A stretch of 63,650 nt of DNA, filler included, from Rhabdomonas costata (taxonomy: Eukaryota), in assembly GCA_019059605.1 (NCBI GenBank). It is 33 parts of 33 records of this genome, joined end to end, with 100 filler letters (N's around TTAATTAATTAA, not from the genome) between each part and the next. Parts side by side here need not be neighbours in the genome. Positions count along the whole stretch, not along the records: positions 57,945 to 59,790 come from JAHMHO010008481.1; positions 59,891 to 61,720 come from JAHMHO010008482.1; 31 more parts are not named here. One strand, written 5' to 3'. Positions 1-63,650 of this stretch are shown piece by piece (positions within the stretch are counted from its first letter, which is position 1; each line of letters opens with the position of its first letter). The position numbers were made by a program, and so were the translations under genes. The notes under the pieces are model-generated. The model did not search any database, was not told where the DNA came from, and was given only the letters and a program-made list of their open reading frames with translations.

Positions 1-844
1 GGTGTTGGGGGAAAGGGGGGATGAATGTCAATAACTTGCCCATAATTTTTTGCCCATAATTTTTTGCCAGGATTAAACTTGGAGAAAAATATCAAAGGGT
101 GGGGGCTCGATAAAAGCACGATGGGGCGGAGGCAAAGCAAGAGCCACAGGATGAAACGGGTGTCAAGAGAACGCGGCGGCGGTACTCGCACACTGAGTCC
201 GGCTTTGTCCACTGCTTTCATCCCGCACTCCCACTGCCACTGCCACTCCCGCCCGCCCGTCCCACGCGAGCGAGCGCAGACCTCCTCCGAGTGACCTTCC
301 CCTACGGGTAGGACGATCCGGTAGCTGCGGTCCTGACCCTCAACCTACGCATGTAACATCATGTCCAGGGAAAAAAGTACATAAAGAGCGCTCAAATGGG
401 GGAAGGAACATATTATCTGGAAGGTTCTCAGGGGTGTTGCGGTCTGCAATGACATACACATTAAAAACAGCGAAGCAAAAAAAACGCGATTCGAAGTGAC
501 TGCCTCCCCCGCCGTCCCCCCCCCACACACACACAGGCACATAAACACAAAGCAGAGCACAGCAGAACAGAACAATTTTCGTCGCCCCGCGCAGACACCG
601 AAATGGTGGGTGGCATATCTAAATCAGTGAGGTCGGCACTACTTGCAGGATGATACGCGCAGATATTCAGTCAATGCAAGTCCAGGTGCTCCTTTGGTAT
701 ATCCTCCGTTAGTGTATACATTACTTTCATGACACTAACGTCAAATATGTTTTCCCATACCCTGCGGTGGACATACGTGGACATAAATAGACGAGCAGCA
801 CTCGAGTCTACCCACTAACGGCAAAACACACCACCTGGGACACA

Positions 845-1755
845 CCAAAAACGGTCTGCCTAGTTCCCTCAAAGAGCTTACACAAGAGCCTTGTCTTTTC
901 TGTCAGATTTCTTTCTTGCAGCTCACCACCTCTGTAAACACAGTTCATGTAAACGAAGCAAGCCATATCTTTGAAGCGGAGAAGATAACCCACTAGTACT
1001 GCGTCGCCCTGTTTCCAATAAAAAGGGTGAAGTAACGTGGTGCAAAGAACCTTGACCAGAGCGAGGGAATCGATCGCCTTGTGGGCCCGAGCAATCAGCT
1101 TTACCTGGATCAGCCACGGGTTGTCCTGGCACCCCTCATTCCTCTTTAGCTGTGGAAAATAAACACGAACACACATATACACACCCTTAGAATAGAACCC
1201 TTTCGAAAAGAACCCTTTAGAGTTAATTTTACACAGCGTGTTCACCCGATTCACAAAATAATCAATCACGACGGTCCATCCGATCTGGCCATGGCGCACG
1301 ATTCTAACCATTGACAGTGAATGAGAAGGACAGAGGCGATTCTCTTTAAAGCTACGAGGGGGTGTGTCCATCACCTATGAAGCCATTACCAACAAGCACT
1401 GCAAATTTCAGAGGGCTGTAACATTCGAACTTTCTCGATCCCATGTGATTTCAGTACAGATGAGAAGTACGCGTGCGGTGCTCCGTGGACCTTAAAATTT
1501 GAAGGATTTGGGGATTTAGGAGGGCAAAGTCTCGGCAAAGGCTAGCATATTTTTTATTAGCAAAACCCTGCTTAAGGGAACGTCTTCTGGGCAAAAATAA
1601 AGCACCACCTTCAGCGGAAGCCCCACCAAGGGAAAGGCCTCGACGAGGTCGAACTGGCTGTGGATAAGCCCAACCCTGATGCAAAGCCAGGGTCCAAGAA
1701 GACCTCCTTCTGGTTCTGCAGAGTGACCACGCTGCCATCTTGAGAGCTGAGCGCC
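845..1755 (-). CDS. Internal exons of a protein of unknown function
   Basis: Candidate exons 1755-1609, 1374-1246 and 1149-~845 join in phase 0 with AG/GT boundaries (GAQLSRW...PLVGLPLK / VMDTPP...YFVNR / LKRNEG...QTVF). No recognisable motif. Confidence 0.35.
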
Positions 1756-1832
1756 CTTTTGTTGTATGCGGGGAGGATCCAGAAAGGGAAACACAGGTAC
1801 AAGCTTCAAATGTAGCCACAGCAAACAAAAAA

Positions 1833-1932
1833 NNNNNNNNNNNNNNNNNNNNNNNNNNNNNNNNNNNNNNNNNNNNTTAATTAATTAANNNNNNNNNNNN
1901 NNNNNNNNNNNNNNNNNNNNNNNNNNNNNNNN
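1833..1932. other. Artificial contig-joining spacer N44-TTAATTAATTAA-N44 (stops in all six frames); first of 32 copies
   Basis: Identical 100-bp spacer recurs about every 1930 bp. Contigs: 1-1832, 1933-3764, 3865-5696, 5797-7628, 7729-9560, 9661-11505, 11606-13442, 13543-15372, 15473-17304, 17405-19236, 19337-21168, 21269-23099, 23200-25030, 25131-26961, 27062-28893, 28994-30823, 30924-32754, 32855-34685, 34786-36615, 36716-38546, 38647-40477, 40578-42408, 42509-44339, 44440-46270, 46371-48201, 48302-50130, 50231-52060, 52161-53991, 54092-55921, 56022-57844, 57945-59790, 59891-61720, 61821-63650. Confidence 0.98.
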
Positions 1933-3864
1933 TGTGTTGGTTGAATTCTGGCGGAATAGTAGGCTCCGCCGTAAACTGAGGCTTTTGTCAAAGCAGTTAG
2001 GGAAGTCAGTGCGTCGCCTGATGTTTGGTGTTGAAGGTGGAAGGAGTGCAAAGAAACACACACACCTGTCATCTTCAAAAAGACTGTTCTTCACGCGGAA
2101 CTTTGCCTCTGCACTGTTTACCTTGTTTGTCTATAGGACCGGAGAATTACTCAAAAAAAAACGTCGCGCCGACCACGCACAAAACCTTTCCTTACCCGGA
2201 CTGAACCGGAAACCATAGGCTTCGCTAATCTCCGCGTGCACTAAAATTTTGAGACCAACGGCATAAAAGCAAGGTAAAAAGACTATACCGAACGTTTCAG
2301 ACTAATCTCTCGCTTTCCGGGTGGAGGTTGCCTTACACACTTATCCGCGTGTACCTTGAGGACAACGTTGCGGGTGGAGAGACACCAACCACCTCCTCAT
2401 TTTCCCTGATGCCTTTTTTGCCATTAACTTTCTATTCACATCGCCGAGGGAAAACGTGACGGGACAAAACTGAAACCGAATGTCCTCTGGCAAACAACAC
2501 AGGTTTGATGCAAACTTAGGTATGAGTGCACTCCTTTCCGATGTGCGCGACATACGTGCAAGTGAACGGAAACCCCCACGGCAGACGGGCGATCCCCCAC
2601 GCAGTTGTGGGTCTGTCCAACCGATACAACGAATCCGACTCTTCACACTTCACTTATTAAAGCGTAAGTGGTGAATGCAGAGTGTCGAATCCGGCTCAGC
2701 TTTCTGCTTTCTTCCTTGGCGCCATTAATGGCTTCAGACCTCTCGATTTTCTATTGTGGGACCATGCGAAGACTACGGCCATCCGTCAACGGCCCGATTA
2801 CAACGCCAGGCCTCACCTGCAGTGGCGTTGCCGAAACAGGGGTTGATAGAGAATGTGACAATGGAGCGCAGGGAAGAAGCGGAAAACACTGGAAAGGCTA
2901 AGTTTTTTGGGGACTCAGGGTGTCCCATTTGGTTTGGTCTTGAGCTACCACCACCTCCCAAAAAAAATTCCAGTAAATCAGCAAATGGCTTAAGGTCTGG
3001 TGTTGGGGGTTTTGGTTGTGATGTCCCTAACACTGGGTTCTTGGCTGGTCCAATAACTCGCGGAACAACGGGGAGGGGAGTGGTAAGGAGTATGAAAACA
3101 GGGAAAGGGAACGAAATGTCCCACCGAAAGAGCAACCCATGGTCGCAAATCTTCGCTCTTTCTAGGAGCCGAAGAAGGTCCAAGAAGATCACATGCTTGG
3201 CACGTCTCACTCCACTGTAAGTCCACAAGTCTGCAACAGTGAAATCGTCACAAAATCACATCCCCGGCCAGCTGGCACGGTTCGAAAATAAAACCAAATT
3301 ATCAGAATGTATTCATCACCGGGGTGTACGCAGGTGAGAGGAGGAGGGGCAGAGTTTGACAACAGCAGAGCAGTGGAGGCATCACGAGAAAGCTCTCCAA
3401 TAAGGAAACGTCATGCGCACGTCACCAGGGATACGTGCGCGTGCACGGGGACTGAAGCTGAAAAGATTGTGATGCATTGTGGCGAATACCTCCGGCACGG
3501 AAGCTTCTCGTGAATGCCACTGAAATCGGGGAACCGGCGGGGAGACCCGGGAAAAGCAGAAAAGGCTAGACCGTTCATTTTGGAAGCTGAACAAGCACAT
3601 TGCATCGAGCCGTCGCTGATTGCGTCTGATCGACTTTTCGAGAGGAGCAGCGCAACCAGGAAGGAGGGGGGGGGGCGATTGTCACAAATGGGAAAGGCAG
3701 CACGGAGAAGTATCCTTTCGGATGATCCCCAGAAACGTACCGAAACAAGCAAGTCAAGCAACAANNNNNNNNNNNNNNNNNNNNNNNNNNNNNNNNNNNN
3801 NNNNNNNNTTAATTAATTAANNNNNNNNNNNNNNNNNNNNNNNNNNNNNNNNNNNNNNNNNNNN

Positions 3865-4860
3865 GGGGGTGGTGGAGTGGAGGGGCCCAGGCGGAGCGCG
3901 GCGACCTGGTTCCGGAGCTTCACAATGCTCTGGAACAGACTATTTGTTCCGCGGTGCCCCAGTGCTGCGGTTTTCTGCTTCTGACGTGCAATGCAATTTA
4001 AAGAGATATTGTTTTCTTCCTGAAAAACTGATCACTCTTCACTAGTGTTCGTTCTTCCAGTGAAACCACAGAACCTGCGCGAGCTTCTCGTGGATGGCCT
4101 CCGCCCAGTCATATAGCTTTCGTTTTTGGCAGTTATGACGCAACCCATTTTCGGGGACGCGTGCTTGCATGAAGGAGAAGGTGCTTACATCGGGAGATTG
4201 AGAGCTGCACAAGGCATCATCTTCTGGGATCTCCTTCCACTGCCATGCAGACTGCAGGTCGTCTACACGCAGGGAAAGACCAAAACAGGCATCTTGCTGC
4301 AAATGCCATTGGCCAGTTCTGATACCGGTTTTGCCGCCATTTCTGCCGGGGTAGGTCTGGTAGGGCGTGGGCTGTTTCCTCGCGACCTCTGAGCACGATT
4401 GCAAGACAAAGCGGTGCAACACAGCTCTGAGCACCCACCATCCTTTTCGCGCAGCGACATGGATGGATGGGTCAGTTCCCACTTGGGATATTATTTGGGC
4501 CATCGGGCTGATGGATTCGTCATGAAGATTGCATCGTGTGCAGCAGATGTATTCGGTGTAATGACTAGTAAGCTCCTGGAAACGTCTTCCTGATGGAACT
4601 CTCATCCATTTCGGAGTGATGGCACTGCGGAAGCCGGTATCACTTTATCTGTACGTTGCTGGAATTTAGTCTGGAAGGGCCTGAATCTTGTCCACATTTC
4701 ATCGGAATGTCACCAAACCAATTTCCTCAAAACCAATTGAGCATAGAAGATTGCTGCCGTGACCTGGCTCGCCGCTCTCTGAGAGTTGCCGTGCTGTAAC
4801 AATCACTCGAGATGGGGGCGAGAAGCACCTTAGAGGTATGAAACAATGAATGGATTCCAT
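3865..4860 (-). CDS. Multi-exon gene fragment, unknown function
   Basis: Long exon ending ...IHEKLAQ at 4075 splices in frame across a GT-AG intron (4074-3981) to KQKTAALGHRGTNSLFQSIVKLRNQVAALRLG. The 5' exons (possible ATG near 4860) are tentative. Confidence 0.4.
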
Positions 4861-5440
4861 CTTCGTCAAGATTAAACAGGACCCGAGAGTTTCTGGTATC
4901 TTACGGGAGAAGCAGGGGGAAAGTGTCGCACCTTCGAGGCTGGGCTTCTTTTTTGTTGGTGATTTCTTAGTTTTCCGGAAGGAATCTCAGACAACACCGC
5001 GGAAAACATCACAGACATCAGCAACCGCCCGAACCACCAATTGCTGTGTCCAGTATCCCGACCGACCTCTACCCGACCTCGACTTGGTCAATGACCACCA
5101 CATCATGCAGTTGCCAGCAACACCCACATCTACACTTACACAACACCCACACTTACACATTAAACTTGAGGATTTTATTGTGCGTTGGACCTATTTATCA
5201 TTGTTTGTGTTTCCATCGGGTCCACATTGCTTCTAGGGTCCCCCCCCCCTTTTACTTGCACCCCCTTTCCCTTTTTGTGTTAACTTTTTCGAATGTGTCG
5301 GGTTTTCTGGCGGCTTCTTGTGAAAACGCTATATTAGTCGCCCAGCAGCACGGTATCTCAAGTGGTAAACAAAGCATAGCACCCTTTTCTTACCTGCAGA
5401 TGCTCATAATTCCTAATTTCGACCGCTAATTTCGCCACAG

Positions 5441-5696
5441 GAGAACATTATCTTCCCCGGGGTCGTTCTGCTGGACTACGGATCGGGGTGCGGCCACGGG
5501 TTGACCTTCATGGCGGAATGTCGCGGGGTGCAGGGCTTCGGCGTGGACATCATCTCAGAGAACGTGCAGTGGTCGCAGCGCCACAGCCTCGGCGCGTACT
5601 GCACCGGCAATGGCACCGCCTTCCTTCCGGAAAACTCGTTCGACGTGGTGTTCTCCTTCGCCACACTGACGCTGCTGATGAAAACCTCCAATGACA
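5441..5696 (+). CDS. Class I SAM-dependent methyltransferase, internal exon
   Basis: After CACAG acceptor: ENIIFPGVVLLDYGSGCGHGL (motif I) ...GFGVDII (post-I) ...LPENSFDVVFSFATL (motif II). Truncated at contig end. Confidence 0.85.
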
Positions 5697-5857
5697 NNNN
5701 NNNNNNNNNNNNNNNNNNNNNNNNNNNNNNNNNNNNNNNNTTAATTAATTAANNNNNNNNNNNNNNNNNNNNNNNNNNNNNNNNNNNNNNNNNNNNGGTG
5801 TGTGGGGGATTTATATACGCTTGCCATTAATTTTTTGAGTCACCTGGTGTTCTGCAG

Positions 5858-7500
5858 AGTCCCTCACGGGCATTGTCGTTGACTGTGGGTACCAGGAGAC
5901 GCGTTGCTGCGCAGTATCTGAACCTTTTTCCCGCCAAATTCTTTTCCGCTTCTTTCCAAGCTATTATGGTGGGTTCAGCTCTTGATATGCTTAACAATGC
6001 TGCTGGGCGGTGTGGGCGAATAAACCTGTCTGTGAGGGGTTGCCCCTGCACATGTGTCATCTTCACACTTGCATCGCCACCGGACCCCCGATGGACCGGT
6101 AACTTTGTTATCGGTGCCCTCTCCAACAACAGTTACGCACACAGTTCTCAAATATACTTTCATCTTTCAGTCCTCATTTGTACCGCCCCCTCCACACATG
6201 CACATACACACAACCGTTTATGGTCCATAACATGTCAGGAAGTTAGAAGCGAAAGAATATTTTGAAGCTTCGGTCCGCTGCAGATGCGGAAAATCTGTAC
6301 ATTGAACAAAAAGCGAACGTTTTATGGTCATTCATGTGAACCATACGAGATCTTTCTTTCTAAACTCCCCGACCAAACTTTTCAGCCCAAATACCCTATC
6401 GGGCATTCTCTCCTGATGTACGTGCTACAATGCTTGGCCGTCGCGTCGTCCCGTGCCTTTTGGAAGCCGACGTGGGTTTCGCTGGCCTCCCGCTTTGCTT
6501 TGGTGTCGGATCAGGTTGCCTACGGCCACACCCTCCCCTATTGTGCGCGGTACGCGCCACTGGGGGCGAAAGCCGTCCTGGAGTGCTTAAAGTATGCTCC
6601 TTCTGAAGAACGTCCCACAATCATGCTGTACTCCGGAACCGATGGTCTCGTTTTGGGGTCGCAACGGCGACTGCTTTTGGGGTCGCAACGGCGAGAAGTT
6701 TCGGTCCCCTCCAGTTGCCTTTTCGGGTCTTTTTTGGTGGAATTCTTTTGGTCTCGACCTCAAAGCAAAGCCAATTCCCAGTGCATGGCCTTGCTAACAC
6801 GGCAACCAGGAAAAGTTGGTGCGCTTACGAACGCCTTCACTTGCAGGCAAAATGTGCTTCAGCGTAACCCCAACATTACGGAGAGCGCCCTCACCCAGGA
6901 AATCCTGGAGGACCTCCTGCTCCGGGCTGGGTTCGTGGCGGGCCCAGCTCAGGCCCCGGGTATGCGCCGCCATCCTGTGGGGTGGAAGTTGGAAAGAGGC
7001 CCACCAAAATGCCGTCACCCCGTGTTCTCTCCTTGGGTGCTCTTGCACACAGTTTTGATCAAGTATTAGGTCGTCCCTGGTCCATAGTAAGCTGATTCTT
7101 GGCATTGGTAAATCGTGCTTCCCTAAAATTAAGTCTTTATCGTTCTCGAACCCGATGTAAAGCTTTCTTCTTTGCGCCTCCTCCGACCACTGGAAATTCC
7201 TTTTTTTTCGCTTGCACCTTTCCCGTGACCAGTACTTTTTCTGGAGTCGGTAGTCCCGCTGCCCTTTAAACAGGTTTTACCCTTTTCTTCTCTTCTCTGT
7301 CCTGGGGGGTTCCGGCGAATTGCACGCGAATTGCATGTTGCCGAACCCCTGTTTTTGTTCTGCCAGCCACGGCCCTGTCTACGTGCACTCTGGGGTCCGT
7401 CGAGCTCGACCCTAGCTGCTGCTTTGAGGTGCTGTTCGATGCCGAAATGCACTTGGAGCAGTGGTGTATTGCCAGCTGCTTCTTGGACACCCTTCTGGCG
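5858..7500 (+). CDS. ACTR10: Actin-related protein 10 (dynactin Arp11)-like, 4 internal exons
   Basis: Exons 5858-5913, 6515-6591, 6847-6959, 7367-7500, all GT-AG and phase-consistent. Give TGIVVDCGYQETRCCAVAYGHTLPYCARYAPLGAKAV...EILEDLLLRAGFVA...EVLFDAEMHLEQWCIASCFLDTLLA, matching Arp10/11 hallmarks (DCGYxE, PLGxKA, LEDI...FV, ExLF...LDSL). Confidence 0.75.
6651..6694 (+). repeat. Direct duplication TTTTGGGGTCGCAACGGCGA x2 (24-nt period) inside an ACTR10 intron
   Basis: Identical 20-mers at 6651-6670 and 6675-6694. Confidence 0.9.
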
Positions 7501-7799
7501 GTATCCAACATTCTTTGCTCTGCATGGGGTCTCTTTTATCGGAATGTGTATTTACCTTGCGCGTTTCCCCAATTCGCTGTACTCTTAACTGTATTGTCAA
7601 GCTAATCCGCATTCCGATAAAAAACACANNNNNNNNNNNNNNNNNNNNNNNNNNNNNNNNNNNNNNNNNNNNTTAATTAATTAANNNNNNNNNNNNNNNN
7701 NNNNNNNNNNNNNNNNNNNNNNNNNNNNTTTTGTTTGCTTGTTCGCTTGTTTACTTGTTTGTTCCATGTGTTCGCACCTTCCGAGTTCCACCGCGGTCC

Positions 7800-8240
7800 C
7801 TTCCCTTTCCACTCAAGGTGGAAGGGAAGTTCGCCTGAGGCGGAAGTCTCAGCCCAACGGACCAGAAGGCTTTTGAAGTACTTCTTGTCCGCTGGCGACG
7901 AGACGTCGACAGCTTCGAGCAAGTGCGTGTGGCCGAAGACCACTTGGACCGGGGGCAGAAAGTGGTTTGAAACTGCGTAGCTCCCGCAGGACATATTTAG
8001 GTGTCAGACCGCGATCTTTGAACGGTGCGCGCTTAGCTGAGCTGGCTTGAAGAGGGTGCCCCTGGGGGTGGAGAGCTCGTAGTCGTGCAAGCGTGTCGGC
8101 GTCCACTGGCGCAAGCTTGGAGGCCCATTAATTAGAGAAAGCCCTTTTGAGTAAGTGCCCTCGGCAGGGACCGCAGCCGTTACCTGGCGAACTTCAGATG
8201 CCGGGATCTGGTCTTCTTCCTGCCCCTCCAGTGCGACCAC
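7800..8240 (-). mobile_element. Decayed non-LTR retrotransposon fragment (CRE/SLACS-like), region just upstream of and entering the RT
   Basis: Across two frameshifts reads EGTYSKGLSLI...LAPVDADTLARLRALHPQG...VLRELRSFKPLSAPGPSGLRP(x)HLLEAV...SGELP, the LxxLHP / SAPGPSGLRPxHL signature of CRE-clade RT domain 0. No introns. Confidence 0.75.
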
Positions 8241-9833
8241 AGGGATTTTCCGAGAACTAGGCTCCAGCGCGGGCGCAGCGCAGTAAGGTCACCACCGGTG
8301 CGGAAAGATGCTGCAGGGAAGGTAAGCGTGTATCAAACAAATCATCCACCAGGGCTGCCGAAGATTCGGCAGGAGGTTTGTAAGGGCGCACATCGTCGGA
8401 TGGATCCTGTATGGAATGGGAAAGCTGGAAAGTGACCCCAACTTTGCCGCTCCAAGGGACGGTAAAAGTGGGAGTCGAAAAAATGATTGCACTCAGTAAC
8501 GGCTCTTCGTCTGCTGCACACCTGTCTTTCTCCGAATCCTTCGCCGAAAATGGCGTGTTGCACAACTCAAGGTCGCCATTGTCCTCACCCCGTCCGAAAT
8601 GCACGAGGCTGGCTCTCGTCTCCATCAGATCCCTCTTCCTCTTCCTGTCATGCTTCTTCGATCTGCACGTCTACACGCGCTCTCAAAACCTTTCCTCACC
8701 TCACAGAGCACATTACAAACCCCCCACCCCACAAACACCCTTCTGCGGACTATAGTCTCTAGCCTCCACGTCACCACTTTGTGCTGTACCATGACCTGGC
8801 CTCGGTACTGTGGTTTTGAGACGAGTGTGCAATCCTTCCTTCCTGGCGAAATGAAAGTCATCAGGCAATGTTCCCACCTCAGCCGCCCGCTCCAGCCGCC
8901 AAAAAGAGGAGGGACGTGGAGAAACCAGCGGCGCTGATTGTGCGTGAAATAAGCGTGTGTGCAGGGAACCCCAGTTACTCACTGACAGCATCAAAACAAC
9001 CCATATTTGATGGGCACAAGGAACAAGACCAGATCATTATATAAATTTCAATTAGCGGTTAGCTTTAACAAAATAATAAAACTTTCATTAAAACGGAAAA
9101 ATACTTAAAACTTACCCAACTACTTCCCAAAAGACGTGTGCAAGCGCATCCTTTCATGGCCAACCTTTCTCCAACTGGTATTTATGTGGGATTCATGGTA
9201 ATTTCTCAGCATTTTTGCAGCTAAAATATTGGAGCATTTTTTAATGTTTTTAGGAGCACATGCGCTTGTTTGTAGAGCACTTTTCCCTGTCCATTTATCT
9301 TCGTGCTGGAACTGTTCCCTTTTGCTTTCCGCTCTAGCATCAAAAGGTGGTCAAAAAAATTTGAAATCCAATCCAACTCAATCATGTTATGACACTTTTT
9401 TGACATGCACATCCCTGTAATTTCGTTTTGAAATGAGAACGTTTTTTGTACCGTTCGGCACTTGGCAGGTCCTTGTGAGAACAGCCAACAACACATACGG
9501 AAACAAGTAAGAGATGAGAATCGGGAAGGTACGCCAAAGGGTACAGAGATCAAACAAACANNNNNNNNNNNNNNNNNNNNNNNNNNNNNNNNNNNNNNNN
9601 NNNNTTAATTAATTAANNNNNNNNNNNNNNNNNNNNNNNNNNNNNNNNNNNNNNNNNNNNTTTTTGTGATCCAGAAACTTCCTCGGCTACTATGGTGGCG
9701 AATGTTTTCCTTCACAGTGTGGGCAGGGATGGGGGCGGTTAGTATAGTGGTTAGGGAAGGGGGTAGCGCTGATTATAGTTATACTGTTTTGTCTTCCCGT
9801 ACCTTCTGTTGTGTGATAGGATCATGGCCACCC

Positions 9834-10135
9834 CGGGGGCTCGATCCTGTCCGGGCTCCGCGCCAGCCCTAGCCCCATGTATTCGTCATCCACGACGTTC
9901 TCACAAGGAGCCCGGGAGTACGTCCAGAGCTTGCCCGGGATGGTCGACTAAACTCGCCACACAGGCAAAAAAATACATTTCTATGCACGCCATCCCGTCA
10001 GACAGCATCCCACTGTCTCCGGCACAACCATTACCACACATACACACCTGCCCATCCGCACACCCCTCACAGGTCGCACACTGCTGCTGCAGATCTTCGG
10101 TTTTCACATCCTCCGGGCATCCCTCGCACGGAACC
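9834..10135 (-). CDS. Two candidate exons of an unknown Cys-containing protein
   Basis: VPCEGCPEDVKTEDLQQQCATCEGCADGQ|GTGTGT can join TTTAG|STIPGKLWTYSRAPCENVVDDEYMG in phase 0. Confidence 0.3.
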
Positions 10136-10210
10136 CTATCGCACATACGGCTCTCCAGAAACCAGCCATACATTACACGCTCACTCTCAACGATGAAAGT
10201 GTGTAGACGC

Positions 10211-10212
<2 letters not shown>

Positions 10213-10241
<29 letters not shown>
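10213..10241 (+). repeat. (GT)n microsatellite
   Basis: About 14 perfect GT units. Confidence 0.95.
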
Positions 10242-10244
<3 letters not shown>

Positions 10245-12484
10245 AGTGCCCTTTCCCTGGCGGCCCTCCCTCTCTTCCCGTGCAAAGCCATATGCCTTTG
10301 GTCCCTTGCAGGGCCAGAGGTGCCCCTACCCCCGCACCTATTTTTTTGTACAGCCGTGTGTGTATGTGTGAGGATGACTATGTCATGTCTTCCAACTCTC
10401 TACCCCACTCCTTCTCTCTAGCTCTGTCTTCCCCCACACACTTTGGTGTGCCACCCTGTTGCTTCACCTGCACGCAGCATTTCCTTCCCACCTTAGGAAC
10501 ACGCGGAATGGGGTGTGTGGCCAAAAAAGAAGAAGCAGACTTGTGGACTAGCCCCGGAGATTGGGTTCCATCGCTGCGTATTGCGACAATGGTGTGATAA
10601 TATTTCTGGCGTTGAAGTATGTCCCGGGGAGTTTCAACGAATGGTATAGAAACTGCAGTCACCGGAAAGGCGCGTCTGCGCAAAGCGAGCTTTTGACGCA
10701 TCAAATGCCGATGGCAAACTGGTTATAAAAATAGTGACTTTGTATCTGTGAGGCTGTTGTGTGCGTCCGACTTTGAACACTGGACAATGTTAGTTGATTT
10801 GTAGCGGGTTTTTTAAAATAGTGACAGGCAGTTTTCTGGTCACAGTTGTGCAGTGGAGCAGAAAACTTCATTTACAGGCCATCGGATGGAGAAAGGCTTT
10901 GGAGTGCTGCGTTTGGGGGACTTATGTCCCCAATGTTTTCCGCAAAATTTCCTATACGGAACGTAAGTTGCAGTGCTAGAATGAACGAAGGCCCGTTCAG
11001 GGGTAAGGTCCCCCTGAATTTCCCCATTCACAGCAACCGCCATGGGTAAGATGCCTTTCTCCCCATCTCCGCGATTCAGAAGGGTGTGTCTCCCGCCCAA
11101 ACACGGTGGCCCCTATCCGCTCTATCGCGCAAGTGACGCTGACTTCTCTATCCCTCTTACTGTCTCACTGTATCGCTCAGGTTGGCTTCTCCCTCTCTCC
11201 ACCCCCACTCTGTCTTCCTTTTCCTTTCTATGTTGTGAATACCGCCGTGGCGCGCGGGTGTTGTGTTCCTCCTGCGTTTCTCTATTTTTGAAGCAATTCG
11301 AGTTTTCGTTCTGGGGCTGCGCGTATGGGTGTGTGTGGCTCTGTGCGTGCTTGGTTTGCGTGTATGCGTATGTCAGTTTACATTCCGGTCCTTTTGCTGC
11401 TTGCCCCTTGATTGGTATTGGGCGGCTGGTTGGGGGATGGTGCGAAGAGGTTGTTGTTGTACTTTGTTGGCGTCAGGGATGATGCAGGTCTTCTCCACCA
11501 CACCCNNNNNNNNNNNNNNNNNNNNNNNNNNNNNNNNNNNNNNNNNNNNTTAATTAATTAANNNNNNNNNNNNNNNNNNNNNNNNNNNNNNNNNNNNNNN
11601 NNNNNGCAACCTACAACGAAATACAAGGAGATATTTGTATGCTTGTTGCATTTCGTAACCACAAGCTAGCGACGGGGGACCATTGCAGTTGACCCACCAA
11701 ACCGAAGCACAGCAAAGTTCAGAGTAGACTGAAGGGTTGCATGCGAAGATCACCAAAGGACACTGTACAAATGAGCTGCAAAAAAAATAATCAAAAAGAA
11801 CCTCAGTGACATACGTGTACGTCGAAGAAGGCGAGAGCCCTGAGTACGAGACAGGGAGAGAGGATAGATACAAGGTGAGCACACAAAGGTCAGAAAAGTC
11901 AGAAAGCTAGTGGAGTTGAGCAATGCAAGTGCGGGGAGACGGGGGGACGGACCAGCCAAGCCGGCGGGGGTTGTGGGAACAGAACGAGAGCACTCGGAGG
12001 CCTCGCGCTGGGTGGCATCACACACGGTGGGGCTGAGGTGGCCCGTCCATGTGCGGCTCCACTGGGAACGAACTGAAGGCGATCGGAAAGGGCAGAACCT
12101 ACTTCCCTCCTTCGGAAAGGCAGATCAGGTCAGAAGAAGGTCAGAAATTCAGGTCAGGTCAGAAAAATTTGGGTCCACAGTCACACAACTATTGACAAGA
12201 AAAGTGCGAGGCTGGATTCCAGAAAACCTTTAGAAATCCAACAAGGGCACCTGTTCTTCAAGCCTAAAAAGACTAGGACTGTCACAGTGTCCAGAGTTCA
12301 AAGTTGGCGCCGACAACAGCAGATCAGAAAGAAGGAGGAGAAGAGGACGAAAAACACTAGTGCATCTTCCGCTGGGGAAAAAGTGCACGTGCCGAAAAAC
12401 AAAGCGACCTGGCGACTGAGCTCCGCAAGCTCTTTCCGAAAGGTTCTCGGAACTCCTGCAGTTGAAGAAAAAAGAAAGTGGTCC

Positions 12485-12578
12485 AAAAACAAAGACAAAA
12501 ACAAAAACAAAAACAAAAACAAAAAAACAAAAACAAAAACAAAAACAAAAACAAAAACAAAAACAAAAACAAAAACAA
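12485..12578 (+). repeat. (AAAAAC)n hexanucleotide microsatellite
   Basis: About 15 nearly perfect units; source of the spurious KTKTK/FVFVF ORFs. Confidence 0.95.
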
Positions 12579-13619
12579 ATGCTAAAAGCCACACAACAAC
12601 GGGACACAGTCGCTGGCTTTTCGATTGCCTATTGTCATTTGGTGTCCATGTGTGTTCATCGCTGCTTCAGATTGCCTTTATTAATGGCCGAGTAAAGCAA
12701 ATGGAAAAAACCTGCAAAAAAGCAAAAAAAAAAAAAGCACCTGGGCTGTGAAGCTTTTTCGTCTGCCTTGCTGACCTGAAAAAAAAATCACCGAAAGGAT
12801 CAAGTGCACAGTTTCAAGTGAACAATTGATGATACGCTGCTATGGCTACCATAACGAAAGATGCCGTGAAAACTTCCCGCTCACTGCCACTAGCTACCAC
12901 TTAATCTTCGGCCAGGGACAGATTGCAAATTTCCACGGGAAATCTTTCGCTCAGGAAAAAGCATCCATGAACGATAAAGTGCATTTTTGGTTGGAAATAT
13001 CAGCCTATAACAGCGCACCTGCTCAGTCTTCTCAGTCTTCTCAGTCCTGGGGACCTCACCGCTCTGCTTGGTCAGAGTAAGTGCTGGTGCTGCAGAGAAA
13101 CCAAATGACAACCACCTATCCTGTTGCAAAATCCAGTCGCCGGAAAAAGACTGCAGGGGGAGGATATACCTTGCACGGGATGCTGCAGCACTACCGTGCG
13201 GGCAGGCTCGCGGCGTGAGACCGTACCCCGCTCGTTGTCGAGTCAGTAGAAAGCTTTATTGTCCTGGGCGGCTCCATCACTTAGACGGAAAAAAAAAGGA
13301 ATGTCTCGGGGAAAATTCTTTGGAAGAACCTTCACTCAAGGGAAATTTCTTTTGTTGTGTATGCCATCACAAGAGCTAAAAATTGGGCGTACCAACAATG
13401 GGATTGCTGCGAACTTCTGGGTTCAGGGATCGAGTCACAACANNNNNNNNNNNNNNNNNNNNNNNNNNNNNNNNNNNNNNNNNNNNTTAATTAATTAANN
13501 NNNNNNNNNNNNNNNNNNNNNNNNNNNNNNNNNNNNNNNNNNGTGTTTTGTTTCTTCACTGTGGTGGGAAAGGGAGACACCCTGGACAAAACTTCACAGC
13601 TCGCCTTTTCGAGGCATAC

Positions 13620-14756
13620 CTTCCCCCCTCAGGCTGCACCACGGCCACGGAGGCCACCACGGCACCCTTCAAGGTGAGGTCGACCCTCTGCGTGGCCCCC
13701 GGGGCGTCGTCCCCAGGGCACAGCCCAGCGGGGAAGCCCGTGATGAAGGTTGGCCCCGCCGCCGCGGCCGTGGGGACGTACTTCTGAAACAGCATGTCGA
13801 GCAGCACGCAGGAGTTGTCGTCGGCTGGGAGCTCCTCGCCGAGAAACTTGCACTGCGAGGCCTTCTCCAGGAAGGTCATCAGGGGAACGGCAGGGAAGGG
13901 CGGGGTGAAGTCCATGTCCACCCCGGTGCTGGCGTTGTCCTCGGCGAATTTCACCTTGTGGTTGCCGACCAGCTCCCTGACCAAGCTGGCGATCATGTCC
14001 TGATGAGAACACACAAACTTGAGCTTCACCATTCACCCCTCCAAAATTCTAAATCCCCTGGTTCGACATTGGTTTTTTTTGCGGGGTGTGCCAACACTGC
14101 GGCAACATGCAGGCATGCCCGCAAAAACGGGGTGCCAGTTGTTCAGGCTCAGAGTCCGAGGTGGGCAAACGGCAAATAAATGTACACTGCTTGTATAGAG
14201 AAAGAAAGGCAAGGGAAAAAAGAAAGGAAGGCATGAGACAAACGGAAAGAAAGGAATGATGGGTGGAAGGAGTTTGACATTCTTTTCTTTTGAATCCAAT
14301 TGAGGACAACATCCAAAACTGCGTGGGGGATCCGAATCAGGTCACGATGCGTCCGCACGATGCGTCTTCAACTTAATATAGAAAAATCCCCCACGAATGC
14401 CTCCTTCGCCCGCCCTCAACAGAGATATGAGCGAATCGAAAACCGGCCTAAATAAAAAAGTCTCCATCACTCCCGGGCTGCATGAAGACGAGTAGTGAAT
14501 GGCGAGCGGGCGGGCGGCAGGCGCAGGCAAGGGGGAAGGTAAGGGGGTGGAAAGCGGACCTGGACGAGCCCTTGGACCTGAGCCAGGCTCTCATCCCGCC
14601 ACGTCAGCGCGACCTGGCTGGAAGTCGATGAGGTGTTTTCATCGTCCAGCCCACGGCTTCGCGCCCAGCTTAGCACAAAGGAGCGAACCTCCTCCGTGGA
14701 CTCATCCTCAGGGTTGGGCCGGGACCGGGGCATCGCCGCAGACGGCCACGGCCTAC
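13620..14756 (-). CDS. Lysyl-tRNA synthetase (class IIb)-like protein with degenerate catalytic motifs, 2 exons
   Basis: Exons ~14756-14560 and 13999-13620 joined by a phase-0 GT-AG intron. VQGLVQ|DMIASLVRELVGNHKVKF...VDMDFTPPFPAVPLMTFLEKA...LLDMLFQKYV...PTFITGFPAGLCP...TQRVDLTLKG follows eukaryotic LysRS (E.MISG.V....G.YKV....DFTPPF.......LEK; LLDKL..EF.E....PTFI...P..MSPL; ERFELF). Confidence 0.75.
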
Positions 14757-17404
14757 CTACACACACTCTTTATCTTTGCGCTTTGGATAAAAATGAGGAA
14801 AATAAAAACCTGTTTGAGAGCATGCAAATAGAAATGGACGGAGGGAGCTGGGGTGGCATCGTTGGATTCCGGGCGTCCTGACTGCGATTTGTTTTTGTAC
14901 AAAGTATGCAGGGCATTACAATTTACCATCTATGTTCATCGATTACACGATTGACCTCACTGTCTCTGTGGGACTTCTGGCTGTGCCATTCAGAATCGCA
15001 ACCACTCGTGCTGAGTTGGGTATCACGGACCCACAATCAAGGACAAGAGAATAAAAAATGGATTGTTATGCAAAAACAACAACATCATCAACCGCACTTT
15101 GCCATATTCTTTTTATTGGAAGGGATTTGAACCCTGTTCATATAGGAAGGGGGGCGGGCGAAGCGGATCCTGACTGTAACAAGACGCATCAACTACCGAA
15201 ACAGTTCTCAGGCTTCGGGCTGAATGGACGGGACTCTCACCTCGCAACCTGACAAGGGCCATACATCATCAATAGTCAGTTCTGTCTTAAAAACCGGCCA
15301 GCAATGGTGATCACACACTTTGTCGCTCTGCTGAAGGTTGGCGCTCAAGATGCAGCTTCACCACCACAACCCNNNNNNNNNNNNNNNNNNNNNNNNNNNN
15401 NNNNNNNNNNNNNNNNTTAATTAATTAANNNNNNNNNNNNNNNNNNNNNNNNNNNNNNNNNNNNNNNNNNNNTGTTTGTGGTCGCCAGTGATTAAAGGGT
15501 GAGGGCCCTCGCCGGGCACGCCCATTAAAAGACAGCGAGGAGAGCGGGTGCAGAGGGTGGCCCGTAGAGCGCGAGCCTCCCACCAGTCTGTTTTTGAGAA
15601 GGGAGGGGGACCCGTCGAAGACGGTCTCTATCCGCTCCCGCAACGCAAAAACCAGTGGTGGGGGAGGGGGGCAAAGTGACTGGACCTCCAGTGCGAGGTG
15701 ATACTGGGGAGGTGAAACTGGCGAGGTGAAACTGTTCGATCTAGTTTTTTGTTTGGTTTTGATCGAAAATTGCTTGAGTCGTTTTTAGCTGTCGGCCGAA
15801 AAATCTTTGCCGAGTGTCCGCTTTGAAACCGTGCACTGCAGCACGGAACATTGAAATCCGACGTTGGTCCGTCTCCAAATCCCAGTAAAAAGAGTCCGGT
15901 TGCGGGGGATGTGTAGGATTTTGGCGGAGACGATTGAAATTCAGGAGCAGGCGATACCTGTGTGCTGTGCTGTTTTGACAACATGCTGAGCATAAAAGCA
16001 ATTATACATGCACCGCAAAAATGAGGGTGAGGGGGGGGGGGTTCGTTGGGTCCACCAGCCGAAGGTTTCAGATGGCGTCAGAAGGCAACTGAGTCATCGT
16101 GAGTCATTCCCAACACCCCCACCATGTCGTTGCTGCTCTCTCTTTTTCAAATACCCCTCCCCTACCCACCAGCATTACCGAGGTACTTCCCCAAACAGTG
16201 CCTCGTGGTCCTAATTCCCCACCCATTTTTCCCTGCCTACGCTTTGTCTTACAATTCCTCCTTTTGCTTTTATGCTTGCTTTCGTACAATCTCCTTCCAT
16301 ACAATCTGCGAACATCATCATGTGTCATGCGGCGGGGATTATTTGAAGGCGAGCGCGAGTCGCTGCGGCTGCCGCAGACCCTTCAGATTAGGTTATCACG
16401 CTCCAAAAATAGGGTATCTGTGATGAGATCGGTCGTGATTAAGGTTTTGGGTACCTTGCAGTGACATCAGGAGGATTGCTGGGAAAATCAACCCCGAAGC
16501 GAGGGGTAATTTTCAAGATTCGAAACTTGCTTATATTCATGAACCCAAAGAACCCAAAGCGCAGCGGTGGCCGTGCTTCTTCTTCTTCTTTTCTTTCCCT
16601 TTTTCTTTTCTTTTCGATAACTTACATTTGGGTGAGACTCAAAGCACTCAAAGCCCCTCACGTGAAAGGAAATGGTGGTGGTAGTGGTTCTGAAAACACA
16701 ATCAACCGGTGCCCACTCCCTGAAATTCCATCCAACCCCATGGAACAATCTAATTCCTCATTATGGTTCCTTCTTGCCCAACTGTCGCTTCTTCCTCTCA
16801 GTCAGTAACACAACTGTAAGACAACAATAACCCACTCGCAAGCAAGTCTGGGATACGAGCGGCAGCGGATTTCCAACGCGCTCCTGCGTTTGTTTGTATG
16901 AATCGCTCACAAGGCGCGTGTTGAAATTTTCCGATTGCCCTTTCTAAAGGTGTGCCAAACCGTCCCCACAAAACCTGGGCATTCCATCTGAATACATCTA
17001 AACCATCTACCAATCTAACCATCGAAAACCATCTCATTCTGCTGGAGTTCTGAGACTCACACAAGAAGCAGCAGTAAGGTCCCTGCCACCACATCGCCAC
17101 GTTTCCTTCTGTTTCTACCTGCCGCCATCTGTCGCGATCTAAGCCGAATTTTATGTTGAGAAAAGGTTATTGTTTGCCGCATTGCGACTGCTCGAGTGGG
17201 GGCAACCGCAAAACTGAGGTTGGGTTTTCGTGTCCCAAACGCAACCTGCGCTTTCCAATGTAAATAAGTCGAAAAGTTGCCAACCCACGAATTTCTTTTC
17301 ACCGNNNNNNNNNNNNNNNNNNNNNNNNNNNNNNNNNNNNNNNNNNNNTTAATTAATTAANNNNNNNNNNNNNNNNNNNNNNNNNNNNNNNNNNNNNNNN
17401 NNNN

Positions 17405-19236
17405 GGCGGCATGCACACAGCGGTGCCCCGGTGGGGTGTCGTCCCCCTGCTCGGGCCATGGCACGTGCAACCCCGTCTCTGGAATCTGCACGTGCACCTC
17501 CGTGGGAGATCGACAGGTGTGTCGGTGGTTGGTCGACCTTCCCGCAAGAATGATACCAAGTTGTCACGAATACGCTTTCCGGAGCGGACCCATCGTTCAG
17601 GCATTCTGGAAGTGGTTGTGGGAGATCTGAGCGATATCGTTTAAGATTAACTCGATGGAATCAATGGTAAAGATTTCCAATGACGTCCACACGGAGAACA
17701 AAAACCAAGCGATCAAACAGGTGGGCAGTATTTTCCAGAGGACGGAGGCAACATGAATGAGAGGGAAAATACGAGAAGTCACTCGTGTGTGCTGCGCAAA
17801 AACGAACCGTAGGTCATAGATGTTCCGGTAGAAGAGGCGCTTGTATGAATGTCATGGAGCGCGTGTGGGTTTCAAAGAGCTGGGTGGGCGAAGCTTTCGC
17901 GCAACAAATCGCACACTGGACGAAGGGACAGTCAGCCAGAGGGAGGAAGAAACGGAGGGTATTGCGTATCTGGTGGAGAAGAGAGAAAGTCGGAAGAACT
18001 GTGAGACCAGGCACAAAGTCGGCACGAAAACCGATGCAACCAAAATTCTATTCATGGTCTATACGCGTTGTTCACAGTTCAACAACAACCCAACATCCTT
18101 CCCCCCGACCGACCGACCGACCGACTGATCTAGCAGGGAGTAACTGATGGCCCTGAGGCTCCACTCCCCACCAATGGATCCAAGTTCGGAGAGCCGCCCC
18201 CAGCATCTCCTGCGTAAGGCGGGCTCACGCACACGCAACGGTTCCAGCAGCCCAGATTAAGTCGATCGGCATACGGTGATGTGGCGCGGCGTTGGGAAAT
18301 TTCGGTTAAGAATGGGCTTGCTGTGTGTTGCGCTCGCTAGAAAGCGGCGTTTTATGTTTATGCGTATATCCTTCGTGCTGTATATTGTCTCAGATGAAAC
18401 TTCAGTTAGCACAGGAAAGGCATCAGAGTTGTTCAGAGTCAGTCATTGTGAGTGTAGGCGAAAAACATGTGAGGTGCATCGAAACTGGACTCTCTTCTTG
18501 CAGTACGCCGGAGTGGATTGTAGGCTGGAGTGCCCTGTCTCCGCGGTGATGAACCTGACCTGTGGCATGGGCAGCTGCGACCCTGCCACGGCAGCCTGCG
18601 TTTGCTCCGGGTGTGCTCCCACGGCATCCCTCTCTGCTGCAACCCCCCCCCCTCCTTTTGAGGGGGAGGGGCGTTGTCTCGGTCCCCCAGCATACTTGCG
18701 CCTTATGTATTTTTTTTGTTAGTCCCAAGGATGCCTGCCTGATTTGCTGCAGGAACTGGGCAGGCCCTACTTGTGACGGGTGCCAAGCTGGGTACTCCGG
18801 GCCCTTATGCGCAACGGTGTGCCCGACTGCAGTGCAGGGTCTACCCTGCTCCGGGGTGTGCCTCCTTCTTCCTCCACCTCCACCCTTCTTGCTCCTATCC
18901 CTGCGACTGTCACTCCCTTTTCTAAGGGCACTCACTTTAGCAAAAGAAATTCCAAGAGTGAACCAGAAGGGAGACGTTCTTTAGAGTATGCTGTGGAAGA
19001 CGTTTCGAAGAAAACGGGATATGCCTCTCTTGAGCCCGTTGTGTTTCTTGAATGCACGAAGGGGGCTGCAGAGCTTGCACGAAGCACGCGATAATGCCTG
19101 GTCACCGACCATCATGGGGAACTCCAATAGGAGTTGAGAAGGCCACCAATGCTAAAATGAGTCCGCGCTGTCCCTTCACAGAATGGGCACTGCAGCGACG
19201 GGCTCACTGGAGACGGCCGCTGCACCTGCAACAAAC
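17405..19236 (+). CDS. EGF/laminin-type EGF repeat extracellular protein, 4 exons
   Basis: Exons 17405-17516, 18504-18610, 18753-18855, 19182-19236: CPGGVSSPCSGHGTCNPVSGICTC...YAGVDCRLECP...CGMGSCDPATAACVCSGNWAGPTCDGCQAGYSGPLC...PCSGNGHCSDGLTGDGRCTCN. Confidence 0.88.
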
Positions 19237-19796
19237 NNNNNNNNNNNNNNNNNNNNNNNNNNNNNNNNNNNNNNNNNNNNTTAATTAATTAANNNNNNNN
19301 NNNNNNNNNNNNNNNNNNNNNNNNNNNNNNNNNNNNTGGGGGGGGGGGGTTCCCATATATATTGGTCATGGTACAATGGCTATACTATCCCATACAACGG
19401 GCACACACACACAAACACACACCAAGTGTACTTTCCCTCACTTCTCGCTCCTCCTCTCTCATTTACGTTTTGCGGGTGCCAACAGCCCACCGGGGATGTC
19501 CGCCGTTGGTTTTCTTTGGTAATCCAAGGGGAGTACTCTCGCTCCACCTGCGGCCGTTTATTGCTGGGAGCGATAGCCATGCACAGCACCATATGCGGTT
19601 GCGAGAGGAAATTGCTGCAATTGTTGTCCAACACGTGCCTTGGCTCTGCCTCAGCCCGCTGCTCTGTTCTGACAGCTGGAAAATAATGGCAGTACAGCAA
19701 AATGGGGGGCTCGGCGTCAACAGGCAAACACTTCTAACAGGAAGGCCTGCCTTTGCTCTGCCCGCTGCCAGAACGTGCGCTGCGGTTTGCTCTCAG

Positions 19797-20984
19797 GAGA
19801 TTCAGCTTCGGCGGTACTTCTGGGACATCGGTGTGCTTCCTGGGGGCAGGGGCACCTTGCATAGGTTTTGGGGGTATGGAGGTTTTGACCGAAACGCGCC
19901 GGGGGTTTTCCTGTGGTGTAGATCGCTCATTCCAATTTTTCAGTGACGGCTTTGGAGGGAAGTAGCAAATGGGTAATGAACAGTTAAACTCCTTCCCTCG
20001 ACTGAATGTCTGGCGCCGACTTTGCCGCACTGCCCGATTTGCCGGGTGGTCCTCATCACATTGCGTTCTCTTCCGCAACCGCTGCCCACGTACACACACA
20101 TTTCTGTTTGGTAGACGAACGCGAGATTGCAGAGCTGCAGTTGCTGACGAAGGAGGATGTCGTGGCACTGTATCGCACGTACCTGAGCAACTCCGCGCCG
20201 AAGCGGCGTTGCCTTGCCACCATCGTGTACAGCAGAAACCACAGGGAGCCCTTCGAGACCATCCTGAAGAGCCACAAGACGGTGTGACATTAGCTAGGTT
20301 GTTTGGGGTGAGATTTCTTCGGCATTGGGTTCGCAGTCATTACATTCCCGCTGCGTGTTATTTCAACTTCATAAAATCTGTTCTTGTTGGTTCTAACAAT
20401 CTCTCCTTTTCTCAGTTCGTCAACCTTCGTTGATGCAAACATGGGTCGTGGGTGCGTGTGCGCAGGACATCATGGCAGTGATTCCGACGACGCTTCCGCC
20501 GTACGACGAGACTCCCGAGGCCAACCAAAGCCCGCTTAAAGGTTGCACAGAGCATTGAGAGACGAGCATTAGTTGTCAGAGATGAAGCGATTTTTCTGCC
20601 TTTTTGTTTTTCCCTCTTCGCTCAATGCTCCGTGGTTAGAAAGGTTCGTGTTCTTCGCACAGCATTGGCGCCAGACCTCCGGAACCAGCTGGTAGCCTTC
20701 GCCTCAACGAAAGGTGTGCTCCTGCTTATTGCTGGGCAACCGCGGGTCCCAGTTGGGGATTGTGTGTGTACGCGCGCGCTATAAAGCACCAGCTTTCTTG
20801 TGCGTAGTACCTTCATTAGCAGGTCAGTTGGTATGCGCTGCACATCGCTGCCGGGACACGCGGCGCGAAACTATGTCGCGGCGAAACTATGTCTCATCAA
20901 AAGGTGTTGACCTGTCGGCAGCCACGGACCAGGAGCTGCTTCAGGCTGCCACCCATCTGGGCCTCATTGGGCAGAATGGCACAG
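19797..20984 (+). CDS. Insulysin/nardilysin-like M16A metallopeptidase, C-terminal region, 4 exons
   Basis: Exons 19797-19830, 20115-20281, 20466-20541, 20904-20984 are phase-consistent. EIQLRRYFWDIDEREIAELQLLTKEDVVALYRTYLSNSAPKRRCLATIVYS resembles the IDE C-terminus (EI....Y.FD....E...L..LTKED...FY.......AP.R). Confidence 0.75.
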
Positions 20985-21699
20985 GTGCATTTTCTGGTGA
21001 ATAGAAAGGGTTTTGGGGAGGGGGGGGGGCGAAACCTCAGCGGCGTATTCCGCACGGAAAAAGGAGATAGGGCCTTCCCCGGTCCATCGGACAATGTGAA
21101 AGAATTGTGAAAGGGGCTGCACGGATATGAAAGCTCCCCAACTCCCCAAGACAGCGACCACAACAACANNNNNNNNNNNNNNNNNNNNNNNNNNNNNNNN
21201 NNNNNNNNNNNNTTAATTAATTAANNNNNNNNNNNNNNNNNNNNNNNNNNNNNNNNNNNNNNNNNNNNGGTGGTTGGGTCAAAAATGTCCTTTCAGTGCT
21301 TGTGGAGAAAACTTAGGAAAAAGGTGAGTTTAGCTAGGAGACCACGGATAACAGACTGCCTGCAGATGGTCAAAGTGAAGGAAAGCGAGAAACCAGTTAT
21401 TCCTTACTTTTGCGCGAAGATCTATCTTATATGTATAAAACTCGGTGGTCACGCAGTAGTATGACAGACAAGCGAGCCTGTGCTTTTTATATATTCGGCT
21501 AACACCTTCCCCCAATTGTAGCAATTGAAAGCACAGCGGTGATATTCGGTTATGTACACCCATAAAGGCTGGTTGGCTAAGGGACAACCTTCAAAAGCGT
21601 AAAAAAAAAAAGAACTTTTGGAGTGGATAGAAACCATCTCCCCAAAAGGTTCCTATTGCCCCAAAACCCAGCGAGCTACGATGCCAAGGATCGAGATAC

Positions 21700-22890
21700 T
21701 TCAAGACCGCCATGGGGCTCTGGTAGTTCACCATGCCCTCGATCCTCCGGAGAGATCGCTGGAGATATTGCAGCCCACACCCGACGCAGAACACCAGGCA
21801 GTGCTGCTCCGCGTCGCCCTCGCTGTCCACCTTTTGCATGAGAACACATACAAAAAGCACCACGAGCTACTTCGATAACATTAACTGTCCCCTGCAATTT
21901 AAGTTTCGGCCCAGGTTGAGGTTTACTCATGGGTTCTGCCCGCCCGACGTTTATGCTCGGCAGGTATGCCGGAAACGAGAAGGCCGGAATCGCAGCAGAG
22001 TTCAAAACACTCGCCAAAAAAGCCATTTTTGCAGCCTGAAGAGAACGCTGCGCCAATGCTCAAAAGTTCCGGAGATCGAAAACCAGGTCAGGCTCAGGTT
22101 AACATGCATGAACCTTTCCCAACCGGGCACTTATCACGAACTGGGAAAACCAGGAAAGTCAGGGTTGTAGACCCGGAGCAGTTCAAACCCATTTCGGTCA
22201 AGCCATGTTACCCAAGGAAGGAGAGAACGGCAAGGTTTTCAGACAAAACAAGCGGTTCTATCGGCCCCTACTTACTGTGCTCTGGTTCAGGCCGCAGGTT
22301 GGAAGAGGGAACTAAATCGCGGCTTCGGGAGGGACCACCAATACAGCTCAGATAAGAACGGAAACAACTGTCCTGTGAAGAAGCGGTGAGAGGAGAACAA
22401 GGCAATGCATCCAACAGTGCATACGCAAAGGACGCTAGGGTGAAGGGCCCGTAGCGCAGAGCGCTGCTATGTTCTGGGGCTTTCCCGTCAAAAGTGAAAA
22501 TCCACAAGTCTTCCTATTCATAAAATAAATGTACCGAAGAGAAAAAAACCGAAAAATACCGGTCCAAAATTCACGAGAACAGTTTAAAATGAACCAGAAG
22601 CAGTGAACTCATGTATGTAACCAGGTCACAACTGCCTGCCGCCAAGCCGTCTTCAGAAACCAGAAACCAGAACACTGAGATTTCCCCACAGGCACCTGCT
22701 GCCAGCCCGCCTGGGGGTCCTTTCCGCCGCACAGCTCGCAGCGGTATTCCGACATAGACACTGGCAAGGGGTTCATGTAGGCCATCCGCACCAAACCTTG
22801 CTGAGGATGCTCGAAGTGAAGCACGGGCTGAGAGGGCGTTGTGGGAACAGCCACGGGGCGGGTTGGCCACTGGCTTATCCGCTTGAGCTT
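21700..22890 (-). CDS. Unknown protein with a putative CxxC...CxxC zinc-binding motif, 2 exons
   Basis: Exons 22890-22696 and 21830-21700 join in phase 0: ...YRCELCGGKDPQAGWQQ|VDSEGDAEQHCLVFCVGCGLQYLQRSL... Confidence 0.55.
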
Positions 22891-23199
22891 CTGCACGAAA
22901 AATGAAAACAGTAAAAATAATAGGTAGGTACACAAATCGTCTGAAAAGAAGCAGCGGCACCATCATTTCACGGAATATTTGTGTGCATCTGCAATGTGTG
23001 CACGAAGTGACAGGAAGCAGAGACCGATCAAAAGAACACACAGTCACCAAGCCAATGCAGGACTTTGTTCGATAAAGCAGAAGCGTAGATGGTAGTTTTN
23101 NNNNNNNNNNNNNNNNNNNNNNNNNNNNNNNNNNNNNNNNNNNTTAATTAATTAANNNNNNNNNNNNNNNNNNNNNNNNNNNNNNNNNNNNNNNNNNNN

Positions 23200-23994
23200 T
23201 CTTTCGCTGCAGCTGGGCTTCCACCTCGACATGTAGGGCATCCACCAGCAGCCCCCTCAGCGTAGAGTCCACCTCAGTGCCAGCCTCGGAGAGCTCCGCG
23301 TCAACCTGGGCGAGCCTGGCCTCAACCCACTGCCGCCAGTCCAACTCGCCGTCACCACCATGGGGGTCCCAGTGGGCTCGAGCCTCCTGACAGGGCATTG
23401 AAGCGGTCGGTCATTCCACGGAACGAACAAATACCAAAAGCAAGTCATAGGAAAGACCCCTTCACTGCAACATCCCAAATGCTGCGCACATACTTGCCGT
23501 CCATCATTCCGATGGATGTCACATATATTACACTATTCATGCGCGCAGTAAGGTGGTTCGGATGCTCTTGCAGCAAAAAATACAGAGAAACGTTGAGAAA
23601 CCCTCGAAGACTCCAAGGAAGCGCCACGACCCCGAATGGCACGGAAGAGGACCGAACCGTGACAAAAAGGAAGGTGTGCGCATCGCACTGGCTGAAGCAG
23701 CATCGTTATTTTGTGCTCTTATTCTTCGGTTATCCTGAACGATGAAAAAAGCAAGCACCGTGGACGCGCGCTAATAAACGCCACCGAGAGTTCTGCCTCA
23801 AGCCCCTGTTCGGCCTCCGCCAGCTCGGCCAGGGTGCGGCGGAGGTACCCCTTGAGCTCGTCCAGGTTGTGCTGGAGCTCCTCGTGGGGGTGGGCCTGGC
23901 TCTGGGCCCGACACTTCGCCCCACAACCCATCACTGAGGCCAGCAGGGCCTGAAAGTCCTCTCGGCGGTCCGCCCCCCAAGCATCCTCCTCCTC
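23200..23994 (-). CDS. Unknown helical/coiled-coil protein, 2 exons
   Basis: Exons 23994-23785 and 23386-23200, GC3-rich codons, phase-0 GT-AG junction; LQHNLDELKGYLRRTLAELAEAEQGLEAELS|EARAHW. Confidence 0.6.
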
Positions 23995-26900
23995 CTGCCA
24001 CCACCGCCACAATAAGGGTGCAAGCAAAGGAGGGGGGGGGATTCTATAGGGCAAGACTCAAAGCAGGTTTGCCATTGTAACCGGTGACACACACACAAGC
24101 ACACACTGAGCTGAGTGTGAACGGAGAACATTGGTACGGATAATGTCACCGAGGTCGGCTCGAATCCATATCGATCAGGCGTTAGGATGAAGGCAACTCT
24201 GCCCCCACCCCAACCAGGACTTCCCCTGTGGAACAAGGGGGCCAGCAGGTGCCTGGTTGGGGACATAAGTTGCCTGGAGATGACGGAGTCTCGAGCAGTC
24301 GCGAGACTTAAGACTTAAGGTGATGACTGAGAAAGGTCTCTCTCTCTCTCTCTCGAACACAGGGCATTCTTCTCTCGCTCCTTTACATGGCTCCTTGGCA
24401 ATTGCACTGCTTTTCGTTTCGTTTGCCTTTGAACACCATGCCCCTCGTTCGGGTGTTAGATCCTCACCTACTAAAGGGCCGGCACTCGGGCTGCTGCAGG
24501 GTGATCACCCCAGGACCCCAGGACACACACATACACACACGCACGCACATACACACACCTTACGTCACTGAATAGCGCAGCTCAGAAGCATTTAGAGTTC
24601 TTCAAAACCGAAGCCGTTGGCAGGGCTTGGAGGTGACGGCCACACTGGCTAACAGTTGCTCAGTATCTCCCAATCGGAATGATCGTGATACAGGCTGCAC
24701 GAACTGAGCGCCACGCCCTTGGGGTCAACGGTTACATGGCACAGTTGCACTCGCCTCAAGTCTCGAGCGCCACTCACCCCCCCCCACACACACACACATG
24801 GGTGCGCGGAGGATTCGGATTCCATTGTAACCGAGAAATAAACCAAGGCAGTCCATTTTGACGCACGATTTCACTCAGCGGCAGTACACGTGGTATCAGC
24901 CCTGTAGCCCGCATCAGATTTACATCGCACATATTTTTTTTGAAGGTTTTGACACGGCACAGCGTCACCACTGCTCATGAAGGACCCACGCGCAAACGGC
25001 AAATAGCAAACAACAAACAACACACCATCTNNNNNNNNNNNNNNNNNNNNNNNNNNNNNNNNNNNNNNNNNNNNTTAATTAATTAANNNNNNNNNNNNNN
25101 NNNNNNNNNNNNNNNNNNNNNNNNNNNNNNGTTTTGGTGTCTCTCTTCCTCATTATCCGAACTGAGCCTTGTGGCATTTGGCGTGCTGAGATGATTGCGG
25201 ACGCTGGTGCCCGTCCAAACCTTCGAGGTTGATTCCGATTAGGGGAGTGGGGCGATAAACAGCCCTGGGCGGAGCCTGAGCAAAAGCCCCATGGCAAATA
25301 CTGGGGATTTGAGGTTTCAGTCCGATGATCCGTTGCCGGTGCTTGCGGAGTCAGAGGGAATATGCCACGATTTCGGTTCTCGCTCAGCGCGGACGGTTGG
25401 GTTGCTGCCAGTACACTTTGTTGTCTTCCTGTAAGGGATGTTCAAGTGCGTGGCGCCAGCAGGCAGGATGCATGCGGTTTGTACTCACCATCCTTCTTTG
25501 CGTCACAGGAATCAGGAGAGTAGAGCGAGCTGGGACAGTGCTTTGTGTGGGTTTCCCTCTGATTTTGACCATATGTCAATGCTGATGTCGCTATGAACCC
25601 ATGTCGACATATTTGTGTTGGCTATTATGGTGAACTCGAGCAGTGAGTCGGTCATTTTAATCACTGGGGTGCTGTCGCTGTCAAGAAATTTTACTTTTTT
25701 GTTCTGGGGCTTTGTGTATTATTGTGTGAACACTTCATCTTTGGATGACCAGGGGCATTGGTAGGTAATTTGTATGGAGGTCGCTCATGGCGGGTTTGAC
25801 GGGTGGTCGCTTTAGGCTCTGGAGGGACTTAAAGAAGATCGGCAGAGTTGAAGGTTTTCTTCACCGTGCTTCTCATCCTCTCGACTTGAGATGACGCTGG
25901 CAAGATACTTGGGGTCGTATACCCGCAGCTCGTTGTGGTTTGTGAAAAGTCAATTTCTGCGGCGTCCAACAAAAAGATCGCTTGCCCAGACACCTTATTC
26001 AAAATGCTGAGAGTCCGTTGTGTGGAGGTGCCTGCGCTCATCACCGGGGCCACCGGAGGGCTGGTCCTGACAACCAAAGAAGTATATCAATCACACCAGC
26101 TGTCACACTCCCTGGACAAAGAAGTTTCTGATGAAAGGACTCTTGATGAGAGCAGTGACAGTCTGCAACACGGTGTTCAGCTTCAAGAGAGCCGTAGAGC
26201 ACTGCACTCGCGGTCTTCTTCTTCTAGGATCTAGGATGCCCCAAGTCCGTTCTGAAGCAGTCCTGGACATCGTTTATGTCCTAATCCGCGTCGTGACCAG
26301 AAGCAGGTGCGCCGATTCGAGGACAACACAATTTGAGGGTTCACTCGCTGTCTCTGGTTCAAGCAGCTGGTTGATTCCACCGCCGCCGAGTTCACGGGAG
26401 CAACCACTTTTCCCCCCTCGCCATCATCCTATAATTCCTCCACCCAGCGGCTGTTGCTCTGTGGTATCCATGCCGTCAATGCTGTGATAGACGTGTTGGG
26501 TCGTCCCAGGATTGCCAAAGCGCAGATTGATGAGATCAATAGAAATCTGGCCGCTTCAGAAAGTCTAATCCTCGACCCGACGACCCGATAACGCTCTGCA
26601 ACCTACGGGCAACTCTCCGATTGAGGTCCTGACCCTGGCGCTACAGGCATACGCCGATTGCACTGCAGAACGAGTAACGCATCTTCCCGTGCAACCGGGC
26701 TTCCACCTCGTAGGCAATGGTTGTCATTGGCAGATGGCCGCCTCAGGACCCAGCGGCCAATGGATTGTGAGTGATAAGGCCGCCTGTTCCCTGTGGTTGA
26801 CGCGCAATCGCTTTGAGCGAGGAGCCATTCTTCGACTGACCCAAGCCGACCTTCACCCCGATAAAGCGCCAACTTCAGCCTTTCTTCAGGTTTCTGCAGG

Positions 26901-29039
26901 GTTTTGGGGCCGTCGCAACCGCAATGGATCACGATACCACTCAGGGAAAATGCAAAGCTGANNNNNNNNNNNNNNNNNNNNNNNNNNNNNNNNNNNNNNN
27001 NNNNNTTAATTAATTAANNNNNNNNNNNNNNNNNNNNNNNNNNNNNNNNNNNNNNNNNNNNGTGGTGGGTGTGTTTGGTTTTGGGGTGAGGCTTCCACAG
27101 TTGGGGATACGTCTGAGGAGTCCCTGAGGCAGAGAGTGCAAAACTGGGGCGAAAATGAGGGTTGCGTTTGGGCAAGAAGCGGTGGACCAGGGATATGAAA
27201 GAGCCGCCACAAAGGGACACCACAACCGGCCGAGGGTGAAAGGTCAGAAAATTCTGGCCCCAAGGATCGCAGCGTTTCGGGAGGCCTGCTGTAGAAAAGT
27301 CCACGACCATGCTTCGGCTTCGCGCCTTAATTTACTTTTATTGTTCATCGATGATATTGCATATCGGGGTGTTTCAGATGCAGAGGGCGTCTGGGTGTAG
27401 AATTCTTTGTTAAATTCTCATGCCTCGTTGCTTTGAGCACGGTAAGTGGGGTGGAGTGGCAGGGGCGTGACAGTGCAAGCTGCAAAGCTGAAAGATAATG
27501 ATAATGAAAATTTCAGCAGTTGCACATTAAATCAACCAGGGAATTCGCGTTTGGTGGTATTATCCAAATTTCTATTTTTGCGACCCTCTCAACTGACCCC
27601 GATTTGGGCCTCCAATGTGAAGATGGGAAGGGGGAGAGTTATAATATCATGTTAGAGGGATTTCAAATATCAGATTTGCAGGGATTCGAGGTCACGAGGG
27701 CTCACAGGAATGCCCTTGAGAGGCAGGACATACCTGAGTCACCCAGCCAGAAAGAAAGCAAAACAGGCGTACACCAGAGGGAGTAGCGAGTGGCTACGTC
27801 GCCACGCCACGGAAACTGTGGCGGACCAAGCGCGGAGTTGTCCAACTCTGGTCCAGGCATTTTGAGAAGAAGAGTATAGAAGAGTATGCTTGGGCGCAAA
27901 ATCACGCGGCTGCAATGTTGCAGGATGGAAGAAACCAGCGGTTGTGGGTACAAACAACCAATCACACACACACGCTGGCGATAATCCTTCCATCATTGCA
28001 CTCTTTTCACTCCTATCATTCGTTTAGTTCCCCTCCAGGTTAACCTTTTCCATGTGAATAACGTCCGCTGTAAATTTGCTCGGCGCCCTTCTCTTCTGGT
28101 ACCACCCTTCTCCATTTTTCCATTCTCCCCCCTTCCTTCGTCCCGTCTCACCCTCGCTCCCTGTTTCGGTTTTTTGGTTTTTGCAATCCACCTTGGTCTT
28201 CTTTGCATTCCCTCTTGTAAAATTGTCTGTGTACTGCTGAACCCCAGCCGCTGCAAAAAAAACTTATGTGCCGTAATGCCGTCTCTTTGTCGTTTGGAAG
28301 CCATCCCACATGGGCACAAGCTGGAAGATAAGTTGGTTAGATTTTCGCACGGCTTGCCTGCCAGTTGAGCTGTGGAAATACACTCACCCACCAAATGGGC
28401 AAGATTCACACCAGTTGCTCGACTGAAACTAGAAAGACGGAGAAACTCCTGGGCTGAGAAATTCCGGAATCTGCGCACCCCTCCTTTCCCCGTCTCGACA
28501 GGATTCTTCGCCACAGTGCTCCTTTACAAGTCGAGGAAAAACACCATTTTGCAGCCCCAAGAGGAGGCCTGCAGGGGTGCTACCACACCCACTGGACGTT
28601 CGACAGGGGTACAACACCAGCGCGACACCGTGAACGAAGATCACGGGTGTTACGCAAGCCACACACGCGCGCGCAAAAGTCGAGGGAGAAAGAGAGGGCG
28701 GAACGGGAAGAAACGCAGCCGTAACGGGGGCCTCGGGCTGTGTTCCGCCTCCGTAAAGGATGAACCAGGACGACTCTCAGGATCACTGGTCCTCATCTTC
28801 ATCGTCTTCGGACGGAGGGTGGCGAAGCAGCTCCCGAAAGCGCCGGCCCTCATCAGAGTACACAGCAGACGGAGGTCATTCCGGTTACAGCGANNNNNNN
28901 NNNNNNNNNNNNNNNNNNNNNNNNNNNNNNNNNNNNNTTAATTAATTAANNNNNNNNNNNNNNNNNNNNNNNNNNNNNNNNNNNNNNNNNNNNGTGGTGG
29001 GTGTGTTTGGGGGTTGTGTGGCCGCTATCCCGGGGGGAG

Positions 29040-30331
29040 GAGGCAGAGTGGGGGAGGCAAGTAAATGGCCGGCAGCAGGGCAGCGGTGGTCTGCTATGGC
29101 TCGGGGCCCTGCCAAGACCTCTTCGCGCTGGCGCTGAAGCGGTTCCACAAGGACACCCACGTGATCCGGGTGACCCACCCCAAGCTGGGGTGGACCAACC
29201 GGGAGTCGGGGAAGCCAGGCATGACCCCCTACCCCGGTTTTGTTCTTCTTGCTCGTGCTGAGTCTCTGCTTTGTCTGTCGGCCTTTTAGAATTGTCAATA
29301 GAATTGTGTAAAATCGTATTAAAATGGACTTGGCCATTTGGTATAAAAAAGTAAACGTTAAGTAGTTGATGGACACCTTATTGTCACTCTCAAGAACTGG
29401 TCGATTACCCCTGCTTTCCAACAGCCGCAACTTCAAAAGAGAGTCACTCTAAGACAAGAAAATCCATTTGAAATGCCTTGAACGTGATATTACGTTGTGC
29501 AAAATTCAATCATACTTTTTCCCATTCATGCCTCGTGCTGATTTTGTATCAACAAATCATTTCAATCTTTTTGATCCGAACCCCCGCTTCGTCTTAATAT
29601 CACTGCAGCGTGGTGATTACACACACAGAAGGAATATTTTTCCTCCAAAAACCTGTCTTAAGGTGATCGCCTTTTTTCCTATCAGCCTCGCTGGTATTGT
29701 AGAAGCCCCCGTTTGCAGACAGAATATGCATGGCTTGCACCACACCCTGGCATGGTGCTCTGTGCTCTTGCGCAGGTACTTTGATGGTGGCGCCGCCCCT
29801 CGTTTCGGTGTTTGAGGAGCTGGACCTGTGGCCGAAGCTTCAGGAGAAAGGTTTCCAACGTTTTTGGGTCGTTTAAACCTTAATTCCCCTCGTCCTCCTC
29901 GCGTGAACCTGCATGTATCAAATAAAAAATCGGGCAAGACTCCGCATTTTGTGTTCTTTAGGGTGTCTCAGGGTGAAACGTCACGAGCAGATGCTGGTGT
30001 CGATTGCCCCCCCCACCCCGCGTGTGCTTATTCACATGTCACAGTGTGAGCGAGGGCGTTGTCGTGGTTTTGGAAGTGCGATTGACTTCCTAGTCGCACC
30101 CCAGCACCACACACACACACACACACTTTTCTCTGCTAAAAATTCCCTCTCTCAGCCATTCAGATGCATTACCTGAGCCAGCGGGAGGGAGACAACACCG
30201 TAAGCTTCGAGACCTCCCATTTTGCGGAGTGGTCCACCAGCTTCCGGTGGATCTTCCGCGGCCCCACCCAAAGGCTCAAGGAGCTCGCGCTGAAGGGCTT
30301 CTGGCTGGTGGAGACCGCAACCCTTCAGGAG
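29040..30331 (+). CDS. Unknown protein, 3 exons (weak resemblance to Fringe/DUF604-type glycosyltransferase, speculative)
   Basis: Exons ~29040-29236, 29776-29807, 30164-30331 splice in frame: ...CYGSGPCQDLFALALKRFH...PYPGTLMVAPPLVSMHYLSQREG...FRWIFRG. Confidence 0.5.
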
Positions 30332-31779
30332 GTTGTGCTGCTTTTCTGGAGCTTCCAAAGACCTTGAGAGGAGTCAGCAGTAAAGTTTGTGGAATAGGAT
30401 CCACGATTGGTCTACGATCTCATGGTCTGGTGTACTTATCGGCATATTTTCGAGATTTTCTGTGCCGATGAAAAATGGCACGGGGCGCAGCGATGCTTCA
30501 TAAAAGGGAAGATTCTCTGGATCTGGTGGGGTACGGCGATTACGGATGAATCCTGCGATGGCTTCTGCTGAATGGTTCTGTGAAAGGATGCAAGCATTTC
30601 TGCAACTCGCATCTCCTCAGCAGTCTTCCCATCTAAGTATTCAAGTGGATCTGCCTCCACCCCAGCTTCTGGTTTTGCTCCCCATTCCCGCATGGAGAAG
30701 AGGTTCGTCACATGCCCACAGTGTTGTTTCCAGCGGGACTTTTTTCAGCCTCCGGTCCTTCTGTGGTAACTACTAGCGTGGTGAACTCTTGACACTGACC
30801 CCACTGCCTTTACAACACAAACCNNNNNNNNNNNNNNNNNNNNNNNNNNNNNNNNNNNNNNNNNNNNTTAATTAATTAANNNNNNNNNNNNNNNNNNNNN
30901 NNNNNNNNNNNNNNNNNNNNNNNGTTGTTGTTGTTTGCGAGTGAAAGAGCCCTCCATATTTTCGTTTTCCAGCTTGTGTGCGGGCATGCACACCCATTTG
31001 TTTGTTTTGGTATGCCTTGGTCGGCGTGCTGTGGCAGCGCCGTTTCTCCCACTCTGTATCGCTGCCCGCTGCTCTTCCTTTATGTGGTGTTCGCCACACA
31101 AAGGTCCCTTCTCGTTTTGATTTTCCTTTGCTCCTGGTCTTCCATGTGTACAAATTGTGTACATGTGATTATCGCACATTGTTTCTGTATCGCTCCCTGT
31201 CAATAGCAAAATGTGCCTATCTACGCGATGTTGCCCCCCTTTACTGGCCTGCGTCCTTATGATTTGCCTTTGGCACGCTCGGACGCCCGCACCCTCTCTT
31301 CGACCCCTTGTTTCCTGAGGGGTCTGTGCAGGGGGAATCTCGAAGTAAAAGCAGAAACACAAGTCTTTGGGAAGCGGTTGGGGTCCTTGGACCAAACAAG
31401 CACCGATTTAGCAAATCTCATGGCCGAGCCTCAAGGTGAACCCAGGGTACTGGAGACCATAATGTGTGCACCCGCACCCACCCATCTTGTCCTGTTAATC
31501 GCCTGTACCACTGGCTCCAACTGTGGTCCCTAATGTGTTCGAGTTGGATTGTTCATTGGTTGCTTGCTGTTCTTCGTGTGCGCACACGTCAGCCACTCTC
31601 CGTGTGTGCGGCGTGGGTGAGGAGCTTCTCTCTTTGGCTCCATTGACCCTTTGGTTGTGCCCCGCGGCTTTTTGGGCGGCGGCTTCTGGAGTGGGGAAGT
31701 TTCTCTGACCCCTTCCCCCACACACAGACACACACAATACACAGCTTCTTCCGCAAAGAGAGAGAAAGCGAAGCGCAGA

Positions 31780-32385
31780 ATGTCAAACACAATTGCCGAG
31801 GCCCGGCTTCGGGAGGAGCGCCGGAACTGGCGCAAGGAACACCCCCACGGTTTCTCCGCTCGCCCCCGTGAGAAGGAGGACGGCAACCTGGACCTAATGC
31901 GGTGGGAAGTGGTGCGTGCACGTGATGGTTTTCGGATGTGTCCGTTCCTGGTGGCCTTAAAAGGGGGAGGCATAATACATTCATGCCCCCACCCCTCCCC
32001 TTGGATCTTGCAAATTCCACGGGTGCGCGCAATTGCATCGCAACCTTAACCCTCCACAAAATCTTCTTCCCAGGTGTTGCGTGCAATGCAACCTGTTTTC
32101 AATGGTGGTGAGGACCCAAATGCACAAGCACTTGCAGGGATTTGACTGTGCTTTGCGAAGGCATGTTTGTGTGAGTCTGCTGGTCAGTGTATGAGGACAC
32201 ACGTGTTTTCAGATTATCCCGGGCAAGGCAGGCACACCGTGGGAGAAGGGCGAGTACAAGCTGACGATGGACTTCTCTGATGACTATCCCAGCAAGCCCC
32301 CGAAATGCCGGTTCACGCCCGTCCTGTTCCACCCCAACATCTACCCTTCCGGCACGGTCTGCCTCTCAATCCTAAATGAGGACAA
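31780..32385 (+). CDS. UBC9: SUMO-conjugating enzyme UBC9, first 2 exons
   Basis: Exons 31780-31911 and 32213-32385: [29 protein letters not shown]...[65 protein letters not shown], with Ubc9-specific N-terminus and catalytic Cys. Confidence 0.96.
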
Positions 32386-33392
32386 GTATGCATTTTTTCT
32401 GTGTCATTCCGGTTTGGTTGGAGGGAGGCTGTAGGCTGGCTTACAGGCTGGCTTGCAGGTGGATGGATGGATGGGTGAAAGATTCCCACGTCCACGTCGA
32501 ACATGTGCATCATTCGTCTCTCCCTCCCTCCCTCGCTCGCTCTCTTCGCGTGGTGGTGCTTGGCGCCGCTGAAAGACCACCTTACACGTGGGTGTCGCAG
32601 TCCTGCGAAGTGGGCTTGGCTAAAACGACCTGTCGTAAAGCACAAAGAGGACCACAGCGACGGCTTTCGGTCTTGGACAATTTCACGTTTCCTGATTTTG
32701 CTGTGGGAATTCCAGATGATATTCGTGAATAGGAAAAAATTGACAGACTTGACGNNNNNNNNNNNNNNNNNNNNNNNNNNNNNNNNNNNNNNNNNNNNTT
32801 AATTAATTAANNNNNNNNNNNNNNNNNNNNNNNNNNNNNNNNNNNNNNNNNNNNTGTTGGGTGGCTATTTAAAACTTAATGACACAAATGACCACAAATG
32901 ACTGAGTCGCTTTTTCTAGGTATCTCTAGGTATCATGTTTTTTCAAAAGTTTTAAATAGCCAGCCAACCACTGGCTACGAACAAAACCAACCTTTCTTCT
33001 CTTTCCTCAATCCTCCCAAACACCGAGCTAAAGGGGAAAGGTATCACAAGCAAATCAGCCTCAACTGAATGACTTTCCAAGTGTGGCGCAGGTGCGCAGG
33101 AACGGTATCCCTTGATACTCATCCCGAAGCAGTCTCCGGTGGTAATTTTCGCGGAACCTCACATTTCCCTATGAAGCAAAAGAAAGCCTGAAAAATCGAA
33201 ATCGACAAACGAGGATTACAGGTACAAGTTCATGCTTGCTGGTGATACTTCATGCTCTCTGTCAAAATTGGAGACTAAAGACTCTGGAAACGCTTTGGCC
33301 CAACGTAAAAGTCTGCCGAAATCCGCCCGCGCAGAAATCCATACTATAGACCTGTTTTCATGAACGAACCATGTGCCAATCGATCTAACGAT

Positions 33393-34643
33393 TCAATTCA
33401 ATCGCAACACGCACTCGAATACATCAACCTCGCGGAAATGCGTATTGGAGCGAGGGGACCAGCTCAGCATGCCCATCAGCGCTTCGACGGGGTCAAAGAA
33501 GGGCCAGCTAATGTCATATATCCCCACCAGGCGTTGACCGACTTCCTCAACAACATCCTCTGAGACTCCAAAGATGGGCCACCGAAATCTCTGCAAGGTT
33601 GGAATGGCATTATGTAAAAAAAATAAACCCAAGGAAGGAATTTTGCTTGATTTCGAAAGCAAAATTAGGAGCATTCCCACAAGCATAATATACACCACGA
33701 AGCAGCATCAGCCCAAATTTAGAGCCATATTTGTGCAGAGGGGAACGAAACACGAGTGAATGCGACTGGTGGGATCAGGGGGAGGTGATAAAGACATACC
33801 ATATCCGTACCCCGCAGAACAGGGGCGTCACCAAGAAGCTGTCCCGCAACTTTCAGGGCACCGCAGGACAGCTCGAGAACGGTAAACTCGATCCACATCT
33901 GTGCCAGAGAAATCACCGCAGTGAGACACAGCAAAGTGAATGCAAAGAGCAAGTGAATGCAAGCCCACCATAGGCGAAGACAGGTCAAACATCGATAGCC
34001 AAAAACCGCAACATCGAAAAGAGGGGCACAACAAACTCTTCAGATCGCAGGAATGTTTCACGGCCCACTCACTCACTGTCAAGGGCAATGAGAGAGAGAC
34101 GGCACGTGGCGGAAAAAAAATAGGGGCTGCAGTGTTCACAGTCAAATTGCAGGCAAAAATGGAACCAAGGTCGTGAGGAAGTTGGGGCTCTTTCTCAACT
34201 GCAAGCATCCTGCTCTACGCAGCAAAGTCCAGAACAGAAGAGAGTCCAGGGTCCGTAAAAACCGCAACAACAAAAATATGCTGTGTGGCCATCTTCAAAC
34301 CAACAGCTGGGTTGCGTTGCAAGTGCTCGCCTCTGTGGTTGGCCCAAATCAACACCTTTTTATGAGGGAGAGAGGGGGGGAACCGCTACCGCGACAGCAG
34401 TTTCCATCCTAACGGTGGTTTAGTGATGATGCAGCACACGGCCTTCTTACATCGCCCTCTCCGTGCGCGCAGCACCGTCGTCAGCACTGCGTCAGCGAGC
34501 AAGGTAGTGGCCAGCTGAGCGGCGGCGCTGCCTGGCCCGAACAGCAGCAGGGCCAAGTTGTACACCAGGGCGAACGGCCGGTCCACAGTACAGTCAAAAT
34601 CCAGCACACGGAGAACCTTCTGCTCCCGCTCCAGCAAGGCTTC
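33393..34643 (-). CDS. Transcription-type cyclin (K/L/Q family), last 3 exons
   Basis: Exons 34643-34476, 33898-33800, 33590-33393 (stop), all phase 0: ALLEREQKVLRVLDFDCTVDRPF...LLADAVLTT|MWIEFTVLELSCGALKVAGQLLG...|RFRWPIFGVSEDVVEEVGQRLVGIYD. Confidence 0.8.
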
Positions 34644-34785
34644 CTTTTTCACGAAAAATCAATGAAACTCGACATGTAGCCACACNNNNNNNNNNNNNNN
34701 NNNNNNNNNNNNNNNNNNNNNNNNNNNNNTTAATTAATTAANNNNNNNNNNNNNNNNNNNNNNNNNNNNNNNNNNNNNNNNNNNN

Positions 34786-36615
34786 GCCCACTCCAAATAC
34801 AGGTGGTGGGGCACATTTACCGAGTCACCTTATCTCCTGAAGTCAGAAACGCTGTGATTTCAGAAAACGGAATATATCCGTAAAGTGTAGCATCTAAATC
34901 CATAGAAGAGCCACGCGTTGCGGCATTCCTGTGTATCTGAGCTTCCGGAACTACCACCATAAGTTGGGGCGGGGGTCTTGGTTTCCGAAAATCCATGGCC
35001 TCGTGCAGACGCTTGGACATAACTTTAGCTTGTATATCTCCTTCAAACCTTCTAACGAACAAATACTGCCGCAATTGTTCGTTATAAAACATAGTTCCCT
35101 TTAGGAGGCTGATTTCCGTGACAAACTGCTGGTGGTAGAACTGGAAATTCCCGTCCGTCATCTTTAACTGTTCCATACTCCACACCACGTTTTAATCCCA
35201 AGTATAATGGCACAGCCTTTTCTTTAACGTTTCCACAAAATCTTTCCAGTCCACAAAGATCTGACCTGGCGCAACTATAACTCTTGCTAATAAGACAAGT
35301 GCACCCGTGGAGTATACTATAGCAACGTAATCCGGAAACATCCGGACATCTTTTATCTCTTCAACGCTAATCAAAGAAGGCAAAAAATTCGTATTTCGGG
35401 AACTCCTGGTATTTTCTTGAAGCTCTGGTGCAGAGGAACTGATCGGCAATCCTTCAATCACTATCTGCAAGTAAATCTTACGTCAGCTGATAATTCGCAC
35501 GCTGATGGTGCTCCATCTGCTGAAAGAAAGAAACCATATGTGCCAAAACGTGGCCTCCAATGGCCGGGCAGATGCTAGTTTAGCTGGCGGTGGTGGAGGT
35601 GGATTGCTTGACGTCTTTTCACCGAAAATAAATTACAAGTTCATATATCTCAAGAGATGTTTTGCGCTGACCTGGTGGAAAACAACAAGGTTGAGTGGAC
35701 ACACACTCACTCACACAGAGAACAGAGATAAATGGGCACTACACGTTCTTCTAAAGGCTTTACACCACCTGCGGAGGTGGATAACTTTAGCCTGTCTCCT
35801 CTCCTGCTGTATCTTGCTTGCTCTGCTACCACACGACCTCAGTCGCGAATCATCTGGCTTTACCTCATCTTTAGCTGGAGTTTATTCTCCACACATACCG
35901 TCTATCCAACAAGCCTCTTACGTGCCTCCTACCTCTTGCGTGTGGTCGTGGCTCTGGGTCCCTATTCATACAGCCTGTATCCATATTTAGCTTTCACTAA
36001 GTGGGCGCTGCCGCGGTTAACCTAGGTGGATCCACCAATAGCGAGGCTGTTTATCACGATACAGGTATGTATTCCTATCTTTGTGTGGTGAGGTCCGCCG
36101 CCGCGGCGTGGGATATATCTTTGGTTTCTGGCTTTGGTGTGTGTGTGTGGCGTTGGGCTCTCCGGCTCCGCGCTTACTTGCTCTACTGGGGATGGGGATC
36201 TTTAGCTGAGGCGGGTACTGGGTATTGGGCAAAACGGGTGGTTTATCTTGACTTCTCTTGCTGTGGCTTCTTCTCGCTGCTCGTTTCAAAGGTCTTTGCT
36301 TTCTAGGGTTCCGCTGGGATGTGGGTCCTAGAGACCTTGCCTCTACCCAGCCGTCAGATTACGCCTTTCCAGCCCCAAAAGAATGAAATTAAGATGGGAA
36401 CGGCACAAAAGCACAGCACAGTGGAAGTGATAAGGTACAGCGGTCCACCTTTAGCCATGACTCGTCTCTCTACCGCTTTTAGCGTCGCTACGTTGAGCCT
36501 TTTTAGCTGTGACCTGTAAGGTGAACAGCTTTCTGGCCATAACACACAAACACCACGAAAAGCAAAGTATACCCAAATAAAACTCAACCAAAAAGCATCC
36601 GACGTCACACCACCC
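34786..36615 (-). mobile_element. Decayed Ty3/gypsy-type LTR retrotransposon 5' portion: gag remnant (~35470-34817), putative PBS and LTR
   Basis: Intronless, AT-richer, interrupted ORFs: DWKDFVETLKKRL...*...MEQLKMTDGNFQFYHQQF...LFVRRFEGDIQAKV...SSMDLDA, fitting the retrotransposon gag pattern (W..F...L...F, LKQ.G.V..Y...F, MDLD). Confidence 0.65.
36021..36037 (-). promoter_or_regulatory. Putative primer-binding site TGGTGGATCCACCTAGG
   Basis: TGG-initiated site about 550 nt upstream of gag on the same strand; its complement ends ...TCCACCA, like a tRNA-Ala 3' end (U70-C71-C72-A73-CCA). Confidence 0.4.
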
Positions 36616-36850
36616 NNNNNNNNNNNNNNNNNNNNNNNNNNNNNNNNNNNNNNNNNNNNTTAATTAATTAANNNNNNNNNNNNNNNNNNNNNNNNNNNNN
36701 NNNNNNNNNNNNNNNGTTTGTGTTGCAGGAGAAGCCTCCGTTCATGGTATCCAAAGTGATCGTACCTACGTATCATTAGGGTACTGTGAGAGGTCTGGGT
36801 GATGGGTGTTCCGGTCACAGAGCTTCAGCGAGCAAGGGCTCAATACGTAC

Positions 36851-37622
36851 CTGACAGTCCGCGAAGAACTGCCTCAAGATGTGAGAAGCCTTGTTGAGCT
36901 TTTCCCCATCGGCGCCTGTGAACCGGCAAGCAAGCAAATAACATGATCCACACAAAGACAAGCAAGTTGCGAACAGAAAAAAAGCAGGCAGACAAAAAAA
37001 AAAGAACAATCTGCCATCGCGTACGGATGCGAGGCAGCGGATGGACAACTCATATCTCAAACAGGAAAAGGAAAGGTAAAATATTGCGGGAACCTTTTCG
37101 GCCATCACAAATCGTGGCCCACAGCCGGACCCTGTTAAGGAAGACCTCCAGGATGGGCACAGACCAGTTTGGCCGGGGCAACTCCTGAAAAAAAGCAGGA
37201 GAGACACCTGGCATTCAGTTGTCCCCGGAGCAACAACTGTAAGGTAACGTGACGTGACCCCGTGTGCCCACCAACAGAAGCCCTAAAAGGCAACATCCAA
37301 TCGGTGAGGACTCACAAATCACACACTTTTGCAAAACACCCAGCAAGGAAAGTGACGAAAAGATGTCAGCTGTTATCCCGCAACGTCCGCCAAAAAAAAA
37401 CTTTGACTGACAAATAGCCGTTGCAAACTTAGCCGAACGCATAGAAATCACTCTGACCGCATCCATAATCAGGATAATCAGGGTCCGGAAGCAGAGCTCT
37501 GGCACATAGTGACGAGAGACAACTGGCCATAGATTCGTTACCTTTTCCGAGGGTTCGCTCCACTGCTTACGGTACGCAAGCAGCGCAGCATAGCCGAAGT
37601 TGAACGCATCCTCATCGTTCGA
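36851..37622 (-). CDS. PCID2: PCI domain-containing protein 2 (PCID2/Thp1/Csn12)-like, 3 internal exons
   Basis: Exons 37622-37542, 37184-37094, 36915-36851: ...NWSVPILEVFLNRVRLWATICDGRKGADGEKLNKASHILRQFFADCQ, matching PCID2 NW.LP........LR..A..AD......LEKAA..L...F..C. Confidence 0.65.
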
Positions 37623-40600
37623 CTGCATCTCGGCACACAGAGCCCTACATCATAACACACACAATCCCAGTAGACAGCAGAACGAGGAAGCGAACAAAAA
37701 AACAACATCACGACACGGGAGATGCCGCGGTGAGCTCCACAGGTATAGAGCTTTGCCACATTTAAGGGCTGACAGGCTGTCGGGTGCCATCACACACACA
37801 GAGTCACTGGGAGACGCCATTTGCACATTTAAGAATATAAGGATAGACGTGCTTTATTCCGTTAGAAAAATGACATCCGCGTTTTTGCCAGAGACTTCAC
37901 TACAAGTCACGCCCTTATCAACGGGCCTCGGATCGACCGTTCCGATAGTGCATGAAGAAATTACATGCCATTGAAAGAGCGGCACAGTAAGTAAATGATC
38001 AATGGAGGAGCGGGTGCGATGCCTCAAAAAGGAGCCAAACGCCTCCGCCCAGTTTGGGCTGAGGTGGTTGCGAAGCACCGCCGTGATATCGGCGAACCGC
38101 CCAATCTCGGAGGCGCACTGGCCGGCCTGTTTTCAATTTTCGAGATGGTGTTGCGGATCCATTGGGCATTAGATGAGGGGTCCGCAGTGCAGGCGGAGCG
38201 GACACATAAACAGCGTGTCATAAAACAAACTTTTAAATTTTGTGCCACCTTCGACACAGATCAATGCGAACACTTGCACTTCACAAACAGTGGTGGCCTG
38301 AGGGCCACCCGTCCACAGTGTTCGTGGCATTGAGTGAGCATGTGAGTGAGCACAAGTGCATTCATTTCTTTCCATAAGCAGGGCAGCGTTTAAACGGCTC
38401 CGGCAGCAGAAGCGCCCATCCCGTCCATTGCCCCCCCCCCGATTCCTTTTTGATCGAACCTGAAATCATGAAATGGTTCCATTTTCAGTAAGAAGGGAAG
38501 ACAGAATCGCAACGTGTCGGACAAACTGTGCACATGAAGAGCGCATNNNNNNNNNNNNNNNNNNNNNNNNNNNNNNNNNNNNNNNNNNNNTTAATTAATT
38601 AANNNNNNNNNNNNNNNNNNNNNNNNNNNNNNNNNNNNNNNNNNNNGGTTTTTTGGTGAAAAATTTCTTCCATGCACCATGCGCCAATCCTTTGGCCATC
38701 GACAGTTTCTCACCGAGCTCCCAATTTCATACCGACCTCCTCTTTTATTTGGCTTTCATCCTGCTTGCTTCTCTTCTGGTACTTTGTCCCTTGAAATCTA
38801 CTCTCAGTTATTCTCTTCTCGCTGCCGCGCCCGTTCCACGCGGCTCTCCTGGACGGCATTATCTCCATTACGCTTCCGCATATATAATATAGCCTTGTGA
38901 CTGCCTGGGCGCATGTTGCATGCTACTTCAAGGTAGGGGGCCTTCCAATGGCACCAAAACTCGCCTCAAGTCTCCTGTCATTTCTTCTTGCCATTTGCTC
39001 TTCTCGAGGCTGGAGTCCCTTGCTTCGGGTCGACTTTCTGTACATTCCACATGGTCTCCATCCTTGCTATTCTAATTTCTCCTCTTTCGAATCTGAAAGT
39101 GGACTACTTAGCAACAACTTTTAATTTCAAATTGCCTTCCAGGATTTCCATTTTTCACTTCCTTTGCGTTGATCTCTGCCTGTGGCTGCCTAGATTGCTG
39201 CTTTGGCTCATCCTTGGTCTTACGGGATTTCCATCTGCATTGCTACGCCTTGGATTCCCGCTTGGGTGGGCGCTGCTTTCCGGCGCCTTGGTGTCTCAGC
39301 CCGCACTCTGTATGCTTCTTCTCGTTCATATTCCTTGACCTGATTTTGTAAATGATCTCAGGAATCTCCGCTCACTTTATATCAAAAAATACCTCGGCTA
39401 CTCGTCAAACTGATCTTCCTCAGCACTATCGTGAAAAGCAGCGTCCTCGAGCAAGATCTTCCTCTACACCTGAGATCTGCTCGTTTCTATTTGGAGCTAG
39501 ACGTTTAATCTCTAAATTTTCACTCACTTTCTCATTTACACGTTCAGATCCTTTCATATTTCCTTGCAACTTTTCGAAGGCTACGCCATCGAGAATCAGC
39601 TCTGGTGCCTCTTTTCAACATCTACACTTCTGATCACACTTTACGTATGATTATCTTCCATCTATCATGTGCAATTCAAATTAATGCTGCCTTTCATTAG
39701 CAAATATTCAGATCCAGTAAAGCAAGCTCTGAGCTCAAAATTCGAGTACATTTTATATCTTATTTAGATTTCACGAAACAATCTCTATTGCAAACGTGAT
39801 AAACACGTATTCTGAGCCCTTGCGTATGAGCAAGCTTCCTGCTCCATCCAAAGGCTGCTCCATGCCATGATACATCACGCGTTGTCATTGAATTTGTAAA
39901 AATATCGTGTTTGCGGTGACTTTTCGCTCTTTTCTCTGCTGCATCGCATGACGCACGTCCAACTCTGTCACGGGTTGAACGTCTTGTGGTATACTGGCAA
40001 TTCGTCTCATTTCGCATATTATTGCATCAATTTGAAAAATATCTTGGAGGGTTTTTAAAGAGACTATGCGACACTGAATGCCGTCGTACCGCTCCTGTGC
40101 TCCTGTGGTTGCATCAAAGCATATGTAGCACGTTACCATCACCAACATGCATTCCATCAGTGGTAGGCACTTCACAGTAGCATCAGGAATCAGCGCATTT
40201 TATTTTTCGTGTTATTAGGTGTAGATGCCCAGTAGAATATGCAGTGGCGTATCAAGATTCTCTCTGGTGGCCCCTTTGCACTTGGATCACATCTTGGTCT
40301 CCATCGTAGAGGGGCAATCCTGGTCTGAATAAGAAAAAGACGGAAAATTGAGAGAAGGGAAAGCGCACGTGTTAAGACTGTGAAAAATCCGAAATATTTA
40401 CAACAATTCATTGGTTTAGTTTCCGGTAAAAAGTCAAAGGTTTAAACATGATAAACGCACAAAAAAGACAAAAACCANNNNNNNNNNNNNNNNNNNNNNN
40501 NNNNNNNNNNNNNNNNNNNNNTTAATTAATTAANNNNNNNNNNNNNNNNNNNNNNNNNNNNNNNNNNNNNNNNNNNNGTGGGTTGGTATTTTGCGCCTGC

Positions 40601-40759
40601 CCTTTTTTTTTTTTCGAAAGGCGACATATCTTGGCCATATTCTTTTCCACTGTGCTGGAGAGTTTTGCCTTGCTGCTTTCTGGTGGCAGTATTAAATCGT
40701 AATTCAAGTCTCGAACATTTTCCCGTGTGCAGAGAACGGCAGCCATTGTTTTTTTCCAG

Positions 40760-42345
40760 GTGCAGAAGTATGTCGGCGAAGGCGCTCGAATGGTGCGGGA
40801 GCTCTTTCAAATGGCGCGCTCAAAGAAGGCTTGCATCATCTTCTTCGACGAGGTGTGGCCTTTTCTTGGACGACCTAACTCTGTGTACTCATTCGTCCCT
40901 TTCTCTCCTGGAATTATTTGTCACCGAGACCCTTGCCCACCAAGCCCATTAAAAAGATAAATAGAGGTTGGGGAAGTGGCCCGTGGCCCGACCACCGTTT
41001 TTGCGTTCTGCTTTTGAGAAGGAGGGGGATCAAAACGGTCTCTATCTCTCTCTATCTGAGTGCATCAAACGGCAGCAGCACCAAGGGCGGGCTCCTCGAA
41101 CAAGCGAGGGCAACAACCCATGTCTGAGTATCACTGCAAGTTCTTAAGGTACCTTATTATTTGGTCGTTTACCTGTCTCGCTGGCGCGTTTCAGCTGTCC
41201 GCGCCCCACTCCCTCCCTTCCCAACCATCCTCTCCAAGCACATCTGGCTCTGGGAAGGGTTGCCAATGCTATGAAAGGTTGATGCCATCGGTGGGGCTCG
41301 GCACGACGATGGTGCCGGTGGAGACAACGAAGTGCAGCGCACAATGCTTGAAATTGTGAACCAGCTGGACGGCTTCGATGCTCGGGGGAACATCAAGGTG
41401 CTGATGGCGACCAACCGGCCAGACACCTTGGACCCGGCGCTGACCCGCCCTGGCCGCATGGACCGCAAGGTGCACCACCCCCTTTCATTGTTGGTTGTTT
41501 TCTCTCTTCCGCTTGGAGCAGGGCTAACTTGTTCCTCCGCAATCTCAGCGGGATGAACCGCAATAGCCTTAATGGGGATCAGTGTGCCAAAAATTCGGCG
41601 GGGGTTGAGAGTGAGAGTCCTGGAGAACCGTATGATTACTTGGGTCACCACAAACCGGCCTCCCCGCATGGGGCATTTTCTTTGAAAGCTGCAACGTTTG
41701 ATTTGTAACAAGGGATGATAGATGATGGAAAGACACACACACACACAGACCCTTCTGTTTAGCCCTCTTGCGCTCACCGCTTCTTGTGCAGGAAACGCCC
41801 CGGGACCCACCACTCCTAAAGTTCTGTGCAAATTTCGTTGCTCTTCCATTCCCTCCATTCATAAACCTTGCAGTCCATTCTTCTCCGCTCCTGTTCCGGT
41901 GACTTTGGACACTGGTGAAATTGAACGAGTGCAAAGGAAAGTGAACCAGGGCAAATGTTTTGGCACCATACTGTTCGAGTAATTCTGTTTGAGAAAAGTG
42001 TTGAAGCTTCAGTGTAGGGTGATGTTTTGGTTCAGATAGAGGTGCTTTCCCCACGAATTCCGAATTCTGTGTTGTTCGCTTTTCTTATTAACAAGCCAGA
42101 AGAAGGGGCGCTGAGCGTGTGGGCCATCTTTGCTTTCGTGTTTGCTTTCGGGAACTTAGGTTGAGTTTGGGCTTCCCGACCTGGAGGGCCGCACGCAGAT
42201 CTTCAAGATCCACTGCCGCTCGCTGAGTTGCGAGAAGGACATCCGCTTTGAGCTGCTATCCCGTCTGTGCACGAACTGCACTGGGGCGGACATTCGCTCC
42301 GTGTGCACGGAAGCGGGCATGTACGCCATCCGGGCCCGGCGAAAG
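40760..42345 (+). CDS. PSMC2: 26S proteasome AAA-ATPase regulatory subunit 7 (Rpt1), 3 internal exons
   Basis: Exons 40760-40852, 41278-41469, 42160-42345, all phase 0: [86 protein letters not shown]...|[18 protein letters not shown]...[11 protein letters not shown]. Confidence 0.97.
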
Positions 42346-42766
42346 GTTGTCTGCCTTGGAGCCGGCGCCTTCCTTGCTCTGTTCACACGTCTTCCCCCCA
42401 CCACCCCCNNNNNNNNNNNNNNNNNNNNNNNNNNNNNNNNNNNNNNNNNNNNTTAATTAATTAANNNNNNNNNNNNNNNNNNNNNNNNNNNNNNNNNNNN
42501 NNNNNNNNTTGTGGTTGGTTGCTCAATCTAATTGGTTTCGGCGCGATGAGGACAACAAAGTCTGCTGGCGCTGCTGAGCCCAATCTAAGCCTCAGAACGC
42601 GATGTCCTCTTAACTGCGGGCGATTGACACCCGGCTACCAAAGGAGAAAGAGCATTATGGTAACTCTCTACCACCCTGGCATTTGAAGCGATATTGCGGC
42701 GCTTTCTCCCCACATCCCCGTCGTATGCGTCTTCTATATCCCTTCCTCGTATTGCTGTGTGCTTAG

Positions 42767-44234
<1,468 letters not shown>

Positions 44235-44444
44235 GTGTGTCCTCCTCCTTGTCGGTTTGTGTGGGGGACGAGGGATCTCTCACAGAAACGTATGGGGAGA
44301 GAGTCGGTAATGTGAACCTCTTCAGCGAAACAACCAACANNNNNNNNNNNNNNNNNNNNNNNNNNNNNNNNNNNNNNNNNNNNTTAATTAATTAANNNNN
44401 NNNNNNNNNNNNNNNNNNNNNNNNNNNNNNNNNNNNNNNTGTGG

Positions 44445-44678
44445 GTGGTTAAAAACTCTGAGTTTACGGTATATCCTGCTATATAAGTATAGGAAGGATG
44501 GGAAACGTTAGGACCACAAGAAGGGGAGAGGTGAAACAAGTAGTCTGCACATATGTCACTACTTTGCTTCATGTGCAGACTACTTGTTTCACCTCTCCCC
44601 TTCTTGTGGTCCTAACGTTTCCCATCCTTCCTATACTTATATAGCAGGATATACCGTAAACTCAGAGTTTTTAACCAC
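44445..44678. repeat. Perfect inverted repeat, 108-bp arms and 18-nt loop
   Basis: 44445-44552 is the exact reverse complement of 44571-44678; loop ATGTCACTACTTTGCTTC. Confidence 0.95.
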
Positions 44679-44991
44679 GGCACACCATTGGCATAAATAT
44701 AGGCTAAAAAGACTTCTGTTCGAAATGTCACGTACTAAATTCTCAGTTTTCGTGGTTTCACCAGTCAGTAGACAAAACATTCACAATGAAGTCCCTTCTC
44801 CCTGTCTTAGAGGTGTTTTCGCTTAAGGGCATATAACAAGTGCTGCTGTGTTGCTGTGTGCCAAGATCCGAAGTGAAATCGGGTGGGTGGTGGTGGGTGC
44901 CTTCACAGCACCGGGTCAGACGCCCTGGACTCTTTGCTGGAACACCCCAGGAGCACTTCCAACACCAGAAGCCCGTGAGCCCCCAACATAC

Positions 44992-45700
44992 GTAGGTCGC
45001 GAGCTTGGCCTCTGCAGCAAGGAACCGGCTCTGCGCAAAGTCCACGAAGGCCTCCTTGTATAGCAGGGCGTTCATGTCGTCAGACATCGGAGTGAGGGCG
45101 TTGGGTCCGTTGACCAGGCGGATGTCCAGGAGCTCGTAGACCGCCAAACGGGCATTTGCGGGGAAGGTGCTTGTTTGAACGTAGTCCACAATGTCCATCA
45201 CGAACTGTCGCTCAACCTAGAATCACATGTTTCGATTTCTTTCGGCATTTTGGAGTTCCCGAAGTTGAGAGAGAAGGGTTCCTTCGTTTTGTTCTGAGAA
45301 AGGCATGCGATGCAAAGAACTTTCTGAATGAAGCAAAGAGCAATGCATAATTTGCCGAATATGCTCTCGTGAAACACTAAGAATCTCAGAATTAGCCGGC
45401 ACAATCAATGGCACTGCCAGAAGCTTCCGCTCAAAAGAAGCAAAGGCGCCGTTGGCGATGATTTGACATAGGGACCTGCTCGTAGACGTCCTGGCTGAGC
45501 AGGACGTGGCTGTCCAGGGTAGGGTTGAGGATGGCCAGGGTGGTCGCGATCTCGATCGCTGCGCTGACCACCACAGGGCTGCGCACCGTGGTGGTGCCGG
45601 TGCTGCCCACGACGCAAGGTGCCGTCGCCAGGCCCACCTGACATCGCTCCCGCACCAGCTGCCGCCGCGCCGAGCTCAGCTCGGACAGCAGGCGGGTGAC
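44992..45700 (-). CDS. Degenerate class III nucleotide cyclase-like domain, C-terminal half, 2 exons
   Basis: Exons 45700-45476 and 45216-44992 (phase 0): VGLATAPCVVGSTG...VVVSAAIEIATTLAILNPTLDSHVLLSQDVYEQ|VERQFVMDIVDYV...AVYELL, following GL.TG...VG.IG...VN.A.RL..LN.....IL.S..VYE. Confidence 0.7.
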
Positions 45701-46761
45701 CTGAGAGAATGAGAATGTGTAAGAGAGTTGCTACCATCGTGTGTAGCCATAAACACCGAACTTCGCGGCACAGGGCTTGAAATACCCATCATATGTGTCT
45801 AGATACAGTGGGTTTAAAATGGAGAAGGGGATTTTTCGCAAGCACAATGACATGCCGATTTGTGTGAGGAAGCTATAGTGGAGGGATTAGGGTAGAAAAG
45901 CTGCTCGTTGTGTTTTGCAGATTCCGCATCGCAGAGCACGTGTAGAGCAATGTGTACACAGAGTCACAAACACATAGGGACAAAAATAATAGCGTAAGAA
46001 AAGTCTCGTGTACAGCAAAGGAACTAAGATCGGAGGTAGCTCCTGCGAGGTCCGGTGTCCATATCAGCCCATCCAGCGCCGTAAAATGAAAGGAGCAGGG
46101 GGACTTCGAACCTTGTGCTGGATCAAAAGCGCACAGCGGCAAGCGTTGTAGCAGTGCTGCTGGTCCGTCCTGAGAAGAGAAAGTAAAAAGCAATTGTTGA
46201 AGCTCGAAAGAAAAGGGGGCTTGAATTAATTCTGAAACGCAGTGATCCCTTTCCCTCCTGGTCAATAAACNNNNNNNNNNNNNNNNNNNNNNNNNNNNNN
46301 NNNNNNNNNNNNNNTTAATTAATTAANNNNNNNNNNNNNNNNNNNNNNNNNNNNNNNNNNNNNNNNNNNNGGTTTTGGTTCTTTTTGTTTCAAAAATGTT
46401 CACTCTTGAGAAGGCGGATTCAACAATGCAACAAGTTGCAATGGTCATTCCCCTCTGCGTGTCAATTAGTGACATCCGTTGTGCATGATCGCGGTTTTGT
46501 ATTGGGGACCTCCGCGACGAAGAAGTGGGCACTAAAACAACGGCCACGAAGAGAGCACTGGAGTTAAATAGAGTCGAGAGAGAGAAGAAAGCGTAAAAGT
46601 ACAAACTTTTCCAGTGGGTCCCAACGAAATGCCTTCGCGCACAGAAGGAACACCAGTCCCACCCCTTTTACGAATGCCCAACGACCCCCTTCACATGAAA
46701 CCAAGAAAACGGAATAAACCCTTCGCATTGTCACAATCGCTCACTTTTTCTTCGACCCCTC

Positions 46762-47575
46762 TCACTCAGAGGAGGTGTACAAGAAGTTGAGCTCCAGGGG
46801 TTTGAGATCTGGGTTGGCCTTGAGGAAACCCGGGAAGTCCCACGACGGGCGATCCGTAGAAGCCACTCGGACAGGCTGCCCTCCCTGCTGGAACAGCACA
46901 AAGATGTACCGGTGCACCCCAGCAGGGGGCGCTGGGCCGCGGTGGCTGACTACCTCCTTTCCAGAGGCGGCCGACCCTTCGGGGACAAAGCGGCGGTGGG
47001 AGGAGGCAGGAGAGTTGGGCGAAGGGGGAAGAATGCACGAAAACAAGAATACATCCGACTGCACCACATGACAGCGCTTGAATTCGTTTGAATAGGACTG
47101 GATACTACCAAAACAAGCATTTCAGTGCGAACTCAACTCAAGTGAACTCAGTCAGAGTTCCCCCCACAGCATCCAAAATATGATCCAATGCGGTTGTCAC
47201 TTGACAAGTTGGAAATTGGCTTGACACAGTGGGCGAGGACATTTTCCTCACGAGTGACCTGCCGGAGTATCACAGCCCCCCCAAGAGCTCACACACAGGC
47301 GCACTGCTCGTACCCACGGCATCTGTGACGAGCCAGTGCAGCCAGGGCCCCTTCGCTCCCGGGGTGGAGCCATCTCCTACCCGAGTGGGGGCGTCTGGAT
47401 CGACGTATACCAGCGCGCAAGGACCGTACTCAGGGGGCCACTGCACCACGGGCTGCGTCTGCAGAAAGCGGTCCTTGGACTTCGAGAATTTCTCCGCCCC
47501 ATTGATAGCTGTGGGCCCGAACCTAACGGAGAGCTTCTTCAGGGAGGCAGGAATGCCCACCTTAGAAAGGTATAT
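46762..47575 (-). CDS. Phosphatidylethanolamine-binding protein (PEBP/RKIP family), last 2 exons
   Basis: Exons ~47575-47314 and 46976-46762 (stop): ALVYVDPDAP...PWLHWLVTDAVG|SAASGKEVVSHRGPAPPAGVHRYIFVLFQQ...DRPSWDF. DPDAP, HW and GxHRY motifs intact. Confidence 0.93.
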
Positions 47576-50479
47576 CTGTAACAGCAGCACAAAACGCCTG
47601 GGCTTTGACTCCGACTTGTGAACAGGAAGAGCTCTGCAAACGAAGAAAAGGGAAAGATTACCATTGCATCTTGCATCCTTGGTGGGGAGCAGTGTCAAAA
47701 AGCACTGTACGAAGCAAAGGATAAACGCCTCGTGGGAGTAACATGGAACAGAGTCGCTCGCGAAAGGCTTCGTTTGTGCTGGCCCAGAGTGCGGGCCACC
47801 TGGGGCTCGGCTCTTCACATGACTGTCGCAAAAGCTTCCGCAAAGGGCAACAGGAGGCACCTGGTATCATACCAAAATTACCGACTTATCAAAGGAATGT
47901 CATATTGCCGGAAAAAAGTTCAAAAAAGTCTTCTGCTGAAATCTCAGCGAAAGGTATAGCATGCAATGAAAGCCAGGAACGACCAATCCCATCCCGATCC
48001 ATGACTTCTTCCCAATACACACAGAGCATGGAAAGTACAGAAGTACACACAGTAAAGAAAACCGACCAACCCCACGACAAACACAAATGCTCAGCAGGAA
48101 AGGAGAGTGACCCCTGAATGCCACCGTCCTCCACACTCTTGCTGTTCACCAGCAAGTGTGCTGTTGAAGCCCGAGTAGTGAATGCCTCTCTCAACACACA
48201 ANNNNNNNNNNNNNNNNNNNNNNNNNNNNNNNNNNNNNNNNNNNNTTAATTAATTAANNNNNNNNNNNNNNNNNNNNNNNNNNNNNNNNNNNNNNNNNNN
48301 NTGTTGTGTGGAAAGAAGAGCGGAGTAGTGCGTAAAAGTTACCTGCAGCAGGCATCTAGACTCGCACTACTCCGCTCTTCTTTCCATACAACAGTTCACG
48401 TGTATACAATGTTTCCGGACCCATTTTGCCTGACTTTGGTGTTTGGCAAACGGCAACGTTGCGCAAGGCGCTCTCTGAATGTTTTTCCCAGCAAAACACC
48501 GAAGATGACAAAGTGATACCAAAAAGTATTTTCTACACATCAGAGGTTGGTCGAAGCCCCATGCTGCATTGGGCTTACGAGTCCAAAGCGTCGCTGCACC
48601 ACTCTACGCCAAAAACGAGCAAAAGGGAGAAACGAAGGAGAGAAACATTTTCAATAAAACCGCCATTAGGGCCCGGCGGCCAAGCCGCCACCGCTCCCAT
48701 GTATGCCGGATGAAAATCCATCGGGCATTGCAAAGGAAGGGGGCGGTGTATGAAAGACTATGACATCAAGTTACAAAGGCAGGCGGCTCTCCCACACCTG
48801 CAGGCCCTTCCAGAACAGATGAGAACAAATGCAAGGGCAACGGGTTCTCGAGTTTGGAGGGGTTGCCTTTGAGAAAAGTAAACACACAACGAGGGGGAAA
48901 TCGGGATGCATTACCGGAGAAGCGGTTGCTCACATAAAAACGTCGCTTCTCTCCACTCCCCCTCTCCCCTGCGCTGTGCTGTGAACTCAAAAGACTAACT
49001 TTCCCATTTCTGAAATCCCTAAAGAAAACACCACGCGTGGGCATCGAGTTCAGAGGGGTCTATCCGAGATAAACTAACACAGACCAAGACAAAAAAGAAA
49101 TCGCCAAAGAAAGGCATCGCTTCTAATCCTACTCCCCCCTCTCCGAGCTCAGAGACTGTGCAGACAATCGGCATAACAATCCAGAACAGCACGTTTGCGG
49201 GTAACCAATAGATTACATTGGGTTGTGGGGTGGGTGGGGCTGCGCGGTACGAGCACTGCACACAGAAGGGTGGTAAGCTGATTGGGAGGGGGGCATCATA
49301 ATTAATCTGCCACATATCCAGAAACACATACCGCAATAACAGTCTGTGGCCTTCAAGCTTGCAACTTGATGTAGGAGGCCAGCAATAAGGGGGAAGGGGG
49401 AGCGAGAAAAACACACTCCAATTTGAACAGAAGTGTGTCTGGTGAGTGAGCACAGAATAACATGTCATCCATTAGCAAGTAGAGGAGAAGAGTCACCGTG
49501 GTTCATAGAAGCACGAGACAGGACGGAGGTCATGAATGGAAGCCAGTGCTGCACAGAATGGAGTACAGTAAAACGTGAGTAAAGAAAAAACGCACGCGAA
49601 ACTACACGCACCAAATCCAACTGCAAGATCCGTAACTTGCCTCACCGATAATCTAATATTCCTCCAATTTGAGAATGGCGCGGGCAGAAGGAATATGCCA
49701 GTAATTGAGAAAGGAAGTGGGGTATGCGAACGCTGATGGAGAGGGCAGGAAATCCACGGTTGAAAAAATCAAAGGTAAGGTTGGGGTGGGGTGGAGACAA
49801 AGGCGCACAAGTCCGAGCGCTGAGCATTGCGCATTGCACCGCGAACCAAGCGTTTCCATCAGCAGGTGACTGGTGAGGAGACAAGCACAGGTCCATGGGT
49901 ACGGGCCGCTCAACTGCCCAGCAGGGGAGGAAAGCCAAGGACAACGAAACTACTAGTCACACAGGCGCTCACAGGACGGGACCACCGAGTCACCAAGCTC
50001 CACAAGGTCCACAAGGCGACAACCGAAGCAAAACCAACCGGTGTCGAGCAAAATTATCGCGAGTTGCCAAAAGCTTGCGCACGTCAAAAAGAACACTGTC
50101 TTTATTGACTTTCACAGTGACACCAACACANNNNNNNNNNNNNNNNNNNNNNNNNNNNNNNNNNNNNNNNNNNNTTAATTAATTAANNNNNNNNNNNNNN
50201 NNNNNNNNNNNNNNNNNNNNNNNNNNNNNNGGGGGTGGGGGGAAGGTTTGGTGCGAAAGGCAGCATAGCATCTGCTCAGGCCAAAACCAAACCCTGGGAT
50301 GCTCACCACAGTTGCTACCAAGGGAACGGCAAAACCAGTGTTCGTCGGCTGGTTCGCAGTCAGTTGAGAATGGGATCCTCATTTTTGACCAAGTTCCAAC
50401 GAGCGTGGCCCGCATCCTTTTGATTCCCCTCTTTAACCAAGCCCTGATTAACACCAGCGCACGAGCGAACGAAACAGAC

Positions 50480-51369
50480 CGAAGTCGGGGAACCCCGGGC
50501 TCGAGCTCCCACTTCTCCCAAAGCAGCAGCAGCTCAAGCTGCATCCGCAGAGCCGCGCGGCACGCCGCCCGGGAATGCTCGGGATGCGGGCGAGGGACGT
50601 TCCACAGCGCCATGATGCAGTCCCCAATGAACTGCGTTTGTGTGGAGGAGTTGCGAACTGGAGCCTCTGAACGGCTGAAATAGAGGGCGAGCGTCTTGCG
50701 AGCCACTTTGTACATAATGATTGCAATCGAAGGAATACTACACTACCAAAGAAATCCCCATTGAACTGCGTGTGGGTGGGTGGAAGGGTGGGGAGAGAAC
50801 CCCTCTGCTGAAAAACAGGGCCCGTCTTGCAATATAGAGCTCAGCGCACAAGAAAGCGAGAAGGAAAGACCACAAGCCCGTGGGAAGTGGCGTCATACCT
50901 TGTCCAGCACTCCCCCGGTGTTCACGATCACCCCGCACATCCTTTGCAGGTACTCCGTGGTGACCCGCTTCAGCACGTCCAGCGCCACCTCCTCGCACAG
51001 CGCAGTGAAACCCACAATGTCTGCGGGCGCACAAAAAGGTTCGGCAGCGAAAAACAAAAGGAAAACAAACGGTAAAGGCGAAAAAGATACAGCGGCGTGG
51101 GTGCCATTCTTGTTCACACTAACAATTCGGCAAAGACCGAAAGGGCACAAAGAGAATGGAGTGTGCTGGGAGGAGGAGAGAGGCAGCGGCATGGGAGTCA
51201 TTCTTGTCTCGAATCCATCTAACGCCCACTAGGTGGGGGTGATGCTGACCTGTGAACATCATCGTCACCACATTCCAGTCCATCGCGCCGCTGTCCTGGC
51301 TCAGCGAGCCCTCCATCAGCATCCGCACCACATCCAGAGGCAAGTACTTCGCGAAGGCGCCTAAACCTC
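50480..51369 (-). CDS. Class III adenylate cyclase catalytic domain, 3 internal exons
   Basis: Exons ~51369-51250, 51020-50899, 50631-50480: FAKYLPLDVVRMLM...VTMMFTDIVGFTALCE...GGVLDK|FIGDCIMALWNVP...HSRAACRAALRMQ. Both metal-binding Asp and the ATP-specifying Lys are present. Confidence 0.93.
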
Positions 51370-52415
51370 TGCGCGGAATACCCCCAATCCTCCTTCGAAA
51401 GGGGCGGGGGTCTGACGGGGGCCAAAGGATCCAGACGGACATCTGGGGCTCAACGGCGCGAGAGCATCAACGTTTCTGATTTCAGTCAGAGGTCAGTCAC
51501 CATTTTCAAACGTGACTCAGAGCTCGTTAACCGCCGATTAGCTTGCCCTTGCTTCCCGTGGGAGCAAGTCTTCAGCACTAGCGGATTCATCCCTTACAAT
51601 CCTTGCCCTCCGCCGTATTTCACGACTTTTCTTCATCGCGGAACCGCATGCGCTGGGCTCTGCGAAGCGACAGCTCACAACTAACAGCTTCCCCGGTACC
51701 CACCTAAAAAAAACGCAAAGTTCCCCTTCCCCAACTCAGAACGTCTCCTACGCCCAACTTGTGCACCCCGCACGGGTAGAAGCCCTCTTCTCTTCGGGTA
51801 CATCTGCAGCAAAAACCCTGAAAATGAACACCGCAAATCCTTGCGTTTCAGTACGGAACCCCCGTAGCGCCCGAGCCGCGAACGAGCGGGGGAGAATGAC
51901 CACATGCAGCTATACCTCACTCATATACTCCTTCTGAACCAACATGATATGCGCCATAGCGAGCCAAGAAGCTTCACAGAAGAAGGAGAGAAGCACGAAG
52001 CTCAATTGTGGTGCTCAGATACCGCTCCAGAGCTTTGAAGGACCGCTGGCACCATCAAACNNNNNNNNNNNNNNNNNNNNNNNNNNNNNNNNNNNNNNNN
52101 NNNNTTAATTAATTAANNNNNNNNNNNNNNNNNNNNNNNNNNNNNNNNNNNNNNNNNNNNGTGTTGTTGTATGCGTGGAGTGACCGCATATATCCACCAG
52201 CTGTGGGCATCAGAAGCCTTTTTTAGCGCTGGATCTGCGACCAATCTTCCTTCATCTTCTGCCATTCGTTTTTCACAGCCTCCTACGCAAGATTCCGCAG
52301 CATTTCTTCCATGACGCCAAGCACGGTAGTTGTCTGTGCAAGCTTGGGATACTCCGCATGTGTGTGGTGGTACCTCCCGTGTGTAGAGATGTATAGAGTC
52401 TTTGTAGGCGGTGAC

Positions 52416-52489
52416 TGATGCTGGAGTGGAACGAGTTGTGGTGTGATGCTGGAGTGGAACGAGTTGTGGTGTGATGTTGGAGTGGAACG
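52416..52489 (+). repeat. 28-bp tandem repeat, about 2.6 copies (TGATGCTGGAGTGGAACGAGTTGTGGTG)
   Basis: Units start at 52416, 52444 and 52472. Confidence 0.92.
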
Positions 52490-52699
52490 CACCACTGAGG
52501 CCATTTATGGAGGCTGAATTATAGTCCTGGGATACGGAATGAGTGCCAACACGGAAATAAAATGGGAAGTGATAGGCAGTGGGTTGATCACTAGTGTCTC
52601 GAAGCACTGGTCACGAAGTGGAGCCGTGCGTAGGAGTGAAGACATCTGCGATAGGAAAGCACAAAAGATGAAGGCACCTGATAGAAATGTTCAACATTA

Positions 52700-53991
52700 C
52701 GCCACAACTCACCACAAGGTCTCAGAAACGCATGACACCCAACAACAAGAAGCACAGCACATGACACAAGAAGACATCAAGCACTTCTAAAACACAGCTC
52801 CTCAAATCCACGCAGCCAAGACACCCCCACATCACCAGCACTAACAGAGATCATGACAACATCGACACAGGAAGCGCAACAGAAGCACTGACAACAACCA
52901 GACCCTACCAACCATGAACCAATCGACCCACCAACAGACCATGACACTGACAGACACAAGCACTAAGAGAGAGCATGGCATGATACACACAAGCACTAAG
53001 CCTGCACTAACACGAACCATAACACCAGAAGCCCTCAAGACAACGCACCTTGAACACCACAGACCATCATGAACCCTGATACACCACACTAAAACAGCAC
53101 AAGACACACTGAGACACAACAAGCGCTAAGACGACACTACCACAGAAACCCACCATCCTCGACCCTCACACACCAGCATCCAGACACACACGCACCCTTC
53201 CTCTAACACGAACACAGCAGCATACCATGACCTTCCAACATCTTTCAACCATGCCAACACCACCCATCCTGACACCATACTACAACCACAGCACTACAGA
53301 CACAACACGAGCACGCTACAAGCACTGACAACAACCAGACTCCGACAACCAACTCACCACCACCACACAGACACTCAACACCACATCCACAGACACACAG
53401 ACTATGCAACAGACACAGCGCCTGACACATAGAGCATGGTTAACACGGACACAGTGAGCATGGTTGACAGATACGGCATGGTTAACGTACACAGAACCTG
53501 GGAGCATGGTTGATTTGGTTGACACAGACACAGACACAGATACTCGTACTTATACAGACACAGATACAGACACAAAAGAAGAAGAAGAATAAGAACTCAC
53601 GCACACGCGAGAGCCACTCCAACCCATGGATACACACATGGAAACCCAGCAGCAGACACAGAGAAATCTAGCACCAACAGGAAGGCCAACAACGCAGAGA
53701 GCCAACAGAAACCAGCATGCAACAAGTCCACCAAGCGAAATCGAGGCCACTTCAATTGCAACACCAAACATACCATGAAGGACAGCAACACCAACGTACC
53801 CACACTTGAGACAGAACCCGAACCAGCAAACCCACCTAGCACCAGAGCACCTCCTGCACCACCAAGAAAGACACACTACTCCGAAGACTCAATCAACAAC
53901 TAGGACAAACCCGCCAACTACGTCAGCTACACCGACACCTCCGACTCACATTACGGCAAATCACATGGAATACGCGAACCCCACAACACTC
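52700..53991 (+). other. Extended A/C-rich, G/T-poor strand-skewed region with internal repeats; possibly a decayed retroelement 3' end
   Basis: Visible compositional skew over ~1.3 kb; 21-mer AAGCACTGACAACAACCAGAC at 52883 and 53320; (GACACA)n/(GAA)n run at ~53521-53595. Confidence 0.6.
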
Positions 53992-56099
53992 NNNNNNNNN
54001 NNNNNNNNNNNNNNNNNNNNNNNNNNNNNNNNNNNTTAATTAATTAANNNNNNNNNNNNNNNNNNNNNNNNNNNNNNNNNNNNNNNNNNNNGGGGTGGGG
54101 GTGTGCGGAAAAACATGTCCCCTGTGCCTTTCGGCTGACTGTGCACGGCTCACGCTCCGCATTCGCGTTATGTGCTGCGTACATGTGTGTGTCTGCAATA
54201 TCTTCCTGGTTATAACACAGATTTTCAATAACTTCAAAAGACAATAATGGATAAAATGGAAGCAGGTGTTGGGGTCTTCTGTGTGCAGTTGATGCTTCTC
54301 CCGAAGCACAGTGTTTTTACCCACCGCCTTTATGTTTGTGTCTCTTGTGGCCCTTTTTTTCACAGCAGCGCATTCTTTTGGTGTCATTTGTCGAAAAGGG
54401 ATGGGCGGTGCAGGCGCGACGCGGTCTTCCGGGGTCTTCCAGTGGGTTCTTGTGGCGGTGGTGGTCCTGGCGGGGTTGGCGCTGTGGCTGCAGGCGGGTC
54501 ACCTGCCCCGCCCGGGAACCGGACACTCTCCTCGCTCTCCCTCCGTACGCCCCAATGTTACACACAGCACCGCTAACTATATCACGTATTCGTGTGTTTT
54601 GGGTACGAAAAAGTGTAACTTTTTAAGCTATGCCACATGCCAGGCCAGCATAGTTGATTGTAAGCTTCTGAGTTAGTAGCAGGTAGTTCAGGGTTTTGGC
54701 GATGTTTTTCTATGTCGGTAAGATTTTGGTTAATATTATGTTGTGTTTGGAGTCGTTTCTCTCCCTCTTACTTTGGCATGACACAGGCCACAGTTTTTTG
54801 GCATTGGTTTCTCGATTTGACTGTGTACATCGACGTTGCTGAGGTACTTCCAGAGCTGTCTTTGCCCGCACGCATGGAACTTTCGCATTTATACATGATT
54901 TAGTCCGGGCCTTTCCTCCGAAAGAACGGAAACCGTGGGCTGTCGAAGACTTGCGCACCTAGATTGCTGGTTACGGCATTTCTCAGGGTTGGCCTGCGGC
55001 CAAGGCTCCGCAGGTGTCATCTGCTCACCACCGATCACCACCGGTGCAGCAGGGGCCAGTGATGGGATCCGTAACAGGTCTGATCTGGTGTTTCCCCCTT
55101 CTATGTGGGAACCCGTGTGCGCTGCAGAGTGGCTCCCTTTGCGGTTGGGTTTTACTGTTGCGTTTGACTGCCTCTTTCCCTGTCGAACATTGATGACCTT
55201 TTGAGTGGGGTGGAGGGACATTTCAGGGGCTTCTGTTGGTGAAGTCAGAGCTGATCGTGGCGGAAGGGCTGTTGCGGTGAACTCACGACAAGGGTGCGTT
55301 CTCCTCTTCTTGTTTTTCGAGCCTTCATTTCTCATCACCATAGGTGTTTACATTTCATGAACCAACACGATGTGACAGCGTCAATACAAACTTGGATGAG
55401 TTGACTAGATACTGCAACAAAAACGTGCCCCCAAAACCAATGTTATCGGTCTCCCATGTCCCCCTTTCTCCCTTCTCTGCGCGCAGTTCCACTTCCATAC
55501 TCCTGTTTTGTGGTGCACCACACTCCGCATCTGCGCTCTCATTGCGCTTGCATTTTGGTATCCTCCCGAACGGTTAGCACTGCTGCCCAAGAGTCGGGAG
55601 AGTCTTACATGACAGCATTCCTGTGAGCAACGAGCTTATTGGGGTTTCATTAGAAACTCAAGTTTGCTCTTCTGCTGTCTTGTTACACGCCAGTTTACAA
55701 CATAAATTTACAAAAACAAGGGGCTTCCAAATTAGTCCATACGCTCGAACACCGCTCAGATTCTACTGAGGTTTGCATGGCATCTTCAGAAAGAAAGCTC
55801 AACATTTTGCACCGGGTACTTTTGAACTTCGCGCAGTAAACATTAAAGCGTTGTGACTGCCGTGTGCGCGTGTGTTGGTGTTTTAGTGTCACAGTGGATT
55901 CGGCTGCGCAGCCCCACCCCCNNNNNNNNNNNNNNNNNNNNNNNNNNNNNNNNNNNNNNNNNNNNTTAATTAATTAANNNNNNNNNNNNNNNNNNNNNNN
56001 NNNNNNNNNNNNNNNNNNNNNGGGGTGTGTGGGAGCAAAGTCATCCACGCAGCCTTCCAATCCCCGAAAACCAAGGTGTCAAGAGGGATTGCACAGCAC

Positions 56100-57844
56100 C
56101 CTTATCAGAAATCTCCGAGGCCAGCTGGTTCATTTCTTGGGCATCACCTTCCACCAAGGTGCACAAGGCGTTGATGACTTTGCTCCCAGACACCCCTGTG
56201 CCTGCGTGTATCGCACCACAGCATAACAGCACAGCAAAGGGGGCGCCGCTTTCACAGCCTTGCGTGAATCCTGCTCCTCCTCCTCCGAGCTTCTTTCCAC
56301 AATACCAGCACAGCGCATGCTAAATGTGCAGGGGGCATCTCAACCAAACATCGAGGACGATCGCACGCGCATTAAAAAAGAGGGGACGATCAAAAAAGCA
56401 AACCCCATTTTTCAGGGGCATACCAAATGCGAATCAACACTCACTCTGTTTTTGGGAATAACTTCCGTGTTTGTTCACTCCCTGCTCATGAAGAGCAGCA
56501 GGAACCACAGGAGGTAAGTGTACCAACATTGGCCAGCACAACACCCAACCTCACACACCCGCACAACCCACACAGACAAGCACAAACCCCGGATGCCCAG
56601 CCTGTGGTTGGTGTCCACCACAGAGGCGGTGGAGGTACTGAGGTTCCAGAAGGGGCGATCAGTGAGCTCGGAGCGCTCCGGCGCAGTGCGCTGCGCCCCG
56701 GCGTGGGTGGACCGTGCCTGCCGGATTAGGGCCTGCAGCATGGGCAGCAGGAAGTCCAGCTTGTCGTGCAGCTCGGTCTCCGCGAAACTATGGATATCAC
56801 CCCAAGCTCCCATTCGAGGCCGTACAGTACTACAATACGATACGACGCGAACTGTGGAAAATCATCAGAACGGATGCAGACCACGCTTGAGATAACATAA
56901 GCAAAGGAACGTAGAGGTGGTGCGATCAGGTGTGCTTGCGTATTGCGTTCCAAAAACACACAAACGCATCTTTTCATTAAGGAGGGAGAAGGAGGGGGGG
57001 GGGGGGGTAATGAAGGGTTCGTGCCTGCAGATCTTCGGCAGCAGGAGAGTGTCTGTGCATCGAGGGCGACCCTCAATGCTGGTCAGCAGAAGCTCCACGC
57101 GGGCCTGCAACGGCACCACGGGCTTGTCCAAGACGTGGTGCAGTACGTACCGCTGCAGCTCCAAAGGAAGCCGGCCAGCCTGCGAAACAGGCAGAAACGA
57201 GGTCGCTTATCTTAGAGAAGGCTTACGTCTTCGTGGCTTTTCAACGATATTTCAGGGGAAATCAGGAATCTGCGGATGATTCGGGTTTTCGAAACCACTC
57301 AGATACCGACAAACCAGTGGGAGAGCCAAGAAACAGGAACCAGCGTGTTCTTCAGAAAAAGAAACCTTGTGGTTGGGGATGCCTCGAGCTTGCAAAGGCG
57401 AATGGGCGTGGTGACATCCACCACATAAAATAATTGCACAGTATCTTGGGACAGTGGACAATGAGCTAGGGGATGGGGTTTCGGACAGTGTTCATGATTA
57501 TAACGGACAGAACGAAAATAGAAATCAGCGGTGGAGGGGAAGCAAGTATAGAGAAGGAGAAGAGGGAGGGAGGAGAGGATGCATATGCACTCAAACAGAC
57601 AAATAGCGTCGGATTCTACCAATATCACGGGAAGGGTATCAAATCACTACGCCCTTGAAGTTGCTCCGGTCCTCTCTATTTCTGTCTGCCTCTCGCGGAC
57701 TGTCCTTCTCGGACACAGGAGGCACCTGCAAGACGCACATCACGAAGCGCATCACGGCCCACGTCGGGGTAATCCCGCCCACCATCATGAGGGTCTCCTC
57801 TGACAGTGCCGGGCACTGCCCCAACCCGCCCTGGCACACCCACA
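56100..57844 (-). CDS. Unknown protein, 4 internal exons
   Basis: Exons ~57844-57726, 57179-57025, 56787-56588, 56201-56100 are phase-consistent only if intron 57024-56788 is GC-AG; GC3-rich codons. Confidence 0.6.
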
Positions 57845-58046
57845 NNNNNNNNNNNNNNNNNNNNNNNNNNNNNNNNNNNNNNNNNNNNTTAATTAATTAA
57901 NNNNNNNNNNNNNNNNNNNNNNNNNNNNNNNNNNNNNNNNNNNNGGTGGTGCGCAGGGCAGCTGACGCTCGCCCCACAGGTCGAGTTTGCTTCTATAGGA
58001 CCAAATGAGCCCTTCTTTGCACTGTCTTTGAACTTTGAAATCGCAG

Positions 58047-58636
58047 CCAACCCGACCTGTGGGGCGAGCGTCAGCTGCCCTGCGCACCACTCGGCCTATC
58101 CCACGGTCGTGTGCTCCTCACAGTCCTGCAGCTCCGCCGACTGTTGTGCAGGTTTGCGTCCGGTGGAAGGCGTGGACATGAATTTCGATGTTGGCTTTTT
58201 TGACTTGTTGATCCTCTTCTATTGCTACTGCCGTTTCATTGCATGAAGAATAGAGCAGCGGAACCCCTGCTTTGCCCTTTGACTTGATTTGGGCAGCCAT
58301 TCACGGCAGGGGTTTGATCGCCGGCAGTCATCCTGTCTCGGTCATTTGGAATGTTTCACTATCCTGCAACCTTCGTTTGGTTTTTGTCCGTGTTGCGAAC
58401 AGCGCCTTCAAGCAATTTGGAAGAGTAAGACCAATTTTGAATAAGACCTGCACGTACCATCGTTGATGTTCCTCCTCCTCCTGCTGCCGCCGCTGCTGTA
58501 ACTACAGTTTGGTAGTTCCGTGATATCGCTTCACAGTGCTGGCGACTTGTGGAAGCAACTTCTCCTGCCCCAAGACTCACACCGCCAACGCCCCCAACAC
58601 GGGCTGCACTACCTGTGACTCCTCACAGTGCTGTAC

Positions 58637-58673
<37 letters not shown>

Positions 58674-59596
58674 GTTGGTAGTCTGCGTGCATAGGAGGCT
58701 GGCATGTTGCTTTCCTTGACCTGTGTTGTTTGTGTTGTTTCTCGATGGGTTAACATGAATGCTTTGGATAAACCTACTGGGAAGCGAAACGGAGCCGAAA
58801 AGTAATTGCTTGAGCTACAGTTGTTGGGCTCTTTAATATCCCATTTCTCTCTCAGCGAATCCGACTTGTGGCACCGTCGCCTGTCCATCGAGTCAAACTG
58901 CAAGCAGCGCAAGCACAATCTGCTCCTCACTGTCATGCAGCCAGGCCGAGTGCTGCACTGGTTTGTTTCTTGTTGCGCTTAGGCGCTGTCCAGGCGAAGC
59001 GTTTTTCCCGCAGAAAGCTGGCGGGAAAAACGGACCCCCACCGGAGAGCTTACGGAGAGCCACTTAGCGGATTTGACCAATTGCACACTTGATTGAAGGT
59101 TCGGTCTTAAAGAGAAAGGCTTCCTTTGATGTGTAACTTGGGTTGCGTGAAGTACTCTGTTCTTTCAGTTCCCCTATGATTGCTTTGGAGGGCAGTGGTT
59201 TTGTCTATTTCTCTTCGCCTCAGCCAACCCGACCTGTGGTGGCAGCTTTGCGTGCCCCTCAGGCCACACCGCCAAAGGCTCGAGCACGGTCTGCTCGTCC
59301 CTGTCGTGCAGCCAGGCAGACTGCTGCACAGGTGAGCTTGCCTTTTTTTTTTTTGCGTCGGAGGGCATTTCGGCTTTTTTCCGAGCATGGACCTACATTT
59401 CAGTTGGAAGTCGTTTCGTCTCAGCCTCATATTACAGAAAAAGGGTTTTGGTTTTTGCTCGCGACCGTCTGTTCCTTCTATTCATTCACAGCCAACCCGA
59501 CCTGCAGCATCATGACCTGCTCCTCAGGCTTCACTGCAAACAGCGCGAGCACTGTCTGCGCCTTTTTGTCTTGCACCCACGCCGAGTGCTGCACTG
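58047..59596 (+). CDS. Cys-rich repeat protein: five single-exon 6-Cys modules
   Basis: Exons 58047-58151, 58537-58638, 58856-58960, 59224-59331, 59492-59596 (102-108 nt, all phase 1-1, AG/GT flanked), e.g. ANPTCGTVACPSSQTASSASTICSSLSCSQAECCT. Confidence 0.9.
58639..58669 (+). repeat. (GT)n microsatellite beginning exactly at a splice donor
   Basis: ACAG|GTGTGTGT... about 15 units. Confidence 0.9.
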
Positions 59597-59648
59597 GTTT
59601 GTTTTCTACTGTTCTCCAGCCCGGCGCCCCATTCCGCGAATCTTTCAC

Positions 59649-59679
<31 letters not shown>

Positions 59680-60203
59680 CATAATTTCTCTATAATTTCC
59701 TGTATATTTCTATAATTCTTCTTTCTTCTACTTTTTATATTACTTGTATAATCCATATAAAGTTCGTTACACCGTTAACTCAAAACCACANNNNNNNNNN
59801 NNNNNNNNNNNNNNNNNNNNNNNNNNNNNNNNNNTTAATTAATTAANNNNNNNNNNNNNNNNNNNNNNNNNNNNNNNNNNNNNNNNNNNNTGTTGTTGTG
59901 CAACCGTGAAACTACCGTGCGCTCATGCTCTAACTTTGCCGCAGCGGACCCGCTTCTGATAATCTTCTCAGTTTCTGTGCTCGTCGTACCCTGCGATATG
60001 TTGACTTACATTCTTCTTTCAAACGTGCACGTCGCATCGAGCAAAACCTGCAATTGCTGAAAATACTGGCACCGTTTTGTTTTAAGCAACGCTCTTGACG
60101 GTGACCTCTGGTCGTATTCTGGTCATACGTGTCGTCCTTCTGTCAGGTCCTCTTGTTTTTTTCTTCGCTTTTGTAGTGTGGTGCACTGTTTTTTTTATCG
60201 TAG

Positions 60204-61720
60204 CGTGCCCGCGATGCGGGGGTGCCGTGATCTGTCCCAAGGGATACCATCCTGGTGTGCCCTTCGCCCGGTGCAGTTCTTCGATCTGCAACCTCACCGA
60301 CTGCTGCATCGGTGTGTCTGGATGCACGCGGTAGATGTCAACTGAGAGTTGGGCAGTGATTGATGGCCAGCTTTTCTTGGCTGGTTTGCCTTTATTTTTT
60401 CTTTTTTTGCAGCAAACCCCACTTGTGGTAGCGTCGGGAGCTCGTCCTGTGGGTTCGGCTTTCCTTGCGACCCTGGCACGTTCCCGAAGCCGCTCTCCAC
60501 TATTTGCTCGTCGGACACTTGCACAGCCTCGGACTGCTGCGCAGATATTCCAGGTGCTGGTCGTTGTTGTGTTTTGCGCTTTCCCCCCAGTCGCTTTGAA
60601 AAAACTGCAATGTAATCTTCAGCTGTGCCATCACGTCAGTATTCGCCTATTCTACTTCCGGGGCTTCTCCGTGAAGCCCCCATGTGCGCCCCACCCCACC
60701 CACATTCACCCGCTGTTTTGCTTGGTTGTTTTAGGCGCTTGGGGTTGTTGTACGCCAAGGAAAAAGAAAGCTACTGCAAGGGTCAAAGGCTGCTTCCTCC
60801 GGTCAAGATAGGCCTCCAAGGTTTCCACGAACCGGTTTACGTTTTCTCGCAGTGCCGACGACCTGTGGCTCCTTTTTCAACCAGTGCTCGGGCTGCCCCT
60901 CGGGGTACACCGCGAAAAACTCCACCACTGTCTGCGCTTCCACGACATGCAACATCACGGACTGTTGCTCTGGTCCCGGCATGCCTGTTCTCGCCGTCTT
61001 TGCCGCCCCCAGATCATTCTAGGGGATCTCAGAGCAGAAGCAATTAGTTCTCGGTTGCCGGGCTTAGAGATCCATGCATGTGCCCCCCTTGGGATTCCAA
61101 TAGAAGATTTCCTTGGGGTTAATGGGCGATGCACGTGCCGCCTGTGACAGGAGCACAATGGGGCTTAGCCCCCCCATTTTTGGAGGGTAAAGTGGGTGCC
61201 GTTTTTATTACAGAAGAAGTCCCATCAACGTTGCTTGCTTCGACAAATTCCCGCATTTGTTGGCAGTGGTTTTCAGGTTTTATACATTCTATTCCATATA
61301 CATTGTATTTGACGAAGCCCACCAGGAGGTGTATTCATTTTTTTACTTGTTTACGGTACGTAGAAATAGGTTGTGGGAAAGAAGGGCTGAGGTCGGGGCG
61401 AATTAAAATTAACCATCGAGAGTCTGCCCTGAGAATCAGTAAGTCTGCGTAGCTTGAGGGAAATTTGCTGTTCTTGCACCAAGGCAAGAAGAACAAGGAC
61501 GCAAAGTTTCACACCTCACTTTGATCTTCTTGAAATGGTATTCGTGGGATCATCCCATCATTTCCTTTTGTCTGTGCGATTTTTATTCCTCACCTCTACG
61601 GGGGTTTGATTTAGACCTCTCCAGCGCTGGCTCTGAGAACGGCAACGGCGGCGGCAATGGCAAACCCAACAATTCCAGCAAAGCCAGCAATACCGTGGCC
61701 ATTGCTGTCCCGATAGTGGT
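60204..61720 (+). CDS. Cys-rich repeat membrane protein: three module exons plus linker and start of a transmembrane segment
   Basis: Exons 60204-60311, 60413-60553, 60853-60972 (phase 1-1; TC...CP...C....C....DCC) and 61615-61720 (DLSSAGSENGNGGGNGKPNNSSKASNTVAIAVPIV). Confidence 0.85.
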
Positions 61721-61820
61721 NNNNNNNNNNNNNNNNNNNNNNNNNNNNNNNNNNNNNNNNNNNNTTAATTAATTAANNNNNNNNNNNNNNNNNNNNNNNN
61801 NNNNNNNNNNNNNNNNNNNN

Positions 61821-63650
61821 TGTGTGTGTGAAGTCAATGCGGTGGTCGGTTGGACGAGATGGTGGTAACACTGTTGGCATGGAAAGAGATTTTTGTACTC
61901 CTCGTTGAGCATGAGCACCTGTGGGGGAATTGGATCTGTCTGAACTGGAGTGCCACAGGTCGATGGATTAAGATTATTGATCAGATCTTGAACAATTTGC
62001 GCGCAGAGAGCTTCTTCCGCTTCTACATCTTCCTTTCGTGGTCGGAGGCGAGCAGCGCACGCCTGTACCGATCAGAAGGTTCAACCTCTTCCAGACTGTG
62101 GAGGCCAGACATTGGGGAGAGATGCTCCTCAATTGATCTGGGCGGGATTACCGCAGGTGGTTTGGGTGCTGGCTGCGGAGGCAGAGGCGGAGCATCCCCC
62201 TTTCGCTCCAGAAAGGTTAGCTGATACCTCGACTGCTTGGAATGGCAACATGTGATATATAAGGAAAAGCATTTTCCAATTCCGAAGCGGACGAATTGGA
62301 AGATGCCTCATGCCGTACGTCCAACTGCCGTGTGACGTCAGCTTTGGGTCGATCACTTCTGGGGTTGACTGCTCTGAAACACCAGGAGCGTGTGGTTCTG
62401 AAACCGAACCAACTCCAGAGGATCCAAACCAACCTTTACCTCTCACACTTCACGGAAGTTGTGGAACAACGCGCAAGGGGTGTAGCAATGTACTCCAACA
62501 GGAATTGCGCCACCCGATCACCCTTCTTGACGTGTTAGTCTCTACCTCCGTGGTTGAACAGCAAGATCTTTGCATTACCTCTGTAGTCGGGATCAATTAC
62601 TCCCGCTCCAACCGAGACTTGGTGCTTCCAGGTCGAACCACTGCGCGGGGCAACACGTCCGCACATGCCGGTAGGTATGGAAAAGGCCAATTCTGTGGGA
62701 ATTAGCGCATTGTCTTCAGCTGCAATTAATACATCTTTTGCACTGGCCATGTCAAAACCTGCTGCAAGTGGGTGCTTCGGCGCGGCAAAACAGCCTTGAT
62801 GCTGAGGCATTTCACCAGCAGATGTTCCACCTCTGAAACCGAAACCTTCTGCGGATCAGGCGGATGGGTTCCGAGCACTAGAAGGGTTGACTCAGGCTCA
62901 CAATTCCTTTCTGAGCGGCAGGATTGAGCGTGGGCACAACGGCAACAGTTTGTGGTTATGCACCTCTTCAGGAGGATGAAGGGAGAGTTGAATGGATGGT
63001 ATTGAACTCCTGATTGCTTTCTCAACAGGAACACGAGTAAGCTTCTTTCCCATTCTAATCTGCACTGTCCTCTCCACCCAGTTAAAAAAAAGGGTTGAAC
63101 TGATAAAGGAAATGATATCCCAACACAATTGGAAGAGGAGTTTCAATTACAACCAAAACAAGTCTCACCTGCAACTCCACTATCTTCCCTTGCAAGCGAA
63201 CATAGTGTCAGTATATTCCCATTTGCGACCTTCACCTGAATCTGTAACTTCAAAGGCAACAATTTGTAGCATGCCTCACGCACAACGTCCGTACTGATAC
63301 CAAGTCCAGCAAAGCAATGTGTGTTGTTGCTCCAACCGCCACTAGAAGAAAGAGCAAAGGCATTGGCGCGGGTGGCTTGGACCCCTCTTCGTCAAATGTA
63401 GAGGCCACGTCGTGGCTCGAAGAAGGAATGGACTTCCATCATGATCACGGTGGAGGGCTCTCCGCAAGCAACCTACTGCGCTCATGACATTGGATTCCAT
63501 GCAAGCGGCAGGGTTGGCTTAGGCACTCCGCACGCCAAAAACCAGTCATCTGTCTGCATTGTGGCGTGGCGTCCACGAACTCATCTTTGGAGATCGAGAG
63601 AGTCCATCTCCTCAATGAACAATCTCAATCAATGGAAATACGCTACCACA
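61821..63650 (-). mobile_element. Decayed Ty3/gypsy LTR retrotransposon: gag knuckle remnant - aspartic protease - dUTPase - start of RT
   Basis: Minus-strand order: CRQMTGFWRAEC (~63570-63520), IALLD...IVLGYHFLYQFNP..NWVERTVQI (~63350-63055), dUTPase (~62825-62415), EEYKNLF/PTVLPPSRPTDHRIDF (~61905-61830, the gypsy pre-RT LPPxRxxDHRI motif). Stops and frameshifts throughout, no introns. Confidence 0.85.
62415..62825 (-). pseudogene. dut: Trimeric dUTPase domain, disrupted, within retrotransposon pol
   Basis: All five motifs present: AAGFDM, GRVAPRSG, GVIDPDYRG, GDRVAQF, RGKGWFGSSG. One in-frame TAA (62535-62537) and two frameshifts. Confidence 0.93.

Follow-up and report, generated by a model that had tools for sequence, protein, structure and literature searches.

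Gene structure of the locus

The window, that is, the whole stretch of 63,650 nucleotides from Rhabdomonas costata that was analysed, is a string of contigs of ~1.83 kb with 32 N44-TTAATTAATTAA-N44 linkers between them, and for this reason adjoining sequence is not to be read as genomic context. The contig carrying the feature (13543..15372, no strand assigned; 1,830 bases, unplaced) is flanked on both sides by such linkers. Its only GC-rich islands are two exons, both on the minus strand, and no additional exon-like island of this kind was found upstream on the contig. Coding exon 1 (exon A; 14560..14733, minus strand) consists of the likely start codon, ATG at 14733-14731, and 57 more codons, ends in CAG/GT and carries a degenerate counterpart of motif 2 of lysyl-tRNA synthetase (LysRS), with ARSRGLD... 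standing for FRNEGID.... It is followed by an intron (14000..14559, minus strand) of 560 nucleotides with GT..AG borders and a GC content of about 0.50, and the junction is supported by an alignment of the spliced product that has no gap there. Coding exon 2 (exon B; 13620..13999, minus strand), of 126 codons and two bases, ends in AAG/GTATGC and encodes the LysRS helix after motif 2, a shortened insertion domain, PTFI..FP and the strand with R-x-D-L. Beyond it lies the first part of the next intron (13543..13619, minus strand), where GC drops and which reaches the contig end; if left unspliced at 13620, the frame would meet an in-frame stop at 13558-13556, 62 bases beyond the proposed donor.

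The junctions of exon 1 and exon 2 are in phase 0 and the frame is continuous, with no stop in 58+126 codons. GC content by codon position is 0.65/0.57/0.76 in exon A and 0.62/0.45/0.82 in the exon-B open reading frame. The original prediction of two exons with an intact frame, canonical splice sites and GC3-rich codons is thus borne out, and the LysRS scaffold motifs it had named (DFTPPF, LEKA, LLDML and PTFI..FP...CP) are all present. On the 5' side, a pyrimidine-rich tract read from the sequence (14785..14809, minus strand) precedes several AGs, of which the final one is at 14754-14753; the tract may mark a place in the 5' UTR that accepts a spliced leader or a cis splice, and the AG near 14754 need not act as a cis-splice acceptor.

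When two full dynein-2 chains, P0015 and P0008 (see below), were searched by tblastn against the whole window, 13543-15372 was the sole contig matched, and the remaining queries gave chance matches only (E 0.94). Elsewhere in the window, Pfam gave no confirmation that the contig at 50179-50742 codes for a cyclase, as had been guessed.

Homology to lysyl-tRNA synthetase

A search of PDB with the exon-B open reading frame yielded 13 sequences at E<=10, 12 of them LysRS (best E 7e-6, 29 bits), and exon A alone yielded a chance match only (E 2.3). In Pfam neither exon of the contig matches anything at E<=10, and the gathering score of tRNA-synt_2 (PF00152) is reached by neither. Among five members of the family described below, four show weak matches to tRNA-synt_2 (E 2.3e-5 at best), and the score of member 1 is 16.9 bits, the cut-off being 25. 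Far stronger values were obtained with the family profile of 11 sequences, which detected human LysRS in PDB at E 1.5e-16 and for which all 20 sequences with E<=5.3e-4 are LysRS. Scores with the E. coli enzyme and two further LysRS chains, presumably bacterial, were weak (E 0.07-0.4). A match to class II synthetases at profile level was also obtained with hhalign, which related the family to LysRS fragments with a probability of 99.2% and an E-value of 1.6e-19, and in the ESM Atlas the exon-B frame lies nearest to tRNA-synt_2 clusters (0.93), a value taken as a lead only. By these sequence comparisons, the two exons encode a degenerate LysRS catalytic core. An apicomplexan origin, prompted by the first PDB matches to Plasmodium LysRS, was rejected, the nearest relatives being euglenozoan dyneins.

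Relatives at the N-terminus of dynein-2 heavy chains

An exhaustive search of 1.84 billion protein representatives returned five at E<=0.001, the two strongest being dyneins and the other three LysRS fragments. The best match, P0003 (E 2.6e-9), is aligned over residues 61-177 of 1737 and P0005 over residues 60-179 of 2565, and by Pfam both are dynein heavy chains (DHC_N1, DHC_N2, AAA_6 and DYNC2H1_AAA_dom). A profile search for longer proteins returned P0003 alone. All ten family members found after the exhaustive search are N-termini of dynein-2 heavy chains, in which the domain takes up residues 1 to ~200 of a cytoplasmic dynein-2 (IFT dynein) chain 4,200-4,300 residues long. These relatives come from seven named diplonemid species (Diplonema papillatum, Rhynchopus humris, Rhynchopus euleeides, Sulcionema specki, Lacrimia lanifica, Flectonema neradi and Namystynia karyoxenos) and from three environmental records (P0010, P0015 and P0017); our searches turned up one dynein-2 gene only per diplonemid species. 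The full dynein-2 Pfam architecture is present in P0015 and P0008.

Amongst 18 dynein-2 N-termini the family HMM matched ten at E-values from 1e-7 to 1e-125; of the seven fish, chytrid, insect and other chains, five scored below 0 bits (E 0.76-2) and two were not listed, as was the case for the N-terminally truncated P0016. Residues 14-180 of the spliced R. costata product align with residues 2-163 of P0015 at 90 bits, gap-free at the junction, exon A being aligned to residues 2-46 (E 2.6e-5 for exon A alone, in a small database). With exon A added, the family HMM score rose from 61.6 to 69.4 bits, a value equalled by 7 of 1000 shuffled-exon-A controls; against the diplonemid profile, exon A alone gave 0.1 bits, which 49 of 1000 shuffles reached and which is not significant. 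In the ESM Atlas, residues 1-215 of P0003 lie nearest to DHC_N1 clusters when tRNA-synt_2 clusters are excluded (0.94, 167 shared features); this speaks against the reading favoured below, though the feature method is unvalidated for parts of proteins and the result is a lead only. Among 596 pattern matches in metagenome contigs, obtained with exon B as a single query, there was no relative.

Chimeric gene models were considered as a source of the fusion and rejected, the same architecture being present in transcriptome assemblies of seven species and in one genome-based NCBI model; the idea is also countered by P0015, whose 4,292 residues nearly fill a contig of 13,245 bases. Judged by these alignments, the gene on the R. 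costata contig belongs to the dynein-2 N-terminal family. The contig holds no dynein tail or motor sequence and stops 77 bases past exon 2, so that continuation of its gene into dynein is inferred. We consider it very probable that the two exons come from the heavy-chain gene, of DHC2/DYNC2H1 type, of a protist resembling euglenozoans, and that they represent its 5' end with the start codon and the first ~184 codons.

Predicted fold and loss of catalytic residues

Structure prediction was carried out on the domain of a relative, P0015, rather than on the R. costata product, and gave an AlphaFold2 model with a pLDDT of 83.3 and a pTM of 0.83 (an earlier run with five sequences, at pLDDT 49.9, was left unused). 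The top Foldseek matches of this model are all LysRS (E 2e-12, TM 0.64-0.67). Comparison with 48,161 chains by VIA-align likewise placed LysRS first, with Z-scores of 14.8 (182 residues, rmsd 3.0) and 14.6, followed by AspRS, AsnRS, GenX and AsnA. The P0015 domain is thus confidently modelled as the class II sheet-and-helix scaffold of LysRS.

The residues of motif 2, the Mg and lysine ligands and the motif-3 arginine serve in binding ATP, Mg and lysine. For motif 2 and for the ligand-bearing stretch ERFELF....E..NAY.ELND, replacement in this product had been part of the original prediction, and the alignments agree with it. Motif 2 of human LysRS, FRNEGIDLTHNPEF, is paired with LRSKGLDSQNVSDENG in P0015 and ARSRGLDDENTSS in the R. 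costata product, the latter two being aligned with no gap over the LRSKGLD... stretch; of the ATP-binding residues of this motif (fRxE and the H-N-P-E-F loop) the arginine alone is retained. In the counterpart of ERFELF..G.E..N.Y.E, the family keeps only R-x-D-L and has V/S/A/T at the later acidic and amide positions. The insertion domain, which had been described as shortened, lacks ~21 residues relative to LysRS. In addition, family proteins begin at motif 2 and so lack both the anticodon-binding OB domain and motif 1, by which class II enzymes classically form their dimer interface, and ~32 residues covering the G-x-G-x-G-x-D-R region with the motif-3 arginine are missing. A MAFFT alignment suggests that the C-terminal helix of the family (LTD..E..LP) corresponds to the motif-3 helix of LysRS; by sequence this pairing is not significant, its score being reached in 106 of 2000 shuffles, and it is kept as a suggestion at fold level only. 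The domain is judged to be catalytically dead, its ATP, Mg and lysine ligands having been lost.

Conservation of the R. costata product

Overall identity of the product to its relatives is 24-34%. At the 36 columns where at least 8 of the 10 relatives agree, however, the R. costata residue is identical in 24 and most of the other 12 changes are conservative, and the product keeps every one of the eight columns that are invariant among the 11 aligned sequences, in a calculation which included the R. costata product itself. With an end branch of 1.45 (median 0.59), R. costata is exceeded in divergence by P0017 alone among the 11 family rows. In a tree of 13 rows only one of ten inner branches was well supported and R. 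costata had no well-supported grouping, and the tree was not used for assigning lineage.

These observations bear on the reading of the exons as a dead or partial copy, namely a decaying duplicated 5' fragment of a dynein-2 or LysRS gene that stays open merely through the scarcity of stop codons in GC-rich DNA. The short, unplaced contig and the long end branch are compatible with such a copy, as are another same-strand frame of exon B, which has one stop in 128 codons, and a stop-free frame of 226 codons on the opposite strand. Decay is nevertheless at odds with the concentration of identity at family-conserved positions, with the eight invariant columns, with the strong codon-position asymmetry (GC3 0.82 vs GC2 0.45) and with an intact start codon, phase and pair of splice junctions, and we regard it as very improbable; the pattern of substitution and the codon composition support a maintained locus.

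A second reading follows the original prediction more closely and holds that the exons encode a free-standing small pseudo-LysRS of about 205 residues, ending at the stop at 13558-13556 and either sensing tRNA or working with canonical LysRS as its partner or regulator. The in-frame stop lies only 62 bases after the proposed donor, no dynein sequence occurs on the contig, and identity to LysRS fragments (26-29%) is near that to diplonemid dynein N-termini (24-30%). The scores, on the other hand, are much higher for dynein-2 N-termini (90 bits for P0015 and 69 bits for the family HMM) than for LysRS (29 bits), and the product shares derived features of the family, i.e. the start at motif 2, the ~21-residue deletion in the insertion, the FP that stands for HP...SPLAK, and R-x-D-L. 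Moreover AAG/GTATGC is a good splice donor, beyond which the frame has no similarity to the relatives and GC falls, and neither an anticodon-binding domain nor motif 1 is available for tRNA binding or for pairing with LysRS. We regard a free-standing protein as very improbable. The original idea of a maintained, non-catalytic derivative of LysRS stands, while that of a free-standing paralogue probably does not, the best matches being dynein-2 N-termini. Of the four roles that had been offered, a domain of a larger protein is the only one that fits, as the two strongest matches and all ten relatives are dynein-2 N-termini; nothing was found in support of a heterodimer partner of LysRS or a tRNA sensor. 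It had further been held that no family of this kind was described. In the literature searched there is indeed no description of the synthetase-like character of these dynein-2 N-termini; the relatives themselves are present in databases, where they are annotated merely as cytoplasmic dynein 2 heavy chain.

Position in the heavy chain and possible role

The preferred reading, a LysRS-derived N-terminus of an IFT dynein heavy chain that forms a structural or dimerization module, is in our judgement probably the best overall explanation. In P0015, DHC_N2 and AAA_6 start at residues 1118 and 1634, compared with 1121 and 1650 in a fish dynein-2, and the match to DHC_N1 begins only at residue 252, with profile position 137. 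The family compared by hhalign with seven canonical dynein-2 N-termini gave a probability of 0.1%, i.e. no detectable homology, and no dynein chain was among the matches in the sequence search of PDB with the family or, though this decides nothing either way, in the fold searches with the P0015 model. Since the position of the canonical N-terminus is occupied by a domain with no detectable homology to it, a structural module replacing the ancestral N-terminus is suggested. The available text of PMC5473941 describes a 200-residue N-terminal dimerization domain in dynein-1, and the domain reported here, at residues ~1-200 of dynein-2, occupies the same site.

Under this reading, a truncated copy of a eukaryotic cytosolic LysRS would have become the N-terminal ~200 residues in the heavy chain. 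The copy would start at motif 2 and keep the class II scaffold with a shortened insertion; motif 1 and the anticodon-binding domain would be gone, together with the ATP loop of motif 2, the Mg and lysine ligands and the motif-3 arginine region. Such a module would substitute for the ancestral dynein N-terminal domain (a replacement, not an extension) and would serve to hold the two heavy chains, or the partners of the tail, or to set their orientation, binding neither ATP nor lysine nor tRNA. That the domain has a dimerization role is possible, on our analysis, if short of probable. The stronger version, in which the ancestral dimerization domain was replaced outright, in a euglenozoan lineage, by the last two-thirds (3' side) of a duplicated gene for cytosolic LysRS, whose dead core now holds the chains together or selects their partners, is rather unlikely. 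The case for dimerization in the style of synthetases is weakened by the absence of motif 1. A complex prediction for two copies of the P0015 domain, run without alignment, scored 0.22 and 0.27 (mark 0.32), which tells neither for nor against dimerization.

The same dynein-2 N-terminal identity can be reconciled with another function, in which the domain is a docking surface for IFT-train components, for an intermediate or light-intermediate chain or for a small ligand, rather than a dimerization module. Apart from the missing dimer interface, this is favoured by the use of synthetase-derived domains elsewhere as binding or regulatory modules, the GCN2 HisRS-like domain being one and POLG2 and HisZ being among the fold matches. 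The available text of a preprint on human dynein-2 (bioRxiv 10.64898/2026.05.12.724483), according to which the two heavy chains differ in conformation so as to match the IFT-B repeats, is also in line with docking. Dimerization, on the contrary, is favoured by the matching position of the dimerization domain in dynein-1, and with the ATP and lysine ligands replaced, the domain is unlikely to bind what its ancestor bound. We hold a docking role to be somewhat unlikely as well.

Comparison with known systems and implications

The homology with eukaryotic cytosolic LysRS (class IIb; human KARS1 and Plasmodium KRS) begins at motif 2 and runs as far as the strands that precede motif 3, and both are predicted to share one fold (Z 14.8, Foldseek E 2e-12). 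Unlike LysRS, however, the dynein-2 domain has neither motif 1 nor an anticodon-binding domain, carries an insertion ~21 residues shorter, retains in most family members the motif-2 arginine only, with Mg and lysine ligands replaced by hydrophobic residues, and is in the relatives fused to a motor protein of 4,000 residues. With canonical DYNC2H1/DHC1b the relatives share the complete dynein-2 architecture, downstream domains occurring at nearly the same residue numbers as in the fish dynein-2 compared, whereas the canonical N-termini have no detectable homology to the LysRS-derived domain.

A class II core is likewise reused outside tRNA charging in EpmA/GenX, AsnA, HisZ, POLG2 and the HisRS-like domain of GCN2, and the P0015 model matches GenX (Z 12.7), AsnA (12.2), POLG2 (8.3) and HisZ (6.9). 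EpmA and AsnA are still enzymes with intact ATP sites and the cores of HisZ, POLG2 and GCN2 are class IIa-derived; to our knowledge none of these proteins belongs to a cytoskeletal motor. The architecture of dynein heavy chains is among the most conserved in eukaryotes, and it is chiefly in signalling and replication proteins that repurposed synthetase domains are known. Conserved at the N-terminus of an IFT motor in seven diplonemid species and found in R. costata, a domain derived from a synthetase would be a new architecture for both families. If the replacement reading is true, an aminoacyl-tRNA synthetase fold would be a load-bearing part of a cytoskeletal motor.

Kinetoplastid DHC2.1 and DHC2.2 represent the same motor in the phylum, Euglenozoa, to which the diplonemid carriers also belong. 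According to the available text of PMC4148251, the two chains of Trypanosoma brucei have highly divergent N-terminal regions, DHC_N1 is not found by Pfam in DHC2.2, and DHC2.1 and DHC2.2 work as a heterodimer; the word 'synthetase' does not occur in its main text. The domain described here, if correctly interpreted, may underlie the unusual pairing of heavy chains in euglenozoan IFT dynein, of which the kinetoplastid heterodimer is an example. It would offer a testable handle on the assembly of the dynein-2 tail in Euglenozoa, trypanosomes included, and on the conversion of a fragment of a housekeeping enzyme into a structural module. For the purpose of annotation, the R. costata locus should be named neither a LysRS gene nor a pseudogene.

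Structure of the locus

The window (1-63650) consists of contigs of about 1.83 kb, with 32 linkers of 100 bases between them (44 N, TTAATTAATTAA, 44 N) and with no genome continuity; as the contigs are artificially chained, gene-order or linker-spanning findings in it are unsafe. The whole finding lies on the contig at 13543-15372, and sequence outside it is therefore not genomic context. On the minus strand of this contig, exon A carries its ATG at 14733-14731, stays open to 14560 and ends CAG/GT, followed by an intron of 560 nt with GT..AG boundaries (14559-14000) and by exon B (13999-13620), which continues the phase of exon A and ends AAG/GTATGC. GC content at codon positions 1/2/3 is 0.65/0.57/0.76 for exon A and 0.62/0.45/0.82 for the exon-B ORF, and the contig has no GC-rich island other than these exons. 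The in-frame, two-exon spliced structure and GC3-rich codons described in the original prediction were thus recovered, and every scaffold motif that it quoted could be located in the window sequence.

In the alignments, the window ATG lies no more than a dozen or so residues from where the relatives start, and no additional exon-like island is seen upstream of exon A on the same contig; exon A is therefore regarded as the first coding exon. A sequence reading also places a pyrimidine tract at 14809-14785 (minus strand) ahead of an AG at 14754-14753 (minus strand), a candidate 5' UTR acceptor that may serve spliced-leader or cis splicing. The assignment to Euglenozoa is drawn from the relatives and from a passage of a preprint in which spliced-leader trans-splicing is named as a feature of that phylum.

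Database matches and the dynein-2 N-terminal family

Neither exon had a Pfam match, even at E<=10, and exon A alone gave no meaningful match to PDB sequences. The exon-B ORF matched 13 distinct PDB sequences at E<=10, 12 of which were lysyl-tRNA synthetase (LysRS), the best being the Plasmodium and human enzymes (E 7e-6 to 7e-5); the proposed LysRS likeness is therefore real. An exhaustive HMMER search with the exon-B ORF against 1.84 billion representative proteins returned only five proteins at E<=0.001. Three were ordinary LysRS fragments, and the other two, P0003 (1,737 residues, the top match at E 2.6e-9) and P0005 (2,565 residues), were matched at residues ~60-180 and are dynein heavy chains by Pfam, with DHC_N1 from ~247, DHC_N2, AAA_6 and DYNC2H1_AAA_dom.

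The same N-terminal segment was found on full-length cytoplasmic dynein-2 heavy chains (4,232-4,327 residues) of Diplonema papillatum, Rhynchopus humris, R. euleeides, Sulcionema specki, Lacrimia lanifica, Flectonema neradi and Namystynia karyoxenos, as well as in the dynein-2 type records P0010, P0015 and P0017. A family HMM built from four diplonemid N-termini was run on 18 dynein-2 chains, with residues 1-320 of each as target, and matched 10 of them (E 1e-7 to 1e-125); amongst the seven canonical-type chains, including a fish, chytrids and an insect, five had negative bit scores (E 0.76-2) and two were not listed. P0016, an N-terminally truncated transcript, was not listed either.

Among these N-termini, the spliced window product aligns best with that of P0015, a dynein-2 heavy chain of 4,292 residues encoded on a 13,245-base contig (90 bits, window 14-180 against P0015 2-163), in an alignment that is gap-free at the exon junction. 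Exon A alone matches P0015 residues 2-35 at E 2.6e-5 in a small database. With the diplonemid HMM, exon B alone scored 61.6 bits and the spliced product 69.4; when exon A was shuffled, only 7 of 1000 constructs attained 69.4. Exon A by itself scored 0.1 bits, which is not significant (equalled by 49 of 1000 shuffles). A metagenome scan with exon B found no close relative. Overall window identity to the family is 24-34 %, and at the 36 columns in which eight or more of the ten remaining members agree, the window residue is identical at 24, the remaining 12 being mostly conservative swaps (K/R, D/E, L/M, F/L, T/S). Together with the intact start, junctions, phase and GC3 periodicity, this pattern speaks for a fold under purifying selection and against a decaying copy.

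P0017 (4232 aa) is a very divergent dynein-2 heavy chain, with a weak N-terminal score on the family profile (21.9 bits) and a branch length of 4.4-4.9 in a small tree; possibly it represents a second kind of heavy chain comparable to kinetoplastid DHC2.2. According to passages of a trypanosome study, kinetoplastids have two IFT-dynein heavy-chain genes with highly divergent N-terminal regions, DHC2.2 being without a DHC_N1 match, and the word 'synthetase' never occurs in the main text of that article (PMC4148251).

Relation to lysyl-tRNA synthetase

A profile of the 11 family sequences matched human LysRS at E 1.5e-16 (profile 38-168, chain 269-428). All 20 PDB sequences at E<=5.3e-4 were LysRS, no dynein chain was detected, and E. 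coli LysRS and two more LysRS chains, which we take to be bacterial, reached only E 0.07-0.4. Comparison by hhalign with three LysRS fragments gave a probability of 99.2 % (E 1.6e-19). P0015 alone aligned with human LysRS at E 1.1e-10, beginning exactly at motif 2, where LRSKGLD... of P0015 stands under FRNEGID... of the human enzyme, in agreement with the earlier placement of ARSRGLDDENTSS... at this motif.

Most members of the family still have the motif-2 arginine, and ERFEL survives as an R-x-D-L remnant. Compared with LysRS, the motif-2 loop has its histidine, asparagine, proline, glutamate and phenylalanine replaced, as are the acidic and amide residues of G.E..N.Y.E. The replaced positions bind ATP, Mg and lysine in class IIb enzymes. 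About 21 insertion residues and the stretch of the motif-3 arginine are missing, and since the protein begins at motif 2, the anticodon-binding domain and motif 1 are absent as well. The replaced functional residues and shortened insertion domain that had been noted from the window are features that it shares with the family.

The fold could be predicted once more sequences were included: AlphaFold2 with five sequences gave a pLDDT of 49.9, and with eleven sequences a pLDDT of 83.3 and pTM of 0.83 for the P0015 domain, a model of the relative and not of the window protein, which may lean to the parent fold. Foldseek against the PDB placed LysRS chains on top (E 2e-12, query TM 0.64-0.67), and a second, independent fold search of 48,161 chains also gave LysRS with Z 14.8 (182/202 residues, rmsd 3.0) and 14.6, followed by AspRS, AsnRS, GenX/EpmA and AsnA (Z 12-14). 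The best 50 fold matches listed were all synthetases or other proteins with the class II fold, POLG2 and HisZ among them.

The fold alignments reach the C-terminus of the LysRS chains. A conserved L..NLTD.SE[VI]..LP.EW connects the synthetase-like domain with the dynein tail (P0015 ~170-202, with diplonemid equivalents) and resembles, in a MAFFT alignment, the LysRS motif-3 helix and C-terminus L.MLLTDS.SI.EV.LFP; as a sequence match of the LTD..E..LP helix to the motif-3 helix it is not significant (equalled by 106 of 2000 shuffles).

Probable replacement of the canonical dynein N-terminus

DHC_N2 and AAA_6 start at 1118 and 1634 in P0015 and at 1121 and 1650 in fish dynein-2, the total lengths being alike, so that the domain replaces the usual first ~200 residues and is no extension. 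The DHC_N1 match begins at profile position 137 in P0015 (residue 252) and at position 59 in fish dynein-2 (residue 164), and when the family was compared by hhalign with the N-termini of seven canonical dynein-2 chains, the probability was 0.1 %. At the level of sequence, these comparisons establish a conserved and predicted non-catalytic LysRS-derived domain that forms, in relatives, the extreme N-terminus of an IFT dynein heavy chain. The original reading as a maintained non-catalytic LysRS derivative holds in this respect and is thus right in part; the most likely identity of the locus is the 5' end of a gene for a dynein-2 heavy chain whose N-terminal domain is catalytically dead and descends from LysRS. 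Against this, the window shows no sequence of a dynein tail or motor, its branch is long in a small, poorly resolved tree, and P0003 has DHC_N1-like features: ESM Atlas features of its residues 1-215, with tRNA-synt_2 clusters excluded, lie nearest DHC_N1 clusters (0.94), by a method unvalidated for protein parts. The latter likeness may come from the last ~35 residues, which are already tail, or from whole-protein context.

In dynein-1, the first 200 residues are described, in passages of two articles, as the N-terminal dimerization domain joining two heavy chains (PMC5473941; PMC8410232). The window gene probably continues into dynein, and the LysRS-derived domain may have assumed the structural role that the ancestral N-terminal domain had, most simply by holding or orienting the two heavy chains. 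The lack of motif 1 speaks against a synthetase-style dimer, and a serious alternative is that the domain docks tail partners or components of the IFT train. Speculatively, a simple origin would be a duplicated LysRS gene whose 3' part became fused to the gene for dynein-2. The full-text literature searched contained no account of a dynein heavy chain that carries a synthetase-like domain; automated superfamily annotations in databases may already flag the fold. Dynein-2 heavy chains and repurposed synthetase folds are each known, and their combination appears to be undescribed there.

Other features of the window

An adjoining contig carries a long hexanucleotide-type microsatellite at ~12480-12620, whose translation gives KNKNKN/KTKTKT in one reading frame and, on the opposite strand, FVFVFV/CFCFCF. 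On a different contig, the open frame at 47270-47866 (minus strand) shows a weak match to PF01161 (phosphatidylethanolamine-binding-protein; E 6.7e-4, 20.4 bits against a cut-off of 24) and probably belongs to a PEBP gene as one of its exons.

Follow-up and report, generated by a model that had tools for sequence, protein, structure and literature searches.

Two contigs of the Rhabdomonas costata assembly raise the question of what kind of gene is assembled from exons that each encode one small cysteine-rich module. The window, by which is meant the whole analysed stretch of 63,650 nucleotides, consists of 33 contigs of 1823-1846 bp joined via N/TTAATTAATTAA spacers. Rfam gave no matches over the whole window, and of the 81 stop-to-stop ORFs that reach 130 aa in the rest of it, the 10 searched against Pfam yielded only one sub-threshold PBP match. 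An HMM of the module, run against the window in 2234 six-frame pieces, recovers eight modules at E values of 3e-17 to 1e-11, and these lie on exactly two of the 33 contigs, designated A and B, the ends of which do not overlap. No further module exons were detected in the other 31 contigs, where the top HMM match has an E value of 0.075, ruling out extra module exons hidden elsewhere in the window. It is likely that the two contigs hold one or more gene fragments for a cell-surface glycoprotein, probably of type I, with a module-chain ectodomain that is encoded one module per phase-1-flanked exon and that grew by old tandem duplication. Contigs A and B would belong either to a single gene or to a pair of paralogues. 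Their features are as follows.

57945-59790: contig A, carrying module exons E1-E5
57946-57996, no strand assigned: fold-back copy of the beginning of E1, located at the extreme left end of contig A, 51 nt, 92% complementary to the second arm at 58040-58090
58047-58151, + strand: exon E1, 105 nt, phase 1-1, 6-Cys module, from AG/GT bounds and translation; HMM E 2.6e-14
58152-58536, + strand: intron I1, 385 nt, conventional GT-AG, phase 1
58537-58638, + strand: exon E2, 102 nt, phase 1-1, 6-Cys module that starts LATC and has a C-x2-C variant; the donor (+ strand) continues into a (GT)18 microsatellite
58639-58855, + strand: intron I2, GT-AG, phase 1
58856-58960, + strand: exon E3, 105 nt, phase 1-1, 6-Cys module with 74% amino-acid identity to E4
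58961-59223, + strand: intron I3, GT-AG, phase 1
59224-59331, + strand: exon E4, 108 nt, phase 1-1, 6-Cys module
59332-59491, + strand: intron I4, GT-AG, phase 1
59492-59596, + strand: exon E5, 105 nt, phase 1-1, 6-Cys module; beyond its GT donor, 194 nt of intron extend to the contig end
59891-61720: contig B, carrying E6-E8 and the linker exon E9
60204-60311, + strand: exon E6, 108 nt, phase 1-1, 7-Cys module in which Cys replaces the Asn of NPTC
60312-60412, + strand: intron I6, GT-AG, phase 1
60413-60553, + strand: exon E7, 141 nt, phase 1-1, 7-Cys module lengthened by 8 residues inserted in its first loop and by a tail of 3 residues
60554-60852, + strand: intron I7, GT-AG, phase 1
60853-60972, + strand: exon E8, 120 nt, phase 1-1, 7-Cys module that contains two N-x-S/T sequons
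60973-61614, + strand: intron I8, GT-AG, phase 1
61615-61720, + strand, cut by the contig end: exon E9, encoding a Gly/Asn/Ser-rich linker that contains N-x-S/T sequons and leads into 8 hydrophobic residues; the acceptor (+ strand) is TAG, phase 1

The structure of both contigs is that of a conventionally spliced gene. All nine acceptors are AG and all eight visible donors GT, and the pyrimidine content at positions -23 to -4 of the acceptors averages 0.71, compared with 0.55 across introns overall. GC content is 0.58-0.68 in the exons (GC3 0.59-0.80) and 0.37-0.54 in the introns and flanks; the GC of the window and its conventional introns are compatible with those reported for a euglenid draft genome in PMC8219788. 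Six of the seven complete introns have a length that is not a multiple of 3, and six introduce in-frame stops on read-through; the seventh (I4) lacks an in-frame stop and shifts the frame on read-through. Each of the eight module exons has a length divisible by 3 and phase-1 introns on both sides, and module limits coincide with exon limits in every case (8/8), upholding the earlier note's description of one module per symmetric phase-1 exon of 102-141 nt. Its observation that the introns are mutually dissimilar likewise holds: there is no real similarity between different introns, the top blastn match (E 0.037) being a T-run, and the mutual similarity of E3, E4 and E5 ends ~10 nt beyond the exon edges. 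The split codons at the predicted junctions encode V, A, A, A, A, V and D, and the predicted spliced product therefore has a CC-x-A-NPTC linker; the same linker runs uninterrupted through the cDNA-derived R. costata relative P0001 and the intron-free metagenome ORF P0004. Splicing would link the modules through a single split codon, restoring the inter-module linker CC-x-Ala-Asn-Pro-Thr-Cys. A word-index search for the gene's own transcript with all eight modules returned paralogues only (1618 candidates), and no relatives of E9 were present among 15 candidates for a 40-aa query, 6 residues of which are intron-encoded. As neither search found a transcript of this very gene, the splicing of E1-E9 is given here as a prediction.

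The module itself is ~35 residues long and conforms in the eight exons to C-x(4-13)-C-x12-C-x(2-4)-C-x4-CC; the chain of modules can be summarised by the pattern C-x4-7-C-x12-14-C-x4-C-x4-CC. Six cysteines are invariant in all eight window modules; E1-E5 have six and E6-E8 seven, the seventh being one odd extra in each of the three contig B modules, in line with the earlier account of conserved Cys spacing with 7-Cys variants on contig B. The ectodomain would form a stalk-like chain of disulfide-bonded modules of this size, to which E9 would add a glycosylatable Gly/Asn/Ser linker and the probable start of a single membrane helix. The translation of E9 confirms the Gly/Asn/Ser linker that had been noted earlier; the start of a transmembrane helix, claimed with it, is visible only as 8 hydrophobic residues. 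Since no more than these precede the contig end, the helix is one that we infer rather than see, and a single helix after the linker would make the product a type I membrane protein. Membrane anchoring, an extracellular location and a stalk, adhesion or receptor function are likewise what we infer for the protein encoded in the window, where neither a signal peptide nor the N-terminal end of the gene product is present.

Relatives of the module occur in other proteins and in other organisms. A profile of the eight modules matches 33 proteins at E <= 1e-3 among 1.84 billion representatives. The sources of 23 of the 33 were checked, and include six sequences from R. costata, one from the diplonemid Rhynchopus humris and one from the brown alga Cladosiphon okamuranus; other profile matches include many marine sequences. 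The R. costata transcripts (P0001, P0005, P0006, P0014, P0027 and P0029; EukProt EP00906) match the profile with E values of 6.5e-25 to 2.7e-4. They have the same module and the same CC-x-x-NPTC linkers as the window gene and are paralogues of it, with a best module identity to the window of 0.47-0.56, but differ in their partner domains, none of which is seen on contigs A or B: Pfam identifies Kelch in P0006 and P0027, Methyltransf_FA in P0014 and Peptidase_S8 (subtilase) in P0029. Judged by eye, the R. costata relatives have N-terminal signal-like segments and P0029 has a C-terminal membrane helix. Together with the three kinds of partner domain, these signal-like segments and membrane helix accord with the mobile extracellular use of the module that had been proposed earlier. 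In R. costata, the family may act as a spacer or stalk for proteins that contain Kelch propellers, a Methyltransf_FA-type domain or a subtilase. Eight short ORFs (P0002, P0003, P0010, P0012, P0013, P0018, P0021 and P0030) from short contigs resemble single-module exons read into introns; by eye, CC-x-G gives way to unrelated sequence in seven of their nine modules, as in read-through of a G/GT donor.

The module is also found in a viral setting. Scans with P0054 and P0009 identified a giant-virus contig (IMG/VR) in which two adjacent genes, L001 and L002, contain the module and adjoin an NCLDV major capsid protein gene; a viral scan with P0015 found nothing. In a two-sequence search with the window HMM, L001 and L002 have full-sequence E values of 1.1e-12 and 1.6e-18. 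Their tandem arrays of 5 and 6 modules resemble the window gene, but unlike it they are intron-free, have 39% GC and carry an N-terminal hydrophobic anchor (by eye). When metagenome contigs were scanned, P0004 produced 68 pattern matches and the four closest window modules 51, none of which was confirmed. The suggestion that the module is an 'independently evolved' property of one protist is not sustained, given that a diplonemid, a brown alga, many marine sequences and a giant-virus contig all have it.

The array is old and constrained. dN/dS is 0.07-0.69 in all 25 computable module pairs (of 28), and dS ranges from 0.74 to 3.5, at or near saturation. Window modules are 0.43-0.71 identical to one another, no closer than they are to modules elsewhere (0.46-0.77), and this comparison of window modules and modules elsewhere contains no near-identical copies. 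A dS at or near saturation with dN/dS below 1 speaks against recent duplication or an antigen-like family, both of which were rejected, and the 'variable surface-antigen family' of the earlier note is not supported by these values or by the lack of near-identical copies. To judge from the sequence, the array appears to have grown through old tandem exon duplication. The duplicated unit would have been an exon plus an intron, and the 1-1 phase would render duplication of such a unit harmless.

Profile and structure searches bear on whether the module belongs to a known family. Pfam hmmscan of nine window peptides (E <= 10) gave no match to any family, the s48/45 '6-Cys' domain included, and the same search with 20 homologues (E <= 0.1) placed no EGF, TNFR, LDLa or sushi match on a module; the sole EGF match among the homologues (P0033, residues 124-153) lies outside its modules. 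A PDB profile search found no relative, its top match (E 4.6) being a chance 17-residue match to a poxvirus protein. No EGF-like profile (Pfam EGF, EGF_CA and EGF_laminin) covers the module, and neither TNFR_c6 nor LDL-receptor class A or sushi (CCP) does so in the Pfam and PDB searches, as the earlier note had anticipated for EGF, TNFR, LDLa and sushi; hmmscan likewise places no Pfam-A family on it. AlphaFold2 models four tandem modules of P0004 with a pLDDT of 91-97 and the single window module E4 with a mean pLDDT of 87.7. With the P0004 model, all Foldseek matches have E values of at least 1.1 (TNFR2 1.3, HER3 2.4), the EGF fold, with its disulfides 1-3, 2-4 and 5-6, appearing only as NELL and EMR2 EGF arrays at E 4-6, and VIA-align places only 5 of 48,161 chains at Z >= 2, with cysteine-rich domains of RANK, DR6 and OPG at Z 2.0-2.3 (rmsd 4.1-5.2 Å, 62-66 residues aligned). 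Atlas structure rows include EGF_CA and TNFR_c6 clusters at TM 0.32-0.34 and no usable named cluster. The single-module model, which at 37 residues is little informative, gave no Foldseek rows at E <= 10 and no chains with Z >= 2 among 48,161. Nothing relevant was found on such a module in the openly accessible literature on euglenids, diplonemids and brown algae. By these searches and models, the module belongs to a probably extracellular domain family without a name, a Pfam model or a solved relative, and with a confident predicted fold. Alternatively, it might be a divergent EGF, laminin-EGF, TNFR-CRD, furin-like or ephrin-receptor-like beta-hairpin module rather than a family of its own: weak as all the fold matches are, the only ones obtained are to such arrays (TNFR2, HER3, RANK, DR6, OPG, EGF_CA and TNFR_c6), and the C-P-x-G turn presumably resembles that of EGF/TNFR-type small disulfide-rich modules. 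This is nevertheless unlikely, as Pfam detects none of these families on the module in window peptides or homologues, the PDB and fold scores are far from significance, the single-module model is without matches, and the terminal C-x4-C-x4-CC is preserved in 139 of 155 modules of homologous proteins (redundant cluster members counted). TNFR_c6 and EGFR/furin-like regions are elongated rods of ~35-40-residue modules with three disulfides each, as the window chain is predicted to be, whereas the window module has a spacing that ends in adjacent CC, matches no such sequence profile and gives insignificant fold scores. The Plasmodium s48/45 domain also has six cysteines per unit and belongs to protist surface proteins, but has only the nickname in common: its unit is ~120 residues, much longer than the ~35 residues of the window modules, which have no Pfam match at E <= 10.

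The remaining alternatives concern the gene rather than the module. With 1-1 symmetry and a length divisible by 3 in all eight exons, any subset could be skipped without a frameshift, and alternative splicing might skip or combine such cassettes into many surface isoforms or a variable antigen family. The brown-alga relative does have two isoforms, g17131.t1 and g17131.t2 (621 and 622 aa), but these differ in length by one residue, not by a module. Modules are contiguous in the transcript-derived R. costata relatives, exon symmetry is a simple by-product of tandem exon duplication, and the modules are old and under purifying selection and lack the near-identical copies expected of a fast-turnover antigen family; cassette diversification of this kind is accordingly quite improbable. 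Somewhat less improbable, yet still disfavoured, is a secreted or GPI-anchored matrix or mucilage protein, in which the hydrophobic stretch at the contig end would be a GPI signal or a mere patch. The visible hydrophobic residues number only 8, relatives P0001, P0005 and P0014 are without a membrane helix in the part recovered, and P0055 ends in a short hydrophobic C-terminal tail that is GPI-signal-like (all by eye). Against this, P0029 of R. costata and a further relative, P0053, appear by eye to have a C-proximal internal hydrophobic helix with a charged tail behind it, and a Gly/Asn/Ser juxtamembrane linker ahead of a helix is the usual layout of type I membrane proteins. That the exons are decayed or chimeric copies from genome amplification or assembly, with no working gene, is very improbable indeed. 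Contig A opens with the 51-nt fold-back copy of E1, and no matching transcript emerged from the searches with the eight modules and E9; however, the visible splice dinucleotides are intact at 17 of 17 sites despite intron divergence past recognition, the nine exons contain no stops or frameshifts, the six invariant cysteines are kept in eight of eight modules, and dN/dS is below 1. The fold-back is probably an amplification or assembly chimera outside the gene.

A probable type I surface protein built from one module per exon invites comparison with animals. In metazoans, extracellular modules such as EGF-like, LDL-receptor class A and sushi domains spread by phase 1-1 exon shuffling, known as Patthy's rule. 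The window gene resembles these in having one small disulfide-rich module per exon, with phase-1 introns on both sides and exon lengths that are multiples of 3, in tandem arrays ahead of a (here predicted) membrane anchor, and with varied partner domains in one organism. Exon shuffling should place the same module in differing gene architectures of one lineage, and in R. costata it accompanies Kelch, Methyltransf_FA and Peptidase_S8. However, the window module is of a different fold and family, without a Pfam match, and its host is a euglenid-like protist; the window locus points only to tandem duplication within the locus; and, in contrast to metazoan exon-per-module genes, modules are contiguous without introns in P0004 and in the giant virus. 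The alignment of exon and domain boundaries is reported in PMC6547436 to be widespread across eukaryotes and particularly in young proteins, which limits the novelty of the exon-module correspondence. A tentative and rather doubtful broader view is that a disulfide-rich fold family, so far undescribed, has spread between euglenozoans, stramenopiles and giant viruses, with the viruses as possible carriers, and that euglenid architectures were built from it by phase-1 symmetric exon duplication and shuffling. If true, this would give the 1-1 exon-shuffling mode an independent example outside animals, one that could also permit module-skipping isoforms. Euglenid gene structure is barely charted, and the locus provides a clean non-animal case in which one small disulfide module corresponds to one phase 1-1 exon. 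A family model of the module would allow surface proteins to be annotated in euglenids, diplonemids, brown algae and giant viruses.

The Cys-rich module, a unit of about 35 residues with six conserved Cys, is encoded on exactly two of the 33 contigs in the window (1823-1846 bp each, with a TTAATTAATTAA linker flanked by N runs between one and the next). These two contigs, A (57945-59790) and B (59891-61720), stand next to each other in the window and do not overlap. In a six-frame scan, Cys-rich open stretches are restricted to the plus strand.

Exons of the module array (E1 to E5 on contig A, E6 to E9 on contig B) and the fold-back at the start of contig A
58047-58151, plus strand, E1, module exon, 105 nt
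58537-58638, plus strand, E2, module exon, 102 nt
58856-58960, plus strand, E3, module exon, 105 nt
59224-59331, plus strand, E4, module exon, 108 nt
59492-59596, plus strand, E5, module exon, 105 nt
60204-60311, plus strand, E6, module exon, 108 nt
60413-60553, plus strand, E7, module exon, 141 nt
60853-60972, plus strand, E8, module exon, 120 nt
from 61615, cut by the contig end, plus strand, E9, Gly/Asn/Ser linker with N-x-S/T sequons
57946-57996 and 58040-58090, fold-back arms, 51 nt, 92% complementary, covering the E1 acceptor plus the opening 44 nt of that exon

The earlier note correctly described eight module exons, all multiples of 3 and phase 1-1. All nine acceptors are AG and all eight visible donors GT, with a pyrimidine share before acceptors of 0.71 compared with 0.55 in introns overall. 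The first two bases of each module exon close a codon and the last base opens the next, the reconstructed junction codons being, in order, GTG, GCG, GCC, GCC, GCA, GTG and GAC. The seven complete introns span 101-642 nt, six having a length that is not a multiple of three; read-through meets in-frame stops in six and a frame shift in the remaining one, so that splicing is the only way the modules can be joined. Exons have a GC content of 0.58-0.68 (GC3 0.59-0.80), and introns and flanks 0.37-0.54. A (GT)18 microsatellite (58639-58675) starts right at the intron 2 donor, and a (TC)13 run (59654-59679) lies inside the intron downstream of E5. The R. costata draft is reported to be very fragmented, derived from amplified DNA and of 51.6% GC, with a higher transcriptome GC and mostly conventional GT/AG introns (PMC8219788). 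The features of the window would fit a euglenid genome of this type.

Six Cys columns are invariant in all eight modules. E1-E5 contain six Cys each and E6-E8 seven, and with an odd number either one thiol stays unpaired or a disulfide links different modules or chains; across E6/E7/E8 (60204-60972) the position of the seventh differs each time, in the first loop or the N-terminal motif. A hidden Markov model of the eight modules, run on 2234 six-frame pieces of the window, recovers its own members at E 3e-17 to 1e-11 and finds no match better than E 0.075 in the other 31 contigs. An extra match on the minus strand (57946-57987) is an inverted copy of the E1 start; this fold-back is probably a chimera that arose in amplification or assembly, which would leave only ~43 nt of genuine sequence upstream of E1. 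Ten long open frames from other parts of the window gave a single match, that of a 198-aa frame (47273-47866, minus strand) to the phosphatidylethanolamine-binding protein family, a weak one (E 6.7e-4; 20.4 bits, under the 24-bit cut-off).

The module has no Pfam model, and the literature search found no description of it. Nine window peptides searched against Pfam-A at E<=10 returned just two rows, DUF5465 and AWS, both below threshold and attributed to chance, and 20 homologues at E<=0.1 returned no family over the module regions; in these scans the module matches no EGF, TNFR, LDLa or sushi model, in line with the earlier note's view of its terminal CC pattern. Against all PDB sequences, the profile search gave a single row (E 4.6), and the ESM Atlas has no named cluster for the module. 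AlphaFold2 modelled P0004, a relative with four tandem modules, from a 25-sequence alignment at pLDDT 91-97 (residues 71-210), every module showing the same short strands and one helical turn; E4 modelled alone reached a mean pLDDT of 87.7. This single-module model has no fold match, a weak test at only 37 residues. Foldseek found no PDB match to the P0004 model at E<=0.001, the top rows being a Chlamydomonas mastigoneme protein (E 1.1), TNFR2 (E 1.3) and HER3 (E 2.4). VIA-align gave Z>=2 for five of 48,161 chains, all TNFR-type cysteine-rich domains (best chain Z 2.3, rmsd 4.1 A over 66 residues). The module would resemble the small disulfide-rich rods of EGF/TNFR type in its way of working, and it failed every sequence-profile test run for membership among them. 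A disguised EGF/TNFR relative is quite improbable; it would be compatible with the main reading given below.

Judged from its sequence, the array is old and under purifying selection, as indicated by dS of 0.74-3.5 among 28 module pairs (three not computable), dN/dS of 0.07-0.69 in all 25 computable pairs, mutually dissimilar introns, and modules no closer to each other (best identity 0.43-0.71) than to those of other proteins (0.46-0.77). The introns are, as previously claimed, not visibly alike, the best match between different ones (E 0.037) lying in a T-run; a DNA repeat family linking E3, E4 and E5 stops ~10 nt beyond the exon edges. All 17 visible splice dinucleotides are intact in otherwise randomised introns, which argues that the predicted splice sites are in use. 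The two contigs, as parts of one gene or of two, probably encode a surface glycoprotein whose ectodomain would be a rod of disulfide-bonded modules, each from its own phase 1-1 exon. The array would have grown through old tandem duplication of exons, and the rod would be followed by the Gly/Asn/Ser linker with its sequons and then probably a membrane helix. A GPI-anchored or secreted protein rather than a type I one would be compatible with this and is unlikely. Skipping or combining of module exons into isoforms has exon symmetry as its sole basis, a symmetry for which tandem duplication by itself accounts, and is improbable. Alignment of exons with domains is itself already known: it is reported from across the eukaryotes, with young proteins showing it more often (PMC6547436), and is described there as widespread.

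Searching 1.84 billion representatives with the eight-module profile recovered 33 proteins at E<=1e-3, six of them at E<=1e-10. The 23 with sources determined include six R. costata EukProt transcripts (P0001, P0005, P0006, P0014, P0027 and P0029), which are the nearest named relatives, one protein (P0020) from the diplonemid Rhynchopus humris and one (P0016) from the brown alga Cladosiphon okamuranus; the remainder are metagenome or catalogue records. A second, whole-protein profile search added long proteins that carry many modules along with hydrophobic segments at their termini. The C-x4-C-x4-CC ending occurs in 139 of 155 modules of fetched proteins, redundant cluster members counted. Modules are directly joined through CC-x-x-NPTC in the cDNA-derived P0001 and through CC-T-A-NPTC in the intron-free ORF of P0004, a linker that the predicted splice junctions of the window exons recreate. 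Eight short ORFs (P0002, P0003, P0010, P0012, P0013, P0018, P0021 and P0030; P0002 on a contig of 1670 bp, P0003 on one of 687 bp) each carry one or two modules amid unrelated, often low-complexity flanks. By eye, seven of their nine modules run through CC-x-G into meaningless sequence, as an in-frame G|GT donor would give, and P0003 is 81% identical to E4; these ORFs fit putative single-module exons of a many-member family from the same or a related genome.

The module is also carried by a giant virus. Searches with two module-bearing relatives found one 17,235-bp IMG/VR contig (L001; 39% GC at the locus), on which 10 of the 19 ORFs >=120 aa were scanned.

Viral module ORFs on L001, adjacent and intron-free, with an N-terminal hydrophobic anchor read by eye
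2-1816, five modules
1846-2997, six modules

The viral assignment follows from the adjoining NCLDV major capsid protein, PI-PLC-like gene and poly(A) polymerase catalytic subunit.

Three partner domains accompany the module in R. costata: Kelch (P0006, P0027), Methyltransf_FA (P0014) and subtilase (P0029, in which a membrane helix and tail, by eye, follow the modules). P0001 aligns with P0014 (E 1e-23) from the Methyltransf_FA end into the modules. In P0006 and P0027 a Kelch beta-propeller is flanked by at least three modules before and one after, and the module-Kelch-module order is a fixed architecture in these two paralogues. P0005 has a Cys/Trp-rich stretch between its third and fourth modules (residues ~134-188) that we take to resemble a PSI (plexin-semaphorin-integrin) domain, and which has no Pfam match at E<=0.1. 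By analogy with these R. costata partners, the module may serve as a stalk or spacer on which other domains are presented, or may itself provide a surface for adhesion.
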